A DNA stretch of 64,000 bases from an uncultured virus (IMG/VR IMGVR_UViG_3300040815_001293) (taxonomy: Duplodnaviria; Heunggongvirae; Uroviricota; Caudoviricetes), in the IMG/VR virus record IMGVR_UViG_3300040815_001293; one strand, written 5' to 3'. Below are positions 1-64,000 of this stretch, piece after piece. Every line of letters begins with the position of its first letter. Position 1 is the first letter of the stretch. Made by a program: the position numbers and the translations under genes. The notes beneath the pieces were generated by a model that saw nothing but the letters and a program-made list of their open reading frames with translations, ran no database searches and was not told the DNA's origin.

Positions 1-1635
1 AGTTGTGTCAATTAAATCAACAGAACCTGAACTCATGTTACCTGAGTTTAATAACGCAAGGTCTTTTTTAAATTCTATAATAGGACGTTTTGCTCTATTG
101 TTTTGATCAATAACTGCACTCTCGTTGTTATATCCTGCAATAGTAGTAATAACATCTTTGTGATACCAGTTATTATTTCTAGCCCAGGCGTTACTATCAG
201 CACTACCTATAGAACTAACTATATAATCTTTTGTTTCACTTGTTTCTAATTCATATGCAACATGACTGTCCTTTGGTACTAATCTAATAGATTCGCCAAC
301 GCCGTCTACAATATATGTTTTGCTTTGGTAAGATATAGGACTTACAGTTGTGTCAGTTTGTATATGCATACCATTTGAAAACACAACACCGTTAGGTGCA
401 GTATAATTCTTTTTACCAATAATGTCGGTAGTAACATCAATAATTTTTGTAGTTGCATCTAATAATTTAATCTCACCATACTTGCTACTGTCAGTAGGAT
501 CAACATAATAAAATGTACTCATAGGTGCCGTTACGGCTGGTACTTCTAATAAAGTTGTACTATCGGATGATCTGTAGTATTCGAATGTGCTAAAGTTTTC
601 GCCTTCTTGTATTTGGACTTTTTTATTAACTCCAATAAGTGTAACACCTTGTAAACTAATTGTGCCACCACTTACTAAAATTCTAAATACTTGAAACTTG
701 TCATCGTTAGAAAATGTATTAGGCCATGCACTTGATGTATTAACATCAGCAGAGAAAATAATAGTTTTATTTTCTAAATATAATTGTCCATCAATACCAC
801 CTGCATCCATTACAGTTTGCACAGATGCTCCATCTAAACTTTCGTAAGTATACTCACTACATCTTAAATCAACATCAGAAACATTTACAACAGTTTTTGT
901 AAAAAAGTTTTGGTCTGTTGATTGAGGTACATTAAATGTAAGTGTGCCAGTTGATGTTCCATTATTAGTAACTCCATAAACATCTCTTGTACTTCTATTG
1001 AAACTAACTGCACTTTTGCCTGTAGTTCCTAATTCTGTTTGTATCCAGAAAGGATTAGTTTGATCTATTGCAAAATTGTAACTACCTCCACGTACTAGAT
1101 AGATAGTTGGATTTTTTGTAGTTCCGTATGTTGGTGTTACTGCATAATTCTTTGCAGTATTAGTTACTGTAAAATCTTGTGTTGTTGGAACTTCTGCCGC
1201 AGTAATGTTAGCAGTACCTGGTCCACTTGGTAACCAATAATATTCTCCAAAGTTAATTAATTTATCGTAATTAACGAAGCCGTCCCAATTATAATACTCT
1301 TGGTCAAACAGTCTACTATGTTTATTTGTTTTTCCACCTGCCTCTTTAATAGCATTAAGTAAGTCATCATATGTAATTAATGATTGTACTTCTTTTTTAA
1401 CATCTTTATATACAACACTTGGCTCTAATTGATATGATGTTCTATATTGTCCAACTGTTGTTAAGTATGGATCTTTAATAGAATAACTTGGCCCAAAACG
1501 TCTTCCAACGTAACCATCTACTCTTTCTAAACTTTTAGAATTAAGTAATTGGTCAAGTGTTGAATGTAAGAACTTTTTGTTCTTATCTGTTTGTAACCAC
1601 TTGGGTAGGAAGGATGCGGATTTACGTTTTGCCAT
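1..1635 (-). CDS. Large baseplate/virion structural protein, N-terminal part; runs off the window start
   Basis: Not in the ORF track. ATG at 1635 overlaps the TAA of the gp6-like gene. It reads MAKRKSASFLPKWLQTDKNKKFLHSTLDQ...YYNWDGFVNYDKLINFGEYYWLPSGP and appears open to base 1. Position after gp6 suggests a baseplate wedge subunit. Confidence 0.75.
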   Translation of the reverse strand, partial: MAKRKSASFLPKWLQTDKNKKFLHSTLDQLLNSKSLERVDGYVGRRFGPSYSIKDPYLTTVGQYRTSYQLEPSVVYKDVKKEVQSLITYDDLLNAIKEAGGKTNKHSRLFDQEYYNWDGFVNYDKLINFGEYYWLPSGPGTANITAAEVPTTQDFTVTNTAKNYAVTPTYGTTKNPTIYLVRGGSYNFAIDQTNPFWIQTELGTTGKSAVSFNRSTRDVYGVTNNGTSTGTLTFNVPQSTDQNFFTKTVVNVSDVDLRCSEYTYESLDGASVQTVMDAGGIDGQLYLENKTIIFSADVNTSSAWPNTFSNDDKFQVFRILVSGGTISLQGVTLIGVNKKVQIQEGENFSTFEYYRSSDSTTLLEVPAVTAPMSTFYYVDPTDSSKYGEIKLLDATTKIIDVTTDIIGKKNYTAPNGVVFSNGMHIQTDTTVSPISYQSKTYIVDGVGESIRLVPKDSHVAYELETSETKDYIVSSIGSADSNAWARNNNWYHKDVITTIAGYNNESAVIDQNNRAKRPIIEFKKDLALLNSGNMSSGSVDLIDTT

Positions 1636-4600
1636 TAATAGCCAGAGCCTCCAGAGCTAGTTGTATTAGTCATGTTTTGTGAAATGCTTGATGTCGTTGC
1701 TGTTCCAGTGTTTACTGTTCCAGTTGCTTTAATACCTGCGGCTGTAATTGCATCAATGATTGTAACATCATTAACTGTTGCCGCATTGGCAAATATTTCA
1801 TCATGCTCACAACTTATTTGATATAAACTACCAAACCCTTGTGAACTGTCATTAGGAACTAGTACTACACTGTTTAAGTACGGTGTAAGAGCTGAATGCA
1901 AGTATGCACTTAACTCTGAGAAATAAAATGTTTCTCCAAAGTCCCAATTTGAAACTTCAAAATATTCGTTTAATGCCGCTACTAATTTTGACTTGATTTC
2001 ACTATCACTAATACTAAAGCCTGGATTCTTAACTACTTTAAATGTTGCTTGTAGGTTCGATGATGCTTTTGTACCAAATAATGGTTTAAATTTTGCACTG
2101 TGTAGAACAAGTGCGTCACTTAATGTTTTATAGCCTTCTAGTGTACCAAACTGTGAACGTAAACTGTTAACTGTTGGTTTAGTTGGCTCAGTTACAGTAT
2201 TTGTTGTATCTGTAATGTATTGTGTATACGAGTCGCTATAATTTTTAGTTAATACAAATATATCAATAATATTACCTGGGCTCGGATCAATACGTCTGTC
2301 ATTTGGTGCATTGTGTGTATAATGGAATTTAAGTCCAGCTCTTCCTGTATATACTTTATAGTCTAAACTTTCAACTAATGACTTAACATTATTATTTTCT
2401 GTTACTATATAAAATTTATTATCTGTTACTGCATACAATACTGAGTTTGTAATTAAACTATTAATAACACTTTCAATATTTGCTTTTGTTGAGTAATCAT
2501 GATTAATAACTGAATCTGCAACTGTAACATATTTGTTAAAGTTATCATAATCTGTTTGACGTTTTAAAAATACAAATTTTCGTAAATTGTTTGCCAGTGT
2601 AGTTGATTCGTTACCTACTACTTCGTCAAATGCATTTGGGTTATCAATAACGCCGTCATCATCATTGTCAGCGAACGTAACTAAAATTTTTGTATTGTCT
2701 TTATATCCGTCTGTATCTGTTACAACACCGTACACGTTGAATGGAATATTTCTTACTAATGGAGTATTTGCATCTGGTTTTGTGTTAATACCTAATACTT
2801 CAATATTATCTTTTTTACTTAATCCAGTTACTGGATCAAAAATTTTACTTGCTCTATCAAAGTAGAAACGTGTTTCTTCTACACTACTAAAGAAATATTC
2901 TAAACCTCTATATGCAACATTATAAATTGCTCCGTCAGTTGTAAATTTAACTAACCAACTTGCGTCTTTGTTTGTATTTGTTTTATCTTTTGCATAAGCA
3001 TTATCAAATGTATTTGATACACTAATATCTCTATTAGAAATAATATACCAAGTTCCTGCTAGGTGATCAAAGCCTAATGCAAAATTTTTATATTGTTTAA
3101 TGTTTGTAAATAGTTCACTTTCAATTGCTGAAGGTAAATCAGAAACGAATGTTGGTAATACTTTTGAAACTATTGCACCTGTTGGCACATTTTCATTTAA
3201 ACTTACTGCTCCTACATATGCAGTAACTTTACCATCATTAACACCAATACCGTTATTGTTAATACTAATAACACCTGCGTATGCTTTATCTGTACTTCCT
3301 TTGTGGTTTGCACTACCTGACATTAGTGTGCCGTTTTCCATAAAGTGTTGATCAGCAGGTGCAGTGAATGTTACAAGTCCAGCATTTTTTAAGTACTGTA
3401 AATTATTACTACTTACACTACCTACTTGTGCTACATTGTTTTCATTGTCATTAAAGTACCCGGTGCTTTTATTTGCACCTACACTAACTCTTTGCCAAGT
3501 TGTATTAAGTGAACTAACATCTACTTTAGTAAAGTTTTTAAAATAAAAGTGTTCCATTTCTTTACTTCTAAGAACTGGTTCAACTGTATTTCTAATTGCA
3601 TCATAAATGTCATTGTCATTAATCCAATTGAATGTTTTATTTTTTAAGAATTCGTTTTTATAAATTGCACCGTCATTAGAAAAAATGTTTGTACTAGAAT
3701 ATTTTCCAGTTACATCTTTAATGTCTAAGAATCTACTAATACCACTACTTGTTCTGTTTACACTTTTACTTTTAATAATATTGTTAAAGTTTGTTAATGG
3801 AAAAATGTTATAATCTTCGCCATTAACCATTCTATTTTGTGTATAGTATTGTTGTGGTGCTTTTAGTTTAATATCTTCAAGAGTATCTCTTGCTGTTGCA
3901 TTATCGATAGTATATTGTAAACTTAAACCAACTGTTAAAGTTTCGACACTACCTGTTCTGCTTACATAAGGAATATCAATTTTAATTCCTCTAATATCGT
4001 TAGGCTTAACTCTGTATGTTCTTCCATTACTTACTCTGTGATAACTTCTAAAGTTACCAACTGGAATATCAGCAAATACACCATCACCAAATAATAAATC
4101 AATTTGGTCATTTGCTCTGCCGTTAATTGCATAAAGTGAACGAACATTTTCACTTAAACTATTGTATATAACATTAGCACCTGTTACTGCTGGAACTTTT
4201 GTCCATTCTGTACTAACGTTTCCGTTGTTGTCTAAATTAAATAACCAAACGTCATCATTGTTAATTCCGTTTTTGTCAACTTCTACAATACGATTACTTA
4301 ATGCATTTTGTAAATTAAATTCTACAGTTTCTAATGCACCTTGTTTAAAGTATACAAAGAAGCCTGTATTACTTGAACTTGCACCTTTGCCATCTTGTCT
4401 GTAAAACATATTAAATGTGTTACCTGGTTTAGGACTTTGTTCGTAAATATATTCTTTATTTTGAAATGTTCCGTTAACAACTTCAAATTTCATACTTTCT
4501 CCTGCCACGTCAGCAGTGAATGGTAATACTGGAATAGTATTTGGTAAAGTATTAATTTCGTATAATTCTGTTTTAATATCGCTTAATGTTTTTGTCAATG

Positions 4601-5120
4601 CAGGATTACCAAAACTTTGAGCACTTGACATTGCCGCATTTAAAATTACTGCAAAGTGTTCCAAGTAATCTGGGTTTGTACTATCATTATATACAATGAA
4701 ACTATCTGATAAGTTACGTCCTGAACTATCATAAACATCTTCAGTTGTTTGTATGTTAGCAATTTTTAACATACCTCTTGCTGGCTGATTTCTTTTAGGT
4801 TGATAACTTAAAAGTTTTGCTAAACGTAATACACTGTCTCTTCTTTGTGCTGTCTCTAAAAAGTTTTCTCTAGAGTTTAAATCTTGTCTAAATGCTAAAC
4901 TTTGTCCAAAGTATGCAATCAAGTCCATTAGAGCTACAAACTCTGAACTTTCAATGTAATCGTTAAAATCTTCTGGGTAATTATTGCGTAGGTACTGAAC
5001 CATCGTCGAACGCAAAGTTTCGTAGTCATAAGACTGAAAGTCTGCATCACGGAATGTCTGATAGATTTTAGTCCAATCTTCAGATACAAATAGACTATTT
5101 TGTCGCTTACTGGTGCTCAT
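1635..5120 (-). CDS. gp6: Baseplate wedge subunit (T4 gp6-like)
   Basis: N-terminal DYETLR...DFNDYIESSEFVALMDLIAY...ENFLETAQRRDSVLRLAKLLSYQP; FGDGVF and RMVNGEDY motifs; next to a gp25-like gene. Confidence 0.9.
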   Translation of the reverse strand: MSTSKRQNSLFVSEDWTKIYQTFRDADFQSYDYETLRSTMVQYLRNNYPEDFNDYIESSEFVALMDLIAYFGQSLAFRQDLNSRENFLETAQRRDSVLRLAKLLSYQPKRNQPARGMLKIANIQTTEDVYDSSGRNLSDSFIVYNDSTNPDYLEHFAVILNAAMSSAQSFGNPALTKTLSDIKTELYEINTLPNTIPVLPFTADVAGESMKFEVVNGTFQNKEYIYEQSPKPGNTFNMFYRQDGKGASSSNTGFFVYFKQGALETVEFNLQNALSNRIVEVDKNGINNDDVWLFNLDNNGNVSTEWTKVPAVTGANVIYNSLSENVRSLYAINGRANDQIDLLFGDGVFADIPVGNFRSYHRVSNGRTYRVKPNDIRGIKIDIPYVSRTGSVETLTVGLSLQYTIDNATARDTLEDIKLKAPQQYYTQNRMVNGEDYNIFPLTNFNNIIKSKSVNRTSSGISRFLDIKDVTGKYSSTNIFSNDGAIYKNEFLKNKTFNWINDNDIYDAIRNTVEPVLRSKEMEHFYFKNFTKVDVSSLNTTWQRVSVGANKSTGYFNDNENNVAQVGSVSSNNLQYLKNAGLVTFTAPADQHFMENGTLMSGSANHKGSTDKAYAGVISINNNGIGVNDGKVTAYVGAVSLNENVPTGAIVSKVLPTFVSDLPSAIESELFTNIKQYKNFALGFDHLAGTWYIISNRDISVSNTFDNAYAKDKTNTNKDASWLVKFTTDGAIYNVAYRGLEYFFSSVEETRFYFDRASKIFDPVTGLSKKDNIEVLGINTKPDANTPLVRNIPFNVYGVVTDTDGYKDNTKILVTFADNDDDGVIDNPNAFDEVVGNESTTLANNLRKFVFLKRQTDYDNFNKYVTVADSVINHDYSTKANIESVINSLITNSVLYAVTDNKFYIVTENNNVKSLVESLDYKVYTGRAGLKFHYTHNAPNDRRIDPSPGNIIDIFVLTKNYSDSYTQYITDTTNTVTEPTKPTVNSLRSQFGTLEGYKTLSDALVLHSAKFKPLFGTKASSNLQATFKVVKNPGFSISDSEIKSKLVAALNEYFEVSNWDFGETFYFSELSAYLHSALTPYLNSVVLVPNDSSQGFGSLYQISCEHDEIFANAATVNDVTIIDAITAAGIKATGTVNTGTATTSSISQNMTNTTSSGGSGY

Positions 5121-5175
5121 TTTTTAATATCCACGCTTTATTAATAGTATTTATTCGTATTATAAACTGGGTATA

Positions 5176-5553
5176 TTATACTTGAACTGCTGAAGTGGAA
5201 CGTTGGTCAAAATTGACTTTCATTGTTTCTACTTCATTAGTTTCAGCATATACCAAATCTAGTGCTACGGATAAACCATGTTCGTATTCGGCAACATCAA
5301 TATCTCTTAATACTACTCTAGGATCCTTAGCCACAATTTCCTGGAGGTTCTCAATTATATTGAATTTAGCATTATCAGTGAATGGATCAAACAAATATTG
5401 CCACACTAAACAACCAAATGTTGGTTGCATAACTCTTTCACCCTGTCTTGTATTAAAATGATTTAACAAGTCAGCACGAACTAGAGCAGTGTCTACAACT
5501 TCTGTACCACTAAAATTTCTACCTACTGATGAATAACCTTTATATATTGCCAT
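5176..5553 (-). CDS. gp25: Baseplate wedge subunit / sheath initiator (gp25/GpW family)
   Basis: TRQGERVMQPTFGC...LFDP...DPRV signature; 125 aa. Confidence 0.92.
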   Translation of the reverse strand: MAIYKGYSSVGRNFSGTEVVDTALVRADLLNHFNTRQGERVMQPTFGCLVWQYLFDPFTDNAKFNIIENLQEIVAKDPRVVLRDIDVAEYEHGLSVALDLVYAETNEVETMKVNFDQRSTSAVQV

Positions 5554-5570
5554 ACTACTATTTACCTACA

Positions 5571-5882
5571 TTAATCTGCCGCCAATGTGTCTGGACTACC
5601 TGTTACAATAGTTGCAATATAAGGTGCCTTGTTTGCAACGGCATCTCCTACTCTTGCTATTAATCTGTTATTTGCTATTTCTGTTGGACTACCTGTTATA
5701 ATCATTCCAGTATGCCCACAATCTGTTAAAACTAAATCACCAACTCTTGCAGTATTTTTTTTATTTGTAATTACATCGGGACTACCTGTAATAATTGTTC
5801 CACCTATTGTTTGTGGAATATGGCTTGGATGATAACAAACTCCGTGTGTTCTATCGCCTAATCTTGCTATTGGTCTTGCCAT
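5571..5882 (-). CDS. PAAR-repeat spike tip protein (gp5.4-like)
   Basis: Three repeats (IARLGD, TARVGD, IARVGD), each followed by ITGSP/VTGSP; Cys/His residues present. Confidence 0.9.
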   Translation of the reverse strand: MARPIARLGDRTHGVCYHPSHIPQTIGGTIITGSPDVITNKKNTARVGDLVLTDCGHTGMIITGSPTEIANNRLIARVGDAVANKAPYIATIVTGSPDTLAAD

Positions 5883-6886
5883 TATGTCACCATTCCATTT
5901 GATTTTGTATATGCTTCTGCTTCTGCAACTGTAGAAAACTGTTTTCTAATACCGTTGTGAACAACTTGATATCTACCTCTACGATCATCATATGTTACTA
6001 GTTTAGGTAATGATTTAAAACCACTAGCAGTTGGATTGCTCGGTTCATATACTGCTGAACTGATAGTTGGTGTCTTGCTGTTACTTGGCTTAGGTACAGT
6101 ATATTTTGTTTTTGCTTCTTCTACAACATCTCTTGCTCCAAACTTATTAGTTAAGTCTGTTTCACTTCCATATACTCTTACACTTTTCATTTGTTTTTCA
6201 AATACAGCATCACCACCATCACCTACTTTAACATCAACTTCAGTTAATACATCTCTAAAGTTTCCTGTTTTGTCAACATTAAAGTTTACCATACTGTTTC
6301 CATCAAGTTTTCTAACTTCGTCAGGTACTTTAATTCCGTTAGGTCCAGCCATGCCTTTTAATTTTCCAAGACTTGCTTTGTCTGTTACTGCCCTTGCTTT
6401 TATAATACTGTCGTTAATACCAGGTGTTATTTTATCAACATCGCTTTGTCCTATATCTCCTAAAAATGCTTTAGCCTCTAATATTACTGCATCAAGTTCT
6501 GCTAGTGCAATAATTTCATCTGCATTACCTTTTGCTAACGCATCAAGTCCTGCTGTCATTCCTTTTACACTGTTTAGTGCAACTTGAGTTACTGATTTTA
6601 AATCTTTAGTAGCATTATTCATAGCACCTGCTAAACTAACAGGTATTAGATTAGTATCAAAAATAGGAATATCTGCACTAGGATCTGCTGTGCCTGTTTC
6701 TTCTTTTATTTTGATATTTTTATCTTCACCATTTGGAAAACGTTTTTCAATATCTACAATTCTGCCATAGATAATAATATCTTCTGGGCCATTGTTGCCA
6801 AGATACTTAACTTGTTTACTAGGAAGTTTTCTATCGATGTTAAAGTTAACAACTCCCATATTTGGTTTTATCATTAATTCTTTCAT
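5882..6886 (-). CDS. Hypothetical protein in baseplate operon, two VNFN(I/V)D repeats
   Basis: 334-aa ORF translationally coupled to the PAAR gene. Confidence 0.7.
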   Translation of the reverse strand: MKELMIKPNMGVVNFNIDRKLPSKQVKYLGNNGPEDIIIYGRIVDIEKRFPNGEDKNIKIKEETGTADPSADIPIFDTNLIPVSLAGAMNNATKDLKSVTQVALNSVKGMTAGLDALAKGNADEIIALAELDAVILEAKAFLGDIGQSDVDKITPGINDSIIKARAVTDKASLGKLKGMAGPNGIKVPDEVRKLDGNSMVNFNVDKTGNFRDVLTEVDVKVGDGGDAVFEKQMKSVRVYGSETDLTNKFGARDVVEEAKTKYTVPKPSNSKTPTISSAVYEPSNPTASGFKSLPKLVTYDDRRGRYQVVHNGIRKQFSTVAEAEAYTKSNGMVT

Positions 6887-6889
6887 CTG

Positions 6890-7780
6890 TTATACCGCTA
6901 TTGTATCTGGCAAAGTATTTGGTTCAACTTTTTTGCCTAAATTTTTATCAAGTAGTGCTTGATCTCCGTAAATTCTAACTAGTACTTCTTTTGTTTCAAA
7001 TGGATCTTCGTTTTCGCCTGCCTCTAAATTTCGTACTTGAATTGTACGCATTACATCTCTAAAAGGTTTTTTACGATCAATATTAAAATTAACAAGTTGT
7101 CCATCGTCTTGCATACGTCTTGTATGACGTGGTACTTTACTTTTAGTATTCTTAGATAATGCACCTACATCACCTTCAGCATCAAATTCTGTATTAAGTA
7201 GTGCTTCTTGAATCTTTTTACAATTTAGTCCACCGGTTGCTGTAACAAAACCACCTAACTTTTCTGTACAAGTGTTTAGTTTGGTTTGAGCTTCTGCAAT
7301 ATTTTCTTGTAATAGTGTGCCAATATCTTTTCCTTCAACCTGTGCGGCTGTGCCGGCACAAGTGTTTACTTTAGCGGCTTTACCTTCTACTGCATCCATA
7401 TACTTTATCATAGCATCTTGCAGTTTGGCACTTAACACTGAATTACCTGAGCCGTTTAGTCTATTCATTAAATCGTTTACTGTGGCTATCTTAGATGTTG
7501 CTGTATCTTGCGATTGTTTTACTTCGGCAACTGCTTCTGTTAATTGTCCAGATGCATTTGCCATTGCTGTTAACATTTCAGTTGTTTTTTCTTCTGTCTC
7601 AGCCGCGGATACTGCCGTTTCTTGGTCAGGTGTCATTGTCCCAACTGTACCCATAACATTACAAGCATCTGTACCTAGACTTAAAACATCAGATGCTCCT
7701 GTGTTTATTTTAGCCAAGTTTGTAGAAACTACAGTATCTAAATCAAAGTTAAATGATCTACCTCCAAAATTAAATGCCAT
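6890..7780 (-). CDS. Hypothetical helical protein in baseplate operon, one VNFNID repeat
   Basis: 296-aa ORF directly after the gp5-like gene, with a GGAG RBS. Confidence 0.7.
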   Translation of the reverse strand: MAFNFGGRSFNFDLDTVVSTNLAKINTGASDVLSLGTDACNVMGTVGTMTPDQETAVSAAETEEKTTEMLTAMANASGQLTEAVAEVKQSQDTATSKIATVNDLMNRLNGSGNSVLSAKLQDAMIKYMDAVEGKAAKVNTCAGTAAQVEGKDIGTLLQENIAEAQTKLNTCTEKLGGFVTATGGLNCKKIQEALLNTEFDAEGDVGALSKNTKSKVPRHTRRMQDDGQLVNFNIDRKKPFRDVMRTIQVRNLEAGENEDPFETKEVLVRIYGDQALLDKNLGKKVEPNTLPDTIAV

Positions 7781-7782
7781 AA

Positions 7783-9114
7783 TTATTCTCCTCCTCTATT
7801 CCAAGGCTCGTGTTCTGGAACTGTTGTACTTGTACTATTAAGTACGTCTCTATTATTGTTTCCAGTTAATAAATCGTTTCTAGTTGGTTTAACTGCGGCA
7901 TTGGCTTCTGGACCGTTTAATTCTATATTCTCATCAGCACTTGTTAATCTTATATTAGTACCAGATTTGATATGATTTTGTGCGGCACTTTCATTGTTAG
8001 TACCTAATTCACTGTACATATCAATCCCACCTGCATCTGCTTGTACTTTAATACCACCAGCACCCATTGAACTTACATTGATTCCGCCTGTTGCTTCCAT
8101 ATTAATATTACCACCTGCGTGTACATTAAAGTTACCTTCACTGTGTATGTTTAAACTGCCTTTATTGTATACATGAATATCACCGTTATTGGTCATTTCA
8201 ATCCAAGCATTACCACTAGCAGTACCAACGTATATCAATCCATCTGTATCGTTTAATAATATTTGATGACCTGTGCTTGTACGCAAACGAACTAATTTAC
8301 TATCACCATTAACATCTCCGTCATCTAAAACAAAACTATGTCCTGGAAAACGTTTTCTAATTTCTAAATCTTCAGCAGTTGCTTCACCTGATTGCATTCT
8401 TGATTTTAATGCACTATCGGTAGCAGGATCTTTATCTCCTCTACCTGGTGTACTAATTCCAAACACTGCACTATTGTTTTCTCTTTGCGGTGTACTAAAA
8501 CTTTGTCCTCTAATAGTATCTCCTAGAAGACCTTGTCCTTTTAAAATTCTTGCTAGTTCAATGTTAACTGGTCTGTAAATTCGATGAGTTTGTTTTGTAT
8601 CTCTTTCAACTTTAGTATTAAATTCTAAAACAGGTAAAAAATGTTCATCGGGATTATATCCTGGAAACTCTGTTTCTACTTCTGCTGTTTTAATCCATTT
8701 TTTACTACTAGCCAAGCCAGGTGTCATATGGTTTGCAACATCGTCGATAATCGAGCCTATTACAACTCCGTTATTCTTTTGTCCCTGAATAAAGATAACA
8801 AGTACTTTACTTTCAGGATCGGGTAACGTTGCCCACATACCATAACTGTATACTCCTGAACTTTCTTGTTTATCTATTAATTTTTTATCTGTTGTTCCTA
8901 AGAATGGACTCATATATTTTACAGGTGTCCAACTTCTAGGATCAGAAGGTATACCTCCTAGTGCAGGAATATAAACATCCATACGTCCAGTTCTTCTTGT
9001 GTCACTATTATTTTTAACAAATCCTTCATAAGGACCAGGATCAACAATAGCGCCTTTTTTATTAACGTCTAAGTCTGGATTAATTTTATTAATGTATTGT
9101 TGGAATGTTGGCAT
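7783..9114 (-). CDS. gp5: Baseplate central spike (gp5/VgrG-like OB fold plus beta-helix), no lysozyme domain evident
   Basis: GRMDVYIP...W...SPF...YGMW..P...VLV.F OB-fold pattern; GHSFVLDD...RLRTSTGHQILLND; C-terminal repeats such as GNFNVHAGGNINMEA; PAAR gene downstream. Confidence 0.8.
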   Translation of the reverse strand: MPTFQQYINKINPDLDVNKKGAIVDPGPYEGFVKNNSDTRRTGRMDVYIPALGGIPSDPRSWTPVKYMSPFLGTTDKKLIDKQESSGVYSYGMWATLPDPESKVLVIFIQGQKNNGVVIGSIIDDVANHMTPGLASSKKWIKTAEVETEFPGYNPDEHFLPVLEFNTKVERDTKQTHRIYRPVNIELARILKGQGLLGDTIRGQSFSTPQRENNSAVFGISTPGRGDKDPATDSALKSRMQSGEATAEDLEIRKRFPGHSFVLDDGDVNGDSKLVRLRTSTGHQILLNDTDGLIYVGTASGNAWIEMTNNGDIHVYNKGSLNIHSEGNFNVHAGGNINMEATGGINVSSMGAGGIKVQADAGGIDMYSELGTNNESAAQNHIKSGTNIRLTSADENIELNGPEANAAVKPTRNDLLTGNNNRDVLNSTSTTVPEHEPWNRGGE

Positions 9115-11888
9115 TACGTTGTACCTTCATTTAATTCTATATCAAATTCAATTTCTTCTTGATTTTGATCATTTAAAAATTTATCAGCGGGAGTAACAAC
9201 TGTATTAACTTCTGCTGGTGTAACTACTGTACCAGGTTTAGGATTCCATTCTTGTCCTACTGCCTCAGGTCCATCTGTTGTGTTAACATCCATATTTTCT
9301 AATTGTCCTCTTTCAGTGGCTGTTGTGTAATTATTAGGTGTGTATTCATATGCACTAGCCTTTTTATACTCACCGCCTGAACCTGATGGACCGTCGTTTC
9401 CTGATGTTCCCCCTGTGCCAATTTTATTACCTTTAACATCAACTTTTTTCTTTGTCGCTGTTCTCAAAATAGCATCTTGGTATACGTTTGTTCTTTCAGT
9501 TGATGTTTTTTCTTTTTTATCAATAGTGTTAAGTGGTTGCTTACGTTCTCTTACACATTCTAAATTTTGTGTAAACTGTCCGTTACTAAAGTTACTTGTT
9601 ACTTTAATTACTTTGTATTCACCACTAATACTTGGTGTGTTAACACTAGTCTTTCCAGTTTCATCAACGTTAAAACCTTTCATAAGTCCTGTACTTGCAT
9701 CTAAGTCAGTTGGGTTTCTAAACTTAACATATATGTGCCATTCTTTATCTGTATTTAAACTTCCATCTGGCAAACGATAATCTAAATTATCTTGCACTAA
9801 TACACTTCTAAAATCTTTTGTTTGTATGTAACTCATATCACCTACAATACGCATATTCATTTGTAGTAAGTCAGCACCTTGGTCAAATACATTTTGCATA
9901 AAGTTATCAATAGTTACACTTTTATGACTTGCACTTGGATCATTAATATCGTTACTTGTTGCTGTTTGAGTTACAACATTCCTAACATAAGGTGTCCATT
10001 TTGCAATAGGATCATTTCCTGCTTTTGCAGTTTGACCTTCGTGTATTGCTTCGTTAAGTTTTGTTTGTGCTAATGGAGTTGCAAGAGATCCTGCTTTTTC
10101 CATTTGGTTATAAGTGTACGTTTGAAAATATGCCGCATTAAAGTCGATATCGAAACTTAAAATATCTTGGTTGTTTCCTGTAAAAAAGTAATCATAATAT
10201 TTTGAAATATATTCAACTGGTTTTTGACCTAAGTTTTCAAAGTCTTTGCCATGCATTTGATATTTTTTAATAACAAACGTAATAAATTTAGCATACTGAT
10301 TTCTAATTTTATCAAATGGGCCTAGTGTTATTCTAGGAACAATTCTATAAAAATCAATTGGTTTGTTGTCTACATCTTCGTAACCTTCGACACCAGAATC
10401 TTTTTGTTTTTTTAAGTCTGCACTAATTACTTGATCTGTCATATATTCTGATGAACGTAAGATACTATGTATTGTTTGAATAATACTAGTACCTGCTCTA
10501 ATACTATATGTTTTAGTTGTTTCGTCAAATATAAAGTTTTCAGTAAAACGTTGTTGTGCAACTTTACCTGGATCATTTGTATTTGCTGTTTTGGCTAAAT
10601 CAACTGCTTCTTGTGTTACAATTTTAGAATTTGCAATATCAGGATCTATTTCAAAAGAATAAATGTCTGGGATCGCTTTTAATTTTGCTTCTACATGGTC
10701 GTCTTCTAATTTATTTAAATATCCTACTAAACCTTTTTCTAATTGTTTCAATGGAACCATTGGTTGATTGGGTGGACCGTTTGGTCTCATGTCGCCATTG
10801 TCAATTCTTAATGCTACATTAAAAAAGTCATGTACTGTTTTTGCTTCAATTTGTATATCAACAGGAATAGTTGTTGCTGTTGATTGTACACCCATGCTGT
10901 TATATGGAACCGCAGTAACATCATAAGTTGTACCTTGTTCTGTAACTCCAAATTTAAAATCTGTAAATCTAATTGGAATATATCTTGTACGTTGTCCTAT
11001 AGAGTTTCTAGATCCTACTGGTTTACCGTAACTATCATAACCTGTTACAAAAACTTTTAACAAGTATGGCTGTTCAATATAATTGTATGATCCAAAATGA
11101 TTTGCCGCAAGTACAAGACTATTTAAAAGTGTCATACCATATGGTTCTGTAATTTTAAAACTTACTCCTGTATTAACTGCACCTTTGTTGGCACCTCCTG
11201 GACTAATAACACTATCAATTTCTAAATCGTCCATATAAAAATCATTCATGAAATATGGATTTCTTACACCGTAGTTACCACCGCCTGATTTTATTAATAA
11301 TCTTTGTGGACTTTTTTCTATTTGAAATTTAGGATTATTTACAAAGTTATTGTAATCGTCGTATGTTAAAATATATAACTCAAAGTTATAAGTGTACGAC
11401 GCCAATCCGTGTAATATGTTTTTCTTTTCATTTTCATTTAATAATGTTTGTGATAATACTGGTTTTGCTTGATTATTATTAATGCTCGTTGCTGTTGCTT
11501 TAATTGTAGAACCGATGTTACTTAACGCACCGCCTAAATTTTGTAAGCCTGCATCTTCTAAATTTTCTTTGAAAGAATTTATATCAATATTATTCGATTC
11601 TAAATTTATTCCTTGAACAGCCGCATTTATTGTCTTTGTAGTATCGTCAATAGGAAATACTGTATCACCTGCTACTATCTGTGGAAACTCTCCTAGTTTA
11701 GGAAGTCCGTCTCCAAGATTTAATTCGTTTGCTACTCCTGAGATTTCGTTCTGTACCCAATTTCTGGCATCTTCTAATTTTGCAATTCCACTCGATACGA
11801 TTTGATCACTATCACTAACAGTGATAGGTGTACCATCTTTGCTTCTTACCGGATCACCGAACTCATCATAGAGAGGAAAATCAGCCAT
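9114..11888 (-). CDS. Baseplate hub protein (gp27-like, probable)
   Basis: 924 aa, upstream of gp5. C-terminal SGEYKVIKVTSNFSNGQFTQNLECVR and I.GD motifs are typical of hub proteins. Confidence 0.6.
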   Translation of the reverse strand: MADFPLYDEFGDPVRSKDGTPITVSDSDQIVSSGIAKLEDARNWVQNEISGVANELNLGDGLPKLGEFPQIVAGDTVFPIDDTTKTINAAVQGINLESNNIDINSFKENLEDAGLQNLGGALSNIGSTIKATATSINNNQAKPVLSQTLLNENEKKNILHGLASYTYNFELYILTYDDYNNFVNNPKFQIEKSPQRLLIKSGGGNYGVRNPYFMNDFYMDDLEIDSVISPGGANKGAVNTGVSFKITEPYGMTLLNSLVLAANHFGSYNYIEQPYLLKVFVTGYDSYGKPVGSRNSIGQRTRYIPIRFTDFKFGVTEQGTTYDVTAVPYNSMGVQSTATTIPVDIQIEAKTVHDFFNVALRIDNGDMRPNGPPNQPMVPLKQLEKGLVGYLNKLEDDHVEAKLKAIPDIYSFEIDPDIANSKIVTQEAVDLAKTANTNDPGKVAQQRFTENFIFDETTKTYSIRAGTSIIQTIHSILRSSEYMTDQVISADLKKQKDSGVEGYEDVDNKPIDFYRIVPRITLGPFDKIRNQYAKFITFVIKKYQMHGKDFENLGQKPVEYISKYYDYFFTGNNQDILSFDIDFNAAYFQTYTYNQMEKAGSLATPLAQTKLNEAIHEGQTAKAGNDPIAKWTPYVRNVVTQTATSNDINDPSASHKSVTIDNFMQNVFDQGADLLQMNMRIVGDMSYIQTKDFRSVLVQDNLDYRLPDGSLNTDKEWHIYVKFRNPTDLDASTGLMKGFNVDETGKTSVNTPSISGEYKVIKVTSNFSNGQFTQNLECVRERKQPLNTIDKKEKTSTERTNVYQDAILRTATKKKVDVKGNKIGTGGTSGNDGPSGSGGEYKKASAYEYTPNNYTTATERGQLENMDVNTTDGPEAVGQEWNPKPGTVVTPAEVNTVVTPADKFLNDQNQEEIEFDIELNEGTT

Positions 11889-11889
11889 G

Positions 11890-12189
11890 TTATATTCCTA
11901 ATTCGTTGAACAATCTATCTTGCTTAGGCAAAAAAATTATAGTTCCTCTTTTCATATCCCAAATTGGATCTTTAATTTCGTTTGGATTTCTTGCCGCAAA
12001 GACCCACCACAATTTAGGATTGTCATATAAGTCATTTGCTAATAAGTCTGGTCTAAATTCGTATGTTGCATTTATAATTAACTTTTGATCTGATGGGTAA
12101 GCACTAATTACTCTACGTTCTATTACGTCTAAATAATTTCCAAACATCTCTGTTTCATAAAAAGGACTATCTGCATTATAATTTGCCAT
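11890..12189 (-). CDS. Baseplate wedge protein (gp53/LysM-like)
   Basis: RPDLLANDLYDNPKLWWVFAARN signature. Confidence 0.8.
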   Translation of the reverse strand: MANYNADSPFYETEMFGNYLDVIERRVISAYPSDQKLIINATYEFRPDLLANDLYDNPKLWWVFAARNPNEIKDPIWDMKRGTIIFLPKQDRLFNELGI

Positions 12190-13154
12190 TAAATGTGTCC
12201 TCCTGTAACATTATTAATTAATGCACCACTTGTTAATCGGTCTACACCAAATGACCTCATTTGTGCTCTGCTGTATACTGGAGTTAAACCAACGTTAATA
12301 TCTAAACTTTTTGGCATTCTAGTTGTTTGTGCTTTTCCGGCTTGGTCAATTCCGCCTGTTGGTATTGAAATATAGTCAACGTTATTAGGCATAGTAATAG
12401 AAACTGTGTTTACTACCACTGGAACATTTGGTAACAAATATTGACCATGTCCGCTTAATCTTAATACAGGTGGGGGATTACCTGCTAGAGCATCTGAATT
12501 ACTAAACATTTTAGTAACTGCTCTTAAAAATGTTATAACTGCAAGTACATATTGTGCATCTTGTCCGTTTTCACTTATAAATTCTCCAAACATTGAAATG
12601 TCACTCACATTACTTGCATTGTAATAATTTAAAGGATAATTACTATGTGTAGGACTACTACGACTATAATCTGCATTATGTTGGAATATAAGTTGTGGTG
12701 TATATGGAAAGATTATACCATTAGTTTCAACTAGTGGTCTTAACAAATAAGGAACATTGGCTTTTTGGTAGTGAATATTAGCACCTTGAGGTAGAGACAA
12801 TCTTACTCTATGATCATCTTTGCTTTTACCAACTGCAGAACTTGAAGCCGCAATTTCAGCCAATTTATCATTAGGATTAGCACCTTTGTCAATGCCAGCA
12901 CCTTTTAATCTAGCAGTTACAGGATCACCGTTGAATGCATCGGATAATGCTCCTTTGGCGTTGGATAACATACCTGTAAAGTCATTACTAAATTGGTCAA
13001 TACCATCAGAAAATGCTTTACTGGCTCCACCTATACTAAAAGCGCCTGTTTGGGCGGCTTTAGTGGTGTTTGTTGCTTTAGCCGTATTAAAGCCTGGGTT
13101 ACCTGTTAATTGGATACCTGGCTTGTTCGGATCTTGGTCTGTAAATGTTGCCAT
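12189..13154 (-). CDS. Baseplate/tail-tube junction protein (gp48/gp54-like)
   Basis: FPYTP, GNPPPVLRLSG.G and P...DINVGLTP motifs; first gene of the baseplate operon. Confidence 0.6.
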   Translation of the reverse strand: MATFTDQDPNKPGIQLTGNPGFNTAKATNTTKAAQTGAFSIGGASKAFSDGIDQFSNDFTGMLSNAKGALSDAFNGDPVTARLKGAGIDKGANPNDKLAEIAASSSAVGKSKDDHRVRLSLPQGANIHYQKANVPYLLRPLVETNGIIFPYTPQLIFQHNADYSRSSPTHSNYPLNYYNASNVSDISMFGEFISENGQDAQYVLAVITFLRAVTKMFSNSDALAGNPPPVLRLSGHGQYLLPNVPVVVNTVSITMPNNVDYISIPTGGIDQAGKAQTTRMPKSLDINVGLTPVYSRAQMRSFGVDRLTSGALINNVTGGHI

Positions 13155-13174
13155 AATAAATTTAATCTTTCCTC

Positions 13175-13203
13175 TTGATATTAGTATTTATCGAGTGTAT
13201 AAT
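13175..13203 (+). promoter_or_regulatory. Sigma70-type promoter for gp55
   Basis: TTGATA (13175-13180), 17-nt spacer, TATAAT (13198-13203). Confidence 0.75.
13185..13190 (-). promoter_or_regulatory. Late promoter core (TAAATA) for the baseplate operon
   Basis: Minus strand reads GATAAATACTA about 30 nt upstream of ATG 13154. The same core precedes many structural genes here. Confidence 0.6.
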
Positions 13204-13234
13204 ATGAGTATATAATTTAAGGAATGAAAAAACT

Positions 13235-14071
13235 ATGGCAGTAAGAAATTACCTCAATAACAGAGATTTATTAATAGAAATTCACAAGTCTAAAACATCT
13301 TTTGGATCGTTTTTAGATGAAGAATCTAAGATTTTTGATATTATTTTAAACTCAACAAAAGAAATTAAAAAAAGTACAATCGATCAAGCTCGTAGAAACA
13401 GAGCTGATAGAATACAAAAAAACGGATATAAAGAGAATACTATAAAAGGAAAGAAGATGGCAGACTTTGCCGTTGATCCTAAGTCATTTAAAAAGCAAGA
13501 ATTAATTTTTAGAATAATGACATATGAACATATTCCTTTAGATGATGAAAGAAAAAAGAATCCTAAAACAGTTGCAGATCATCACGTTAAATTAAACTTT
13601 CCCTCATATCAACATTGGCGTTTTAATGAAGAAAACGTTTTAATATGTTGTGGTAAGTCACATTGGACAGGCGGTATGGATAACGGATACTTTACTTTAG
13701 ATGAAGGCAAAGTAACACAGAAGTTAGCACATATGTACATGATGCTTTGTGAACGTTACAGTCACAGATACAACTGGAGAGGATATACTTATGTCGATGA
13801 AATGCGAGGACAAGCATTATTACAATTGGCACAAATTGGTTTACAATTTGACGAAAGTAAATCAGATAATCCTTTTGCATATTACACAGCGGCAATCACA
13901 AATAGTTTTACTAGGGTATTAAACATTGAAAAACGTAATCAAAATATTAGAGATGACATTTTAGAAATGAACGATTTAGCACCCAGTTTTACTAGACAAC
14001 ACGCCAATGATAGTGCGGCTGAACAAAAAAGAGTTGACGCATTTAATCAAAAAACAAAGAAAAAGGCATAA
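13235..14071 (+). CDS. gp55: Late-transcription sigma factor (T4 gp55-like)
   Basis: NYLNNRDLL N-terminus; NWRGYTYVDEM...FDESKSDNPFAYYT...NSF.R.LNIEK; upstream of gp47/gp46 as in T4-like phages. Confidence 0.9.
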   Translation: MAVRNYLNNRDLLIEIHKSKTSFGSFLDEESKIFDIILNSTKEIKKSTIDQARRNRADRIQKNGYKENTIKGKKMADFAVDPKSFKKQELIFRIMTYEHIPLDDERKKNPKTVADHHVKLNFPSYQHWRFNEENVLICCGKSHWTGGMDNGYFTLDEGKVTQKLAHMYMMLCERYSHRYNWRGYTYVDEMRGQALLQLAQIGLQFDESKSDNPFAYYTAAITNSFTRVLNIEKRNQNIRDDILEMNDLAPSFTRQHANDSAAEQKRVDAFNQKTKKKA

Positions 14072-14077
14072 ATCCGG

Positions 14078-14106
14078 TTGACTTTGGATATATTTTACAG
14101 TATTAT
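14078..14106 (+). promoter_or_regulatory. Sigma70-type promoter for the gp47-gp46 operon
   Basis: TTGACT (14078-14083), 17-nt spacer, TATTAT (14101-14106). Confidence 0.7.
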
Positions 14107-14138
14107 AGTAAGTGTATGTAATTTAATCTAGGAAGAGC

Positions 14139-15152
14139 ATGAGCAATTTATTTAAAAAAGCCATTGCCTTTACTGATATCCACTTTGGAAATAAGTCCAA
14201 TAGTTTAGCACATAATGAAGATTGTGTTGAATTTGTAAAGTGGGTAATCAAACAAGGTAAAGAAAAGAACTGCGAGACCTGTATGTTCTTAGGTGATTGG
14301 CATCACCAACGAGCTAGTATTAATGTTGCAACACTAAATCACAGTGTAGAAGCATTAACTTTACTCAGTAAAAACTTTGACCAAGTTATTTTTATTCCTG
14401 GTAACCACGACGAATACTATAGAGACAAAAGAGATTTCAATAGTATCACTTGGGCCAGACATATTCCAAACGTAAGACTTTTTAATGAGATCACTACAGA
14501 AGGTGATGTCGCAATAGTTCCATGGCTAGTAGGTGACGAATATAAGTCACTTAAAAAAATTGAAGCAAAATATATGTTAGGACACTTTGAACTTCCTAAC
14601 TTTTATATGAATGCAATGGTACAAATGCCAGACCATGGAGAAATTAAACATTCGGACTTCAGAGGTGTTGAACGAATGTTTACAGGTCACTTCCACAAGC
14701 GTCAAGAAGTAGGTAATATTACATACATCGGAAATGCTTTCCCACACAACTACAGTGACGCTTGGGATGATGATCGCGGAGCAATGATATTAGAATGGGG
14801 CGAACCGCACTATTATATTAAATGGGACGATGCACCTAAATACAAAGTATTAAAATTAAGTCAATTACTTGATAAGCCAGCAGAATTACTACTACCTAAA
14901 ACATATTGTAGAGTAAACTTGGATATTAATATTAGTTATGAAGAAGCAAACTTCATTAAAGAAACATTCTACGAACAATACAATGTAAGAGAAATTGCAC
15001 TTATTCCACAAAAAGAAGTTGATACAAACTTTGATGAATCGGCAGAGATTAATTTTGAAAGTGTCGACAGCATTGTTATGAGTCAATTAAAATCTGTAGA
15101 TTCAGAGTTATATGATCCTAAACTATTAATGGAAATATATAGGAACCTTTAA
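14139..15152 (+). CDS. gp47: Recombination endonuclease subunit (gp47; Mre11/SbcD metallophosphoesterase)
   Basis: DIHFG, LGDWHH, GNHD and GHFH motifs. Confidence 0.93.
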   Translation: MSNLFKKAIAFTDIHFGNKSNSLAHNEDCVEFVKWVIKQGKEKNCETCMFLGDWHHQRASINVATLNHSVEALTLLSKNFDQVIFIPGNHDEYYRDKRDFNSITWARHIPNVRLFNEITTEGDVAIVPWLVGDEYKSLKKIEAKYMLGHFELPNFYMNAMVQMPDHGEIKHSDFRGVERMFTGHFHKRQEVGNITYIGNAFPHNYSDAWDDDRGAMILEWGEPHYYIKWDDAPKYKVLKLSQLLDKPAELLLPKTYCRVNLDINISYEEANFIKETFYEQYNVREIALIPQKEVDTNFDESAEINFESVDSIVMSQLKSVDSELYDPKLLMEIYRNL

Positions 15153-15155
15153 TTA

Positions 15156-16925
15156 ATGTTTAAACTAAACAACTTAACTGTTAAGAATTTCATGAGTGTG
15201 GGTAACAGTACCCAAGCACTCGACTTTAACAGAAATGATTTAACACTTGTACTAGGAGAGAACTTGGACACCGGAGGAGGTGACCATGGTGCTAGGAATG
15301 GTACAGGTAAGACTACTATTATTAATGCGTTAAGTTTTGCATTATACGGAAATGCTTTAACAAATATTCGTAAAGATAATTTAGTAAACAAAACCAACGG
15401 CAAAAATATGTTGGTTACTTGTGGATTTGAATATGGTGGAAAACAATATCGAGTAGAACGTGGCAGAAAGCCTAACGTACTAAAATTTTATGTAGATGGA
15501 CAAGAACAAGAAGCATCAGATTCAGCACAAGGTGATAGTAGAGAAACACAAAAAGAAATAGAGATATTGTTGGGTATGAGCCATGAAATGTTTAAACACA
15601 TTGTGGCACTGAATACATATACACAACCTTTCTTAAGTTTAAAACACAATGAACAAAGAGTTATTATCGAACAGTTGTTAGGTATAACATTATTAAGTGA
15701 AAAATCTGATCAACTAAAAGAACAGTTGCGTATTAATAAAGATTTAATTACACAAGAAGAATATAAAATTAAAGCAATCGGTGATGCTAATGAAAAAATT
15801 AGAGAACAGATTGATGCTCTTAAACGTAGAAGTAAGATGTGGTCAGATAAAAAGGTACAAGAATCTGGTCAATTACAAAAAGCATTAGATGATTTAACTC
15901 ATGTTGATATCGATAACGAAATACAATCACACAAATTGCTAACAGAATATGTTGAAAAAGCAAGACAGTTTACAGATTTACAAGATCAACTTGCAAGACT
16001 TGTTAATGAATCAGATAGATATATTAAGAATCAAGCAAAATTAGAAAAAGAAGTTGAATCTTTAGAAGAGCATAAATGTTATGCTTGTGGACAAGAATTA
16101 CATGATAATAAACATGAAGAAATACTTAAAGATAAAAAAGAATTATTAACTGAAGCAGTTTCTTTTATAGAAAACAGTAAAAAATCTGAAGAAGAACTGA
16201 CATCTCAACTAGCAAGTATGGGAGATTTAGGCACAAAACCTGTTGTATTTTATGACAAAATTGAAGATGCGTACAACCACAGGTCTAGTTTAGAGCAGTT
16301 AAAAAGTGAATTAACCAGCCTTCAAGCACAGGAAGATCCATATCTAGAACAGATTCAAGAAATGGAAGAACATGGAATTGAAGAGGTTAAGTACGATACA
16401 GTAAACGAATTAACTAGAGTTAAGGATCATCAAGACTTCTTGTTGAAACTTTTAACTAGTAAAGATTCGTTTATTCGTAAACGTATTATAGACCAAAATC
16501 TAGCATTCCTTAACAAGCGTCTTGCTTATTATTTGGAACGTATCGGATTACCACATAGTGTTGTATTCCAAAATGATCTTACTGTAATAATTACGGAACT
16601 AGGACGGGAGTTAGATTTTGATAACCTAAGCAGAGGGGAACGTAACAGACTTATACTTTCTTTAAGTTGGGCGTTTAGAGATGTTTGGGAAAACTTATAC
16701 CAGCCCATTAACTTATTGTTCATTGATGAACTTGTTGACTCTGGTATGGATAGCTCAGGTGTAGAAAATAGTCTGGCTATACTTAAAAAAATCAGTAGAG
16801 AACGTAAGAAGTCTGTTTGGCTTGTGTCACACAGAGACGAACTCGCTGGTCGGGTTAATAACATTTTATCCGTTATTAAAGAAAATGGATTTACTAGTTA
16901 TAATACCGACATTGACGTTGTATAG
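15156..16925 (+). CDS. gp46: Recombination ATPase subunit (gp46; Rad50/SbcC)
   Basis: Walker A NGTGKT, zinc hook CYAC, signature LSRGE, Walker B LLFIDE. Confidence 0.95.
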   Translation: MFKLNNLTVKNFMSVGNSTQALDFNRNDLTLVLGENLDTGGGDHGARNGTGKTTIINALSFALYGNALTNIRKDNLVNKTNGKNMLVTCGFEYGGKQYRVERGRKPNVLKFYVDGQEQEASDSAQGDSRETQKEIEILLGMSHEMFKHIVALNTYTQPFLSLKHNEQRVIIEQLLGITLLSEKSDQLKEQLRINKDLITQEEYKIKAIGDANEKIREQIDALKRRSKMWSDKKVQESGQLQKALDDLTHVDIDNEIQSHKLLTEYVEKARQFTDLQDQLARLVNESDRYIKNQAKLEKEVESLEEHKCYACGQELHDNKHEEILKDKKELLTEAVSFIENSKKSEEELTSQLASMGDLGTKPVVFYDKIEDAYNHRSSLEQLKSELTSLQAQEDPYLEQIQEMEEHGIEEVKYDTVNELTRVKDHQDFLLKLLTSKDSFIRKRIIDQNLAFLNKRLAYYLERIGLPHSVVFQNDLTVIITELGRELDFDNLSRGERNRLILSLSWAFRDVWENLYQPINLLFIDELVDSGMDSSGVENSLAILKKISRERKKSVWLVSHRDELAGRVNNILSVIKENGFTSYNTDIDVV

Positions 16926-16936
16926 GAGAAAATAAA

Positions 16937-17113
16937 ATGGCAATACATGACGACATCGTAGCACACTACGACAATTATCTTAAAGAAAACGAAGCATTTG
17001 AAACTAAAGGTGTAAAAGCCGCGGCGGCAAGAGCTCGTAAGGCTTTAGGAGAAATGGGCAAACTTGCAAAAGCAAGACGTGCCGAGATCCAAGAGAAAAA
17101 GAATAGTATGTAA
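16937..17113 (+). CDS. Small basic histone H1-like (Hc1-like) DNA-binding protein, 58 aa
   Basis: Below the ORF-track cutoff. AGGAG RBS. Reads MAIHDDIVAHYDNYLKENEAFETKGVKAAAARARKALGEMGKLAKARRAEIQEKKNSM; the KG.KAA..RARK motif matches Hc1-like proteins as I recall them. Confidence 0.75.
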   Translation: MAIHDDIVAHYDNYLKENEAFETKGVKAAAARARKALGEMGKLAKARRAEIQEKKNSM

Positions 17114-18469
17114 ATGATTTCTATTACAAGATTATCTAATAATTTTGAAATAGTTGATCTCATTACTGATACCCAGTTAAACAAAACAAAGTTAATGCGT
17201 TTTGCTTCTGGGTATCAACAACTTTTCCTTAAACATAATCTAAAAAAAGGTGACAGAATTGGACTTGCTTTGCAAGAAGACTTCCATCATCTTGCCTGTG
17301 TCTTCGCGGCAATTGATTATGGACTTATAATTGTTATAAGTGGCGAACATGAAATAACAAATGAATATATTTCTAGAAGACAAATAAAAGCATTTATATC
17401 ACGGGGTGTACAACCTTGTACAGTTCATGCAACTAATGTTAATCATATCGAGTTAATAGAAGATGTTACTGAATCAGATGAAGATTACATTATTGATCAT
17501 TCTGATATTTTAGTAGAAGCATTAACAAGTGGTAGTACTGGAAAACCTAAGTGTATTCAACATACACATTTTAGTGTAGAAAGTGCAACAGAAAATAGCA
17601 TAAAACATTATTGGAAAGAAGCAGACACTAGTTGGTTTTTTCACAACATTGTACATTTAGGTGTAAGCAGTGTTTACTTTTTTCCTGCATTGTTTTCTAG
17701 TAAAAGAATTATTTTACCTCCGTTAGATAATCCATATGATGAAGTATTACTGTCTAAGTATAAACCAGACATAATGTTAGTATTTCCATCACATTACCAA
17801 CAGTATTCTAGACAAGGAATACATTTAAGAGATTTAAGTCACGTTAAGTGGGTACTAACAGGCGGAAGTGTAATAGACAATTCTTTTATTAGACGCATGA
17901 TAAAAAATCAAGGCGTAGAAAAAGTTGCAGTAATATACGGACTTACTGAATGTTTACCACCTTTAATACATAAAGTCGTTGACAAAGAAAATTTAGACTC
18001 GTATAATGTTAAAGAGATGGGTTACATCATCGACAGTACAGGAACATACGATATTAACAAAGATGAAATACTTACAATTAAAGGTAGTAATCATTTATGT
18101 AAAAGTATAAACGACAAACCTGTAGATACATTTATTACTCAAGATGTTGTAAGTGCAGGTAGTGATTCATTTTTCTTTGAAAAACGTAATAGCGATTTAA
18201 TAAGAATAAATGATACATTAATAAATCCACAACAACTAGTACCAAATTGGTTAGATGGTTATTGTTGTGTCTTTAGTACTTCACAGACACACGTTGTAGT
18301 GGTTATGCATCACAAAAATGTAAAAATAAAAGAGTTGATTCAGAAACTAACTGATAACGGAATCAACCATGATAAATTAATTACGCCGATAAAACTTAAT
18401 GTTCTCGGCAAACCAGATATCAATAAATTAAAGGGAATCTATGATAGGGCAAATAAGGGCACATCTTAA
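17114..18469 (+). CDS. ANL-superfamily adenylate-forming enzyme (acyl-CoA synthetase / AMP-binding)
   Basis: P-loop TSGSTGKPK, TGGS, YGLTE, TQD and C-terminal GKPD (catalytic Lys) motifs. Confidence 0.85.
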   Translation: MISITRLSNNFEIVDLITDTQLNKTKLMRFASGYQQLFLKHNLKKGDRIGLALQEDFHHLACVFAAIDYGLIIVISGEHEITNEYISRRQIKAFISRGVQPCTVHATNVNHIELIEDVTESDEDYIIDHSDILVEALTSGSTGKPKCIQHTHFSVESATENSIKHYWKEADTSWFFHNIVHLGVSSVYFFPALFSSKRIILPPLDNPYDEVLLSKYKPDIMLVFPSHYQQYSRQGIHLRDLSHVKWVLTGGSVIDNSFIRRMIKNQGVEKVAVIYGLTECLPPLIHKVVDKENLDSYNVKEMGYIIDSTGTYDINKDEILTIKGSNHLCKSINDKPVDTFITQDVVSAGSDSFFFEKRNSDLIRINDTLINPQQLVPNWLDGYCCVFSTSQTHVVVVMHHKNVKIKELIQKLTDNGINHDKLITPIKLNVLGKPDINKLKGIYDRANKGTS

Positions 18470-18683
18470 AGAAGCCGGCAAATCGTATTTCGCACATACA
18501 AAATTTGCAATCGTGGCTGGCTTAGACTTGATACTAACCGGTATCATCAGCATCATACACGGCATTGTTCCAACTCTGTTTCCTTTTTATGCAGAGAAAA
18601 AGATTGACGAATACCACCAGAAGGTGTTATTGTTAAACAAACATAGGAAGAAGAATGCCAAGCAAACAAAAAGCAAAAGGTAG
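18441..18683 (+). CDS. Small hydrophobic protein, DUF6356-like
   Basis: HLKEAGKSYFAH..FA...G......IIHGIVP.LF pattern, recalled from memory. Confidence 0.55.
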   Translation: MIGQIRAHLKEAGKSYFAHTKFAIVAGLDLILTGIISIIHGIVPTLFPFYAEKKIDEYHQKVLLLNKHRKKNAKQTKSKR

Positions 18684-19164
18684 TAATTGGGAAAGAGACG
18701 TTGCACGTTTCTTATCTGATCTATATCAGGAATCTTTTATTAGAGCCCCTGGTTCAGGAGCCTATGTAGGCGGAACTAATACTGTCCGTAAAGAAGTATT
18801 ACATGAAGGTCAAATACGTGGATTCAAAGGGGACATTGTTCCTGGACAATCATTTCCAAAATTTAATGCAGAATGCAAATCGTATAAAGACTTTCCATTT
18901 CATCAACTGTTAACTTCAGACAAAGTTCGTATGCTGGAAGACTGGCTGGACCAATTAATGGATGCGGCAGATGATGGTGACTTCAATATTTTAATAATGA
19001 AGTTTAACAACAAAGGCAAATTTGTAGCAACCCCCTCAACACATCAACTTAAAACAACACGACAATTCACATATCATTCCCCAAAGCACAACACATGGCT
19101 CATTACAGGCTTCGACGAATTTTGGCAAAGAAACGCAGACAGAGTTAAGACTCTGTGTGCATAG
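18655..19164 (+). CDS. Holliday junction resolvase-like PD-(D/E)XK nuclease
   Basis: SKQKAKGSNWERDVA N-terminus; GDI...ECK catalytic motif. Confidence 0.8.
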   Translation: MPSKQKAKGSNWERDVARFLSDLYQESFIRAPGSGAYVGGTNTVRKEVLHEGQIRGFKGDIVPGQSFPKFNAECKSYKDFPFHQLLTSDKVRMLEDWLDQLMDAADDGDFNILIMKFNNKGKFVATPSTHQLKTTRQFTYHSPKHNTWLITGFDEFWQRNADRVKTLCA

Positions 19165-19184
19165 GCAAATCATTTAGCACATAA

Positions 19185-19545
19185 GGTTGGCGGGCCAGTT
19201 TATAATACCGCTGTGGAAAAACTTATAGAGATATAAGACACGCAACACACTATGAAACACGGCAGACCGTGAATGTCCATTCAAACAAATTGGGACGTGG
19301 ATTGGTGTAGTACGAATGCTAACGTATGACAAACGCACATAACTCTTAAAAACTGTAACGATAGGAACGAGGTTACAGACTGCTAACGCAGGATCAGTAT
19401 AGGTTGGGAAAGGCTAGAGCCCATAGAGTTGCGATAAAATACCTATTTCCAATAAAGTCTGGCTGGGGCGAACTCACATGAAGACAGGACGGAACCTTAA
19501 AAGTGGTTCCGTCTGACTGAAACAATCTACATGATGACTATCGCT
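19185..19545 (+). ncRNA. Putative large structured non-coding RNA, family unassigned
   Basis: ORF-free ~475-nt gap, richer in G+C than other intergenic gaps, with at least 10 complementary stems including long-range and crossing pairs (see findings). Confidence 0.7.
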
Positions 19546-19581
19546 TCGCTCTTAACTTATATGTATTTCTAATTAAAAATA

Positions 19582-19628
19582 AACAACGAACGAAAGTGAA
19601 GTTGTTAGATGTACGAAGTACATCTTTT
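19582..19628. terminator. Tandem hairpins between convergent operons (terminator or DNA hairpins)
   Basis: AACAAC...GTTGTT (19582-19606), then perfect AGATGTAC-GAA-GTACATCT (19607-19625) followed by TTT. Confidence 0.55.
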
Positions 19629-19640
19629 AATGTGAATCTA

Positions 19641-19829
19641 TTATAAGATAGGTAATCCAGTTTTATTAACTGTTTTAATATTCTCTTCGATAATTTCGGC
19701 TATATGTTTAGTGTCAGATCTCGACAACATATAAGCCTGATCTAAATTAATACCACCACGCATATACCATACGATTCGAGTAAGTTCTTTTTTTATAATT
19801 TGGGCTTCTTTGTCGTAGTCTTTAACCAT
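19641..19829 (-). CDS. Small baseplate/tail assembly chaperone (gp51-like); probable -1 frameshift extension of the upstream gene
   Basis: WYMRGGINLDQAYMLS motif; the frame is open upstream of the ATG as far as the slippery site at 19871-19880. Confidence 0.7.
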   Translation of the reverse strand: MVKDYDKEAQIIKKELTRIVWYMRGGINLDQAYMLSRSDTKHIAEIIEENIKTVNKTGLPIL

Positions 19830-19864
19830 CTGTGCAATTTCTTCGTTGGCGAGACTCAGAAGCC

Positions 19865-20701
19865 TTATACGAAAAAATTTGCGTTATCGAATAATATTGG
19901 AGTCGACAACTCCGTTTCACAGTTAGAACACTTACCTTCAAATTGTTTAAAACTGTTTTTATCTCTTTGTTGGTCCAGGTGATTTTGTACCGCTTTAAAA
20001 GTTTTTCTATCAACGTTTGCTACAAACTCTGCAATATGATTTGGATCCTCTACAACAACTCCATTAGACATTTCAATTTTACAAATTGTTTTTCCAATTA
20101 ACCCTACTGTTAAGGCAGTAAGTCTTAAAAATGCATCTTGAAATAATTCACGCTTCTTTTCATCGTCGATATTTTCATTATTAACAATTTTCATAATTTT
20201 TGATTCTTCAAAATTACGCAAACTTTCAGCATTAATTTCTTTATAGTTTAATGGTTGAAATGTAATTTTTAAATCACCTACTTCAAGTAAGTCGTCAAAT
20301 TTCCAATTTTTAGTTTCATCCATTAAATGTGTTAAGTCAATTCCAAAATCATTTTTGGTTTGACATTTAGGACAGCCGATGGTAATATCCATTTGCTCTC
20401 CATAAGTTGCAATACGAACGGCTATTAATAATGCGTCCATGTCGATACTAGGAACTTGCCAAGGATCCGAGATCGCTGGTACACAACTTCTTATTACTTC
20501 AACAGTACTAGCACCGTTGAGTAATGCATCTGGCGTTTTTAGGACTAACTCGTCCCTAGCAGTCATTGGGTAAATCCCAAGTTCGCCGTTAGGTGGCAAG
20601 TCTAAAACACCTTGTTTATAGTACTTTCCTTGACTAGGTAGTGCAATATAAACTTCTGGTTTACGAAAATATCCCACTAAAGGGTTTTGATTGTTTTCCA
20701 T
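19865..20701 (-). CDS. gp26: Baseplate hub assembly chaperone (T4 gp26-like)
   Basis: LPSQG..Y, PMTARDE..L, D...LLIAVRIATYGE, two CxxC pairs, ends NFFV; divergent from the tape measure gene. Confidence 0.8.
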   Translation of the reverse strand: MENNQNPLVGYFRKPEVYIALPSQGKYYKQGVLDLPPNGELGIYPMTARDELVLKTPDALLNGASTVEVIRSCVPAISDPWQVPSIDMDALLIAVRIATYGEQMDITIGCPKCQTKNDFGIDLTHLMDETKNWKFDDLLEVGDLKITFQPLNYKEINAESLRNFEESKIMKIVNNENIDDEKKRELFQDAFLRLTALTVGLIGKTICKIEMSNGVVVEDPNHIAEFVANVDRKTFKAVQNHLDQQRDKNSFKQFEGKCSNCETELSTPILFDNANFFV

Positions 20702-20774
20702 GTTTTTGACTCCGATAAATAACTATATAAAATACTTCTTATGAAGTATACATAGTTATTTATCTGGGTATATA

Positions 20775-23132
20775 ATGGCAGTTGAAATAGATATAGACAA
20801 TAATAAAGTCACACTCAATAATGTTGCTACTGAAGAAACATTAAAGCGATTAGTGGATAAAATGGAAGGTTCTTCTTCCGGATCTACTGGTGGCGTTGCT
20901 TTCAAAGACGCAGTTGAGCAAACTAACAAAATGGCAAAAGGCACTAAAAAGCTCAACGTTGAGCTTAAAGGTCTTACTAAAAGTGCTGACGATTTAGCAG
21001 AAGAATTAGATGATGCGGCTGATTCTGCCCAAGGATTTGGCAGTAAAGTTGGTAACATGGCTAACAAAGTCATGGGTGCCGCCGAAGACGTAGTTAAATT
21101 TGGTGCTAGTACAGCCGGCGTTGGCTTAACAATGAAAGACGTTGGTGGAGCAGTTGACAAGTTTGCTAGTGCTATTCCTTATGCCGGGGCGGCTCTCGGA
21201 GCGGCTGGCGGAGCCATTATTGGACATACTGCAAATTTGGCAGATAGTTTTGACCAATTATCTAGAACAGGTGCAAACTTTAGCGGTAACTTATTTGATA
21301 TTGAACGTGCCGCGGCAAAAAGTTATTTAAATTTAGAACAGTTTGGTGGAATTATAAGAGAGAACTCAGCAAGTTTGGCTGTATTTGGTGGTAATGCTAA
21401 ACTTGGTGCTAAACGATTTGTAGACATCAATGTCGCAATGAATGAAACATCACGTGACAGATTGAGAATGCTTGGTATCAGTGCTGAAGAAAGTGCTGAA
21501 ATGCTTGGTGAATATATTACGATGCAACAGCGTAATACTGCTTTCCAAGGAATGAGTGTAAGGCAACAAAGTCAAGCGGCGGCAAATTATTCAGAAGAAA
21601 TTACAAAACTTGCTACATTAACTGGACAAGACAGAAAACAACTTGCTGAAAAAATGTCAAGAGAAAAACAAGCGGCTGATATTGAATTACGTTTATCAGA
21701 GATGACTGCAAAAGGTAATACTGATACAAGAAATTCACTACAGTTACTAAAAGAAAAATTCGGCGATGTACCAGGTGCAATGGATCTTGTTACACAAGGT
21801 ATGCGTGGATTTACAGTTGGTGCAACAACTGAAGGTAACGTTTTATTACAAAGTCCAATGGGGCAAGAGCTTAATAAACTTGGACAACAAATGCGTACTG
21901 GTACATTAACGCAAGAAGAAGTTATTAAGCGAATGGGTTCAGTATATGAACAACAAAAAGGCACAATGGATGGTATGCGTGACTTGGGCGGATTTAGTCC
22001 TATAGCAGACCAAATGAACCAAAGTGTATTTGCACTTCAAGGTGTTAATCAGCAGTACAAAGTTATAATGGAAAAATTTGGCGGAGATATGGTGGCATAC
22101 TCCGAATCACTAAAACCAGATGTTAGTGAAGAAACAAAAACTGTGAAAAAGACACAGATGGTAATTGAGGATTTAGGTAAAACAACAAGACTTGGAATTA
22201 ATAAAGTAGCCGAAGGTGCAACAGCATCGATGAGTGGAGTTGTTACACAATTAAAAAATTTAGTTGACGGTGTTGAACTTGATGAAGATACTAAAAAAGA
22301 ATTAACTAATTTCAAAACTAATACACAAGCGGCGGCTGGAGCGGCATCAGGACTTGCCAAAGCGGCAACAAAAGCGGCAACTACTTTAGGTGAGATAGCA
22401 GTTAAAAATGCCGAAACAGTAAAACAAGTTGCAAAAGCGGTAACGTCGACAGGGTCGTCGGCAACAACAGGAGTTGCAAAAGCAGTTACAAGTAACGCAG
22501 ATGAGGTTGCTAAAACAGGTGGTGCAGTAGCATCAGCAGTAAAAGGAACAGCGGCGGCAACTGGGTCAGTTGGATCTAGTATTGCGGCAAATTTACTTAA
22601 AAAAATTCCAATACTAGGTGCTTTAGCAACAGGTGGTATTAACTATGCAACAAGTGACCAAGATACACAAGTAGGTAAAGTAGCAGAAGGAGTTGGTTCA
22701 GGACTTGGATCATTCGGTGGTGGTTTAGGTGGAGCGGCGGCAGGTGCCGCAATTGGTACTGCAATTCTTCCTGTTGTAGGAACTGCTATTGGTGGTATTA
22801 TTGGTGGTATTGCTGGAAGTTTAGCAGGTGATAAAGCAGGTAAAGGATTAGGCGGTTGGTTTGCAGATAAGTTTGGATTTGAAGATGGCGGTATTATTAG
22901 ACAACCAACATTAAGTATGATAGGTGAAGGCGCAAGTGACGAAGCAGTTGTTCCTTTAGCAAATAACCGTAGTATTCCTGTAGATATTGACATGGCACCT
23001 ATTGCAAATTTAACAAAAAGTGTTGAAAAACTTGTAGAAATGCAAAATATGAAAGCCGATAATACAGAATTAGTTAATGAATTAAAGAAAATGAACCGTC
23101 AAACAGGACAAATAGTAAAACTTCAATCTTAA
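20775..23132 (+). CDS. Tape measure protein (probable)
   Basis: 785 aa, Ala/Gly-rich and helical, glycine-zipper GAAAGAAIG...GTAIGGIIGG, C-terminal GFEDGGII..PT...IGE...EAVVPL. Confidence 0.75.
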   Translation: MAVEIDIDNNKVTLNNVATEETLKRLVDKMEGSSSGSTGGVAFKDAVEQTNKMAKGTKKLNVELKGLTKSADDLAEELDDAADSAQGFGSKVGNMANKVMGAAEDVVKFGASTAGVGLTMKDVGGAVDKFASAIPYAGAALGAAGGAIIGHTANLADSFDQLSRTGANFSGNLFDIERAAAKSYLNLEQFGGIIRENSASLAVFGGNAKLGAKRFVDINVAMNETSRDRLRMLGISAEESAEMLGEYITMQQRNTAFQGMSVRQQSQAAANYSEEITKLATLTGQDRKQLAEKMSREKQAADIELRLSEMTAKGNTDTRNSLQLLKEKFGDVPGAMDLVTQGMRGFTVGATTEGNVLLQSPMGQELNKLGQQMRTGTLTQEEVIKRMGSVYEQQKGTMDGMRDLGGFSPIADQMNQSVFALQGVNQQYKVIMEKFGGDMVAYSESLKPDVSEETKTVKKTQMVIEDLGKTTRLGINKVAEGATASMSGVVTQLKNLVDGVELDEDTKKELTNFKTNTQAAAGAASGLAKAATKAATTLGEIAVKNAETVKQVAKAVTSTGSSATTGVAKAVTSNADEVAKTGGAVASAVKGTAAATGSVGSSIAANLLKKIPILGALATGGINYATSDQDTQVGKVAEGVGSGLGSFGGGLGGAAAGAAIGTAILPVVGTAIGGIIGGIAGSLAGDKAGKGLGGWFADKFGFEDGGIIRQPTLSMIGEGASDEAVVPLANNRSIPVDIDMAPIANLTKSVEKLVEMQNMKADNTELVNELKKMNRQTGQIVKLQS

Positions 23133-23135
23133 CGG

Positions 23136-23164
23136 TTGCAATAAATACTACTATATGTTATAAT
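23136..23164 (+). promoter_or_regulatory. Sigma70-type promoter with a nested late core, upstream of portal
   Basis: TTGCAA (23136-23141), 17-nt spacer, TGtTATAAT (23156-23164); TAAATA at 23142-23147. Confidence 0.6.
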
Positions 23165-23189
23165 AAAGCATTGAATATAGGAAAAACGA

Positions 23190-24875
23190 ATGAGTTGGAA
23201 AAAATATTTTAAAGTAGTAGACACTAATAGTATGACAGGATCTACAACTATGCCCAGAGATTCTCAGGCAGATGTAGGATTTAAAAACTATCAAAGTCAT
23301 CTACCAGAAGTTTACACTGGACATCCAAATCGTATTGAAAGATATAATCAATATGAAACAATGGATAGTGACAGTGAGATCAATGCGGCATTAGATATCC
23401 TTGCAGAATTTAGTACTCAAGCAAACGTAGAAAATAGAACACCTTTTGATTTATTTTTTAAAGATGCACCAAGTGACTCTGAAGTAAAAGTTTTAAAAGA
23501 AGCACTTTTTAGTTGGGTAAGTCTTAACGATTTCGATAAAAGAATTTTTAAAATGTTTCGTAATACTTTAAAGTATGGCGATCAAGTATTTGTAAGAGAT
23601 CCAGAAACATTCAAATGGCATTGGGTAGACAATGCAGACATTGTTAAAGTTATTGTAAATGAAAGTAAAGGTAAAGAACCTGAGCAGTATGTTTTAAGAA
23701 ATATTAATCCTAATTTTCAAAACTTAACAGCCACACAGCCACAACATAGTGATTTAAAATCTGGTAGTCAAATGGGCGGACAAGGTCCAATTAATAACCA
23801 AGGAAACATTTATAATTTAAATCAACCTGGCTCACAAGGAAATAGATTTAGTACACAAACAAATGAAATGTCAATTGATGCAAGTCATGTTGTACATATT
23901 AGTTTAACAGAAGGACTTGATCCTAATTGGCCATTTGGTATTAGTGTATTAGAAAGTGTATTTAAAGTATACAAACAAAAAGAATTATTAGAAGACGCTA
24001 TTATTATTTACAGAGTACAACGTGCTCCAGAACGTAGAGTGTTTTATATTGACGTAGGTAATATGCCAGCACACATGGCAATGGGTTACGTTAACAGAGT
24101 TAAAAACGAAATACATCAAAGACGTATTCCAACACAAAGTGGTGGCGGCGGAAGTATGATGGATGCAACATATAATCCATTAAGTATCAATGAAGATTAT
24201 TTCTTTCCACAAACTGCTGAAGGTAGAGGAAGTAAAGTTGAAACATTACCGGGTGGTACAAACTTAGGTGAAATTGATGACTTGAAATACTTTACTAACA
24301 AGTTGTTTAGAGGATTAAGAATTCCAAGTAGTTATTTGCCAACAGGTGCAGAGGACGGAAGTTCGGTTGCAAGTGATGGTAGAGTAGGAACTGCATTAAT
24401 CCAAGAATACAGATTCAATCAATACTGTAAACGTTTACAAGCAACAGTGTCAACTACATTTGACCATGAGTTTAAAATGTATTTAAACTGGAAAGGTTAT
24501 AACATTGATAGCAGTATGTTTGAATTGCGTATGAATGAACCTCAAAACTTTGCGGCATACAGACAAGCAGAACTTGATAATCAACGTGCAACTTTATTCT
24601 CTAGTTTATCACAAACACCTTATTTGAGCAAAAGATTTATGCTTAAACGTTTCTTAGGTATTAGTGAAGAAGAACTTCAAGAGAATGATAAACTTTGGGC
24701 AGAAGAAAACGGAACTACAACTGCACAACAAACAGTAGGCGAAGACTTACGAAGTGTTGGAGTAACTCCAGGCGGACTTGGAACTGATATAGATGCAGGT
24801 GCAGAACCTGAAGGTGGTGATGTAGATATCGATGCACCCGAGGGTGGCGATACTTCCGACGACGTAGAACTGTAG
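23190..24875 (+). CDS. gp20: Portal protein
   Basis: LLEDAIIIYRVQRAPERRVFYIDVGNMP and EDYFFP...GRGSKVETLPGG.NLGEIDD, diagnostic of T4 gp20. Confidence 0.97.
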   Translation: MSWKKYFKVVDTNSMTGSTTMPRDSQADVGFKNYQSHLPEVYTGHPNRIERYNQYETMDSDSEINAALDILAEFSTQANVENRTPFDLFFKDAPSDSEVKVLKEALFSWVSLNDFDKRIFKMFRNTLKYGDQVFVRDPETFKWHWVDNADIVKVIVNESKGKEPEQYVLRNINPNFQNLTATQPQHSDLKSGSQMGGQGPINNQGNIYNLNQPGSQGNRFSTQTNEMSIDASHVVHISLTEGLDPNWPFGISVLESVFKVYKQKELLEDAIIIYRVQRAPERRVFYIDVGNMPAHMAMGYVNRVKNEIHQRRIPTQSGGGGSMMDATYNPLSINEDYFFPQTAEGRGSKVETLPGGTNLGEIDDLKYFTNKLFRGLRIPSSYLPTGAEDGSSVASDGRVGTALIQEYRFNQYCKRLQATVSTTFDHEFKMYLNWKGYNIDSSMFELRMNEPQNFAAYRQAELDNQRATLFSSLSQTPYLSKRFMLKRFLGISEEELQENDKLWAEENGTTTAQQTVGEDLRSVGVTPGGLGTDIDAGAEPEGGDVDIDAPEGGDTSDDVEL

Positions 24876-25055
24876 AGAAACTGGAATGATAGAATATATC
24901 TTTCCGATAATTTACTAGCAAACATACAAAAAGAAATTTCTAATGTTGTTGAAAAAACAAAATTAGATTATAAATCTGAGTGGGGTAAGACCCACAAGAT
25001 ATCATTCAATATATTTTTTAATAAATAACATTAAGATAAAGGTAAATATTATATC

Positions 25056-25271
25056 ATGGACTTAAACGATTTATTTGAAAAAAACCGCTATTCTGTAGAA
25101 GACGATAAAAGTACACTAATTATAGGTGATACTCGTAAAGTCAAGTTGACTCTAGAACAAATTAATAAACTTCGACGTATTAAAGAAGCAAAAAAGTTCG
25201 AAGAGTATCAAAAACTACAGAAAGTTAAGGCACAATACGGTGCCCAAAAAGACGAAGGTGGCGGTTTATAA
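25056..25271 (+). CDS. Small hypothetical protein of the head module
   Basis: 71-aa ORF between portal and core genes, preceded by TAAATA. Confidence 0.7.
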   Translation: MDLNDLFEKNRYSVEDDKSTLIIGDTRKVKLTLEQINKLRRIKEAKKFEEYQKLQKVKAQYGAQKDEGGGL

Positions 25272-25407
25272 GTCCTATAATAGGTGTGTTTTTTGGTATA
25301 TCTAAATAAAATATCGAAAAACTGCTAATATTTCACCTTTTAGACCCCTTTTTCCCCCATCTGATGTAAATAATATTACCGATAACTATCCTAATAGGAG
25401 TATTAAT

Positions 25408-26184
25408 ATGAGCGATAAATGGAAACAACTTGTTGACTTGATTGTTAACGAGGAAGAACAAAAAGCAAGTGATTTGTTTCACGAAATCGTTATTGAGAAT
25501 TCACGTGAGATTTATGAAAATCTTATTTCTCAAGAAGATTTAGACGAAGTATCACAAGACGAAGTGAAAGACTTTGAACAAGATATTAAAGCAGATGAAG
25601 AAGGCGTTTCTGAAGAAGACGATGATATGGAAAACGCTAGTGATGAATTAGAAGCAGAAATGGGTATGGAGCCAGAAGCAGGCGAAGAAGCACCTGAAGA
25701 AGCAGATAGTGAAGAACTAGAAGATCGTGTTGTTGATTTAGAAGATAACATTGCTGAACTTCAAAAAGAATTCGAAGAATTATTAAACAAAGAAGACGAC
25801 GGTGATTCAGAAGAAGCACCTGCAGAAGAGCCAGAAATGGAAGAAGCAGTAGCAGAAACTGAAGAATCAGTTGAAGAAGCGAAATCAGATGATGAAGCCG
25901 AAGCAGTAGAAGAAGCAAAAACTGAAACTGAAGAGTCTAAAGAAGACGAAGTTACAGAAGAAGCAGAAGAAACTGTAGAAGAAGATGCTGAAAAAGTTGA
26001 CGAAAGTAAACTTGAAAAGGCACCTGAGGCTGATAAGGCTGACCATGCAGACAATAAAGCATCACCAATTGCTAAACAGCAAAAAGGTGGTATGAAAGTT
26101 GCTAAAGGCGAAGAAGCAGGCGCTCCTACACCTAAATCAACAAGCATGGGCGGTACTACTAAACCGGACGTAAAGAAAGTATAA
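25408..26184 (+). CDS. Highly acidic prohead core/scaffold-like protein
   Basis: Very Glu-rich; AGGAG RBS; occupies the gp67/gp68 position between gp20 and gp21. Confidence 0.65.
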   Translation: MSDKWKQLVDLIVNEEEQKASDLFHEIVIENSREIYENLISQEDLDEVSQDEVKDFEQDIKADEEGVSEEDDDMENASDELEAEMGMEPEAGEEAPEEADSEELEDRVVDLEDNIAELQKEFEELLNKEDDGDSEEAPAEEPEMEEAVAETEESVEEAKSDDEAEAVEEAKTETEESKEDEVTEEAEETVEEDAEKVDESKLEKAPEADKADHADNKASPIAKQQKGGMKVAKGEEAGAPTPKSTSMGGTTKPDVKKV

Positions 26185-26212
26185 TAAAACTTTATTAAAG
26201 GAATAAATCAGA

Positions 26213-26848
26213 ATGAACTCAGTATATCTAAAAGAGAATCTAACGTTTGACCAAGCAAGAATGGTTACAGAAAGTGCAAACGACGGCAAGGACTTGTTCC
26301 TTAAAGGAATTTGTATTCAAGGTGGTGTGAAGAATCACAACCAACGACTTTACCCTGTTGACCAAATTGCAACTGCGGTAACTTCTCTTAACGAACAGAT
26401 TACTGAAGGAAACTCTGTTTTAGGAGAAGTAGATCATCCAGACGATTTAAAAATTAACTTGGATCGAGTTTGCCACATGATTACTGAAATGTGGATGGAT
26501 GGTCCAAATGGTTATGGTAAACTAAAAATTCTCCCAACACCGATGGGTCAACTGGTACGAACAATGCTAGAAAGCGGTGTCAAATTGGGAGTTTCAAGTC
26601 GCGGAAGCGGCGAAGTCAATGATGCAACCGGAGAGGTTAGCGGATTCGAGATCGTTACAGTAGACGTAGTCGCACAGCCGAGTGCCCCTAATGCCTACCC
26701 AACTGCAATTTACGAAGGCTTATTGAACATGAAAAATGGTCATAAGATTTTGGGAATAGCGGCAGAGGCTAAAGAAGATACTCGTGTGCAAAAATTTTTA
26801 AAAGATGAGGTGGTAAACCTTATCAATGAACTTAAATTAAGGAGTTGA
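26213..26848 (+). CDS. gp21: Prohead protease
   Basis: GEVDHP, LGVSSRGSG and DVVAQPSAPNA motifs. Confidence 0.95.
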   Translation: MNSVYLKENLTFDQARMVTESANDGKDLFLKGICIQGGVKNHNQRLYPVDQIATAVTSLNEQITEGNSVLGEVDHPDDLKINLDRVCHMITEMWMDGPNGYGKLKILPTPMGQLVRTMLESGVKLGVSSRGSGEVNDATGEVSGFEIVTVDVVAQPSAPNAYPTAIYEGLLNMKNGHKILGIAAEAKEDTRVQKFLKDEVVNLINELKLRS

Positions 26849-26853
26849 CCAAA

Positions 26854-27945
26854 ATGTTTGACGCACTCAAACCATTGCTAGATAGCGGTATAGTCAACGA
26901 GGAAACTAAGACTGAAATTCAAGAGGCTTGGGAAACCAAGTTAAATGAAACTAGGGAAGAGATCCGCGGTGAGTTACGTGATGAATTTTCACGTCGTTAT
27001 GAGCATGATAAAACCACTATGGTTGAGAGTCTTGACAAAATGGTGAATGAAAACTTAACTAAAGAACTTGAGAAGATTGCTGAAGAACGCAAAGCACTAG
27101 AAGAAGACAGAGTTAAATTCAATGTAAAAATGAATGAAAACACTGATAAAGTTAAAAACTTTATGTTATCTAAACTAGGCGCTGAATTAAGCGAACTGAA
27201 TGAAGATCGTAAAGTTCAAGCAGAAACTCTTGATAAGTTACAAAAGTTTGTTGTAAAAGCTCTTGCAGAAGAGATCGCAGAATTCCATAAGGATAAGGAA
27301 GCGGTTGTCGAAACTAGAGTTAAACTTGTTGCAGAAGGCAAGAAACAACTTTCAAAACTTAAAGAGACTTTCATTGAACGTTCAAGCAAATTAGTGAAGG
27401 ATTCAGTCGTTAAGAATCTTAACAACGAGTTGACTCAACTTAAAGAAGATATTGAGACTGCACGTCAAAATAACTTCGGTCGCAAATTGTTCGAAACATT
27501 TGCTGGTGAGTTTGCAACATCACATTTGAATGAAAATTCAGATATTAAGAAGTTGCAAGACGAAGTAGCAGAAGTTAAAAAACAACTTGATGAATCGAAA
27601 AAAGACGCAGAAACAAAATCAACTTTAGTTGAAAGCAAAGAAGCAGAAATTCGTAAAATCAACGATCGCATTGTCCGTGATCAAAAATTAAACGAAATGA
27701 TGGGACCATTAAGCAAAGATCAGAAAGTCGTTATGCAAGATTTACTTGAAAACGTTATTACTGATAAACTTGATGCAACATTTAACAAATATTTGCCAGC
27801 AGTTCTTAAAAACGAAGTTAGAGCAGACAGTAAAAAGTCCGCTATAATGGAGTCAAAAGAAGTAACTGGTAATAAAAAAGAATCCGTAAACGCAGAAGAT
27901 GAGGGCAATATCATTGAAATTAAGCGTCTAGCGGGACTAAACTAA
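26854..27945 (+). CDS. gp22: Prohead core scaffold protein
   Basis: Coiled-coil protein between gp21 and gp23. AAGGAG RBS favours ATG 26854 over the TTG at 26845. Confidence 0.85.
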   Translation: MFDALKPLLDSGIVNEETKTEIQEAWETKLNETREEIRGELRDEFSRRYEHDKTTMVESLDKMVNENLTKELEKIAEERKALEEDRVKFNVKMNENTDKVKNFMLSKLGAELSELNEDRKVQAETLDKLQKFVVKALAEEIAEFHKDKEAVVETRVKLVAEGKKQLSKLKETFIERSSKLVKDSVVKNLNNELTQLKEDIETARQNNFGRKLFETFAGEFATSHLNENSDIKKLQDEVAEVKKQLDESKKDAETKSTLVESKEAEIRKINDRIVRDQKLNEMMGPLSKDQKVVMQDLLENVITDKLDATFNKYLPAVLKNEVRADSKKSAIMESKEVTGNKKESVNAEDEGNIIEIKRLAGLN

Positions 27946-27971
27946 AAATATATAATTAGGAGACTAAAAAA

Positions 27972-29219
27972 ATGTCTGATATTTTAGCAGAAGGTCGTTG
28001 GGACAATACTAAAGAAGCCCTTTTAGATGGTTTACAAGGTACTCGTCGCAAGACAATGTCTACTATCCTGGAAAACACTAAACGCCACTTAACAGAAGCG
28101 GCAACTAGTGGCGCAACAGCGGCAGGTGGAGTAGCACAATTAAACAAAGTAATTTTACCCGTAATTAGACGTGTAATGCCTACAGTTATCGCAAACGAAA
28201 TTGTTGGTGTACAGCCTATGCAAGGTCCAATTGCACAAATTCACACTTTAAGAGTTAAGTACAACTCTGCAAACACTATTAACTCGGCAAATGGTGCGGC
28301 TATCCAAGCAACAACAAATGACGGTACAAACTTAGGTGCTGGTGACGAAGCGTTAGGTCCAAAGGACATAGCGGCTGGTTATTCAGGTACTGAAAGTTCG
28401 GCAGGTGTTAAAGCGGCAGGTACAACAGCAAGTGGATACTTAGAAGGTGTTCCAGGTAATACTCTTTCTATTGAAATTCTACGTCAAACAGTAGAAGCTC
28501 AAACTAGAAGATTATCAGCTCGTTGGACTTTTGAAGCGGCACAAGATGCTCAATCACAACAAGGTATCGATGTAGAAGCAGAAATCATGGCGGCATTAGC
28601 CCAAGAGATTACTGCTGAGATCGACCAAGAAGTTCTTGCAAGTTTAAGAACTTTAGCGACAGCAGGTTCAACGGCTTTCGGTGCAAACACTGAAGCATAT
28701 GACCAAGCGGCAGTTAGTGGTACAGCGACATACGTGGGTGATGAACACGCGGCATTGGCTGTAGCAATTAACAGAGTTGCTAACAAAATCGCACAGAGAA
28801 CAAGACGTGGCGCAGGTAACTGGGCTGTTGTTTCTCCAACTGCATTAACAATGTTACAAAGTGCATCAACTTCAGCGTTCGCAAGAACAACTGAAGGTAC
28901 TTTTGAAGCACCAACAAATACTAAATTTGTAGGTACTTTAAACAGTGCAATGAAAATCTACGTTGACAGTTATGCGGCTGATTCAGAAGCAGTTCTTGTT
29001 GGTTACAAAGGTAGTTCAGAAGCGGACGCGGCGGCATTCTATTGTCCTTACGTTCCACTAATGAGTTCAGGTGTAGTACTTGATCCAGCAACATTAGAGC
29101 CACTAGTAGGCTTTATGACACGTTACGGTTACAGTGAACTTTCACAAACTAATAGTTCACTTGGAAACGCGGCGGATTACGTTGGTAGAGTAACTATTGC
29201 TAACCCAACATTTAGTTAA
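27972..29219 (+). CDS. gp23: Major capsid protein
   Basis: RRVMPTVIANEIVGVQPMQGP, EIMAALAQEITAEIDQE, FYCPYVPL and GFMTRYG motifs. Confidence 0.97.
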   Translation: MSDILAEGRWDNTKEALLDGLQGTRRKTMSTILENTKRHLTEAATSGATAAGGVAQLNKVILPVIRRVMPTVIANEIVGVQPMQGPIAQIHTLRVKYNSANTINSANGAAIQATTNDGTNLGAGDEALGPKDIAAGYSGTESSAGVKAAGTTASGYLEGVPGNTLSIEILRQTVEAQTRRLSARWTFEAAQDAQSQQGIDVEAEIMAALAQEITAEIDQEVLASLRTLATAGSTAFGANTEAYDQAAVSGTATYVGDEHAALAVAINRVANKIAQRTRRGAGNWAVVSPTALTMLQSASTSAFARTTEGTFEAPTNTKFVGTLNSAMKIYVDSYAADSEAVLVGYKGSSEADAAAFYCPYVPLMSSGVVLDPATLEPLVGFMTRYGYSELSQTNSSLGNAADYVGRVTIANPTFS

Positions 29220-29265
29220 TAGATATCCTTTTTGGATATTATTGTTAACTAACTGAAACAATATT

Positions 29266-29293
29266 AGAAAGGCCCTTCGGGGCCTTTCTTTTT
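29266..29293 (+). terminator. Rho-independent terminator after gp23
   Basis: AGAAAGGCCC-TTCG-GGGCCTTTCT followed by TTTT. Confidence 0.9.
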
Positions 29294-29311
29294 GACTAAA
29301 TATTTGTACAA

Positions 29312-29359
29312 CGTTCAGCCGATATAGGCCGGAAGTAAGCAACTATGCTGAAGGAACGC
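29312..29359 (+). ncRNA. Glutamine-I riboswitch aptamer (glnA RNA motif)
   Basis: CGTTC-A-GCC(GATATA)GGC-C-GGAAGTAA-GCA(ACTA)TGC-TGAAG-GAACG: P1 CGTTC/GAACG, two hairpins and the GGAAGUAA/UGAAG E-loop strands of the glnA motif. It lies 25 nt upstream of an ATG. Confidence 0.85.
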
Positions 29360-29384
29360 ACTTAACTGTAAAAAGGAGAGTGTA

Positions 29385-29576
29385 ATGAACAGACATGATC
29401 ATCTACTTAAATCATACCGTGAGCAAAAAATGAGAGAACGCAAGGAGAAAATCCTTATGAAAACTCGTAGTGAAGTAAACGTGTATGGAAATGGTACGAC
29501 TGGATATACTGTTACTACTGGAGAAAATTCTGGTAAAGTTTTAAAACATATATCTGTTAACCACGACAACAAGTAA
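29385..29576 (+). CDS. Small basic protein downstream of the glutamine riboswitch
   Basis: 63 aa, strong AAGGAG RBS, Arg/Lys-rich N-terminus. Confidence 0.75.
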   Translation: MNRHDHLLKSYREQKMRERKEKILMKTRSEVNVYGNGTTGYTVTTGENSGKVLKHISVNHDNK

Positions 29577-29596
29577 ACAATCTATAAGACATATAG

Positions 29597-29604
29597 TATA
29601 AATA
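29597..29604 (+). promoter_or_regulatory. T4-type late promoter TATAAATA
   Basis: Exact T4 gp55 consensus upstream of the ORF at 29680. Confidence 0.7.
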
Positions 29605-29679
29605 GTATTGCTTATCATAATGATAAGTTTATGGGGAGCCATCCTCGTATTACATAGAACGTAACATAGGAGAAATAAA

Positions 29680-30132
29680 ATGGGAAGACCAATAAACAAA
29701 AGATTTTTCGGCGTACCTACAGCAGGTGGCAACGAAATTAAAGTTAACTTTCATGACGGTTCATCCGTTGTTGAAGGATATATCGCAAAACAACTAGGCA
29801 GTAAAAAGTTTTCAGTTAAAGCAACTGGAACACCGGGCACTGCATACATTCGTACACTAAAAACTGGTATTTTACCAGCGGCATTAACTGGTACAGATAT
29901 GATTATTTCTGTAAAAGGTGATGATGGTGAAACTTATGGTGTGTCTAAAATTGCTGGCAGAAAAGTTACACTAGCACAACCAAGTGCTACTGGCTCTAAC
30001 GCTTTAGACGGCAAATCAGTTGCATGGAACTTTACAGTTTCAGGTTCTGATGGAGCAGTACAGTTTGAAGAAGCAGGTGACGACGATACTGCGGCAGGTA
30101 CAGACGATACAGACTTCACAGAAGACGCTTAA
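29680..30132 (+). CDS. Hypothetical virion protein
   Basis: 150 aa, AGGAG RBS, own late promoter and terminator. Confidence 0.7.
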   Translation: MGRPINKRFFGVPTAGGNEIKVNFHDGSSVVEGYIAKQLGSKKFSVKATGTPGTAYIRTLKTGILPAALTGTDMIISVKGDDGETYGVSKIAGRKVTLAQPSATGSNALDGKSVAWNFTVSGSDGAVQFEEAGDDDTAAGTDDTDFTEDA

Positions 30133-30150
30133 TCTTAGGCTAAATGTATT

Positions 30151-30176
30151 AAAGTTGCCCTTCGGGGCAACTTTTC
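30151..30176 (+). terminator. Rho-independent terminator
   Basis: AAAGTTGCCC-TTCG-GGGCAACTTT followed by T. Confidence 0.85.
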
Positions 30177-30222
30177 TTAATAGTTTATAAAGGCTAAATA
30201 CACTATATAAGGTTTAAATTGC

Positions 30223-31023
30223 ATGGCAAATACAGAAAAAAGAATTTTAGGTGATTACAAAATAACAACAGATGCCGGTAGTACTGGTAATGTTGAAATT
30301 GATACTCACACTTTAACAGTTGACGGTAATCTAGTTATTACAGGTACAAGCACAACTGTATCCTCGACTAATACATCAGTAGCAGATAACGTTATTGTTT
30401 TAAACAGTGGCGAAAGTGGAGCAGGAGTAACATCCGGAACTTCAGGTATTGAGATTGATAGAGGAACTTCAGATAACGCAACACTACATTTTGATGAAGC
30501 AAATGATGTTTTTGATTTTAAAATTGGATCAAGTTTTGCTAAAGTTAGAGGTGGAACACCAGTAGGCGGAGATGATTTAGCAACAAAAACATATGTTGAC
30601 AATCAAGTGTCAGGCGGTGGTGCAGTTGTTGATAAAATTAATGAAGGAAATTCTAAAGCAGAAGTGTTTGATGATGGTGTAGGTACTAGTAAGTTCTTTG
30701 TTAACATAGATGGAACAGATGTACTAGAAGCAACAGCAACCAACTTATCGTACGGAAATGTACAAATAAGTGGTAATACAGTAAGCAATATTGCTACTGA
30801 TGAGAATTTAATATTAAGCACAACAGGAACAGGCGAAATAGCACTAGAAGATGTTGCTAAAGTAACTGAACAAGGTTCAGATCCAACAGGGGTTTCAGGC
30901 TTTACAAAAGTATATGCTAAAGCACCAGCATCAGGTGGATCTGGTGTATTCGTAGCGAACATAAATACTACTGATGAATTAGTAACAAAATCAAAAGCAA
31001 TAGTTTTTGGATTAATATTTTAA
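30223..31023 (+). CDS. Tail-fibre-related structural protein
   Basis: LTVDGNLVITGTSTTV...DNVIVLN...SGIEIDRG and ATKTYVD fibre modules. Confidence 0.7.
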   Translation: MANTEKRILGDYKITTDAGSTGNVEIDTHTLTVDGNLVITGTSTTVSSTNTSVADNVIVLNSGESGAGVTSGTSGIEIDRGTSDNATLHFDEANDVFDFKIGSSFAKVRGGTPVGGDDLATKTYVDNQVSGGGAVVDKINEGNSKAEVFDDGVGTSKFFVNIDGTDVLEATATNLSYGNVQISGNTVSNIATDENLILSTTGTGEIALEDVAKVTEQGSDPTGVSGFTKVYAKAPASGGSGVFVANINTTDELVTKSKAIVFGLIF

Positions 31024-31032
31024 GGTAAAGAC

Positions 31033-31341
31033 ATGGCAATAGCACAAGGACAAATAGGAACAACATCAACTACGATTTATACAAGTACGAATAATACAGC
31101 CATTACTGTTATATTCTTTTGTAATACAACAGTTAGTGATGCAACATTGTCTGTTAATGTAGTACAAAGTGGCGGATCCGCTGGAGTAACAAATCAAATA
31201 ATTAAAGATTTGACAATACCAGCAGGTGACACATATATTATGAATGCTGAAAAAATGGTACTAGCGAATGCTGATACTATTCAAGCAGTATCAGGTACTG
31301 CTTCGGCAATTACGGCTTCAGTTAGTTACGTGAGTATTTAA
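31033..31341 (+). CDS. Small beta-rich virion structural protein
   Basis: 102 aa, Thr/Ser-rich, within the fibre cluster. Confidence 0.65.
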   Translation: MAIAQGQIGTTSTTIYTSTNNTAITVIFFCNTTVSDATLSVNVVQSGGSAGVTNQIIKDLTIPAGDTYIMNAEKMVLANADTIQAVSGTASAITASVSYVSI

Positions 31342-31343
31342 TT

Positions 31344-31772
31344 ATGGGTTTCCTATTAAAGAACGATAGTAAGAAATTTGCTAAAAAATCTAGCAAAGCA
31401 TCTTCTCCAGCAACTGGAGGAACTGCATCGAGACCTGCTTCACCTAATGCAGGTGATTTTCGTTTTAATTCAGACACTAATAAAGTTGAATATTATGATA
31501 GTTCTGCTTGGCAAAACTTATCACGTTCTGGTAATGCCGCAATTTCAAAAACAACAGTTGTAACCGGTGACGGAACTACAACTGCATTTACAAACTTTTT
31601 TACAACAGCACCAAGTGATGAAAATAATGTTCTTGTTGTTGTAGGTAACGTAATACAAGAACCAGATGCGGCTTATACTATAAGTGGCAGAGATATTACT
31701 TTTACAAGTCCACCACCAAACACACACAGAATCTATGCTATCGAAGGCTTAGATGCTACTGATATCGCATAA
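31344..31772 (+). CDS. Virion structural protein with fibre/baseplate repeat modules
   Basis: GTASRP...GDFRFNSD...EYYD...W and GDGTTTAF...VVVGNVIQEP..AYTISG...FTSPP modules. Confidence 0.7.
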   Translation: MGFLLKNDSKKFAKKSSKASSPATGGTASRPASPNAGDFRFNSDTNKVEYYDSSAWQNLSRSGNAAISKTTVVTGDGTTTAFTNFFTTAPSDENNVLVVVGNVIQEPDAAYTISGRDITFTSPPPNTHRIYAIEGLDATDIA

Positions 31773-31850
31773 CAACCTTTCTTTAACATTAGCATAAATA
31801 AGTTTATACCCAGGCACACCCGGGAATGAACAGTGGTGTAGGAGAATAAC

Positions 31851-34800
31851 ATGGCAATTGGAAGAATTTCCGGTGCTATGCTTAAGAGTAATCTTGAGCG
31901 ATTAGGCACGGATTTAGCAGTAGATACAGATTTATTATACCTTGACGTTACGAATAATCGTATAGGTATAAACACTGCCACACCAAGTCAAAGCCTACAA
32001 GTAGATAACGTCACAATTCATGCATCACAAATTAGAAGTACAAGTGGTCCTTTAGATTTAGGAGCACCTGCAGATCTCACTATATCTGGAGGAACAAATA
32101 ATTATGTTCTTGCTACAGACGGTGCAGGAACTTTATCCTGGAAAGATGTATCAACTGTTTCAGGTGGTATAACAGGTATAACAACAGAATTAGGATCTCC
32201 AACAGATGGCAGTCTAACAACAGACGGTGCTTATTTAGGTTGGCAAACAACTACAAAAATTACAGATGCTATAGATGATTTAAATGAAGTAACAGAAAAT
32301 ATTCGTAATAATACGTTTGTTCAAAGTGTTACTTTTACAGCAAGTGTAACAACCGGTGGTTCAGGATTTAGCACAACATTAAGTATATCAGCAGTTGGTA
32401 ATGCGAACCGATATGTAATTGATTGGGGAGACGGTACAAGTAACACAACAACTTCTAGTACTAGTCCAAGTCACACATATACTAACTACTCTGGTAGTCC
32501 ACATAGTATCACAGTTACAGCAAGTAATACAAGTGGTTCAGGTGCTGGTAGTAGTGCAAGTTTTACAAGAACAGATTACATTAATGTATACAGTCCAGAT
32601 CCAACTGTAGACTTTGCCTTTTATGCCGCATCTAGTGGCGGAAGTCCAATTACAAGTTGGGACGACGGAGCAACAGTATACTTTCAGAATAATAGTACCA
32701 ATACAAACATTGGTGGATCAACAGTTCAATGGACAATTAATTGGGGAGATGGAAGTAGTAACGAAATTATTTCAAGTGATTCTGCAACAGGCGGATCAAG
32801 TGGTGCAAGATTGGCTCATACTTTTCCAACAGCCACAGAATCAGAACAAAGTTTTACAACACAACTTACTTTAGATACAATGAGTACAGCCAACCCGGCA
32901 GTTATACCGGTTGGACCAGACAGTACTACAATAAAAATTTATGATGATCATACGCCTACGGTATCATTAGATGATAACAGCGGAATTAATGAAGAAGCAT
33001 CAAGCGGACATATTGTACAACTTACAAATAATTCAGAAGCAGGTATTGGAAGTTATTCAACATACGGAATACAATACCAATATCAATTTGGTGATGGAAC
33101 AAGTAACGTAACAGTAAATGCAGGATCAGGTTCTGCAGGTGATAGAAATGTTGCATTAAGTCACACATATGCTTTAAGTAGTAGTGACCAAGCAAATGGG
33201 ACTCCAAGAGATTATACAGGTAACGTTAGAGTTATAAGCAGTCATACTAGTAGTCCATTTATTAGTAGTACGTTTTCAGTACACGTTGAACCAGATGTGA
33301 GAGCAAACATTTCTGGAACTGCAATTACAGTCAGTGACAGAAGTGGAGATAATCAGTATGATGTTTATGATGGAACAGATTATAATGGAGTTAATCGTGC
33401 ATTAGTTCGTGTAACAAACACAACACAAAATGCAGATGATTATGTTTATAATTGGAATGATGGAAGTTCAAACGACGTAGTAACAGAAGATGGTTCAAGT
33501 CCAGGATCAATTGGTGGAACATTAGACCATGACTTTACAGGTGTCAGTACAGGTAATAAAAATTTAAGTTTTACTGCAAATGGAACACCGGATATAACAG
33601 CACAAACAGATACTGATACTAGTTTAACTTTTCAGGTAAATTCGATACCTAGTGCACCGGCAAATTTAAGTACTAAAAGTATAACACTTTCAGATAGTTA
33701 TGATGGTACAAGTCCTAAACTAGCGGCAAATTTTACAGACAATAGTGATTCAAACCCATTAACAGCAGGAGCAAGTTTAACCACTACTACTGCAAGAAGA
33801 TATACAAGTGGGACTATTGACACTAGTGTTGTAAATGATGCATATAACGGGCTCTCAGGCACCTTAACTGCTAAAATAAACGGTGCTGATAGAGGTAATA
33901 AAACATTTAGTACAGCATTAAATGAAAACGGAACATTTACTTCTTTAGTTGTAAGTAATCAAGCAGATGCACACGATACTATTAGTTCTAGTACATATCC
34001 AACAGGATTTTATCAAACGTTTGATGCTAAAATTACACAATCATTGTCAAATTATACTGTAGGTGTTAATGACCAACGTTTAGAACACAGTGCAACTGGA
34101 AATACAAATTATGTTGCAGTTGTGTATGACGATTTAACTAGTACTCCTATAACTAGTGTAGCAAGTGCTTCATTAACAGAAGCAACATCTGGAACTTATA
34201 GATATATTTCTGGAGTCCCTTATTATAATACAGGAAGTCCAACATTATCATTAGCAGGTGTAACAATAGAAAATTTAGTAGGACAAGCATATACAGATAC
34301 AAGTTCAGTTTTAACTATTGCAAGTGGCACAAATTCAGAAGGAACTTCTAGTAGTGTTATTTCGACACAGAATAAGAGTTACTCAGATATTGATGGTGCA
34401 AGTACAATGTTATCTGGCGGTATACCTATTGCTAATACTGGAGTAGGAACTCCATATGCAATAGGAACACAAACAGTTAGTTTAACAAGTAGTAGCATTG
34501 CCGCAGTTGAAACTATTAAATTAAGAGCAACTAATATGAACGGTACTGGAAGTTATGCTGAAGTAACAAGTCCAAAAATTGCAGTACATACAGCATCACC
34601 TTCTGGTGTAAATGAAGAAGATATTTCTGTATCAAACAGTTTAGGTGATGGCACATATACTGATAATGGAAAAAGAATTTTTGACTTTGCAAGTGCAACA
34701 ACTGATACACCATCATTTACTGGCTCAACAAACTTTTATACAAATAATTTATTTACTGGAAACAAAACAGTTGCAGGAACAAAAGAAGCAACAGTACGTT

Positions 34801-35273
34801 GGGGTGATTTAGAATATAATGTATCAGATTATAGTACAGGATTTTTACCTGCTGGACCAGACAGAAGTGGTGACACAGGAACACAATATTTTACTTTTGC
34901 ATTTAGAAGAAACATTGTTGCAAACTATGACATACAAATTACAAGTTCAACTGGAGTAGCAGGTGTATGGATTGCATTACCTGGAACAGGTATTGACAGT
35001 TCAAGTGGACTTAACGGTTGGTTAGATTGTACAACACAATATAGTGGAGTAGGATTGCCTGGTAGTAATACTGGAAATGGCGGCAACGGCTCTGATGGTT
35101 GTGCATACACTGGCGGCGATGTTATTCCAACTGGTAGTAGTTTAAGTGGTGGATATACAATGACACTTGGAACAGAAAATATGGCAAATGCAACTGGTTA
35201 TGTTTCACTAGTTAGAATAGCATTAACAAGTGGACAAAGTATATCTAGTTTAAGTATTGGAGTGGCAAGTTAA
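31851..35273 (+). CDS. Large Ser/Thr-rich virion protein with PKD-like domains
   Basis: Repeated IDWGDGT / INWGDGS / YQFGDGT / YNWNDGS...H.Y PKD motifs; N-terminal MAIGRISG. Confidence 0.75.
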   Translation: MAIGRISGAMLKSNLERLGTDLAVDTDLLYLDVTNNRIGINTATPSQSLQVDNVTIHASQIRSTSGPLDLGAPADLTISGGTNNYVLATDGAGTLSWKDVSTVSGGITGITTELGSPTDGSLTTDGAYLGWQTTTKITDAIDDLNEVTENIRNNTFVQSVTFTASVTTGGSGFSTTLSISAVGNANRYVIDWGDGTSNTTTSSTSPSHTYTNYSGSPHSITVTASNTSGSGAGSSASFTRTDYINVYSPDPTVDFAFYAASSGGSPITSWDDGATVYFQNNSTNTNIGGSTVQWTINWGDGSSNEIISSDSATGGSSGARLAHTFPTATESEQSFTTQLTLDTMSTANPAVIPVGPDSTTIKIYDDHTPTVSLDDNSGINEEASSGHIVQLTNNSEAGIGSYSTYGIQYQYQFGDGTSNVTVNAGSGSAGDRNVALSHTYALSSSDQANGTPRDYTGNVRVISSHTSSPFISSTFSVHVEPDVRANISGTAITVSDRSGDNQYDVYDGTDYNGVNRALVRVTNTTQNADDYVYNWNDGSSNDVVTEDGSSPGSIGGTLDHDFTGVSTGNKNLSFTANGTPDITAQTDTDTSLTFQVNSIPSAPANLSTKSITLSDSYDGTSPKLAANFTDNSDSNPLTAGASLTTTTARRYTSGTIDTSVVNDAYNGLSGTLTAKINGADRGNKTFSTALNENGTFTSLVVSNQADAHDTISSSTYPTGFYQTFDAKITQSLSNYTVGVNDQRLEHSATGNTNYVAVVYDDLTSTPITSVASASLTEATSGTYRYISGVPYYNTGSPTLSLAGVTIENLVGQAYTDTSSVLTIASGTNSEGTSSSVISTQNKSYSDIDGASTMLSGGIPIANTGVGTPYAIGTQTVSLTSSSIAAVETIKLRATNMNGTGSYAEVTSPKIAVHTASPSGVNEEDISVSNSLGDGTYTDNGKRIFDFASATTDTPSFTGSTNFYTNNLFTGNKTVAGTKEATVRWGDLEYNVSDYSTGFLPAGPDRSGDTGTQYFTFAFRRNIVANYDIQITSSTGVAGVWIALPGTGIDSSSGLNGWLDCTTQYSGVGLPGSNTGNGGNGSDGCAYTGGDVIPTGSSLSGGYTMTLGTENMANATGYVSLVRIALTSGQSISSLSIGVAS

Positions 35274-36541
35274 TGGCAATATCCGATAATCAAAAAATTG
35301 ACTACCTATTTAAAAAATTAGGTTATGGTGCAACTAAAACCGATACCAATGCTAACAAGTTAGCGGCTAATGAAGCCATACCATCACCATTATTAATTAG
35401 AGGTGACAGAGTATGGAGAGATTCATCTAGTATTCCGGCTGTAAGTCCGTCAAGTAGTACAGGCGTTGTTACAACATATAAAGGCGTAAACGTAATCGAA
35501 TGTACAGAAGATAATACGGCAACTGCAAACAGAACCTGGAAAACAGGATTAACAGGTTGGATACCACCACAGTTTGGAAGTACATATATTGTTAACGTTT
35601 ATATACATACATCAAGTGATGCCACTAATGCCGCTAATATTAGTAATAAAGTATTTGTTACAGGTAGTGGTAACAATGATGAATGGTTCTTTGATTATGA
35701 ATCAGGTGTACTAAACTTTATTGGTAGTAACTATCCTAACGGCGTAAACTTTAGCGGTAAAAGTGTTTATATCGAAGGTGCCAGATATACAGGTACTTAC
35801 GGTACAGGTGGTGGCACAGGAACATTAGGATTCTCAGGTAACATTATTTCTCCTAGTAGTTCTGGAGACGATTTAACATTAGATGTAGATGGTGCAGGCA
35901 CTGTAATAATTGATACAGATACTGCTCTTGTTGTTCCAGTTGGAACAAATGCACAACGTCCTGGAAGTCCAGTAAAAGGAATGATTCGCTTTAATGACGA
36001 CAGCGATAAAATAGAAGTTTATGATGGAACTGATTGGGTAGCAGTTGGAAGTAGTGCAGGAGCAATATCAACTCAAGCATTTACTGGAAATGGATCTGAT
36101 GTAAACTTTACACTAAACAGTTCGGCAGATAGTGCTACTGTAATGGTAACATTAAATGGTGTAGTACAAGAACCAACACAAGCATATAGTGTAAGTGGAA
36201 CAACTTTAACTTTTACACAAGCACCGGTTGCCAGTGATAGAATTGAAGTAAGAAAATTAGGACTTGTAACTACTATTAGATCCGTTGTAGATAGTGATAG
36301 TGATACGTCTATACAAGTTGAAGAAGGTGCCGATGATGACACAGTTAGAATAGACACAGCAGGTACAGAAGTTGTAAACATACAAGCAAGTAGAAGTGCA
36401 TTTAACAACGCAGTACAGTTAGCAAGTATGACTACAACACAACGTAATGCACTAACTCCAAGTAATGGTATGGTAATCTATAATACCACAACAAATAAAT
36501 TTCAAGGCTATGCAAATAGTGTTTGGGTAGACTTTCATTAA
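35273..36541 (+). CDS. Virion structural / tail-fibre-associated protein
   Basis: PVGTNAQRP...GMIRFN, FTGNGS...LNGVVQEP..AYSVSG modules; MTTTQRNAL...GMVIYNTT C-terminus. Confidence 0.7.
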   Translation: MAISDNQKIDYLFKKLGYGATKTDTNANKLAANEAIPSPLLIRGDRVWRDSSSIPAVSPSSSTGVVTTYKGVNVIECTEDNTATANRTWKTGLTGWIPPQFGSTYIVNVYIHTSSDATNAANISNKVFVTGSGNNDEWFFDYESGVLNFIGSNYPNGVNFSGKSVYIEGARYTGTYGTGGGTGTLGFSGNIISPSSSGDDLTLDVDGAGTVIIDTDTALVVPVGTNAQRPGSPVKGMIRFNDDSDKIEVYDGTDWVAVGSSAGAISTQAFTGNGSDVNFTLNSSADSATVMVTLNGVVQEPTQAYSVSGTTLTFTQAPVASDRIEVRKLGLVTTIRSVVDSDSDTSIQVEEGADDDTVRIDTAGTEVVNIQASRSAFNNAVQLASMTTTQRNALTPSNGMVIYNTTTNKFQGYANSVWVDFH

Positions 36542-36606
36542 GTACTACTATTATAAAAAATAATCCTCTAAAACCAATACTGAGCACTTAAAAAACAAGT
36601 GAATCC

Positions 36607-36614
36607 TATAAATA
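36607..36614 (+). promoter_or_regulatory. T4-type late promoter TATAAATA
   Basis: Exact consensus upstream of the long fibre gene. Confidence 0.7.
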
Positions 36615-36671
36615 CTATTGGTCCGACCAAACCAAAAAACGACATAACATATAAAGAGGAGTGATTCACTT

Positions 36672-39600
36672 ATGGCCGTAACTCGTATTAAAACCAATCA
36701 GATCACCGACTCAGCGGTAACAACGGCAAAAATTGCCAATGCTAACGTAACAGGCGGTAAATTGGAAGCAAATTTAACCTATGGCAGTAATCTGACTGTC
36801 TCAGGTAACTTAACAGTAAATGGTACAACCACTACTGTTGACACAACAAACACTACAGTGGCTGATCCATTCATGCTATTGGGTTCAGGCGGCGCTGGTA
36901 ACGTTGATGGTGGTATCATCATTAACCGTGGCTCTGCAGGAAACAATGCGGCAATGATTTGGGACGAATCTGAAGATCAATTCGCAATGATGTTAACAAC
37001 AGATGCAGGTACAACTGCAGGTAATGTTACAATCGCATCTTACGGAGATCTTAAATTCGGAACAGCACATGGTAACTTAACAGGTGACGTAACAGGTAAC
37101 GTAACAGGTAACATCGACGGTATCGTTGGTGCCAACACTGCGGCGGCTGGTTCTTTCACAACTATTGGTGCATCAAGCACTATTACAGCAAGTGGTGGAG
37201 TAACTGGTAACTTAACTGGTGACGTATCAGGTGATGTAACATCAACTGGAACATCAACATTCACAACAATTGACGTAAACGGCGGTGCTGTTGACGGTGC
37301 AATTATTGGTGCCAACAGTGCGGCGGCTATTACAGGTACAACTGTAACAGCAACTACTTTTGTAGGCCCTATTGATGGTGTTGTTGGTGGTAATACACCA
37401 GCGGCAGGTACGTTTACAAACTTAACTGCAAACGGAACTATCACAATGAGTAGTAATGCAATTACTAACGTTAGTGATCCGAGCAATGCTCAAGATGCCG
37501 CTACAAAGGCATACGTTGACAGCCAATTATCTGGCGCGGCAAACGTTGTTGAGCAATTAGACTCAAACGTTACTGTAACAGATACTGGTACTAACGGTAC
37601 AATTACATTTAACATTGACGGTGCTTCAGAAGGTACAATCAATAGTGATGGTTTATCGATTGGTAACATTAATGTTGACGGTAACACAATTAAAACTACT
37701 TCAGGTGACTTAACTATTGACCCTAATCCAGGTGGATCAGGCGGTACTGTTACTATCCAAGGTAGTTTAACTGTAACTGGTACAACTACTACAGTTGATT
37801 CAACTGTTGTAACTATTGCTGACCCAGTATTCCAAATTGGTGCTGATTCAGATGATAGTTTAGATAGAGGTATCAAATACTTACACAACGACGGTAGTTC
37901 AAAAAATGGTTACTTCGGTTTAGACGAAAGTGCTTCAGAATTCGTATTCATTCCTGATGCAACTGATACATCAAGTGTATTCAGTGGTTCATTAGGTAGT
38001 GCGGCATTCGGTAGTATGCGTGTAACTGATTTAACAAACACAAGAGTTGTATTTGCAGGTGCAAATGGCGAATTGTCAGATGCGTCTTCATTGACTTTCA
38101 ACAGTGGAACAGGTGCTTTAACGGCAACTAAATTCATTGGTGAGTTTGAAGCGGCGTCAGGTTCAACTACTACTATCGGAGCAGGTCAAACACTTGACGT
38201 AGACGGTGTTGTAGATATTGATGCAAGTTCAGGAAACATGGACGGCGTTATTATTGGTGCAACAACAACTGCGGCAGGATCGTTTACAACAATCAATGCT
38301 TCAGGTACAATTACAGGTGATCTAACTGGTGCAGTAACAGGTAACGTAACTGGTAACATTACTTCAACTGGAACATCAACGTTTACTACAGTAGATGTTA
38401 ATGGCGGTGCTATTGATGGTGCAATTATTGGTGCCAATTCAGCGGCGGCAATAACAGGTACTACTATTACAGCAACATCATTTGTTGGTCCTGTAACAGG
38501 TAACGTAACTGGTACAGTTGACGGCGTATTGGGTGGCAACACTCCAGCGGCGGCAACAGTAACTACATTGACAGCAAACAGTAACGGTACAATAGCAGGC
38601 ACATTGTCTGTTGGTGGTACAACGGCTGTAACAGGTGCAACATTAAATGTTGATGCAACTGACTCAATGAAGTTACCGGTAGGTACAACTGGACAGCGTC
38701 CTGGTTCTCCAGCACAAGGTATGTTTAGATTTAACAGTACAACTGGTCAAATCGAAGTATACACAGGTGTTGAATGGAACGCAGGTGCTGACTTTACTAC
38801 AATTACTGCTGATTCTTTCAACGGTGATGCTAGTACAACAGCATTTACACTATCAGTTAGTGGCACAACTGCAACAACTATTGTTTCTTTAAACGGTGTT
38901 GTACAGATACCAACAACTGCTTATGCGGTAAGTGGAACAACGTTAACATTTACAGAGGCTCCGGCAACTGGTGATGTTATTGATGCTCGTGTATTAACAA
39001 CTACATCAACAATCATTGCGATTGCTGACCAAGACGGTGATACACAAATCCAAGTTGAAGAAGGTTCAGATGATGATACTATCCGTTTTGATGCGGCTGG
39101 TACTGAAATGTTCACAATCAACTCAAGTGGTATAGCAGGTGCAAGTGGTGCCAGAATTACTGGAATCTTAGATGAAGATAACATGGCTTCTGACAGTGCA
39201 ACAGCATTGGCTACACAACAATCAATCAAAGCATATGTTGATGCAGAAACAGCCAACGTTGCTAGTGACACTTTAACGTTGACAAACAAGACGTTTGACG
39301 CTAACGGCACAGGTAACTCGATCTCAAACATCGACTTTGCTGATTTCACTTCAGGTGTAATATTAGACGAAGACAACATGGCTTCTAACTCAGCAACAGC
39401 ATTGGCTACACAACAATCAATCAAAGCGTATGTTGACGCACAAGTAGTGGCTACTATCGATTCTGCTCCGGCGGCACTCGATACACTAAATGAACTTGCG
39501 GCGGCTCTAGGTGACGATGCAAACTTTAGTACAACTGTTACAAACAGTATTGCTACTAAAATGCCATTGGCAGGTGGAACTTTCACAGGTGACGTTACAG

Positions 39601-40277
39601 CAGAAAACTTAACATTGAGTGGTTCATATACTTTGACACTTGGTGGTATCTTAAATGCAAACTCACAACGTTTAACAAGTGTTGCTAATCCAACTGCGGC
39701 TCAAGATGCGGCTACTAAAGCGTATGTTGACAGCGGACTTGCTGGTCTTTCACAAGACAGTATTTCTGAAGGCGACAGTAAAGTTGAAGTTACAGACAGT
39801 GGCACAGGTACTGTGGTTGTTACACTTGACAATGCGGCACACACTACATTCAACAGTTCAGGTATTACATTATCGACTGGTGTGTTTAGTGGAACTGCAA
39901 CTTCGGCACAATACGCTGACTTGGCAGAGATGTACTCTGCAGATGCAGATATTGAACCAGGTACAGTAGTATGTTTTGGTGGAGACAAAGAAGTAACAAC
40001 TTGTATGGCAGATGCTGACAAGAAAGTTGCTGGTGTTGTTTCAACTAATCCTGCTTACTTAATGAACAGTGACGCAGACGGTGTAGCAGTAGCATTACAA
40101 GGTCGTGTACCATGTAAGGTAACTGGTGCAGTTGCTAAAGGTGATATGCTTGTAGCGGCTGGTAACGGAATGGCTCGTGCAGAAGAAAATCCTGCAATGG
40201 GTACTGTTATTGGTAAAGCACTTGAAAATCACGCAGAAGGCGAAGGCGTTATTGAAGTTGTTGTTGGACGTATGTAA
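36672..40277 (+). CDS. Long tail fibre with probable C-terminal intramolecular chaperone domain
   Basis: Gly/Thr-rich repeats (GNLTGDVTG, QDAATKAYVD, APAALDTLNELAAALGDD). ATSAQYADLAE is followed by a GVVSTNPAYLMN...VALQGRVPCKV domain. Confidence 0.85.
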   Translation: MAVTRIKTNQITDSAVTTAKIANANVTGGKLEANLTYGSNLTVSGNLTVNGTTTTVDTTNTTVADPFMLLGSGGAGNVDGGIIINRGSAGNNAAMIWDESEDQFAMMLTTDAGTTAGNVTIASYGDLKFGTAHGNLTGDVTGNVTGNIDGIVGANTAAAGSFTTIGASSTITASGGVTGNLTGDVSGDVTSTGTSTFTTIDVNGGAVDGAIIGANSAAAITGTTVTATTFVGPIDGVVGGNTPAAGTFTNLTANGTITMSSNAITNVSDPSNAQDAATKAYVDSQLSGAANVVEQLDSNVTVTDTGTNGTITFNIDGASEGTINSDGLSIGNINVDGNTIKTTSGDLTIDPNPGGSGGTVTIQGSLTVTGTTTTVDSTVVTIADPVFQIGADSDDSLDRGIKYLHNDGSSKNGYFGLDESASEFVFIPDATDTSSVFSGSLGSAAFGSMRVTDLTNTRVVFAGANGELSDASSLTFNSGTGALTATKFIGEFEAASGSTTTIGAGQTLDVDGVVDIDASSGNMDGVIIGATTTAAGSFTTINASGTITGDLTGAVTGNVTGNITSTGTSTFTTVDVNGGAIDGAIIGANSAAAITGTTITATSFVGPVTGNVTGTVDGVLGGNTPAAATVTTLTANSNGTIAGTLSVGGTTAVTGATLNVDATDSMKLPVGTTGQRPGSPAQGMFRFNSTTGQIEVYTGVEWNAGADFTTITADSFNGDASTTAFTLSVSGTTATTIVSLNGVVQIPTTAYAVSGTTLTFTEAPATGDVIDARVLTTTSTIIAIADQDGDTQIQVEEGSDDDTIRFDAAGTEMFTINSSGIAGASGARITGILDEDNMASDSATALATQQSIKAYVDAETANVASDTLTLTNKTFDANGTGNSISNIDFADFTSGVILDEDNMASNSATALATQQSIKAYVDAQVVATIDSAPAALDTLNELAAALGDDANFSTTVTNSIATKMPLAGGTFTGDVTAENLTLSGSYTLTLGGILNANSQRLTSVANPTAAQDAATKAYVDSGLAGLSQDSISEGDSKVEVTDSGTGTVVVTLDNAAHTTFNSSGITLSTGVFSGTATSAQYADLAEMYSADADIEPGTVVCFGGDKEVTTCMADADKKVAGVVSTNPAYLMNSDADGVAVALQGRVPCKVTGAVAKGDMLVAAGNGMARAEENPAMGTVIGKALENHAEGEGVIEVVVGRM
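39172..39436 (+). repeat. Direct repeat pair (~70 nt) encoding DEDNMAS(D/N)SATALATQQSIKAYVD
   Basis: Copies at ~39172-39241 and ~39366-39436 share an identical run GCAACAGCATTGGCTACACAACAATCAATCAAAGC. Confidence 0.85.
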
Positions 40278-40305
40278 TCCATACTAAAACTTATACTAAT
40301 ATAGG

Positions 40306-40333
40306 AGAAAGGCCCTACGGGGCCTTTCTTTTT
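40306..40333 (+). terminator. Rho-independent terminator
   Basis: AGAAAGGCCC-TACG-GGGCCTTTCT-TTTT; same stem as the gp23 terminator. Confidence 0.9.
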
Positions 40334-40394
40334 GAGTGACAAGTAGAATAACTTCTGCATAAATACTATAGAATAAGCACATAGGAAGTTTTAA

Positions 40395-41573
40395 ATGCCA
40401 TTAACAAGACCTAAAGCCGCACAGGTTAATTTCGATGTTACAAATCTGTCTGACCCTTTAATACGTTTAAATAGCGGACAAAGTGGGTCTAATGATAAAG
40501 ATACAGGTATAGTATTAGAGCGAGGCAGTGATGCCAATGTCGCTTTAATGTGGGACGAATCTGCCAATAGATTTGTTGCAATTACTACCACTGAAGATGG
40601 AACAACCAACGGTGATGTTACTATCAGCAGTTATACAGATATACAAGCAAACGCATTTTATGGTGACGGATCAAATTTAACTGGCATCAATACACTTACA
40701 TCACTAGATGTTAATACGTCATTAAAAATGGTTAGTGGAGCACAATTACAATTCAGAGATAATCAATCGTACATTACAGAAAATGGTGGAATTTTATTAT
40801 GGAACAGTGCGGCAGGACGTGGAGTTAGAATGTATTCTGCCGGTACTGAAAGAGTTACAGTATCATATGATGGTAATTTAGAATTAAAAACGGGTGTAGA
40901 TATAGTTTTTGAAGGTGCCACAACCAACGATTTTGAAACAACATTAACAGTAACAGATCCAACAGCAGACAGAACTATAACGTTACCAGACACATCAGGC
41001 ACAGTAGCACTAACAAGTGATATTACCACAAACTCAATATCACAAGGAGACAGTTCACTTGCAGTAACAGACTCTGGTACAGGAGTAGCCACATTAGTTT
41101 TAGACAACGCAACACATACAACATTTAATTCAAGTGGTATTACTTTAGCAAGTGGTGTGTTTAGTGGAACTGCAACATCGGCTCAGTATGCTGACTTGGC
41201 AGAAATGTATGCAGGTGATAAAAATTATGAAGTTGGTACAGTAGTTTGTGTAGGCGGTGATAAAGAAGTAACAGAATGTAATTCTTATGCAGATTCGAAA
41301 CTAGCAGGTGTAGTTTCAGATAAACCAGCATACTTAATGAACAGAGATATAGAAGCAGAATATCCTATTTGCGTAGGCTTTGTAGGACGAGTTCCTATTA
41401 AAGTAGTTGGTCATATTGAAAAAGGTGATTTATTAACAACAAGTGAAATTAAAGGATTTGCAACAAAATTTTCACAAGGATCTTATAACCCGGGTTGTAT
41501 AATTGGTTTATCATTAAATGATAAAAAAGATCCTGGAGAAGGAACAGTAGAAGTATTGTTAAAGAGGAGTTAA
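40395..41573 (+). CDS. Shorter tail fibre protein with the same C-terminal chaperone-type domain
   Basis: Shares SI..GDS...VTDSGTG....LDNA.HTTFNSSGITL..GVFSGTATSAQYADLAEMY with the long fibre. Confidence 0.8.
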   Translation: MPLTRPKAAQVNFDVTNLSDPLIRLNSGQSGSNDKDTGIVLERGSDANVALMWDESANRFVAITTTEDGTTNGDVTISSYTDIQANAFYGDGSNLTGINTLTSLDVNTSLKMVSGAQLQFRDNQSYITENGGILLWNSAAGRGVRMYSAGTERVTVSYDGNLELKTGVDIVFEGATTNDFETTLTVTDPTADRTITLPDTSGTVALTSDITTNSISQGDSSLAVTDSGTGVATLVLDNATHTTFNSSGITLASGVFSGTATSAQYADLAEMYAGDKNYEVGTVVCVGGDKEVTECNSYADSKLAGVVSDKPAYLMNRDIEAEYPICVGFVGRVPIKVVGHIEKGDLLTTSEIKGFATKFSQGSYNPGCIIGLSLNDKKDPGEGTVEVLLKRS

Positions 41574-41577
41574 TAAA

Positions 41578-42348
41578 TTGAAACTTCCTTTTTATTCAGA
41601 TGATTACGAAGGTGAATTTGTTATACATAACGTTAATTTAAAAGACGGTGTGAGAACAGAAGACCGTGAGTGGATTCCAAGAACAATTATGAATGATGAC
41701 CATAGAGGTCACGCAGTCGTTGTTGGTAATGGAACTAGTAGAATTAGAAAGCAGTTTTCTCTTAACTTAATCGAAAATCATAGTGGTGGATTATTAGCAA
41801 GTAAAAGAATACAAACTTATGGGTGTAATGCTCTTTATAGAGATATGAAGCCTAGTTTTCTAGTAACTCTACAAGATGATATGACAAAAGAAATTGTAGA
41901 ATCTGGATTTAGCGAAGAAAATATTGTTTATACAACTGCTAAAAATGTTGTGAAATATCCAGGCAAGTTTTCTTTAATACCACAAAATGTTAGTTTTTAT
42001 AATTCAGGAACAATAGCAACATATTTGGCTTGTTTTGATAAACATAAAGAAATTTACTTAATAGGTTTCGATGGACACCGAGATACAGAAATGACAAATA
42101 ACGTGTATGCTGACACACCTTGTTACCCATCAGCCACTGCAAAATCAAACGATGCAAAACAAATAGCACATATGAAAGTTATGTTTGATGCTTACAAAGA
42201 TGTAAAATTTCATTGGGTAAATGATAATCCTGCTTATACTTTTCCAGAAGAATGGAATTGGTGTAAGAATGTAAATTACTTAACTTATAGAGAATTTATT
42301 AGTGAAATGGATCTCGGCGTACAGTTGAAGTACAACTGGAAAAGTTAA
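41578..42348 (+). CDS. Glycosyltransferase-like Rossmann-fold protein (GT29/Maf-like, tentative)
   Basis: VVVGNGTSR, YGCNALYRD, NSG..A...A and IYLIGFD motifs. Confidence 0.5.
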   Translation: MKLPFYSDDYEGEFVIHNVNLKDGVRTEDREWIPRTIMNDDHRGHAVVVGNGTSRIRKQFSLNLIENHSGGLLASKRIQTYGCNALYRDMKPSFLVTLQDDMTKEIVESGFSEENIVYTTAKNVVKYPGKFSLIPQNVSFYNSGTIATYLACFDKHKEIYLIGFDGHRDTEMTNNVYADTPCYPSATAKSNDAKQIAHMKVMFDAYKDVKFHWVNDNPAYTFPEEWNWCKNVNYLTYREFISEMDLGVQLKYNWKS

Positions 42349-43736
42349 ATTACAACTCTCCAACTTTTTGGAGCATACTCTCCCTCAAAACTCTTAAGCC
42401 ATTGTGTACCTGTCCATTTATATTGAATACCAGTAGTTGCATTAGTTACATATTGTAAATCACTAACAGTGCTAGAGTCAAAAGCAATAGTCCATTGTGT
42501 ACCGTCCCACTCAACAATATCATTTGTTTTAGCAATAAAATCTACATTACTATTACTTTTCCAAAAGTCCGGACCATCTGTATTTGTAGAGTCTCCAATA
42601 TCTTCTAATATTAAGTAACGATTGCCCGTAGTCTTAACAACGTTTGTTGACGTTGCTTTTGAAGGTCTTATAATGGCATTTATTGCCGTTAAGGTGTTAG
42701 TGGGTATTGTGTCATTATCTACCGTTACAAGAAGGATATGAGGGTCTGCTGGGTGATATGCAATGGTTCCTACAACTTCTGCGTCATTGTCTTGTGTAAA
42801 TCTTACTTGTGTAATGCCTGGATTTATAGGACCATATTGTTCTAGTACTGCTCTCCAACTTGGTTTTGTTAAGTTTTCTGTAGTAATTGAAGTTGTATCT
42901 AAAGTATCTTTTGTACTTTCTCTAAAAGTATCAACAAGTTCGGCTTGACCATTTAATAATATAGCACCGTAATTGCCTGGAGTAACACCTAATCTTGTTC
43001 CCATAACTAATTTATCATCAGCAACAGAATTAACAAGGTCGCCACTTCCATCATATACACTATTAATAATTTTGTGTATAACTCCCATCTTTTTAACATT
43101 AGCAGGCATTGTTAACCAAATAGGCATACTAAATTCTAATGTAGCAATATCAATTTGGTCTTCGGTACCTACTGGAATACTTCTTGAACTAAAGTTTACA
43201 TTTTCTAATTGTACTAAACTTAAACTAGTCCAGTCGATATAATTGTCTGTACTTTGTATTTCTAAACTAGGATTAAACAAACATAAAATTTGTTCTAAAA
43301 CTTGTAGTTTCATTTCAGTGTTAGTTGTCCATATATCTACATTTAACCTTAAGTCATAAGGAACAGGCATATGTCTTTCAACTGTAACTGCATTACTTTG
43401 TGTACGACTATAAGTGTCTGTACTAGCATTATATTTTCTTTGTCTAACGTGAAGTTTATCTACAAAGTTTGGTTCTTGTACACGTTCTCTACTGTATGTC
43501 ATACTTTGAATGTAAGTAGTCATTCTTGGAGCACTTAAAACTTTATTCTCACTTGCATCTCTCATTACTTGAGCAACGTTACGACTCATGTCGCCGTAAG
43601 TTACAGGTATACTAATTAAATCTCTTACACCTGAAGCATTTGGAGAACCAACTTCTACTTGGAAGTTACTGAAAAGTCTAACAAATTGTAGTAAAAATCT
43701 TCTAATTTGATTATCGTAAAAAAACTGTCTAGCCAT
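42345..43736 (-). CDS. gp15: Tail sheath stabiliser/terminator (gp15-like) with C-terminal extension
   Basis: FFYDNQIRRFLLQF..LFSNF, IPVTYG, MPVPYDL and QILCLFNP motifs; next to the gp14-like gene. Confidence 0.8.
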   Translation of the reverse strand: MARQFFYDNQIRRFLLQFVRLFSNFQVEVGSPNASGVRDLISIPVTYGDMSRNVAQVMRDASENKVLSAPRMTTYIQSMTYSRERVQEPNFVDKLHVRQRKYNASTDTYSRTQSNAVTVERHMPVPYDLRLNVDIWTTNTEMKLQVLEQILCLFNPSLEIQSTDNYIDWTSLSLVQLENVNFSSRSIPVGTEDQIDIATLEFSMPIWLTMPANVKKMGVIHKIINSVYDGSGDLVNSVADDKLVMGTRLGVTPGNYGAILLNGQAELVDTFRESTKDTLDTTSITTENLTKPSWRAVLEQYGPINPGITQVRFTQDNDAEVVGTIAYHPADPHILLVTVDNDTIPTNTLTAINAIIRPSKATSTNVVKTTGNRYLILEDIGDSTNTDGPDFWKSNSNVDFIAKTNDIVEWDGTQWTIAFDSSTVSDLQYVTNATTGIQYKWTGTQWLKSFEGEYAPKSWRVVI

Positions 43737-43737
43737 T

Positions 43738-44934
43738 TTAGTTGTCCTCTTCCGGTGTTAGAACATCACTTAAACGCTGTCTAGATTTTCTAGTAGTTCC
43801 ATCATCATCGACATATGTTTTTGTATTATTAATGAAGCCGTCTTTTTGTGTTGTACCTGCACCACCTGTTGTACTTGTACGAACAGCATCTTCAATTTTA
43901 ACCCAACGATTTCCATCGTATCTAAATAAACGATTTGGTTTGTAATCTAGTCTAAGCACATAATCTCCAATATCTGCACCACTTGGGAAAGAAGTTGCAG
44001 GAGTTACAGGATAACCGTTAGGAGCAACACCGTCACCAGCCATGCCACCCGGACTATTATATCCTTCTTTACTTGGTGTAACAGGCATTTCATCAGCAGA
44101 AACAAGTGTACTACTTGCACCAACTGATGTTGTATCTGCACTGTCGCCTTCTGGGTCAACAGGTGTTCCATCTTTATTAGTTGGAACAACATAAAAAGAA
44201 CTTGTGTCGTAACCACTTTTTGGTACTTCTTTTTCTGCTTGTTGTATAATTGCAGTATTAATTTCAATTTCTTGTTTGTATGTACTTAATAAATCTCTTA
44301 ACTTGTTATCAGCACCAGTAACATCTGAACCGTCTTGTTTTTTAGCAGTTTGATCAAATATACTTCTGTATTCTTGTGAGTCAACAAGTGGCGTACATTT
44401 AACTCTCCACAAGTGTGGATACCATGTTGGACTAAAACCTTCAGCGGCTCTGTTACCATCTTGTACTACATAATAACGTCTTAATGCCGCGGGCAAAGCC
44501 GAATCTAATGGATAAAAATCTCTCATATGAGGTAGTTCTAAAACGTCTCCGTTAATAAGTTTTCTACCTAAACCTTCTACCATATCGTTCATATGGAAAG
44601 TGATAAACAGTGTATCGTTTTGTAAAAATAAGCCAAATTGTGTAAGATCAAAATCGATATCTGCAACGTTATAAATGCCTCTTAATTCGTAAACAGATGT
44701 ATCGTACTTCCTATCTCTGTTCTCGAGGAATAATAAATCTTGAATGTTTTGTTCACTCTGTGTAGCATAACTTGGCTGACTAGAATCTGTTCCATCATTG
44801 TTAGCCGTGTCGGCTCCTAAGAACTTATGAATGTTAACTCCGGTACCGCCGATGGTGAACATTTCACGAATTCTACTATCGAAAAAATTATAGTCCTGCC
44901 CTTTTTCAGGCTTCCACATGGATAATTTTGGCAT
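43738..44934 (-). CDS. gp14: Neck protein (gp14-like)
   Basis: QDLLFLENRDRKYD, LTQFGLF and GDVLELP motifs; synteny with gp13 and gp15. Confidence 0.7.
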   Translation of the reverse strand: MPKLSMWKPEKGQDYNFFDSRIREMFTIGGTGVNIHKFLGADTANNDGTDSSQPSYATQSEQNIQDLLFLENRDRKYDTSVYELRGIYNVADIDFDLTQFGLFLQNDTLFITFHMNDMVEGLGRKLINGDVLELPHMRDFYPLDSALPAALRRYYVVQDGNRAAEGFSPTWYPHLWRVKCTPLVDSQEYRSIFDQTAKKQDGSDVTGADNKLRDLLSTYKQEIEINTAIIQQAEKEVPKSGYDTSSFYVVPTNKDGTPVDPEGDSADTTSVGASSTLVSADEMPVTPSKEGYNSPGGMAGDGVAPNGYPVTPATSFPSGADIGDYVLRLDYKPNRLFRYDGNRWVKIEDAVRTSTTGGAGTTQKDGFINNTKTYVDDDGTTRKSRQRLSDVLTPEEDN

Positions 44935-44954
44935 TATTTATATCCTCTTTGTAG

Positions 44955-44962
44955 TATTTATA
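44955..44962 (-). promoter_or_regulatory. T4-type late promoter TATAAATA for gp14-gp15
   Basis: Exact consensus, followed by an AGAGGA RBS and ATG 44934. Confidence 0.75.
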
Positions 44963-44996
44963 CAATAACATTTCTTTGCTAAAATGCAAAAAAAGG

Positions 44997-45024
44997 TTGA
45001 CAAATGATTAAAACATAGTATATT
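44997..45024 (+). promoter_or_regulatory. Sigma70-type promoter
   Basis: A-tract, TTGACA (44997-45002), 16-nt spacer, TATATT. Confidence 0.5.
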
Positions 45025-45081
45025 TAAACATATTCGCATATATAAAGGCATACAGGACAAGATTTTGGAAAAGGAATATCT

Positions 45082-46353
45082 ATGAAATTACCACGTAAAA
45101 AGCCTACAAAACCGAGGACATCGAGACTTGCAGATGAATCTTACACAGGACCAGAACCTGTTTGGGACGATTGGCAGACGTGGCCTATTGAGAAATTTCA
45201 CAAAGAGCACCATAGAGTAGGCACATATTACAACTATCATTACCAACCTAAAGACTTGTTACCTAAAGTTAAGGAATGGATGCTTACCAACGGCTATAAT
45301 AAGAAAGATGTACAAGCAATCAGTGTTTGTGAATTATGGCGTATTAACATAACAACTTGTGGAATATGTTGTGCCTTACTTCGAGGTATGCCAACACACC
45401 ATCCAGAATATGACAAGTACTTGGAGAAACTGCCTGGTGTTATAGGAGGACAATCTGACCCATCAGAATTTGTTCGTAGGCAATTAGACGAAGTTATTGT
45501 TATGGGAAAAGAGAAACTTAAAAAGAAAGGCTTCGAAGTAGAAAAGCAAATTAAGTTAACAGGCGGACCTGTATTAACAATTCAACAAAGATTGCGATTA
45601 TCTGCATTAGCACTCACTGATGAGATAGAAGAATTTTTAGATAGTGCAGTAACTGACTTGGACAACTTTGATATGAAGAAATTTAATCCGTTAAGTATTC
45701 TTCGTAAGCAACAGGCAAAATCTGCTCATGCAAAAATTATTAGAGAATATTATAGTCCTAATTTAAAAGAATGGGAAGAACTATTAGGACCTAAAAAAAT
45801 AGATGATGACTGGTATGATCAATTAATTGAAGCATATAGTCCAATGACACCTAAACAACAAAAGAAAATGCTAGACATTTATCGAGAAATAGATAATGCT
45901 TGTTCTATGTTAATTCAAAAAGGAAAAGCAGAACGTAAACCTCGTAAACGTAAAATTATATCAGCCGACAAGCAAGTTGCTAAAATGAAATATTTAAAAG
46001 AGTTTGGGGAACTAGGATTAGTAAGTGTAAATCCTGCAGAAATTCCAGGTGCTAGTGAACTTTGGATTTATAATGTAAAAACTCGTAAAATAGGAAAGTA
46101 TGTTGCTAAAAATATAGACCCTACAGGACAACAACGTGAAGGTAGTGGGTTAGGTGTTAAAGGAACCACTATAACGGGCTTTATTGAAGAGAGTGTACAA
46201 AAGACCCTTCGAAAACCTAAAGAGCAACTAGCGACGTTTAAAAGCGCCGGAAAGATACTTCTACGGAAGTACCTAGATGATATTAAAGCAGTAGATACTA
46301 AATTAAATGGTAGAATTAATGACCAGACAATACTGTTGAAAGTTGCTAAATAG
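45082..46353 (+). CDS. Hypothetical protein (basic; probably non-structural)
   Basis: 423-aa ORF with AAGGA RBS and a sigma70-type promoter. Confidence 0.75.
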   Translation: MKLPRKKPTKPRTSRLADESYTGPEPVWDDWQTWPIEKFHKEHHRVGTYYNYHYQPKDLLPKVKEWMLTNGYNKKDVQAISVCELWRINITTCGICCALLRGMPTHHPEYDKYLEKLPGVIGGQSDPSEFVRRQLDEVIVMGKEKLKKKGFEVEKQIKLTGGPVLTIQQRLRLSALALTDEIEEFLDSAVTDLDNFDMKKFNPLSILRKQQAKSAHAKIIREYYSPNLKEWEELLGPKKIDDDWYDQLIEAYSPMTPKQQKKMLDIYREIDNACSMLIQKGKAERKPRKRKIISADKQVAKMKYLKEFGELGLVSVNPAEIPGASELWIYNVKTRKIGKYVAKNIDPTGQQREGSGLGVKGTTITGFIEESVQKTLRKPKEQLATFKSAGKILLRKYLDDIKAVDTKLNGRINDQTILLKVAK

Positions 46354-46374
46354 TACATATAAGAGGAACAATCC

Positions 46375-47124
46375 ATGGCAGATCTAGCGACAGAACAAAA
46401 TAAAGTATTCGAATATGTAAAAGCCAGTTTAGGCGGAGGCATGGTCGAAGTTGAACTTGACCCATCACATTACCAAATTGCTTTGCAAAAGTCTTTTGAT
46501 GTGTATAGACAAAAGAGTTCAAATTCTGTTGAAGAAAGTTATGGATTTTTAACACTAGTTCAAGAGCAACAAGAGTATATCCTACCTGATCAAGTACAAA
46601 CAGTTAGAGAAGTATTTCGTAGAAGTACAGGCGGATCTGCAACAGGTACAATGTTTGAACCTTTTGAAGCAGGATATGTTAACACTTACTTGTTACAAGC
46701 AGGTAGAGTTGGCGGACTTGCTAGTTATGAAATGTTTTCTCAATACCAAGAATTAACAGCCAAAATGTTTGGCGGTTATATTAATTTTACATTTGAGCCA
46801 GTAAGTAAAAAATTAACAATAGTTAGAAGAGTTAGAAATACTGGTGAAAATATCCTACTTTGGATGTATAATGAAAAGCCAGATGTTACATTATTGACAG
46901 ATAATCGTTGTAAAAGTTGGCTTTATGATTATACACTTGCACGTTGTAAGTATATGCTCGGTGAAGCAAGATCAAAATTCGCCACTATCGCTGGTCCACA
47001 AGGCGGTACATCACTTAATGGTGATTCCCTAAAAGCAGAGGCACAAACAGAGCTTGACAAACTCGAACAAGACTTGTATAATTTAACTGATAGCCAGATG
47101 CCAATGACTTGGGTAATCGGCTAA
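46375..47124 (+). CDS. gp13: Neck protein (gp13-like)
   Basis: LGGGMVEVEL; WLYDYTLA..KYMLGEARSKF...GPQGG.SLNG motifs. Confidence 0.85.
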   Translation: MADLATEQNKVFEYVKASLGGGMVEVELDPSHYQIALQKSFDVYRQKSSNSVEESYGFLTLVQEQQEYILPDQVQTVREVFRRSTGGSATGTMFEPFEAGYVNTYLLQAGRVGGLASYEMFSQYQELTAKMFGGYINFTFEPVSKKLTIVRRVRNTGENILLWMYNEKPDVTLLTDNRCKSWLYDYTLARCKYMLGEARSKFATIAGPQGGTSLNGDSLKAEAQTELDKLEQDLYNLTDSQMPMTWVIG

Positions 47125-47151
47125 ACTTAATAACAACAATTAAGGAATCTA

Positions 47152-47784
47152 ATGATTATTGGAATATGCGGACTCATTGGGTCCGGTAAAGGCACAGTCG
47201 CAGATACGTTAATAGCCGAACATAACTTTAAAAAATTAAGTTTTGCAGATGCACTTAAAGATGGTGTAGCAACAATATTTAATTGGGATCGTAAAATGCT
47301 CGAAGGTGATACTAAAGAAAGTAGAGACTGGAGAGAAAAACAGGATTCTTTTTGGACAAAGGAAACAGGCAAAGAAATTACCCCTAGATTGGTATTACAG
47401 TTATTTGGTACAGAATGTATGCGTGAAGGATTCTTCGACGGTGTGTGGGTAAGTTTAGTTAAGCAAAAAATATTAAACAATCCAGAACAAAACTGGGTTA
47501 TACCTGATGTGCGTTTTCCAAACGAAATAAAAGCAATTAAAGAATTAAACGGAAGTTTATGGCAAGTACGCAGAGGCGAAAAACCTTTATGGTGGGCAAC
47601 TGCTTTAAGTATTAATGAGAATTGGGAGTATGTGGGTGAAAATCACAGTATGAGTGTAGTGTTCCCTGAAGTACACGAAAGTGAATGGCGTTGGGTTTGT
47701 CCTGACGATAACTTTGATGCTATTATAGGTAATGATTCGACATTAGAAGGCCTTAAACATCAGGTACTAAATCTCCTTTCTTAG
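47152..47784 (+). CDS. Deoxynucleoside monophosphate kinase (T4 gp1-like)
   Basis: GLIGSGKGT P-loop, SFADALKD, TPRLVLQLFGTE and DVRFPNE motifs. Confidence 0.93.
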   Translation: MIIGICGLIGSGKGTVADTLIAEHNFKKLSFADALKDGVATIFNWDRKMLEGDTKESRDWREKQDSFWTKETGKEITPRLVLQLFGTECMREGFFDGVWVSLVKQKILNNPEQNWVIPDVRFPNEIKAIKELNGSLWQVRRGEKPLWWATALSINENWEYVGENHSMSVVFPEVHESEWRWVCPDDNFDAIIGNDSTLEGLKHQVLNLLS

Positions 47785-48100
47785 AGTTCCAACCTGAGTG
47801 TCCTAACTCAATCAAACAATTTAAGCATACAGTTTTAAGATTACTATGTTTAATATTAATTAAATTACCATCTATAAAATATACTTCTAATTGGTCATAG
47901 TACTTTGCTTTAAAACCACAATTTTCACAAGTACTTTTTTTCTTATATCCTGCTTTAGCCCAGACGGTTAGTTTGGGTTTCTTTATAAAGTTGCGGTTGC
48001 AACTATCACACATTTTACGGTAATAAACCTTTTCACCTTTTTTATAGTTGACAGCGGCTGACTTCTTCTTGCATTTAACACATATGGGCCTGGTTTTCAT
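47753..48100 (-). CDS. Zinc-finger protein with degenerate HNH-like domain
   Basis: Likely start is ATG 48100 (MKTRPICVKC). Four CxxC pairs; QLEVYFIDGN...NLKTVCLNC. Confidence 0.7.
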   Translation of the reverse strand: MKTRPICVKCKKKSAAVNYKKGEKVYYRKMCDSCNRNFIKKPKLTVWAKAGYKKKSTCENCGFKAKYYDQLEVYFIDGNLINIKHSNLKTVCLNCLIELGHSGWNSKKGDLVPDV

Positions 48101-48235
48101 ATAGTTATTTATACCCCGCCCTTTAAAGGTGACGTCAATACTGGTTATTAAACATACCTTTTTACGGTTTTTTACTAAATACAATAACAAAGTTGTAAAC
48201 GAATTACAAATAAAATAATTTGCGAGGATAAAAAA

Positions 48236-51200
48236 ATGGCGCTTGTATCACCAGGTATTGAGGTTAAAGTAGTCGACGAGTCACAGTACGCCAGCACGGC
48301 GGTTGGTACTGTACCTATGTTGGTAATTGCTACGGCTTCAAATAAAAACGATCCAACTAGCACAGGTGTTGCTAGTGGAACTGCAAAAGTAAATGCAGAA
48401 AAAACTTATTTAATAGGTTCACAAAGAGAACTAGTTTCTACTTTTGGTGAACCAACATTCTACAAAAGTACATCAGGTACTGCTTTACATGGCTATGAGC
48501 AAAATGAATATGGCTTAATGGCGGCTTACTCACTTTTAGGTGCTAGTAACAGAGCATACGTTGTAAGAGCAGATGTTGATTTAGGAGAACTAACAGGACA
48601 ATCAGGAAGACCAACGGCAAAACCTGCCAACGGTACACACTGGTTAGACACTAGTAAAACTAAATGGGGTATTTTTGAATGGAATGCAACAACTCAGGCA
48701 TTTGTTAATAAAGTGCCAACAGTTATAACAGATACAAATTCAGTTGTTGCTGGCGTACCGATTGCTTCAATTGGTAAAGCAGGCGATTATGCCGTTGACG
48801 CCACAACTACAAATAATACTGTAAGTGTAAGAACTGCAACAGGATGGAAAGCACTAGGTACTAGTAATTGGTACGCAGGTGTTCCAACTATACAAGGAAC
48901 TGCATCAGGCGGTACTGTTTCAAGCGGTGATAGTATTACTATTAACGGTGCAACAGTTACTTCTACTGGTACAACTTACACACAATTTGCGGCAGACATT
49001 AATACAGCGGCTATCACAGGCGTTACTGCGGCATTAGTAAATAGTAAAATTGAAATTTATGGTGATTCAACTGCGGCAAGCAATCAAATTGTTATTGCAA
49101 ACGCAAGTGGAACATTGTTAACAGATATAGGTATTACTGCAAAAACATATAATGTCATTTCAGTATTACAACAACCACATACATCAGTTCCAGCATGGAA
49201 AACAGCAGATGCTACAGCGGCGCCAAGCGGTAGTGTTTGGATTAAAACAACTTCTCCAAATAACGGAGCAAAGTTTGATGTAAGTGAATATAGTACAACT
49301 TTAGCCAAATTTGTTGCTAAAACAGTTAATGTGTATCGTGGTGATAGACACGCATTATATGGTTTAGATTCAATAGGCGGCGGTTTAAATATTGAAGCAG
49401 GAACAGTATATGCACACGCATTTACTAACTCTTCAGGATTTACACTTTATAAATTATACGAACGTAAAGTTAAAGGTGCAACAGTAGTTTCAGGAACTGC
49501 AACTGCTCCAACATACTCAGTAGGAGATGCATTTACAATTACATCTTCAGCAAAAGGCGTTAACACAGTAACAACATATACGGTAACTGCAACAGGTACA
49601 ACTAATGCGGCTATGGTTAATGACATTAATACTGCTAATATTCCTTATGTTACAGCAAGTGTGGCAACTTCGGGTGCAATTACATTAACACACAGTTTAG
49701 GTGGTGTTATGATTCTTGCAAATACAAATAATACGCCTTTAGCAACTGCAGGTTTCACAACTGCTAATACATATATTAGAGAAGGTGGAACAGTAGGAAA
49801 CTTGGTAGCAAGTAACTTCCAACCGTTAGTTTACACAGCAGGAGCAGTTGAACCTTCAACTAATCCAGCAACAGGTAGACTATGGTATCACAATGTTACA
49901 GACGAAATTGACATTATGATCCACGATGGTTCTAGTTGGAAAGGTTACCAAAACGTTTCAACAGATGCAAGAGGTTTTGATTTAACAACTACAAGTCCAA
50001 ATGGTCCACTAGTTAGTGCAACGGCTCCGATAGCACAATCGGATGCTTCAGCATTGGTATATGGTGATCTTTGGATTGACACAAGCGACTTAGAAAATTT
50101 CCCAATTATTAAAAGATGGGAATCAGTTTCAGGTACAGATAGTTGGGTAACATTAAATAACACAGACCAAACTAGTGAAGACGGTGTTCTATTTGCTGAT
50201 GCAAGATACATGGGTGATGGAACAAAAGACGTAGTTAGTGGAGAGATAACAACTGTTAAATCATTACTAACAAACGACTACACTGATTTAGATTGTCCAT
50301 TACCGGCTAACTACCCACGTGGTATGATACTATTCAACACAAGACGTAGTTCTTACAATGTAAAAGAGTTTAAGAAAGATTACTTTAACTCAACTAATTT
50401 CCCAGGTAAAGTATTACCAACGGAAAAAGATGCATGGGTAAGTAAAGCAGGTTTACAAAATGATGGTTCTCCATATATGGGTAGACAAGCAGTACGTCAA
50501 GTTGTTGTAGCAGGCATGAAATCAGCAATTGATACAAGTGCAGAATTACGTGAAGAGCAAAGAAACTTTAACGTAATGGCGGCACCAGGATATCCAGAAC
50601 TAATTGCTAATATGGTATCATTAAACAATGATAGACGTAACACTGCTTTTGTAATTGGTGACACACCAATGAGATTAGCGGCAAATAGTACAGATATTCA
50701 AAACTGGGCAACTAATGCCAATTTAGCAACAGATAACAATGATGACGGTATGGTTACTGCTGATACATACTTAGGTGTGTTTTACCCAAGTGGTATTACT
50801 ACAGATTTAAGTGGTAGTAGCATTGTTGTACCAGCAAGTCATATGATGTTAAGAACAATGATTCGTTCAGATGATGCTAGTTATCCTTGGTTTGCTCCGG
50901 CAGGTACAAGACGTGGTGTTGTAGATAATGCAACAGGATTAGGTTATATCGATGTAGCAACTGGTGAATTCCAGAGTGTTGGTGTTAGAGAATCTTTAAG
51001 AGATACTTTATACGAAAACAGTATTAACCCAATTACGTTCTTACCAGGTAACGGTGTACTAAACTACGGTAACAAAACTAAAACAGCGACAGCAAGTGCT
51101 TTAGATCGTATTAACGTTTCTAGACTTACTGCTTACATTCGTGAACGTTTAGCAGTTATTACAAAACCATTTGTTTTTGAACCTAACGATAAACTAACAC

Positions 51201-51412
51201 GTGATGAAGTTAAACAAGTTGTTGAGCAATTAATGAATGATTTAGTTGCAAAACGTGGTCTTTACGATTACTTGGTTGTTTGTGATGAAACAAATAACAC
51301 AAACGACAGAATTGATCGTAACGAATTGTATATAGATATTGCTATTGAACCAGTTAAAGCGGTTGAATACATTTATATTCCAGTTCGTATCCAAAATACA
51401 GGCTCTATTTAA
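48236..51412 (+). CDS. gp18: Tail sheath protein
   Basis: LVSPGIEVKVVDES N-terminus; PWFAPAG..RG, LDRINVSRL, FEPND and IDRNEL..DIAIEPVKAVEYIY motifs. Confidence 0.95.
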   Translation: MALVSPGIEVKVVDESQYASTAVGTVPMLVIATASNKNDPTSTGVASGTAKVNAEKTYLIGSQRELVSTFGEPTFYKSTSGTALHGYEQNEYGLMAAYSLLGASNRAYVVRADVDLGELTGQSGRPTAKPANGTHWLDTSKTKWGIFEWNATTQAFVNKVPTVITDTNSVVAGVPIASIGKAGDYAVDATTTNNTVSVRTATGWKALGTSNWYAGVPTIQGTASGGTVSSGDSITINGATVTSTGTTYTQFAADINTAAITGVTAALVNSKIEIYGDSTAASNQIVIANASGTLLTDIGITAKTYNVISVLQQPHTSVPAWKTADATAAPSGSVWIKTTSPNNGAKFDVSEYSTTLAKFVAKTVNVYRGDRHALYGLDSIGGGLNIEAGTVYAHAFTNSSGFTLYKLYERKVKGATVVSGTATAPTYSVGDAFTITSSAKGVNTVTTYTVTATGTTNAAMVNDINTANIPYVTASVATSGAITLTHSLGGVMILANTNNTPLATAGFTTANTYIREGGTVGNLVASNFQPLVYTAGAVEPSTNPATGRLWYHNVTDEIDIMIHDGSSWKGYQNVSTDARGFDLTTTSPNGPLVSATAPIAQSDASALVYGDLWIDTSDLENFPIIKRWESVSGTDSWVTLNNTDQTSEDGVLFADARYMGDGTKDVVSGEITTVKSLLTNDYTDLDCPLPANYPRGMILFNTRRSSYNVKEFKKDYFNSTNFPGKVLPTEKDAWVSKAGLQNDGSPYMGRQAVRQVVVAGMKSAIDTSAELREEQRNFNVMAAPGYPELIANMVSLNNDRRNTAFVIGDTPMRLAANSTDIQNWATNANLATDNNDDGMVTADTYLGVFYPSGITTDLSGSSIVVPASHMMLRTMIRSDDASYPWFAPAGTRRGVVDNATGLGYIDVATGEFQSVGVRESLRDTLYENSINPITFLPGNGVLNYGNKTKTATASALDRINVSRLTAYIRERLAVITKPFVFEPNDKLTRDEVKQVVEQLMNDLVAKRGLYDYLVVCDETNNTNDRIDRNELYIDIAIEPVKAVEYIYIPVRIQNTGSI

Positions 51413-51425
51413 TAGAGCCTTATTA
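51400..51425 (+). terminator. Hairpin over the sheath stop codon (possible terminator or processing site)
   Basis: Perfect inverted repeat AGGCTCTATT-T-AATAGAGCCT. Confidence 0.45.
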
Positions 51426-51484
51426 GGAACAGGGTAATTTAAGCGACTAAATATTAATAAAGCATAGAAGCAGGAGCAAAACAT

Positions 51485-52102
51485 ATGTCAGTAAGTTCAT
51501 TAAGCAAATTTACAGTACCTTTGGCAAGTGACCAGTCAGCGTCAAGTCAAGGTCTGTTGATGCCAAAATTAAAGTATCGCTTCAGAGTGAGTTTTGAAAA
51601 CTTCGGTATTTCGACTCCTAGAAGTGAACTAACAAAACAAATTATCGATTTTCAACGTCCTTCAGTTAATTTTGAAGAAGTGCCAATCGATATCTATAAC
51701 AGTAAAGTTTATATCCAAGGTAAACACACTTGGGAGGCTGTCTCAGTCAATATGCGTGATGACGCATCAGGTCAAGTTTCGAAACTTGTTGGAGAACAAA
51801 TACAGAAACAATTTGATATGATGGAACAATCATCTGCGGCGTCTGGAATTGATTACAAATTCATTACTAGATGTGAAATATTAGACGGCGGTAACGGAGC
51901 GAGTTCACCAAATACACTAGAAACATGGGAATTATACGGATGTATGATTCAGAACGTTAACTACAACGATTTGAACTATGCAACATCAGAACCAGCGACA
52001 GTAACAATGTCGATACGTTTTGACAATGCAGTTCAAACTCCATTAGGAGCAGGCGTAGGAACTACAGTGGCTAGAACTATTGGTGAGGTAGTGACAGGCT
52101 AA
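51485..52102 (+). CDS. gp19: Tail tube protein
   Basis: Follows the sheath gene; PKLKYRFRV, GKHTWE and WELYGC...L.Y...E...V...IRFDNA motifs. Confidence 0.85.
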   Translation: MSVSSLSKFTVPLASDQSASSQGLLMPKLKYRFRVSFENFGISTPRSELTKQIIDFQRPSVNFEEVPIDIYNSKVYIQGKHTWEAVSVNMRDDASGQVSKLVGEQIQKQFDMMEQSSAASGIDYKFITRCEILDGGNGASSPNTLETWELYGCMIQNVNYNDLNYATSEPATVTMSIRFDNAVQTPLGAGVGTTVARTIGEVVTG

Positions 52103-52124
52103 TCCAACACGGAGTAATTAACCT

Positions 52125-53594
52125 GTGATTAATTCTTTTTTAAAAGCTCTTGCAACCGGGGACAATGTTCGTGACTTTAGACACGCATCACGAACATTTG
52201 TCGACGGGAATTATAGACTATCCCCAAAACATAAATTTCTATTTCATGTTGTATTCCAAATCAACCCTGGACTTGGATTTACTTTCAGTGGAAGTGAAAA
52301 CTTAGAAGCAAGTTTTTTAGTTAAAACTGTTGACTTGCCTAAGTACAGTTTTGAAGTAGTTGAACACAATCAATATAACAGAAAAAGATATCATCACAAC
52401 AAAATTAATTACAGTCCAGTTAACATAACCTTTCATGATGACAACAGTGACGTAATAAGAAATATGTGGTATGCCTACTATGCCTACTACAATAACGATC
52501 CACAATACCAGCAAAGCGGAACATACGGTTATAAAGATACATATAAGCCTATGATGGACAATGCTCGTCAATGGGGATTAGATAGAAATACAAAACCATT
52601 CTTTACTGGAATAAAAATTTATAGTTTATATCAAAAGAAGTATACAGAGTATTGGTTAGTTAATCCAATTATTGAAAGTTTTGACCACGATGGACATGAT
52701 TATTCAGATGGCGCAGGCGTTTTAGAACATAGAATGTCAGTAAGATTTGAAACAGTAAAATATAAATCAGGTCTTGTTGATGGAGATAGTCCACAAGGAT
52801 TTGGTACACTACATTATGACAAAGCAAAAAGTCCTTTAACACCAGAAGGTGGAGGAACAACTAGTATATTAGGCCCTGGAGGTTTAGTTGATGCTGTTGG
52901 AAGTATTGGTGCCGACCTAGCAGGTGGTAATATTGCAGGTGCAGTAGTTACTGGATTGCGTGGAGCAGGAAATTTAAAAGGTGCTAACTTAAAAAATATG
53001 TTAAAATCAGAACTTACTGGAGCGGCAATGAATGCCTTAAGAGGACAAAATCCAATTGGTGATTTTAGTTTCCCTAATAGTAAATCAGCACAAGGTAATC
53101 CGTTACCTAATGTTCCAAAAATGAATGCAATAAGTGGAAGCGGTTCAACCCTTCCTGCTAGTCAACAATCAGTAAAAAGTAATGGAGCAGGTATACAAAT
53201 TGCTCCTATTAATACTTCTTTAGGAGCAATAATTGGCGGCGCAGGTTCTAACATACAAAGTTTAGTTTCTGGTGCAGGTGCAATGGTTGGTTCAGTTGGA
53301 CCAAATGTTCCGGCATCTTTGCAAAGTTTATTTGGACCTGGATTGAATAATATAGCAACACACGTTAATAGTGCATCTTTTCAAAACCAGTTTCAATCTG
53401 ATCTAGCAGACGCACAAAGACAACTTGGCGATATTAATCTATCGTCGATTGGAAGTGCTACAAGTAGTATTGGTAGTAACTTAACAGCCAATCCAGTAGA
53501 TTATTCTACACAATCTAAAGTGTCGAAACCTAGTATAAGTAATATTACTAACAGTTCAACATATTATAAAAAACAAATACCAGGTGATTTCTAA
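52125..53594 (+). CDS. Tail-tube-fold protein (gp54/gp19-like) with low-complexity Gly/Ser tail
   Basis: VKTVDLPK...NQYNRK.....I.YSPVNITFHDD N-terminal domain. Confidence 0.65.
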   Translation: MINSFLKALATGDNVRDFRHASRTFVDGNYRLSPKHKFLFHVVFQINPGLGFTFSGSENLEASFLVKTVDLPKYSFEVVEHNQYNRKRYHHNKINYSPVNITFHDDNSDVIRNMWYAYYAYYNNDPQYQQSGTYGYKDTYKPMMDNARQWGLDRNTKPFFTGIKIYSLYQKKYTEYWLVNPIIESFDHDGHDYSDGAGVLEHRMSVRFETVKYKSGLVDGDSPQGFGTLHYDKAKSPLTPEGGGTTSILGPGGLVDAVGSIGADLAGGNIAGAVVTGLRGAGNLKGANLKNMLKSELTGAAMNALRGQNPIGDFSFPNSKSAQGNPLPNVPKMNAISGSGSTLPASQQSVKSNGAGIQIAPINTSLGAIIGGAGSNIQSLVSGAGAMVGSVGPNVPASLQSLFGPGLNNIATHVNSASFQNQFQSDLADAQRQLGDINLSSIGSATSSIGSNLTANPVDYSTQSKVSKPSISNITNSSTYYKKQIPGDF

Positions 53595-53962
53595 TGTCAA
53601 CTAATTTACCTAAAAAAGAAAATACAAACGAAACTACAGAATTCTTTGATGTTTATGACACTGCTCAATCAACATCTATTGTTAATCCAACAGAGTTTGA
53701 TGCTATTAGAGGTTTCTTTTTAAGAAAAACAAAAGATAATGAAACAGTTGCAGATGGATTAACAGATACAGTTATGCAACTTGCTAATTTACATAATATA
53801 TCTCCAATGGACTTAATTGATGACTTTGGGGATTATGCAATTACAGAAATACAACAAGCATTAGTATCATTAATTAATCAAACTAGAACTAACACAAGTA
53901 TATTAGGATTTAATAAAAACAAAGCACCAAGCCAAATCGTTGCTCGTAACATATTGGATTAA
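53594..53962 (+). CDS. Hypothetical protein
   Basis: 122-aa ORF, translationally coupled within the tail operon. Confidence 0.7.
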   Translation: MSTNLPKKENTNETTEFFDVYDTAQSTSIVNPTEFDAIRGFFLRKTKDNETVADGLTDTVMQLANLHNISPMDLIDDFGDYAITEIQQALVSLINQTRTNTSILGFNKNKAPSQIVARNILD

Positions 53963-53965
53963 GCC

Positions 53966-54403
53966 ATGGCAAAATTCGCTCAAGGCAAATATGTAATCAA
54001 GAATCCTGAAAAGTATGCAGGCAATCGAACCCCAATGTATAGAAGCAGTTGGGAATGGGCATTTATGCAATTTTGTGATAATCATCCTGGCGTAATACAA
54101 TGGGCCAGTGAAGCAATTAAAGTTCCTTATAAAAATCCTTTAACAGGTAAAAATACAATATATGTTCCAGACTTTTTAGTTGTTTACCAAGATAAAAATG
54201 GTACAAAACGTGCTGAAGTTATTGAAGTAAAACCTAAGAAAGAAACAACAATGGAACAAGCAGGCAGAAGTAGACAAGCACAGGCAAAAGTTATATTAAA
54301 TTCTGCAAAATGGGAAGCGGCTAATAGATACTGTAGACAAAACAATTTAGTATTTAGAATAGTAACTGAAGATGATATATTTCATCGTCCTAAGAAAAGA
54401 TAA
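53966..54403 (+). CDS. gp4: Head completion nuclease (T4 gp4; TnsA-like)
   Basis: KNPEKY.G, YRSSWE..FM.FCD, WASE, Y.PDF, EVKP and N.AKWEAA motifs. Confidence 0.92.
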   Translation: MAKFAQGKYVIKNPEKYAGNRTPMYRSSWEWAFMQFCDNHPGVIQWASEAIKVPYKNPLTGKNTIYVPDFLVVYQDKNGTKRAEVIEVKPKKETTMEQAGRSRQAQAKVILNSAKWEAANRYCRQNNLVFRIVTEDDIFHRPKKR

Positions 54404-54438
54404 ATAATTATAGTAGCATATAATTTAGTGGAAGTATT

Positions 54439-54948
54439 ATGACAAAGAAACTAGAAGAATTATTAGACATGGCACCTGCAAAGGAAGTTAGTGAAAACAC
54501 TGACATTATACCTGAACCAGAAAAAACAGTAAGCCATATACAAGAACATACACCTGAAGATATTCAAAGAGCAATAGCAAAAGCAGATAAAATTGACGAA
54601 GCATTGCCAATGGTAAAAGATTTATCTTTAAATGACCAAGAAATGGATGAAATAGCCACAACTGCTAAAGACACATTTCAAGACTTAATGGATTTAGGCA
54701 TGAATGTAGAATCTAGGTATGCTGGAGAGATATTTAACACAGCGGCACGTTTGTTAGATACTGCTCTTAATGCCAAAGGTGCTAAAGTTGATAGAAAATT
54801 AAAAATGATACAATTACAACTACAAAAAGCACGTTTAGACCAAGTACAAGCAAAGCATGATAAAGAGTCGGGAGTGCAAGAAGAGGGTGATGCAGTGATA
54901 TTAGACCGTAATGCACTGTTAGAAAAACTGCTTTCAAAAGATAAATAA
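54439..54948 (+). CDS. Helical protein, possible terminase small subunit (gp16-like)
   Basis: Size, helical pattern, C-terminal DRNALL and location upstream of the large terminase; inference only. Confidence 0.4.
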   Translation: MTKKLEELLDMAPAKEVSENTDIIPEPEKTVSHIQEHTPEDIQRAIAKADKIDEALPMVKDLSLNDQEMDEIATTAKDTFQDLMDLGMNVESRYAGEIFNTAARLLDTALNAKGAKVDRKLKMIQLQLQKARLDQVQAKHDKESGVQEEGDAVILDRNALLEKLLSKDK

Positions 54949-54975
54949 TATAATATAAAGTAAGGTGTGATTAAT

Positions 54976-55524
54976 ATGAAAACTTTCAAACAATATTTAA
55001 TGGAAAACATTAAAGAATACAAATTTCGTGTGAAGTACGCAGGTACTTTAACTGATGCTCAATTAAGTAGAGTTGAAATGGCACTTGGGAAATATAATTT
55101 AACAGATATGACCAAACCTAAAGTTACACCGATACAGGAACATCCAATGGATTTCCAAACAATGAAAAATTCAGAAGTTACTATTATGGATATTTCAGTG
55201 TCTTATCCGACAACTGTTGATATGTTAAGAAATGAATTAACAGAATATGCAGGCATACACGGATCTCATTTAGTTGTAATGAACCCAGATGATCCTAACG
55301 AAATAGCCAGAGAAAAGAATTTAGAAGAACAAGACAAAGATTATGTTACAAAACTCGGCAGTGAGATCAAAGACGATATGGAGATCAAAGCAGAAGAACA
55401 TTTTGGCGACAAGTATAACGAAAACTTTTTAAAAGATTTAGCAAATAATAAAGAAACACCTGATTTAAAATCTCTAGCAAAAGCATATGCAGATGAGATT
55501 GCTAAAGATCCGAAAAAGAAATAA
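54976..55524 (+). CDS. Hypothetical protein, possible internal head protein
   Basis: From ATG 54976 it begins MKTFKQYLME, resembling the T4 capsid-targeting sequence. Confidence 0.6.
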   Translation: MKTFKQYLMENIKEYKFRVKYAGTLTDAQLSRVEMALGKYNLTDMTKPKVTPIQEHPMDFQTMKNSEVTIMDISVSYPTTVDMLRNELTEYAGIHGSHLVVMNPDDPNEIAREKNLEEQDKDYVTKLGSEIKDDMEIKAEEHFGDKYNENFLKDLANNKETPDLKSLAKAYADEIAKDPKKK

Positions 55525-55535
55525 AGGCACAAATA

Positions 55536-56723
55536 ATGAGAGCAATACTAGACGCACTAGAAGGTATCCATAGTAACAAAAAGAAGCCTTTAGACATAAC
55601 AAAAGAATTAAACAAAAAGCCAGCAGTGATGAAAGCATTATCACTTGAAGACGCAACTGTTGACTCAAACAGTAACGTTGCAGGCTATTTAGATACAATT
55701 GACGAATATGTAGAAATGTTATTTAAAAGTGCTAAAGATAAAAAAGAAACTGAAATAGCATATAGAATTCAAAACGCTGTAGACGATATTCGAATGAGAG
55801 AACTTAATTTACAACCAAGTAATATCAGAGCAAAATATAATTCTCAAGTTTCTGAAGAATTAGAAGAAGGCGTAAATGATGTAGATAAAATTCTTCAACT
55901 TACAAATGAACTTTACAATGAACTAGTTGATTTCCAAAATGAAGAAACTGATGAGAACGTAGAAGATCTTGTTGGACACCTAGCAGAATTTAAGGCTAAA
56001 CTTGAAGGTGATACGGGATCATTTTCAGAAGATAAATTTGATGGATACAAAATTCACCGTTTAGGCGAGTTACAGAAAAAAATTGACGACGTTGCTAAAG
56101 ATATTAGATTACTAGGCAAAACAGATTCAATGCCAGGCGCCACAGGTGCTGGTGATTTAACAGATCAACTTACTACAATGAATGATGCAATACAAATGTT
56201 GCAAGACGTTGTTGAAAGAGCAAACAGTATTGTACCTGATCCATTAAAAAATTATGATGGTACTCCAAAAACTGAAGAAACAGTTGAAGAAAAAATAACA
56301 AACAGCGAGGAACAAAAAATGGAAACAACCAAAAAAGACACAGTTGAAGTTGCTGTAGAAGATTTGGCGAGAGTATTAGAACTCGCTGGATTAAAAGCAG
56401 AAGCAGAAGAAAAAGATTTTGATTTTTCAAAAGATAATTTAGAATTATGCGATACCTGTGATAAACCAATTGACAAATGCGATTGTGAAGGACACGATCA
56501 CAAGGCTGAAGAACTAGCACCAACTCAGGCAAACAACGAAGTTGAACTTGACGAGTATAGTAACTCTCCAGACGAAGAGTACTTCGATACAGACACACAA
56601 TTAAACAAAATGTCAGGCGGATTAAACGGTCCAAAGAAACAATTCAAAAAAGAATACCCAGGTGACAATCCGTTAGCAGTAGATTTACAAGATAAACTTG
56701 CTAAAATGTTATCTAGTATGTAA
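55536..56723 (+). CDS. Acidic hypothetical protein (possible head core protein)
   Basis: 395 aa, Glu/Asp-rich, contains VLELAGLK. Confidence 0.65.
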   Translation: MRAILDALEGIHSNKKKPLDITKELNKKPAVMKALSLEDATVDSNSNVAGYLDTIDEYVEMLFKSAKDKKETEIAYRIQNAVDDIRMRELNLQPSNIRAKYNSQVSEELEEGVNDVDKILQLTNELYNELVDFQNEETDENVEDLVGHLAEFKAKLEGDTGSFSEDKFDGYKIHRLGELQKKIDDVAKDIRLLGKTDSMPGATGAGDLTDQLTTMNDAIQMLQDVVERANSIVPDPLKNYDGTPKTEETVEEKITNSEEQKMETTKKDTVEVAVEDLARVLELAGLKAEAEEKDFDFSKDNLELCDTCDKPIDKCDCEGHDHKAEELAPTQANNEVELDEYSNSPDEEYFDTDTQLNKMSGGLNGPKKQFKKEYPGDNPLAVDLQDKLAKMLSSM

Positions 56724-56731
56724 TTTCTATC

Positions 56732-56962
56732 ATGGCTGATAAGTCGTTTGAAAGCGAATTAGAAGATTTAAAAAGATTAGCAGGGGTTGGTTCATATTCT
56801 GGATTGACCCCTTACTCATCTGTAGAAGAAAATGTTGGCAGTCTTGCTAACAAATTATCTAAAGTACAAAAGAAAAGAAAAATACAACCAGGCACAGAAG
56901 CATGGTTTAGACTTTGGTTTAGTAAACCTTGGTTAACAGGTGAAAAACCTTACGACGATTAA
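56732..56962 (+). CDS. Small hypothetical protein
   Basis: 76 aa; LEDLKRLAGV and IQPGTEAWFRLWF. Confidence 0.7.
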   Translation: MADKSFESELEDLKRLAGVGSYSGLTPYSSVEENVGSLANKLSKVQKKRKIQPGTEAWFRLWFSKPWLTGEKPYDD

Positions 56963-57498
56963 TCAGAAAATTTGTGTTGTTCAGTAACACTAATATATTG
57001 TAACCATTTAGGGTGTTTAATTTTAAATGGCATTTTACGTCTAAGAGTTGCAAGGTTATAGTAGTCGGGCTTATACGGCGTATTTAAGGGTCTAACGTTA
57101 GTTTTATCGCCCTTCTTAACATTACAAGACATACAAGCAGTAGTGCAATTTTCCCAACTAGTTTTACCACCCTTGCTAATTGGAATGATGTGGTCAATAG
57201 TTAGTTCTTTAGGATTAAAAGTATCAGCACAATATTGACATTGAAACATATCACGTAGATACATATTATGTCTAGCAAATCGAATAGTTTTTTGAATGGG
57301 AAAATAGTCGTTAAGAGCTACAACGGCAGGTACATTAAATTCCATATTAGGACTATGCACTTGCCAGTCTTGGTACTCATCAACTACTTTAACCCTGTCT
57401 AAATAGCATAATTTTATAGCAGATTGCCATGAAATTAGACTTAAAGGCAGTACACTTAAAGGTTGATAGTTTCCGTTTAGAACCAAACAGTCAGACAT
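56959..57498 (-). CDS. HNH endonuclease (McrA-like)
   Basis: LVLNGNYQPL N-terminus; RD...CQYC...LTIDHIIPISKGGKTSWEN..TAC..CN.KKGD. Confidence 0.93.
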   Translation of the reverse strand: MSDCLVLNGNYQPLSVLPLSLISWQSAIKLCYLDRVKVVDEYQDWQVHSPNMEFNVPAVVALNDYFPIQKTIRFARHNMYLRDMFQCQYCADTFNPKELTIDHIIPISKGGKTSWENCTTACMSCNVKKGDKTNVRPLNTPYKPDYYNLATLRRKMPFKIKHPKWLQYISVTEQHKFSD

Positions 57499-57568
57499 CG
57501 TTGTTATTTACCGATAAATACAATAGTAATATGTGTATATTATACTTATAAAAAATAGGAGAAGTCAA

Positions 57569-57787
57569 ATGTTCAAATGGATCACAAACATTTTTGCAGT
57601 AACACCTAGAGAGATCAAAAAAGAAAAACCTCTAGTATTAGTACCTAGCAAAAAAGATCTTGCCAAGTTAACTAAACAAGGTTTAGAAGACTTAGGAAGA
57701 AAACACAAAATAGAATTAGACCGAAGAGAAACAAAAGATAAACTTGTAAATAAATTACACAAGCATATCAAAAGTTTAAATAATTAA
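57569..57787 (+). CDS. Small basic protein, Rho-N/HeH-like helical domain (tentative)
   Basis: AGGAG RBS favours ATG 57569; LAKLTKQGLEDLGRKHKIELDRRETKDKLV. Confidence 0.55.
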   Translation: MFKWITNIFAVTPREIKKEKPLVLVPSKKDLAKLTKQGLEDLGRKHKIELDRRETKDKLVNKLHKHIKSLNN

Positions 57788-57796
57788 GAGATATAA

Positions 57797-59371
57797 ATGA
57801 CATACAAAGCCCTCGACGGCGTATTAGTAAAAAAGCCACATCAGAACCAACGTTGGACTGAAGAACAGTTAATAGATTTTAAAGAGTGTGCAGATTCTAA
57901 CACAGGACCTGCTTATTTTTTAGGTAAGTATTTTCATATTCAGCACCCTGTTGACGGCAAGATTCTTTATAAACCATACAAGTATCAAGAAACTTTAGTC
58001 AACAGTTATCACTCTAATAGATTTAGTATTAATTTATTGAGTAGACAAATGGGAAAAACTACAACTGCGGCTGGATACTTGTTGTGGTATGCTATGTTTG
58101 TACCAGACAGTACTATATTAATTGCGGCACACAAATATTCAGGTGCTCAAGAAATCATGCAGAAGATTCGATACGCATATGAACTTATGCCAGATCATAT
58201 TAGAGCGGGGGTAACAAGTTACAATAAAGGCAGTATAGAATTTGAAAACGGAAGTAGAATTGTAGCACAAGCAACAACAGAAAACACAGGACGTGGTATG
58301 AGTATTACGTTATTGTACTGTGATGAGTTTGCGTTTGTAAGACCAACTATTGCAAAAGAGTTTTGGACAAGTATTTCACCAACATTAGCAACTGGTGGTA
58401 AAGCAATTATTACAAGCACACCTAACAGTGATGAAGATCAGTTTTGGTTATTGTGGACAGAAGCAAACAGGACTATTGATGATTACGGACATCCTTTAAA
58501 AGATGGAATAGGGATAAACGGATTTTTTGGCTTTAAAGCATTATGGCGAGAACATCCTGACAGAGATGATGAATGGGCTAAAGAAGAATTAGGTCGTATT
58601 GGAGAAGAACGTTTTAAACGTGAAATGGACTGCGAACCAATTATATTTGATGAAACATTAATCAATGCAATTAGATTAGCAGAGATGGAAGGTAAAGAGC
58701 CAATTGAAAGACAAGGTCAAGTACGTTGGTTTAAAAAACCTAAAAAAGGCAGTATATACTTAATAAGTTTAGATCCAAGTTTAGGAACGGGTGGAGACAA
58801 TGCGGCAATACAGGTTATAGAAATGCCTTCACTAGAGCAAGTTGCAGAGTTTATGCACAATAAGACACCTATTGTACAGCAAATAAAAATAATGAAAGAA
58901 ATAGGTGAGTATCTAGTACAGCAAATAGATGAACCTAATGATGTTTATTACAGCGTTGAAAACAATACGCTAGGAGAGGCGGCACTAGTTACAATACAAG
59001 AAATTGGTGAAGAAAATATACCAGGTTTCTTTATTAGTGAACCTAAAGGACATGGTAATAGCAAAAGGTTTCGTAGAGGATTTAATACAACACATAAATC
59101 AAAAATCTCAGCCTGTGCTAAATTAAAGAGTTTAATTGAAACTAAAAGATTAACTATTAATAGTAGACCTCTGATATCAGAACTAAAGTCATTTGTGGCT
59201 GTGGGCAGTAGTTATCAAGCCAGACCAGGAGAAACTGACGATTTAGTTATGTCTTTAGTACTAGCAATACGCATGAGTATGGTGTTAAAGAAGTATGATG
59301 CTGGTATAGATGAGCTTTTAAGCGACAATTTTGACGATATAGTAGAACCCATGCCTACATTAATGTTATAA
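57797..59371 (+). CDS. gp17: Terminase large subunit
   Basis: YQ motif, Walker A SRQMGKTT, Walker B LLYCDEFAFV, ITSTP coupling motif, nuclease LDPS.G.GGD and DDLVM. Confidence 0.96.
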   Translation: MTYKALDGVLVKKPHQNQRWTEEQLIDFKECADSNTGPAYFLGKYFHIQHPVDGKILYKPYKYQETLVNSYHSNRFSINLLSRQMGKTTTAAGYLLWYAMFVPDSTILIAAHKYSGAQEIMQKIRYAYELMPDHIRAGVTSYNKGSIEFENGSRIVAQATTENTGRGMSITLLYCDEFAFVRPTIAKEFWTSISPTLATGGKAIITSTPNSDEDQFWLLWTEANRTIDDYGHPLKDGIGINGFFGFKALWREHPDRDDEWAKEELGRIGEERFKREMDCEPIIFDETLINAIRLAEMEGKEPIERQGQVRWFKKPKKGSIYLISLDPSLGTGGDNAAIQVIEMPSLEQVAEFMHNKTPIVQQIKIMKEIGEYLVQQIDEPNDVYYSVENNTLGEAALVTIQEIGEENIPGFFISEPKGHGNSKRFRRGFNTTHKSKISACAKLKSLIETKRLTINSRPLISELKSFVAVGSSYQARPGETDDLVMSLVLAIRMSMVLKKYDAGIDELLSDNFDDIVEPMPTLML

Positions 59372-59388
59372 AAAAGGTAAATAGTAAT

Positions 59389-61860
59389 ATGCAAATACAC
59401 AACAAAGTAGCCAACGATTTATATGGCATTTTAGCCAAGAAGTTTACTAAATTGACTATTGCAGATAGTCAAGCAGTAACTACAGTTGAACCATCAGAAG
59501 GTAGAATTTTTACTTTAGAATATGGGGCAAGTGGTAAAAGTTATGGCAGTGTCACTGTAAACGTAGTAGATCCTAACTCTTTAGTAGTTTATTATAATAC
59601 TAACATTAGTGAAGATATGCGTTACAATGATAAAAAAGATTGGTATGCTTTTTTAAAAGAATTAAGATATTTTTCTAAAAGAAATTTAATGAGTTTTGAT
59701 GTTCGTAATATTGGTAAGCAACAGTTAGATAAAACTGATTATGCTTATATAAAATCTAACGATAATAGTTATGATAGTTCAGAAGTAACTTTTGAAAGTA
59801 AATTAACAGGCACATTAAAAACATCATATCAACCATTTGGTGAAAATGTTAAATTAGTTATTAAACATAAAACACCAGTTGATGAAACTGTACGTGGTTC
59901 TAGAAGTAGAAGCATACATAGTTTGTATATAGAAAATGCCGACCAAGGAAGATTTAAACTTCCTTTTAAAAGTTTAATTGCCGCGAGAGCAATGGCAAAT
60001 CACGTTGCAAACAACGGATCATATGATGATGAAATTGGACAGCACATACATGAAATAACACAAGAAGCCTACGATTTAACAAGGTTTGTTAAAACTTTCA
60101 GACGTGCTGATAACTTTGCTGAACAAGATGAAGCACAGAAAATTATTGAACAAGCAAAACAACGTTATCAAGGTATTAGAGAAACTTTAAAAAGTTTATC
60201 AAAGCCTAAAGGATACGCAAGTTATGTAGAACAATATAAACCAACAGAAGATAATGTTGAACAAGCAGACTTAGATGAAATTAGAGGAAAGTTAGTTCGC
60301 ATTCAAAAAGATAATATAGTAGACACAATACTGCCAAATTTGGCTAGAGGGATTAATAAAATGAAAGTACAAGAAACTGATAAATCTTTAGCACACAATC
60401 TTGCAAAAGATCCAAGTGCTAATTTAGAATTACGTCCGCATCCAGAAGAAGATGCAGATATTAAAAACTATATGGCTCATATCAAAAAGATGATCATAAG
60501 AAAAGACAAAACTTCTGAAAATCCACAAGATGGTATTGTTAGAAAAATTATTATGTCGTTAGCAAAACGTACTGTTGACGATGCACTTTCTTTACAAATA
60601 AGTGATTTAGGTTCTATGGACAGTAAAGAAGATAAAACAGCGGCTTATCAGTTAGCCTCTAAATATTTAAAAGGCAAAGTTTCAGAGATCCCATTTGCTA
60701 GTAAAACTAAAGCAAAAACAGAAGAAGATCAATACGAAAGTATAATGAATAATTTATCAGAAGGTACTTGGGCAATTCCAGATACTGAAGAAGCAGTAAA
60801 TAAACTAGAAAGTTTGATGGCAGATGTACTTCCCCTCGGTGCAGAAGGCGACAACGCAACTAGTACAATGTACGGTATTATTGGTGATGATGAGTTATTT
60901 GATAACTTAGGAGACGCAGGAGATAAAGATCCACAAGGTGATGCTCGTCCAATTATTTGTGCATGGGTAAAAGAAAATTTAGATGGATACGATATACCAG
61001 CAGAATTAAACAGTAAAATCCATGATATTTGCAACAAGTTTACAGGTGTTGCAGAAGGTGGAGTTAAGAGATCATTAGAAGATGACGCTGAAAATTTAAG
61101 CAAAGAAGAGTTTATGAAAAAACATGGCGGACCTAATGCAGATGATGAGTCAGCATCCAATTTCTATGACAACTATAATGGTGTAGATGAAGCAGAAGTT
61201 CCAGAAGGAAACGAATTCACAGATGCTAGAAAAAAAGCCATTGATGCAGGTGAAACAGAATTTGAAGTAGATGGCAAGAAATATAAAGTTACTGGTGATA
61301 CATCAGATGAGAAAAAGCAAAATGAAAACGTTGTAGACAACGCCGCTGATTCTGAAGGTATAGAAGAAATAGCAGATGCAATTAAATTCCGTATTACTGC
61401 AAATCCAGAAACATTTGAAAAGATATTAAAACATACAGATATGCAAACACTATTATCGGCAATCGAAAGTGTTGCTGAATTCCATGCTCCAATGGAGGAG
61501 TTAGGATCAAGCGATATTAGTGCTATGGTTAAAGAAGTGATGCAAGATTTAGGTGTTAAAGAAGAATATATTTTTAATGGCGAAAAAGTTGAAGAAGCAC
61601 AAAGCCCGGCGCAAAAAGCCGCTTTTGAAAAAATGCTTGCCGCTAAAAAAGGTAATAAAAAAGACGATAGTAAGGAAGAAGAAAAAGAAGACGTTAAAGA
61701 AGAAGACGCTTATGACGGAACTCCTGAAGAAGTTAAAAAACTAAAAGCAAAAGAAAAAGCCGAAAAAGAAGAAGACAAGAAGAAAACTGAAGAATCAGTT
61801 GAAACACCGGCTGATCAGCATTTAGTAGACGAAATCTTATTTTTAGCAGGGTTGAAATAA
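59389..61860 (+). CDS. Large hypothetical protein with acidic C-terminal half (possible internal head protein)
   Basis: 823 aa; late promoter immediately upstream; ends DEILFLAGLK. Confidence 0.7.
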   Translation: MQIHNKVANDLYGILAKKFTKLTIADSQAVTTVEPSEGRIFTLEYGASGKSYGSVTVNVVDPNSLVVYYNTNISEDMRYNDKKDWYAFLKELRYFSKRNLMSFDVRNIGKQQLDKTDYAYIKSNDNSYDSSEVTFESKLTGTLKTSYQPFGENVKLVIKHKTPVDETVRGSRSRSIHSLYIENADQGRFKLPFKSLIAARAMANHVANNGSYDDEIGQHIHEITQEAYDLTRFVKTFRRADNFAEQDEAQKIIEQAKQRYQGIRETLKSLSKPKGYASYVEQYKPTEDNVEQADLDEIRGKLVRIQKDNIVDTILPNLARGINKMKVQETDKSLAHNLAKDPSANLELRPHPEEDADIKNYMAHIKKMIIRKDKTSENPQDGIVRKIIMSLAKRTVDDALSLQISDLGSMDSKEDKTAAYQLASKYLKGKVSEIPFASKTKAKTEEDQYESIMNNLSEGTWAIPDTEEAVNKLESLMADVLPLGAEGDNATSTMYGIIGDDELFDNLGDAGDKDPQGDARPIICAWVKENLDGYDIPAELNSKIHDICNKFTGVAEGGVKRSLEDDAENLSKEEFMKKHGGPNADDESASNFYDNYNGVDEAEVPEGNEFTDARKKAIDAGETEFEVDGKKYKVTGDTSDEKKQNENVVDNAADSEGIEEIADAIKFRITANPETFEKILKHTDMQTLLSAIESVAEFHAPMEELGSSDISAMVKEVMQDLGVKEEYIFNGEKVEEAQSPAQKAAFEKMLAAKKGNKKDDSKEEEKEDVKEEDAYDGTPEEVKKLKAKEKAEKEEDKKKTEESVETPADQHLVDEILFLAGLK

Positions 61861-62165
61861 ACCCTGTTATAAAAAACTACTAGTTTTTATCATCTATTAA
61901 TCTTAGATGATAAATACTTTTAGTTAAGCAATATCAATTAATTTTAAGTGCAATACTTAAAAAAGATAAATTGGTAAAATAAAAAAAATTCCAAACGACA
62001 AAACAAGAGACTGAAAATGATATACTCAATTCTGGCTTTTTTATATAAAAACTCTCCAGACAATATTATCTACTCTTATTCTGTGTAATTGCACAGAGTT
62101 TTTAGTATGGGCTAACGGGTTGTAAAAGACCCAATATTAATGTAGTAAAACAAAGGAGAACATTT

Positions 62166-63221
62166 ATGTTTAAAAGACTACTACTTTCAGCAATCCTATC
62201 CTTAGGTATTGTTTCTTCAGCATTCGCTGATTATACACTAATCGTTCCTCAAGCACCTGGTAAAGGTACTTCAGTATGGAGCGAAATTATTGCAAAGAAC
62301 TTAGAAAAGTTCGTTGGTGAGCCAGTAGTGGTACGCCATATTCCAGGAGCAAGAGATATTCCTGGTTTCAATAAATTCCACAATGACCTACGTTTTGATG
62401 ACAAAACAATTATGGTTGCACATGGTGGAAACGGTGTATCATACTTACTAGACAAAGTTGATTACAATTATTTCGATTATGAACTAATTGGATCAATGAA
62501 CAATGATATTGTTCTTGGCAAACACGCAGGAGCAAAAGAAAAAGAAGGTACATGGACAATCGCAGGCGGATCAGGTTTTGAACCAGATGCGGCGGCAGTT
62601 GCTATGTTACTATGCGGACCTCAAGGCAACAACACAGTAGACGACTATCTAAAATGTTGGAGAGAACGTGTAATTTGGGTTAACGGTGTATCAGGCGGAG
62701 AGAAACGTCTTGGTTTTAAAAATGGCGAATTTGATGTAGCCAGAGAATCACCTGCGGCTTGGAAACGTTTTTACGAAGGTATTGAAGGTAATGAATTATG
62801 GTTTACACACGGTATTCTAGATTTAGAAAACAATGTACAAATTCCAGATCCAAACTTTCCTAATACTCAGTTTGAAGATGTTTATGAATCACTATGGGGC
62901 GAACAGCCATCAGGCGATTTATACAATGCATACAAACTTACTCGTAATTGGAGAGATGCAATTCAAAAATCACTTTGGATGAACAAAGGAAACCCAAATG
63001 CGGCAAAAGTTAAAGCGGCTGTAACTGAAATGATCAACGATCCAGTTGCAAGTGCAGAAATTTATGCAAAGACAGGCGAGTACCCTTGGATCCAAGAAGG
63101 CCCAGAATTATTAGCGGCACTGAAATCATTGATTACAGAAAAAGCTCTTAAAGATGCGGTTAAGTGGAATCAAGAAGCATACGGCTTCCCATCAATCTAT
63201 AAACCTGAACTTTTAAAGTAA
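62166..63221 (+). CDS. tctC: Tripartite tricarboxylate transporter substrate-binding protein (TctC/Bug-like)
   Basis: Signal peptide ending AFA; LIVPQAPGKGT...LEKFVGEPVVVRHIPGA; adjacent TctA-like gene; AAGGAG RBS. Confidence 0.75.
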   Translation: MFKRLLLSAILSLGIVSSAFADYTLIVPQAPGKGTSVWSEIIAKNLEKFVGEPVVVRHIPGARDIPGFNKFHNDLRFDDKTIMVAHGGNGVSYLLDKVDYNYFDYELIGSMNNDIVLGKHAGAKEKEGTWTIAGGSGFEPDAAAVAMLLCGPQGNNTVDDYLKCWRERVIWVNGVSGGEKRLGFKNGEFDVARESPAAWKRFYEGIEGNELWFTHGILDLENNVQIPDPNFPNTQFEDVYESLWGEQPSGDLYNAYKLTRNWRDAIQKSLWMNKGNPNAAKVKAAVTEMINDPVASAEIYAKTGEYPWIQEGPELLAALKSLITEKALKDAVKWNQEAYGFPSIYKPELLK

Positions 63222-63233
63222 AGGAATAGAACT

Positions 63234-64000
63234 ATGGATTATGTTATCTGGGCGTTAATTGGCACCTGTTATGGAATGCTAGTTGGTATTATACCTATCG
63301 CAGGTGTAACTACCGCCCTGATAACTGTCTTTAGCATGGGAGCATACTTTATGGCTGACCCCTATTTGGGGTTAGTCTTTCTTACTGCAATCGTGGCAAG
63401 TTGTGCCAGTGCAGATAGTTATACAAGTATTCTAACAGGTATACCAGGTGCTAGTACGACAGCGGCTTGTGTTATTGATGGTTATCCAATGGCAAAGAAA
63501 GGCCAGGCGGCAAGAGCAATGGGAATTGCTATTACTGACTCTACATTTAATGGAGTTATATTCGCGGCATTAACTTTCTTTTTACTTCCTTATTATGGGA
63601 AGGTTATCGTATTATTTGGACGTCCAGAGTTTCTGGGATTCATGACAATGGCCCTAGCCTGTGTAGGCTTTGTGGCAAGTAAAAATGTATTTTTAAGTAT
63701 CTGTGCAATCATATTTGGATTAGCAGTGGGTATGGTAGGAGAAGATGTTGTAAGTAATCCTAGACTGACATTTGGTTGGGAATATTTACAAAATGGAATT
63801 GGTATGGTAGTTTTACTATCAGGATTATTTGGAGTTCCAGAATTATTAGATGGATTTAGAAAAAAATTAAAATCAGCGGCACCGCCAATGGAAGGCAATT
63901 ACTATGAAGGCTTAAAAGAAGGCTTTGGAGATTGTAAAAAGAATTGGCGAGACATGGCCCGAGGCGGAATAATTGGTTTTGTTACTGGTTTACTACCAGG
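63234..64000 (+). CDS. tctA: Tripartite tricarboxylate transporter permease (TctA), truncated by the window end
   Basis: Not in the ORF track. Reads MDYVIWALIGTCYGMLVGIIPIAG...SILTGIPGASTTAACVIDGYPMAKKGQAARAMG...NPRLTFG..YLQNG, carrying the TctA G.PG...DGYPMA..G signature. Confidence 0.88.
   Translation, partial: MDYVIWALIGTCYGMLVGIIPIAGVTTALITVFSMGAYFMADPYLGLVFLTAIVASCASADSYTSILTGIPGASTTAACVIDGYPMAKKGQAARAMGIAITDSTFNGVIFAALTFFLLPYYGKVIVLFGRPEFLGFMTMALACVGFVASKNVFLSICAIIFGLAVGMVGEDVVSNPRLTFGWEYLQNGIGMVVLLSGLFGVPELLDGFRKKLKSAAPPMEGNYYEGLKEGFGDCKKNWRDMARGGIIGFVTGLLP

Follow-up and report, generated by a model that had tools for sequence, protein, structure and literature searches.

Large RNAs that combine many pseudoknots with invariant junctions are rare, and where their function has been solved, most have proved to be ribozymes or the cores of RNA-protein machines. 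Among the large ornate RNAs are GOLLD and ROOL, which often reside on phages and prophages. Bacterial small RNAs derived from 3' untranslated regions are processed from the end of an mRNA, and free-standing homing endonuclease genes of the T4 SegB/SegE type adjoin conserved RNA genes, as in the case of the tRNA cluster. GOLLD and ROOL are described as forming RNA-only complexes in a study by cryo-EM (10.1101/2024.12.08.627333), and for the jumbo phage PA5oct, the closest cultured relative of the phages considered here, a further report describes ncRNA001-004 as abundant non-coding transcripts of 236-619 nt that were defined by RNA-seq (PMC7318152).

The window investigated in this study, a stretch of 64,000 nucleotides from an uncultured virus, covers the structural-gene region of a T4-like myovirus with genes for baseplate, portal, capsid, sheath, tube and terminase. 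In this region, the gap after a nuclease gene is a large non-coding RNA gene of about 375 nt on the plus strand, and our analysis has shown that positions 19163-19537 hold a single-copy gene for a compact RNA fold with multiple pseudoknots. The locus comprises the following features:

17114-18683: genes for an AMP-binding enzyme (PF00501) and DUF6356, following the Hc1-like ORF and preceding the endonuclease gene
18655..19164, plus strand: upstream gene for a PDDEXK_15/RusA-like phage endonuclease (Pfam PF24608, E 1.1e-23; phrog_244)
19163..19537, plus strand: conserved core of the structured RNA (alignments A2, A3 and A5 and structure counts)
19607..19630, plus strand: hairpin and T run, likely 3' end of the transcript (terminator scan)
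19641-19829, minus strand: 62-aa ORF, 3' of the gap

Like GOLLD and ROOL, the RNA is large, heavily structured, phage-borne and was found by comparative metagenome analysis but, unlike both, it matches nothing in Rfam 15 by sequence or structure, is smaller (about 375 nt), occupies a fixed syntenic site in aquatic jumbo myoviruses and carries in its 3' module a pair of direct repeats that co-vary. With small RNAs derived from 3' untranslated regions it shares a start in the region of the upstream stop codon, an end at a hairpin or terminator and the lack of a clear promoter of its own, whereas it is several times larger and far more structured and no seed-target pairing was found in the window. 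The T4 SegB/SegE case is paralleled in marine phages, where a gene of the GIY-YIG homing type (PF19835) adjoins this highly conserved RNA gene, although the parallel explains the neighbour rather than the RNA and the window contains PDDEXK_15 instead. The RNA finally resembles ncRNA001-004 as a sizeable non-coding RNA in a related jumbo phage (gp46 of PA5oct is 49.9% identical), but it is not homologous to them, and those transcripts lie in other genome regions. A search of PA5oct with nhmmer and with R1, a covariance model of the 3' domain, detected no homolog, neither at ncRNA001/002 nor in the syntenic region from gp46 to the hub gene. The latter region of PA5oct (L401 5700-7180; 75.7-77.2 kb), which extends from a RusA-like resolvase to the hub, contains only four annotated ORFs of 39-50 codons, and none of the four ncRNAs of the same report (PMC7318152) falls into it.

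The earlier note had placed the start of the element at 19185, about 22 nt downstream of position 19163, where conservation begins. Here, the TAG stop of the endonuclease gene (19162-19164) overlaps with the first conserved bases of the RNA and the alignments are conserved from AGGCAAA onwards. In three loci (L007, L008 and L010; 3510-3534), the endonuclease stop is separated from the RNA by an additional 23 bases, which repeat the junction motif (CATAGGCA ... TGGCAAATC) and reflect a small duplication at the 5' end of the RNA. The gap is free of convincing ORFs, in line with the earlier note, since the region 19165-19640 contains only two frames on the minus strand (54 aa from a GTG and 43 aa from a TTG), neither of which is convincing. 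A protein-coding small ORF was rejected because a minus-strand frame of at least 50 codons is retained in only 25 of 76 homologs, the entropy by phase is flat in three ungapped blocks of the alignment, without codon 3-periodicity, and indels shift the short AUG frames. Small ORFs starting from the ATGs of the repeats were dismissed in a similar manner, as their peptides are unconserved and their frames shift. The predicted density of pairing is reflected in a folding energy of the plus strand of -105.8 kcal/mol compared to -90.3 +/- 5.5 kcal/mol in shuffled sequences (z -2.84, with none of 100 shuffles as good), whereas the minus strand shows a z of -2.40 against its shuffles. This excess in folding energy alone is modest and it is the comparative evidence that is decisive. 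The suggestion that G-U pairs favour the plus strand proved correct: at five pairs, a plus-strand G-U is found in 40, 57, 67, 65 and 56 of 76 homologs (as GU in 40, UG in 57 and GU in 67 at three of them), and such pairs fit the plus strand only, because the opposite strand would contain A-C mismatches.

Evidence for the fold comes from A5, an alignment of 76 distinct full-length homologs that was assembled from the pattern-scan matches listed. Following a scan of all column pairs for stacked, covarying runs, we specified a model with 72 pairs distributed over 13 helices. In this model, 96.1% of the cells of A5 are paired, compared to 33-41% upon sliding the 3' partners by 1-3 columns. The check for covariation in relatives that had been proposed earlier turned out in favour of the RNA, with changes on both sides at 29 of the 72 pairs in the 76 homologs and a covariation score of 0.260, compared to 0.130 in shuffles, that was reached in none of 500 cases. 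A first alignment of nine sequences had already contained compensatory changes at 22 of 89 predicted pairs. The model includes at least two pseudoknots, and while its peripheral hairpins differ in length, its junctions and loops are invariant. Its elements, all on the plus strand, are:

19174-79 with 19317-22, plus strand: PK1, TTAGCA with TGCTAA in the H5 loop (6 pairs, 100% paired, 3 covarying)
19189-93/19208-12, plus strand: H1 hairpin (comparative alignment)
19213-15/19239-41, plus strand: H3, enclosing H2 (comparative alignment)
19222-19237, plus strand: H2 hairpin with GAGA loop (comparative alignment)
19247-53/19302-08, plus strand: H4, ACACTAT/TTGGTGT (7 pairs, 97.6% paired, 3 covarying)
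19310-14/19323-27, plus strand: H5 hairpin, GTACG/CGTAT, whose loop forms PK1 (5 pairs, 4 covarying)
19341-46 with 19425-29, plus strand: Pa, long-range helix of AACTCT with AGAGT (6 of 6 pairs covary)
19353-60/19371-78, plus strand: H6, with invariant GGAACGA in its loop
19380-83/19388-91, plus strand: H7, site of long insertions in some homologs
19393-97 with 19459-63, plus strand: PK3, alternative to PK4 (96.6% paired, 2 covarying)
19396-98 with 19413-15, plus strand: PK4, AGT with GCT in the H9 loop (98.7% paired, 3 of 3 pairs covary)
19399-404 with 19441-46, plus strand: H8, ATAGGT with ACCTAT, pseudoknot with Pa (100% paired, 2 covarying)
19405-08/19420-23, plus strand: H9 (comparative alignment)
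19464-67/19475-78, plus strand: HA hairpin with loop GCGAACT (comparative alignment)
19473-19483, plus strand: direct repeat A, CTCACATGAAG (comparative alignment)
19486-96/19505-15, plus strand: H10 hairpin, AGGACGGAACC/GGTTCCGTCTG (11 pairs, 98.1% paired, rich in G-U)
19526-19536, plus strand: direct repeat B, TCTACATGATG (comparative alignment)

In this architecture, H4 (19247..19308) encloses variable hairpins, including CACGG-CAGA-CCGTG at 19258-19271, and Pa (19341..19429) encloses H6, H7 and H9. PK3 and PK4 appear as competing pairings, the choice between them being ambiguous at the level of the alignment. Most of the local hairpins recognized in the earlier note (CTTATA/TATAAG, CACGG/CCGTG, ACACTA/TGGTGT, CTGTAAC/GTTACAG, CTGC/GCAG and GGACGGAACC/GGTTCCGTCT) are borne out by the comparative data and so are, as real features, the flanking ACATGA repeats it had described on both sides of a hairpin. 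Its pseudoknot between ATAGGT and ACCTAT equally stands, as H8, although the helix that is crossed is Pa, whereas the claimed CGCAAC/GTTGCG is unconserved. Its hairpin TAGTA-CGAA-TGCTA has given way to H5 in combination with PK1, and its three closing stems (TTTAT/ATAAA, TGGAAA/TTTCCA and CGCAAC/GTTGCG) did not hold, since they are paired to 62.7% across the family, which is matched by 185 of 500 shuffles. CGCAAC/GTTGCG may be an extension that is peculiar to the lineage of the window. A pairing of GGCC with GGCT is feasible in all homologs but invariant and thus without covariation signal.

A pronounced feature of the RNA concerns its 3' module, where the repeats A and B, a lineage-specific motif of 9-11 nt, are located on either side of H10. 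Both copies are identical at four variable positions in 43, 45, 45 and 40 of 45 sequences, and identity is found in 190 of 225 repeat cells compared to 135.7 +/- 5.3 after shuffling of B among sequences, a value reached in none of 2000 shuffles in a comparison that is not corrected for phylogeny. Among 136 unique 3' domains, a variable repeat base is C in both copies in 114 cases and G in both in 22, without any mixed case. Rare variants are also shared by the two repeats (ATAA in L032 and L036, ATCA in L061), and the 4-5 nt preceding each unit (GTCT, TGTG, GATG, TGAC or TGGC) tend to match too, as judged by eye. This concerted change is a covariation of identity and not of base pairs. From their sequence pattern, the repeats could serve as a pair of sites for the same partner, pair alternatively with a single upstream strand, as in a switch, or mark two positions of processing. 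At least two types of 3' domain exist, with repeats containing CACATGA and TACATGA around a hairpin GATGGAACC/GGTTCCGTC in a 'C' clade and CAGATGA and TAGATGA, or CGGATGA and TGGATGA, around a hairpin TTGCCC/GGGCAA in a 'G' clade, and there are several distinct 5' domains as well. The single-stranded 3' tail is conserved inside each clade and thus differs from a variable guide segment.

The RNA is known from well over a hundred contigs of uncultured aquatic phages. A search with the endonuclease protein retrieved 80 loci on viral contigs; among 120 candidate stretches, 118 could be confirmed. With blastn, the element aligns in 11 of these 80 loci at 70-99% identity, and in 49 of the 80 R1 finds a match that lies downstream of the PDDEXK_15 gene in the same orientation. 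When the viral collection was scanned with patterns of the most conserved 3' motifs, one scan yielded 81 stretches and two more at least 120 each. Between the window and marine homologs, the RNA is 64% identical overall and 80% in the 3' domain, while the proteins are about 38% (gp26 and orf62) or 55-60% (gp47, gp46 and gp55, with 58% for gp46) identical, and the overall value for the RNA is no higher than expected for DNA that encodes the 55-60% identical gp46, gp47 and gp55. A blastn search with the window element and one marine homolog against 50,697 phage records returned no match. No bacterial chromosomal homolog was seen in one pattern scan of genome contigs, in which three loci matched. 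Two of them, L403 and L404 (335 kb and 153 kb), belong to one MAG labelled Candidatus Neomarinimicrobiota and carry the order gp47-gp46-SegE-RNA; they look like phage sequence that was binned with a bacterial genome and offer no evidence of a host. The third, a short contig from a cyanobacterial MAG, fits the pattern but not the family profile. Many viral contigs in the range L282-L361 terminate inside the RNA or at most about 150 nt away from it (such as L282, L286, L298, L301 and L304, and further L307, L340, L341, L346 and L361), which are probably assembly breaks at a sequence common to co-occurring strains. The distant endonuclease loci L066, L067, L070, L071 and L076-L079 show no match to the model of the 3' domain and their gaps of 720-740 nt may hold a different or diverged RNA. 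In the same loci, the region corresponding to 19574-19627, which leads up to the terminator hairpin and takes it in, shows 82-87% identity.

Throughout these phages, the RNA occupies one syntenic site, with gp55-gp47-gp46-Hc1 on one side and baseplate-hub genes on the other. The order common to the window and its marine relatives consists of gp55, gp47, gp46, a small Hc1-like ORF, a variable gene and the RNA, followed downstream by an ORF of 62-65 aa and a gp26-like hub gene, both on the minus strand, and a gp29-like gene on the plus strand. Among the matches listed, 119 marine loci with wide flanks contain gp47 in 57, gp46 in 63, the small ORF in 53, a SegE-type GIY-YIG gene (PF19835, E 2.3e-35) in 65 and the gp26-like hub gene in 57 cases. 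The window shares the upstream set of late sigma factor gp55, gp47, gp46 and Hc1-like ORF, while the genes for the AMP-binding enzyme, DUF6356 and PDDEXK_15 replace the marine SegE. The region 17114-18683, which has no counterpart in the marine relatives, looks like a spot for the insertion of cargo, and PDDEXK_15 is absent from the marine 16-kb loci. Elsewhere in the window, an HNH endonuclease gene (56959-57498, minus strand) lies immediately upstream of the gene for the large terminase (57797-59371). The gene immediately preceding the RNA is PDDEXK_15 in the window, a SegE GIY-YIG gene in marine phages and an ORF without assigned family in others, and in some PDDEXK_15 loci an unrelated ORF of 216-406 aa is inserted between nuclease and RNA. 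Since this upstream gene varies, the RNA is tied to a genomic position rather than to a particular nuclease and an RNA-guided nuclease is unlikely. The nearest cultured relatives of the window are the jumbo phages PA5oct and Atu_ph07 (gp46 identity 49.9% and 45.5%), and the carriers of the RNA are a clade of uncultured aquatic jumbo myoviruses that is distantly related to both. Large RNA-bearing records span 165-307 kb at an estimated completeness of 46-87%, pointing to genomes of about 350 kb, and each of the five large records contains a single match to the RNA.

The ends of the transcript are suggested by its surroundings. An ORF on the plus strand ends at the 5' end of the RNA in each of the 64 marine loci that extend far enough upstream, and the last codons of the upstream ORF fall within conserved RNA sequence. 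Matches resembling sigma-70 promoters number 8 compared to 4.9 +/- 1.9 expected, which does not exceed chance, and no promoter belonging to the RNA itself was found. In marine homologs, a hairpin follows directly after repeat B, and in the window transcription probably continues past the conserved core as far as the hairpin terminator at 19607-19630. This arrangement suggests a transcript derived from a 3' end. Words of the stretch occur in six RNA libraries and, in contigs from four of these libraries, the RNA is partly covered at a low depth of 2-11, with strand, ends and level not readable from such contigs and a carry-over of DNA being possible. In one run, the metatranscriptome contigs show a greater depth for the upstream gene than for the RNA.

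The absence of hallmarks of tRNA, tmRNA, RNase P and group I/II introns observed in the earlier note agrees with a count of zero genes by ARAGORN in the window and with the lack of an Rfam 15 match in the element, and the Rfam covariance-model check it had called for found no catalogued family. At E<=10, none of the 4227 families of Rfam 15 matches inside 19163-19537 in a search of 18900-19900, and at E<=1 eleven loci of other clades yielded one chance match to a lncRNA only. GOLLD, ROOL, HEARO, OLE, raiA, group I/II introns, RNase P, 6S, riboswitches and small ribozymes were rejected on these grounds. At gathering score, the window contains two hits, both elsewhere. These are a glutamine riboswitch aptamer (29310-29362, 54.6 bits) and a freshwater-2 motif (29611-29682, 59.8 bits), which flank a 63-aa ORF (29385-29576) just after the gene for the major head protein (27972-29219). 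Together with the strong covariation, the missing match in Rfam 15 upholds the proposal of a large phage RNA on the plus strand that possibly defines a new class.

Several further candidates were rejected. A guide RNA (omega RNA or reRNA of IscB/TnpB, or crRNA) lacks a constant nuclease family beside it. No match to or complement of 19-20 nt of the RNA is found elsewhere in the window within three mismatches, and an antisense role on the window genes is left without target at this limit. For a template RNA of the retron or DRT2 type, PF00078 is found in none of the five large records (46-87% complete, with controls matched in 3 of 14), and a repeat-bounded template with an open concatemer frame conflicts with a repeat period of 48-64 nt that shows no bias for multiples of three (the remainder being 0 in 17, 1 in 30 and 2 in 43 of 90 units). 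Concerning the idea of a RegA decoy, PF01818 occurs in none of five records, an uninformative absence as its control matched nowhere either. Box C/D or K-turn motifs, which call for tandem sheared G-A pairs from UGAUGA and CUGA boxes, were dismissed by eye, as several lineages (e.g. L034, L015 and L058) carry G in both units where A is required, and 17 of 80 C-clade sequences have lost the closing G-C pair. The defining positions of hammerhead, T-loop, K-turn/K-loop and 11-nt receptor are, again by eye, unconserved. A mimic of translation start sites is at odds with the AGGAG-type Shine-Dalgarno sequences used by the window genes and with the repeat motif occurring at no gene start. In the literature searched, we found no description of this RNA. 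A survey of IMG/VR lists more than ten thousand candidate structured RNAs, with motifs averaging 67 bases (PMC10690425). Three motifs of our RNA have no occurrence in the searched tables of its supplement, and fragments of the RNA may be listed in this survey unnamed. A coevolutionary mining of non-coding elements (10.64898/2026.09.22.753630) concerns an unrelated reverse-transcriptase array. The family thus appears new to the literature searched.

How the RNA might function can be approached from these features, and we prefer, with a confidence that falls slightly short of even, a trans-acting RNA scaffold that engages one partner in two copies through its 3' module. The RNA would be made as the 3' end of a transcript that reads through the upstream genes, as suggested by an upstream stop that lies in the first conserved bases and by the hairpin or terminator that follows. 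Once folded, it would act in trans without regulating its neighbours. Its pseudoknotted core would serve as scaffold, while a single sequence-specific partner, either protein or RNA, would occupy the 3' module in two copies or as a dimer, a proposal motivated by the two lineage-specific motif copies around H10 that change together. Only tentatively would we describe it as a new class of large phage RNA where the core is a catalytic or assembly scaffold and the co-evolving repeats either hold a dimeric partner or toggle between two folds. Nothing in the analysis points to a role as replication primer, which had been considered previously. We regard it as unlikely that the core is itself a catalytic fold, which may free the RNA from the upstream mRNA, cut at the repeats to release H10 or catalyse another reaction. 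The size, the GNRA-type loops, the pseudoknots, the invariant junctions and the variable peripheral hairpins are all typical of large ribozymes, a 5' end that abuts the stop of an ORF requires processing if an own promoter is absent, and the two identical motifs offer possible cleavage sites, but no ribozyme family of Rfam is found at E<=10, nor in the other clades, and the hammerhead core and the K-turn consensus are not recovered by eye.

A somewhat lower probability is assigned to an element that acts in cis at the 3' end of the gp55-gp47-gp46 operon, either as stabilizing or terminating 3' untranslated region or as a two-state switch that sets the 3'-end hairpin through alternative pairing of one upstream strand with repeat A or repeat B. 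The location on the same strand directly after these genes and the hairpin or terminator that follows would suit such a role. The same is true for the two GTCT segments (A5 columns 459-462 and 536-539), which can both pair with AGAT at 511-514, in 92.4% and about 97%, respectively, and for the matched variable base (C or G) of both repeats, which could pair with the same upstream strand. However, about 375 nt and 13 helices far exceed the needs of a terminator or stabilizer, the next genes in the window are convergent, leaving nothing downstream to regulate, the gene just upstream varies, and matched changes are also found at repeat positions that would be unpaired in the local hairpin. We consider it improbable that the conserved entity is a DNA element, such as an origin of replication, a site for packaging or recombination or simply a conserved target beside which homing endonuclease genes insert, with repeats as protein-binding sites. 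Co-varying direct repeats do resemble iterons, a SegE-type homing endonuclease gene abuts the RNA in marine phages and many viral contigs break in or beside it, yet the compensatory changes and the G-U pairs that are specific to one strand demonstrate that an RNA fold is under selection, and contig breaks are expected at any sequence common to co-occurring strains. Very improbable, finally, is a partner or guide RNA of the adjacent nuclease. Although a nuclease gene is found directly upstream in the clade of the window (PDDEXK_15) and in the marine clade (GIY-YIG), with a stop that overlaps with the RNA, these nucleases have unrelated folds, the marine 16-kb loci lack PDDEXK_15 and the intervening ORF of 216-406 aa separates nuclease and RNA in other loci. 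Moreover, no gene resembling TnpB, IscB or Cas was seen and the search for matching or complementary segments in the window, described above, was negative.

Collectively, the RNA is real, widespread, uncatalogued, multi-pseudoknotted and independent of the nuclease, while its mechanism is what we infer from these properties. Widespread at a fixed site in genomes of about 350 kb and outside of Rfam 15, it is a well-supported candidate for the rare kind of large RNA with many pseudoknots and invariant junctions, and with about 375 nt it is of a suitable size for cryo-EM. The two repeats changing in step are unusual and provide a concrete handle towards a partner. If a catalytic or assembly scaffold is indeed combined with a repeat module, the RNA would constitute a phage RNA machine or switch without catalogued counterpart that is present clade-wide in aquatic jumbo phages.
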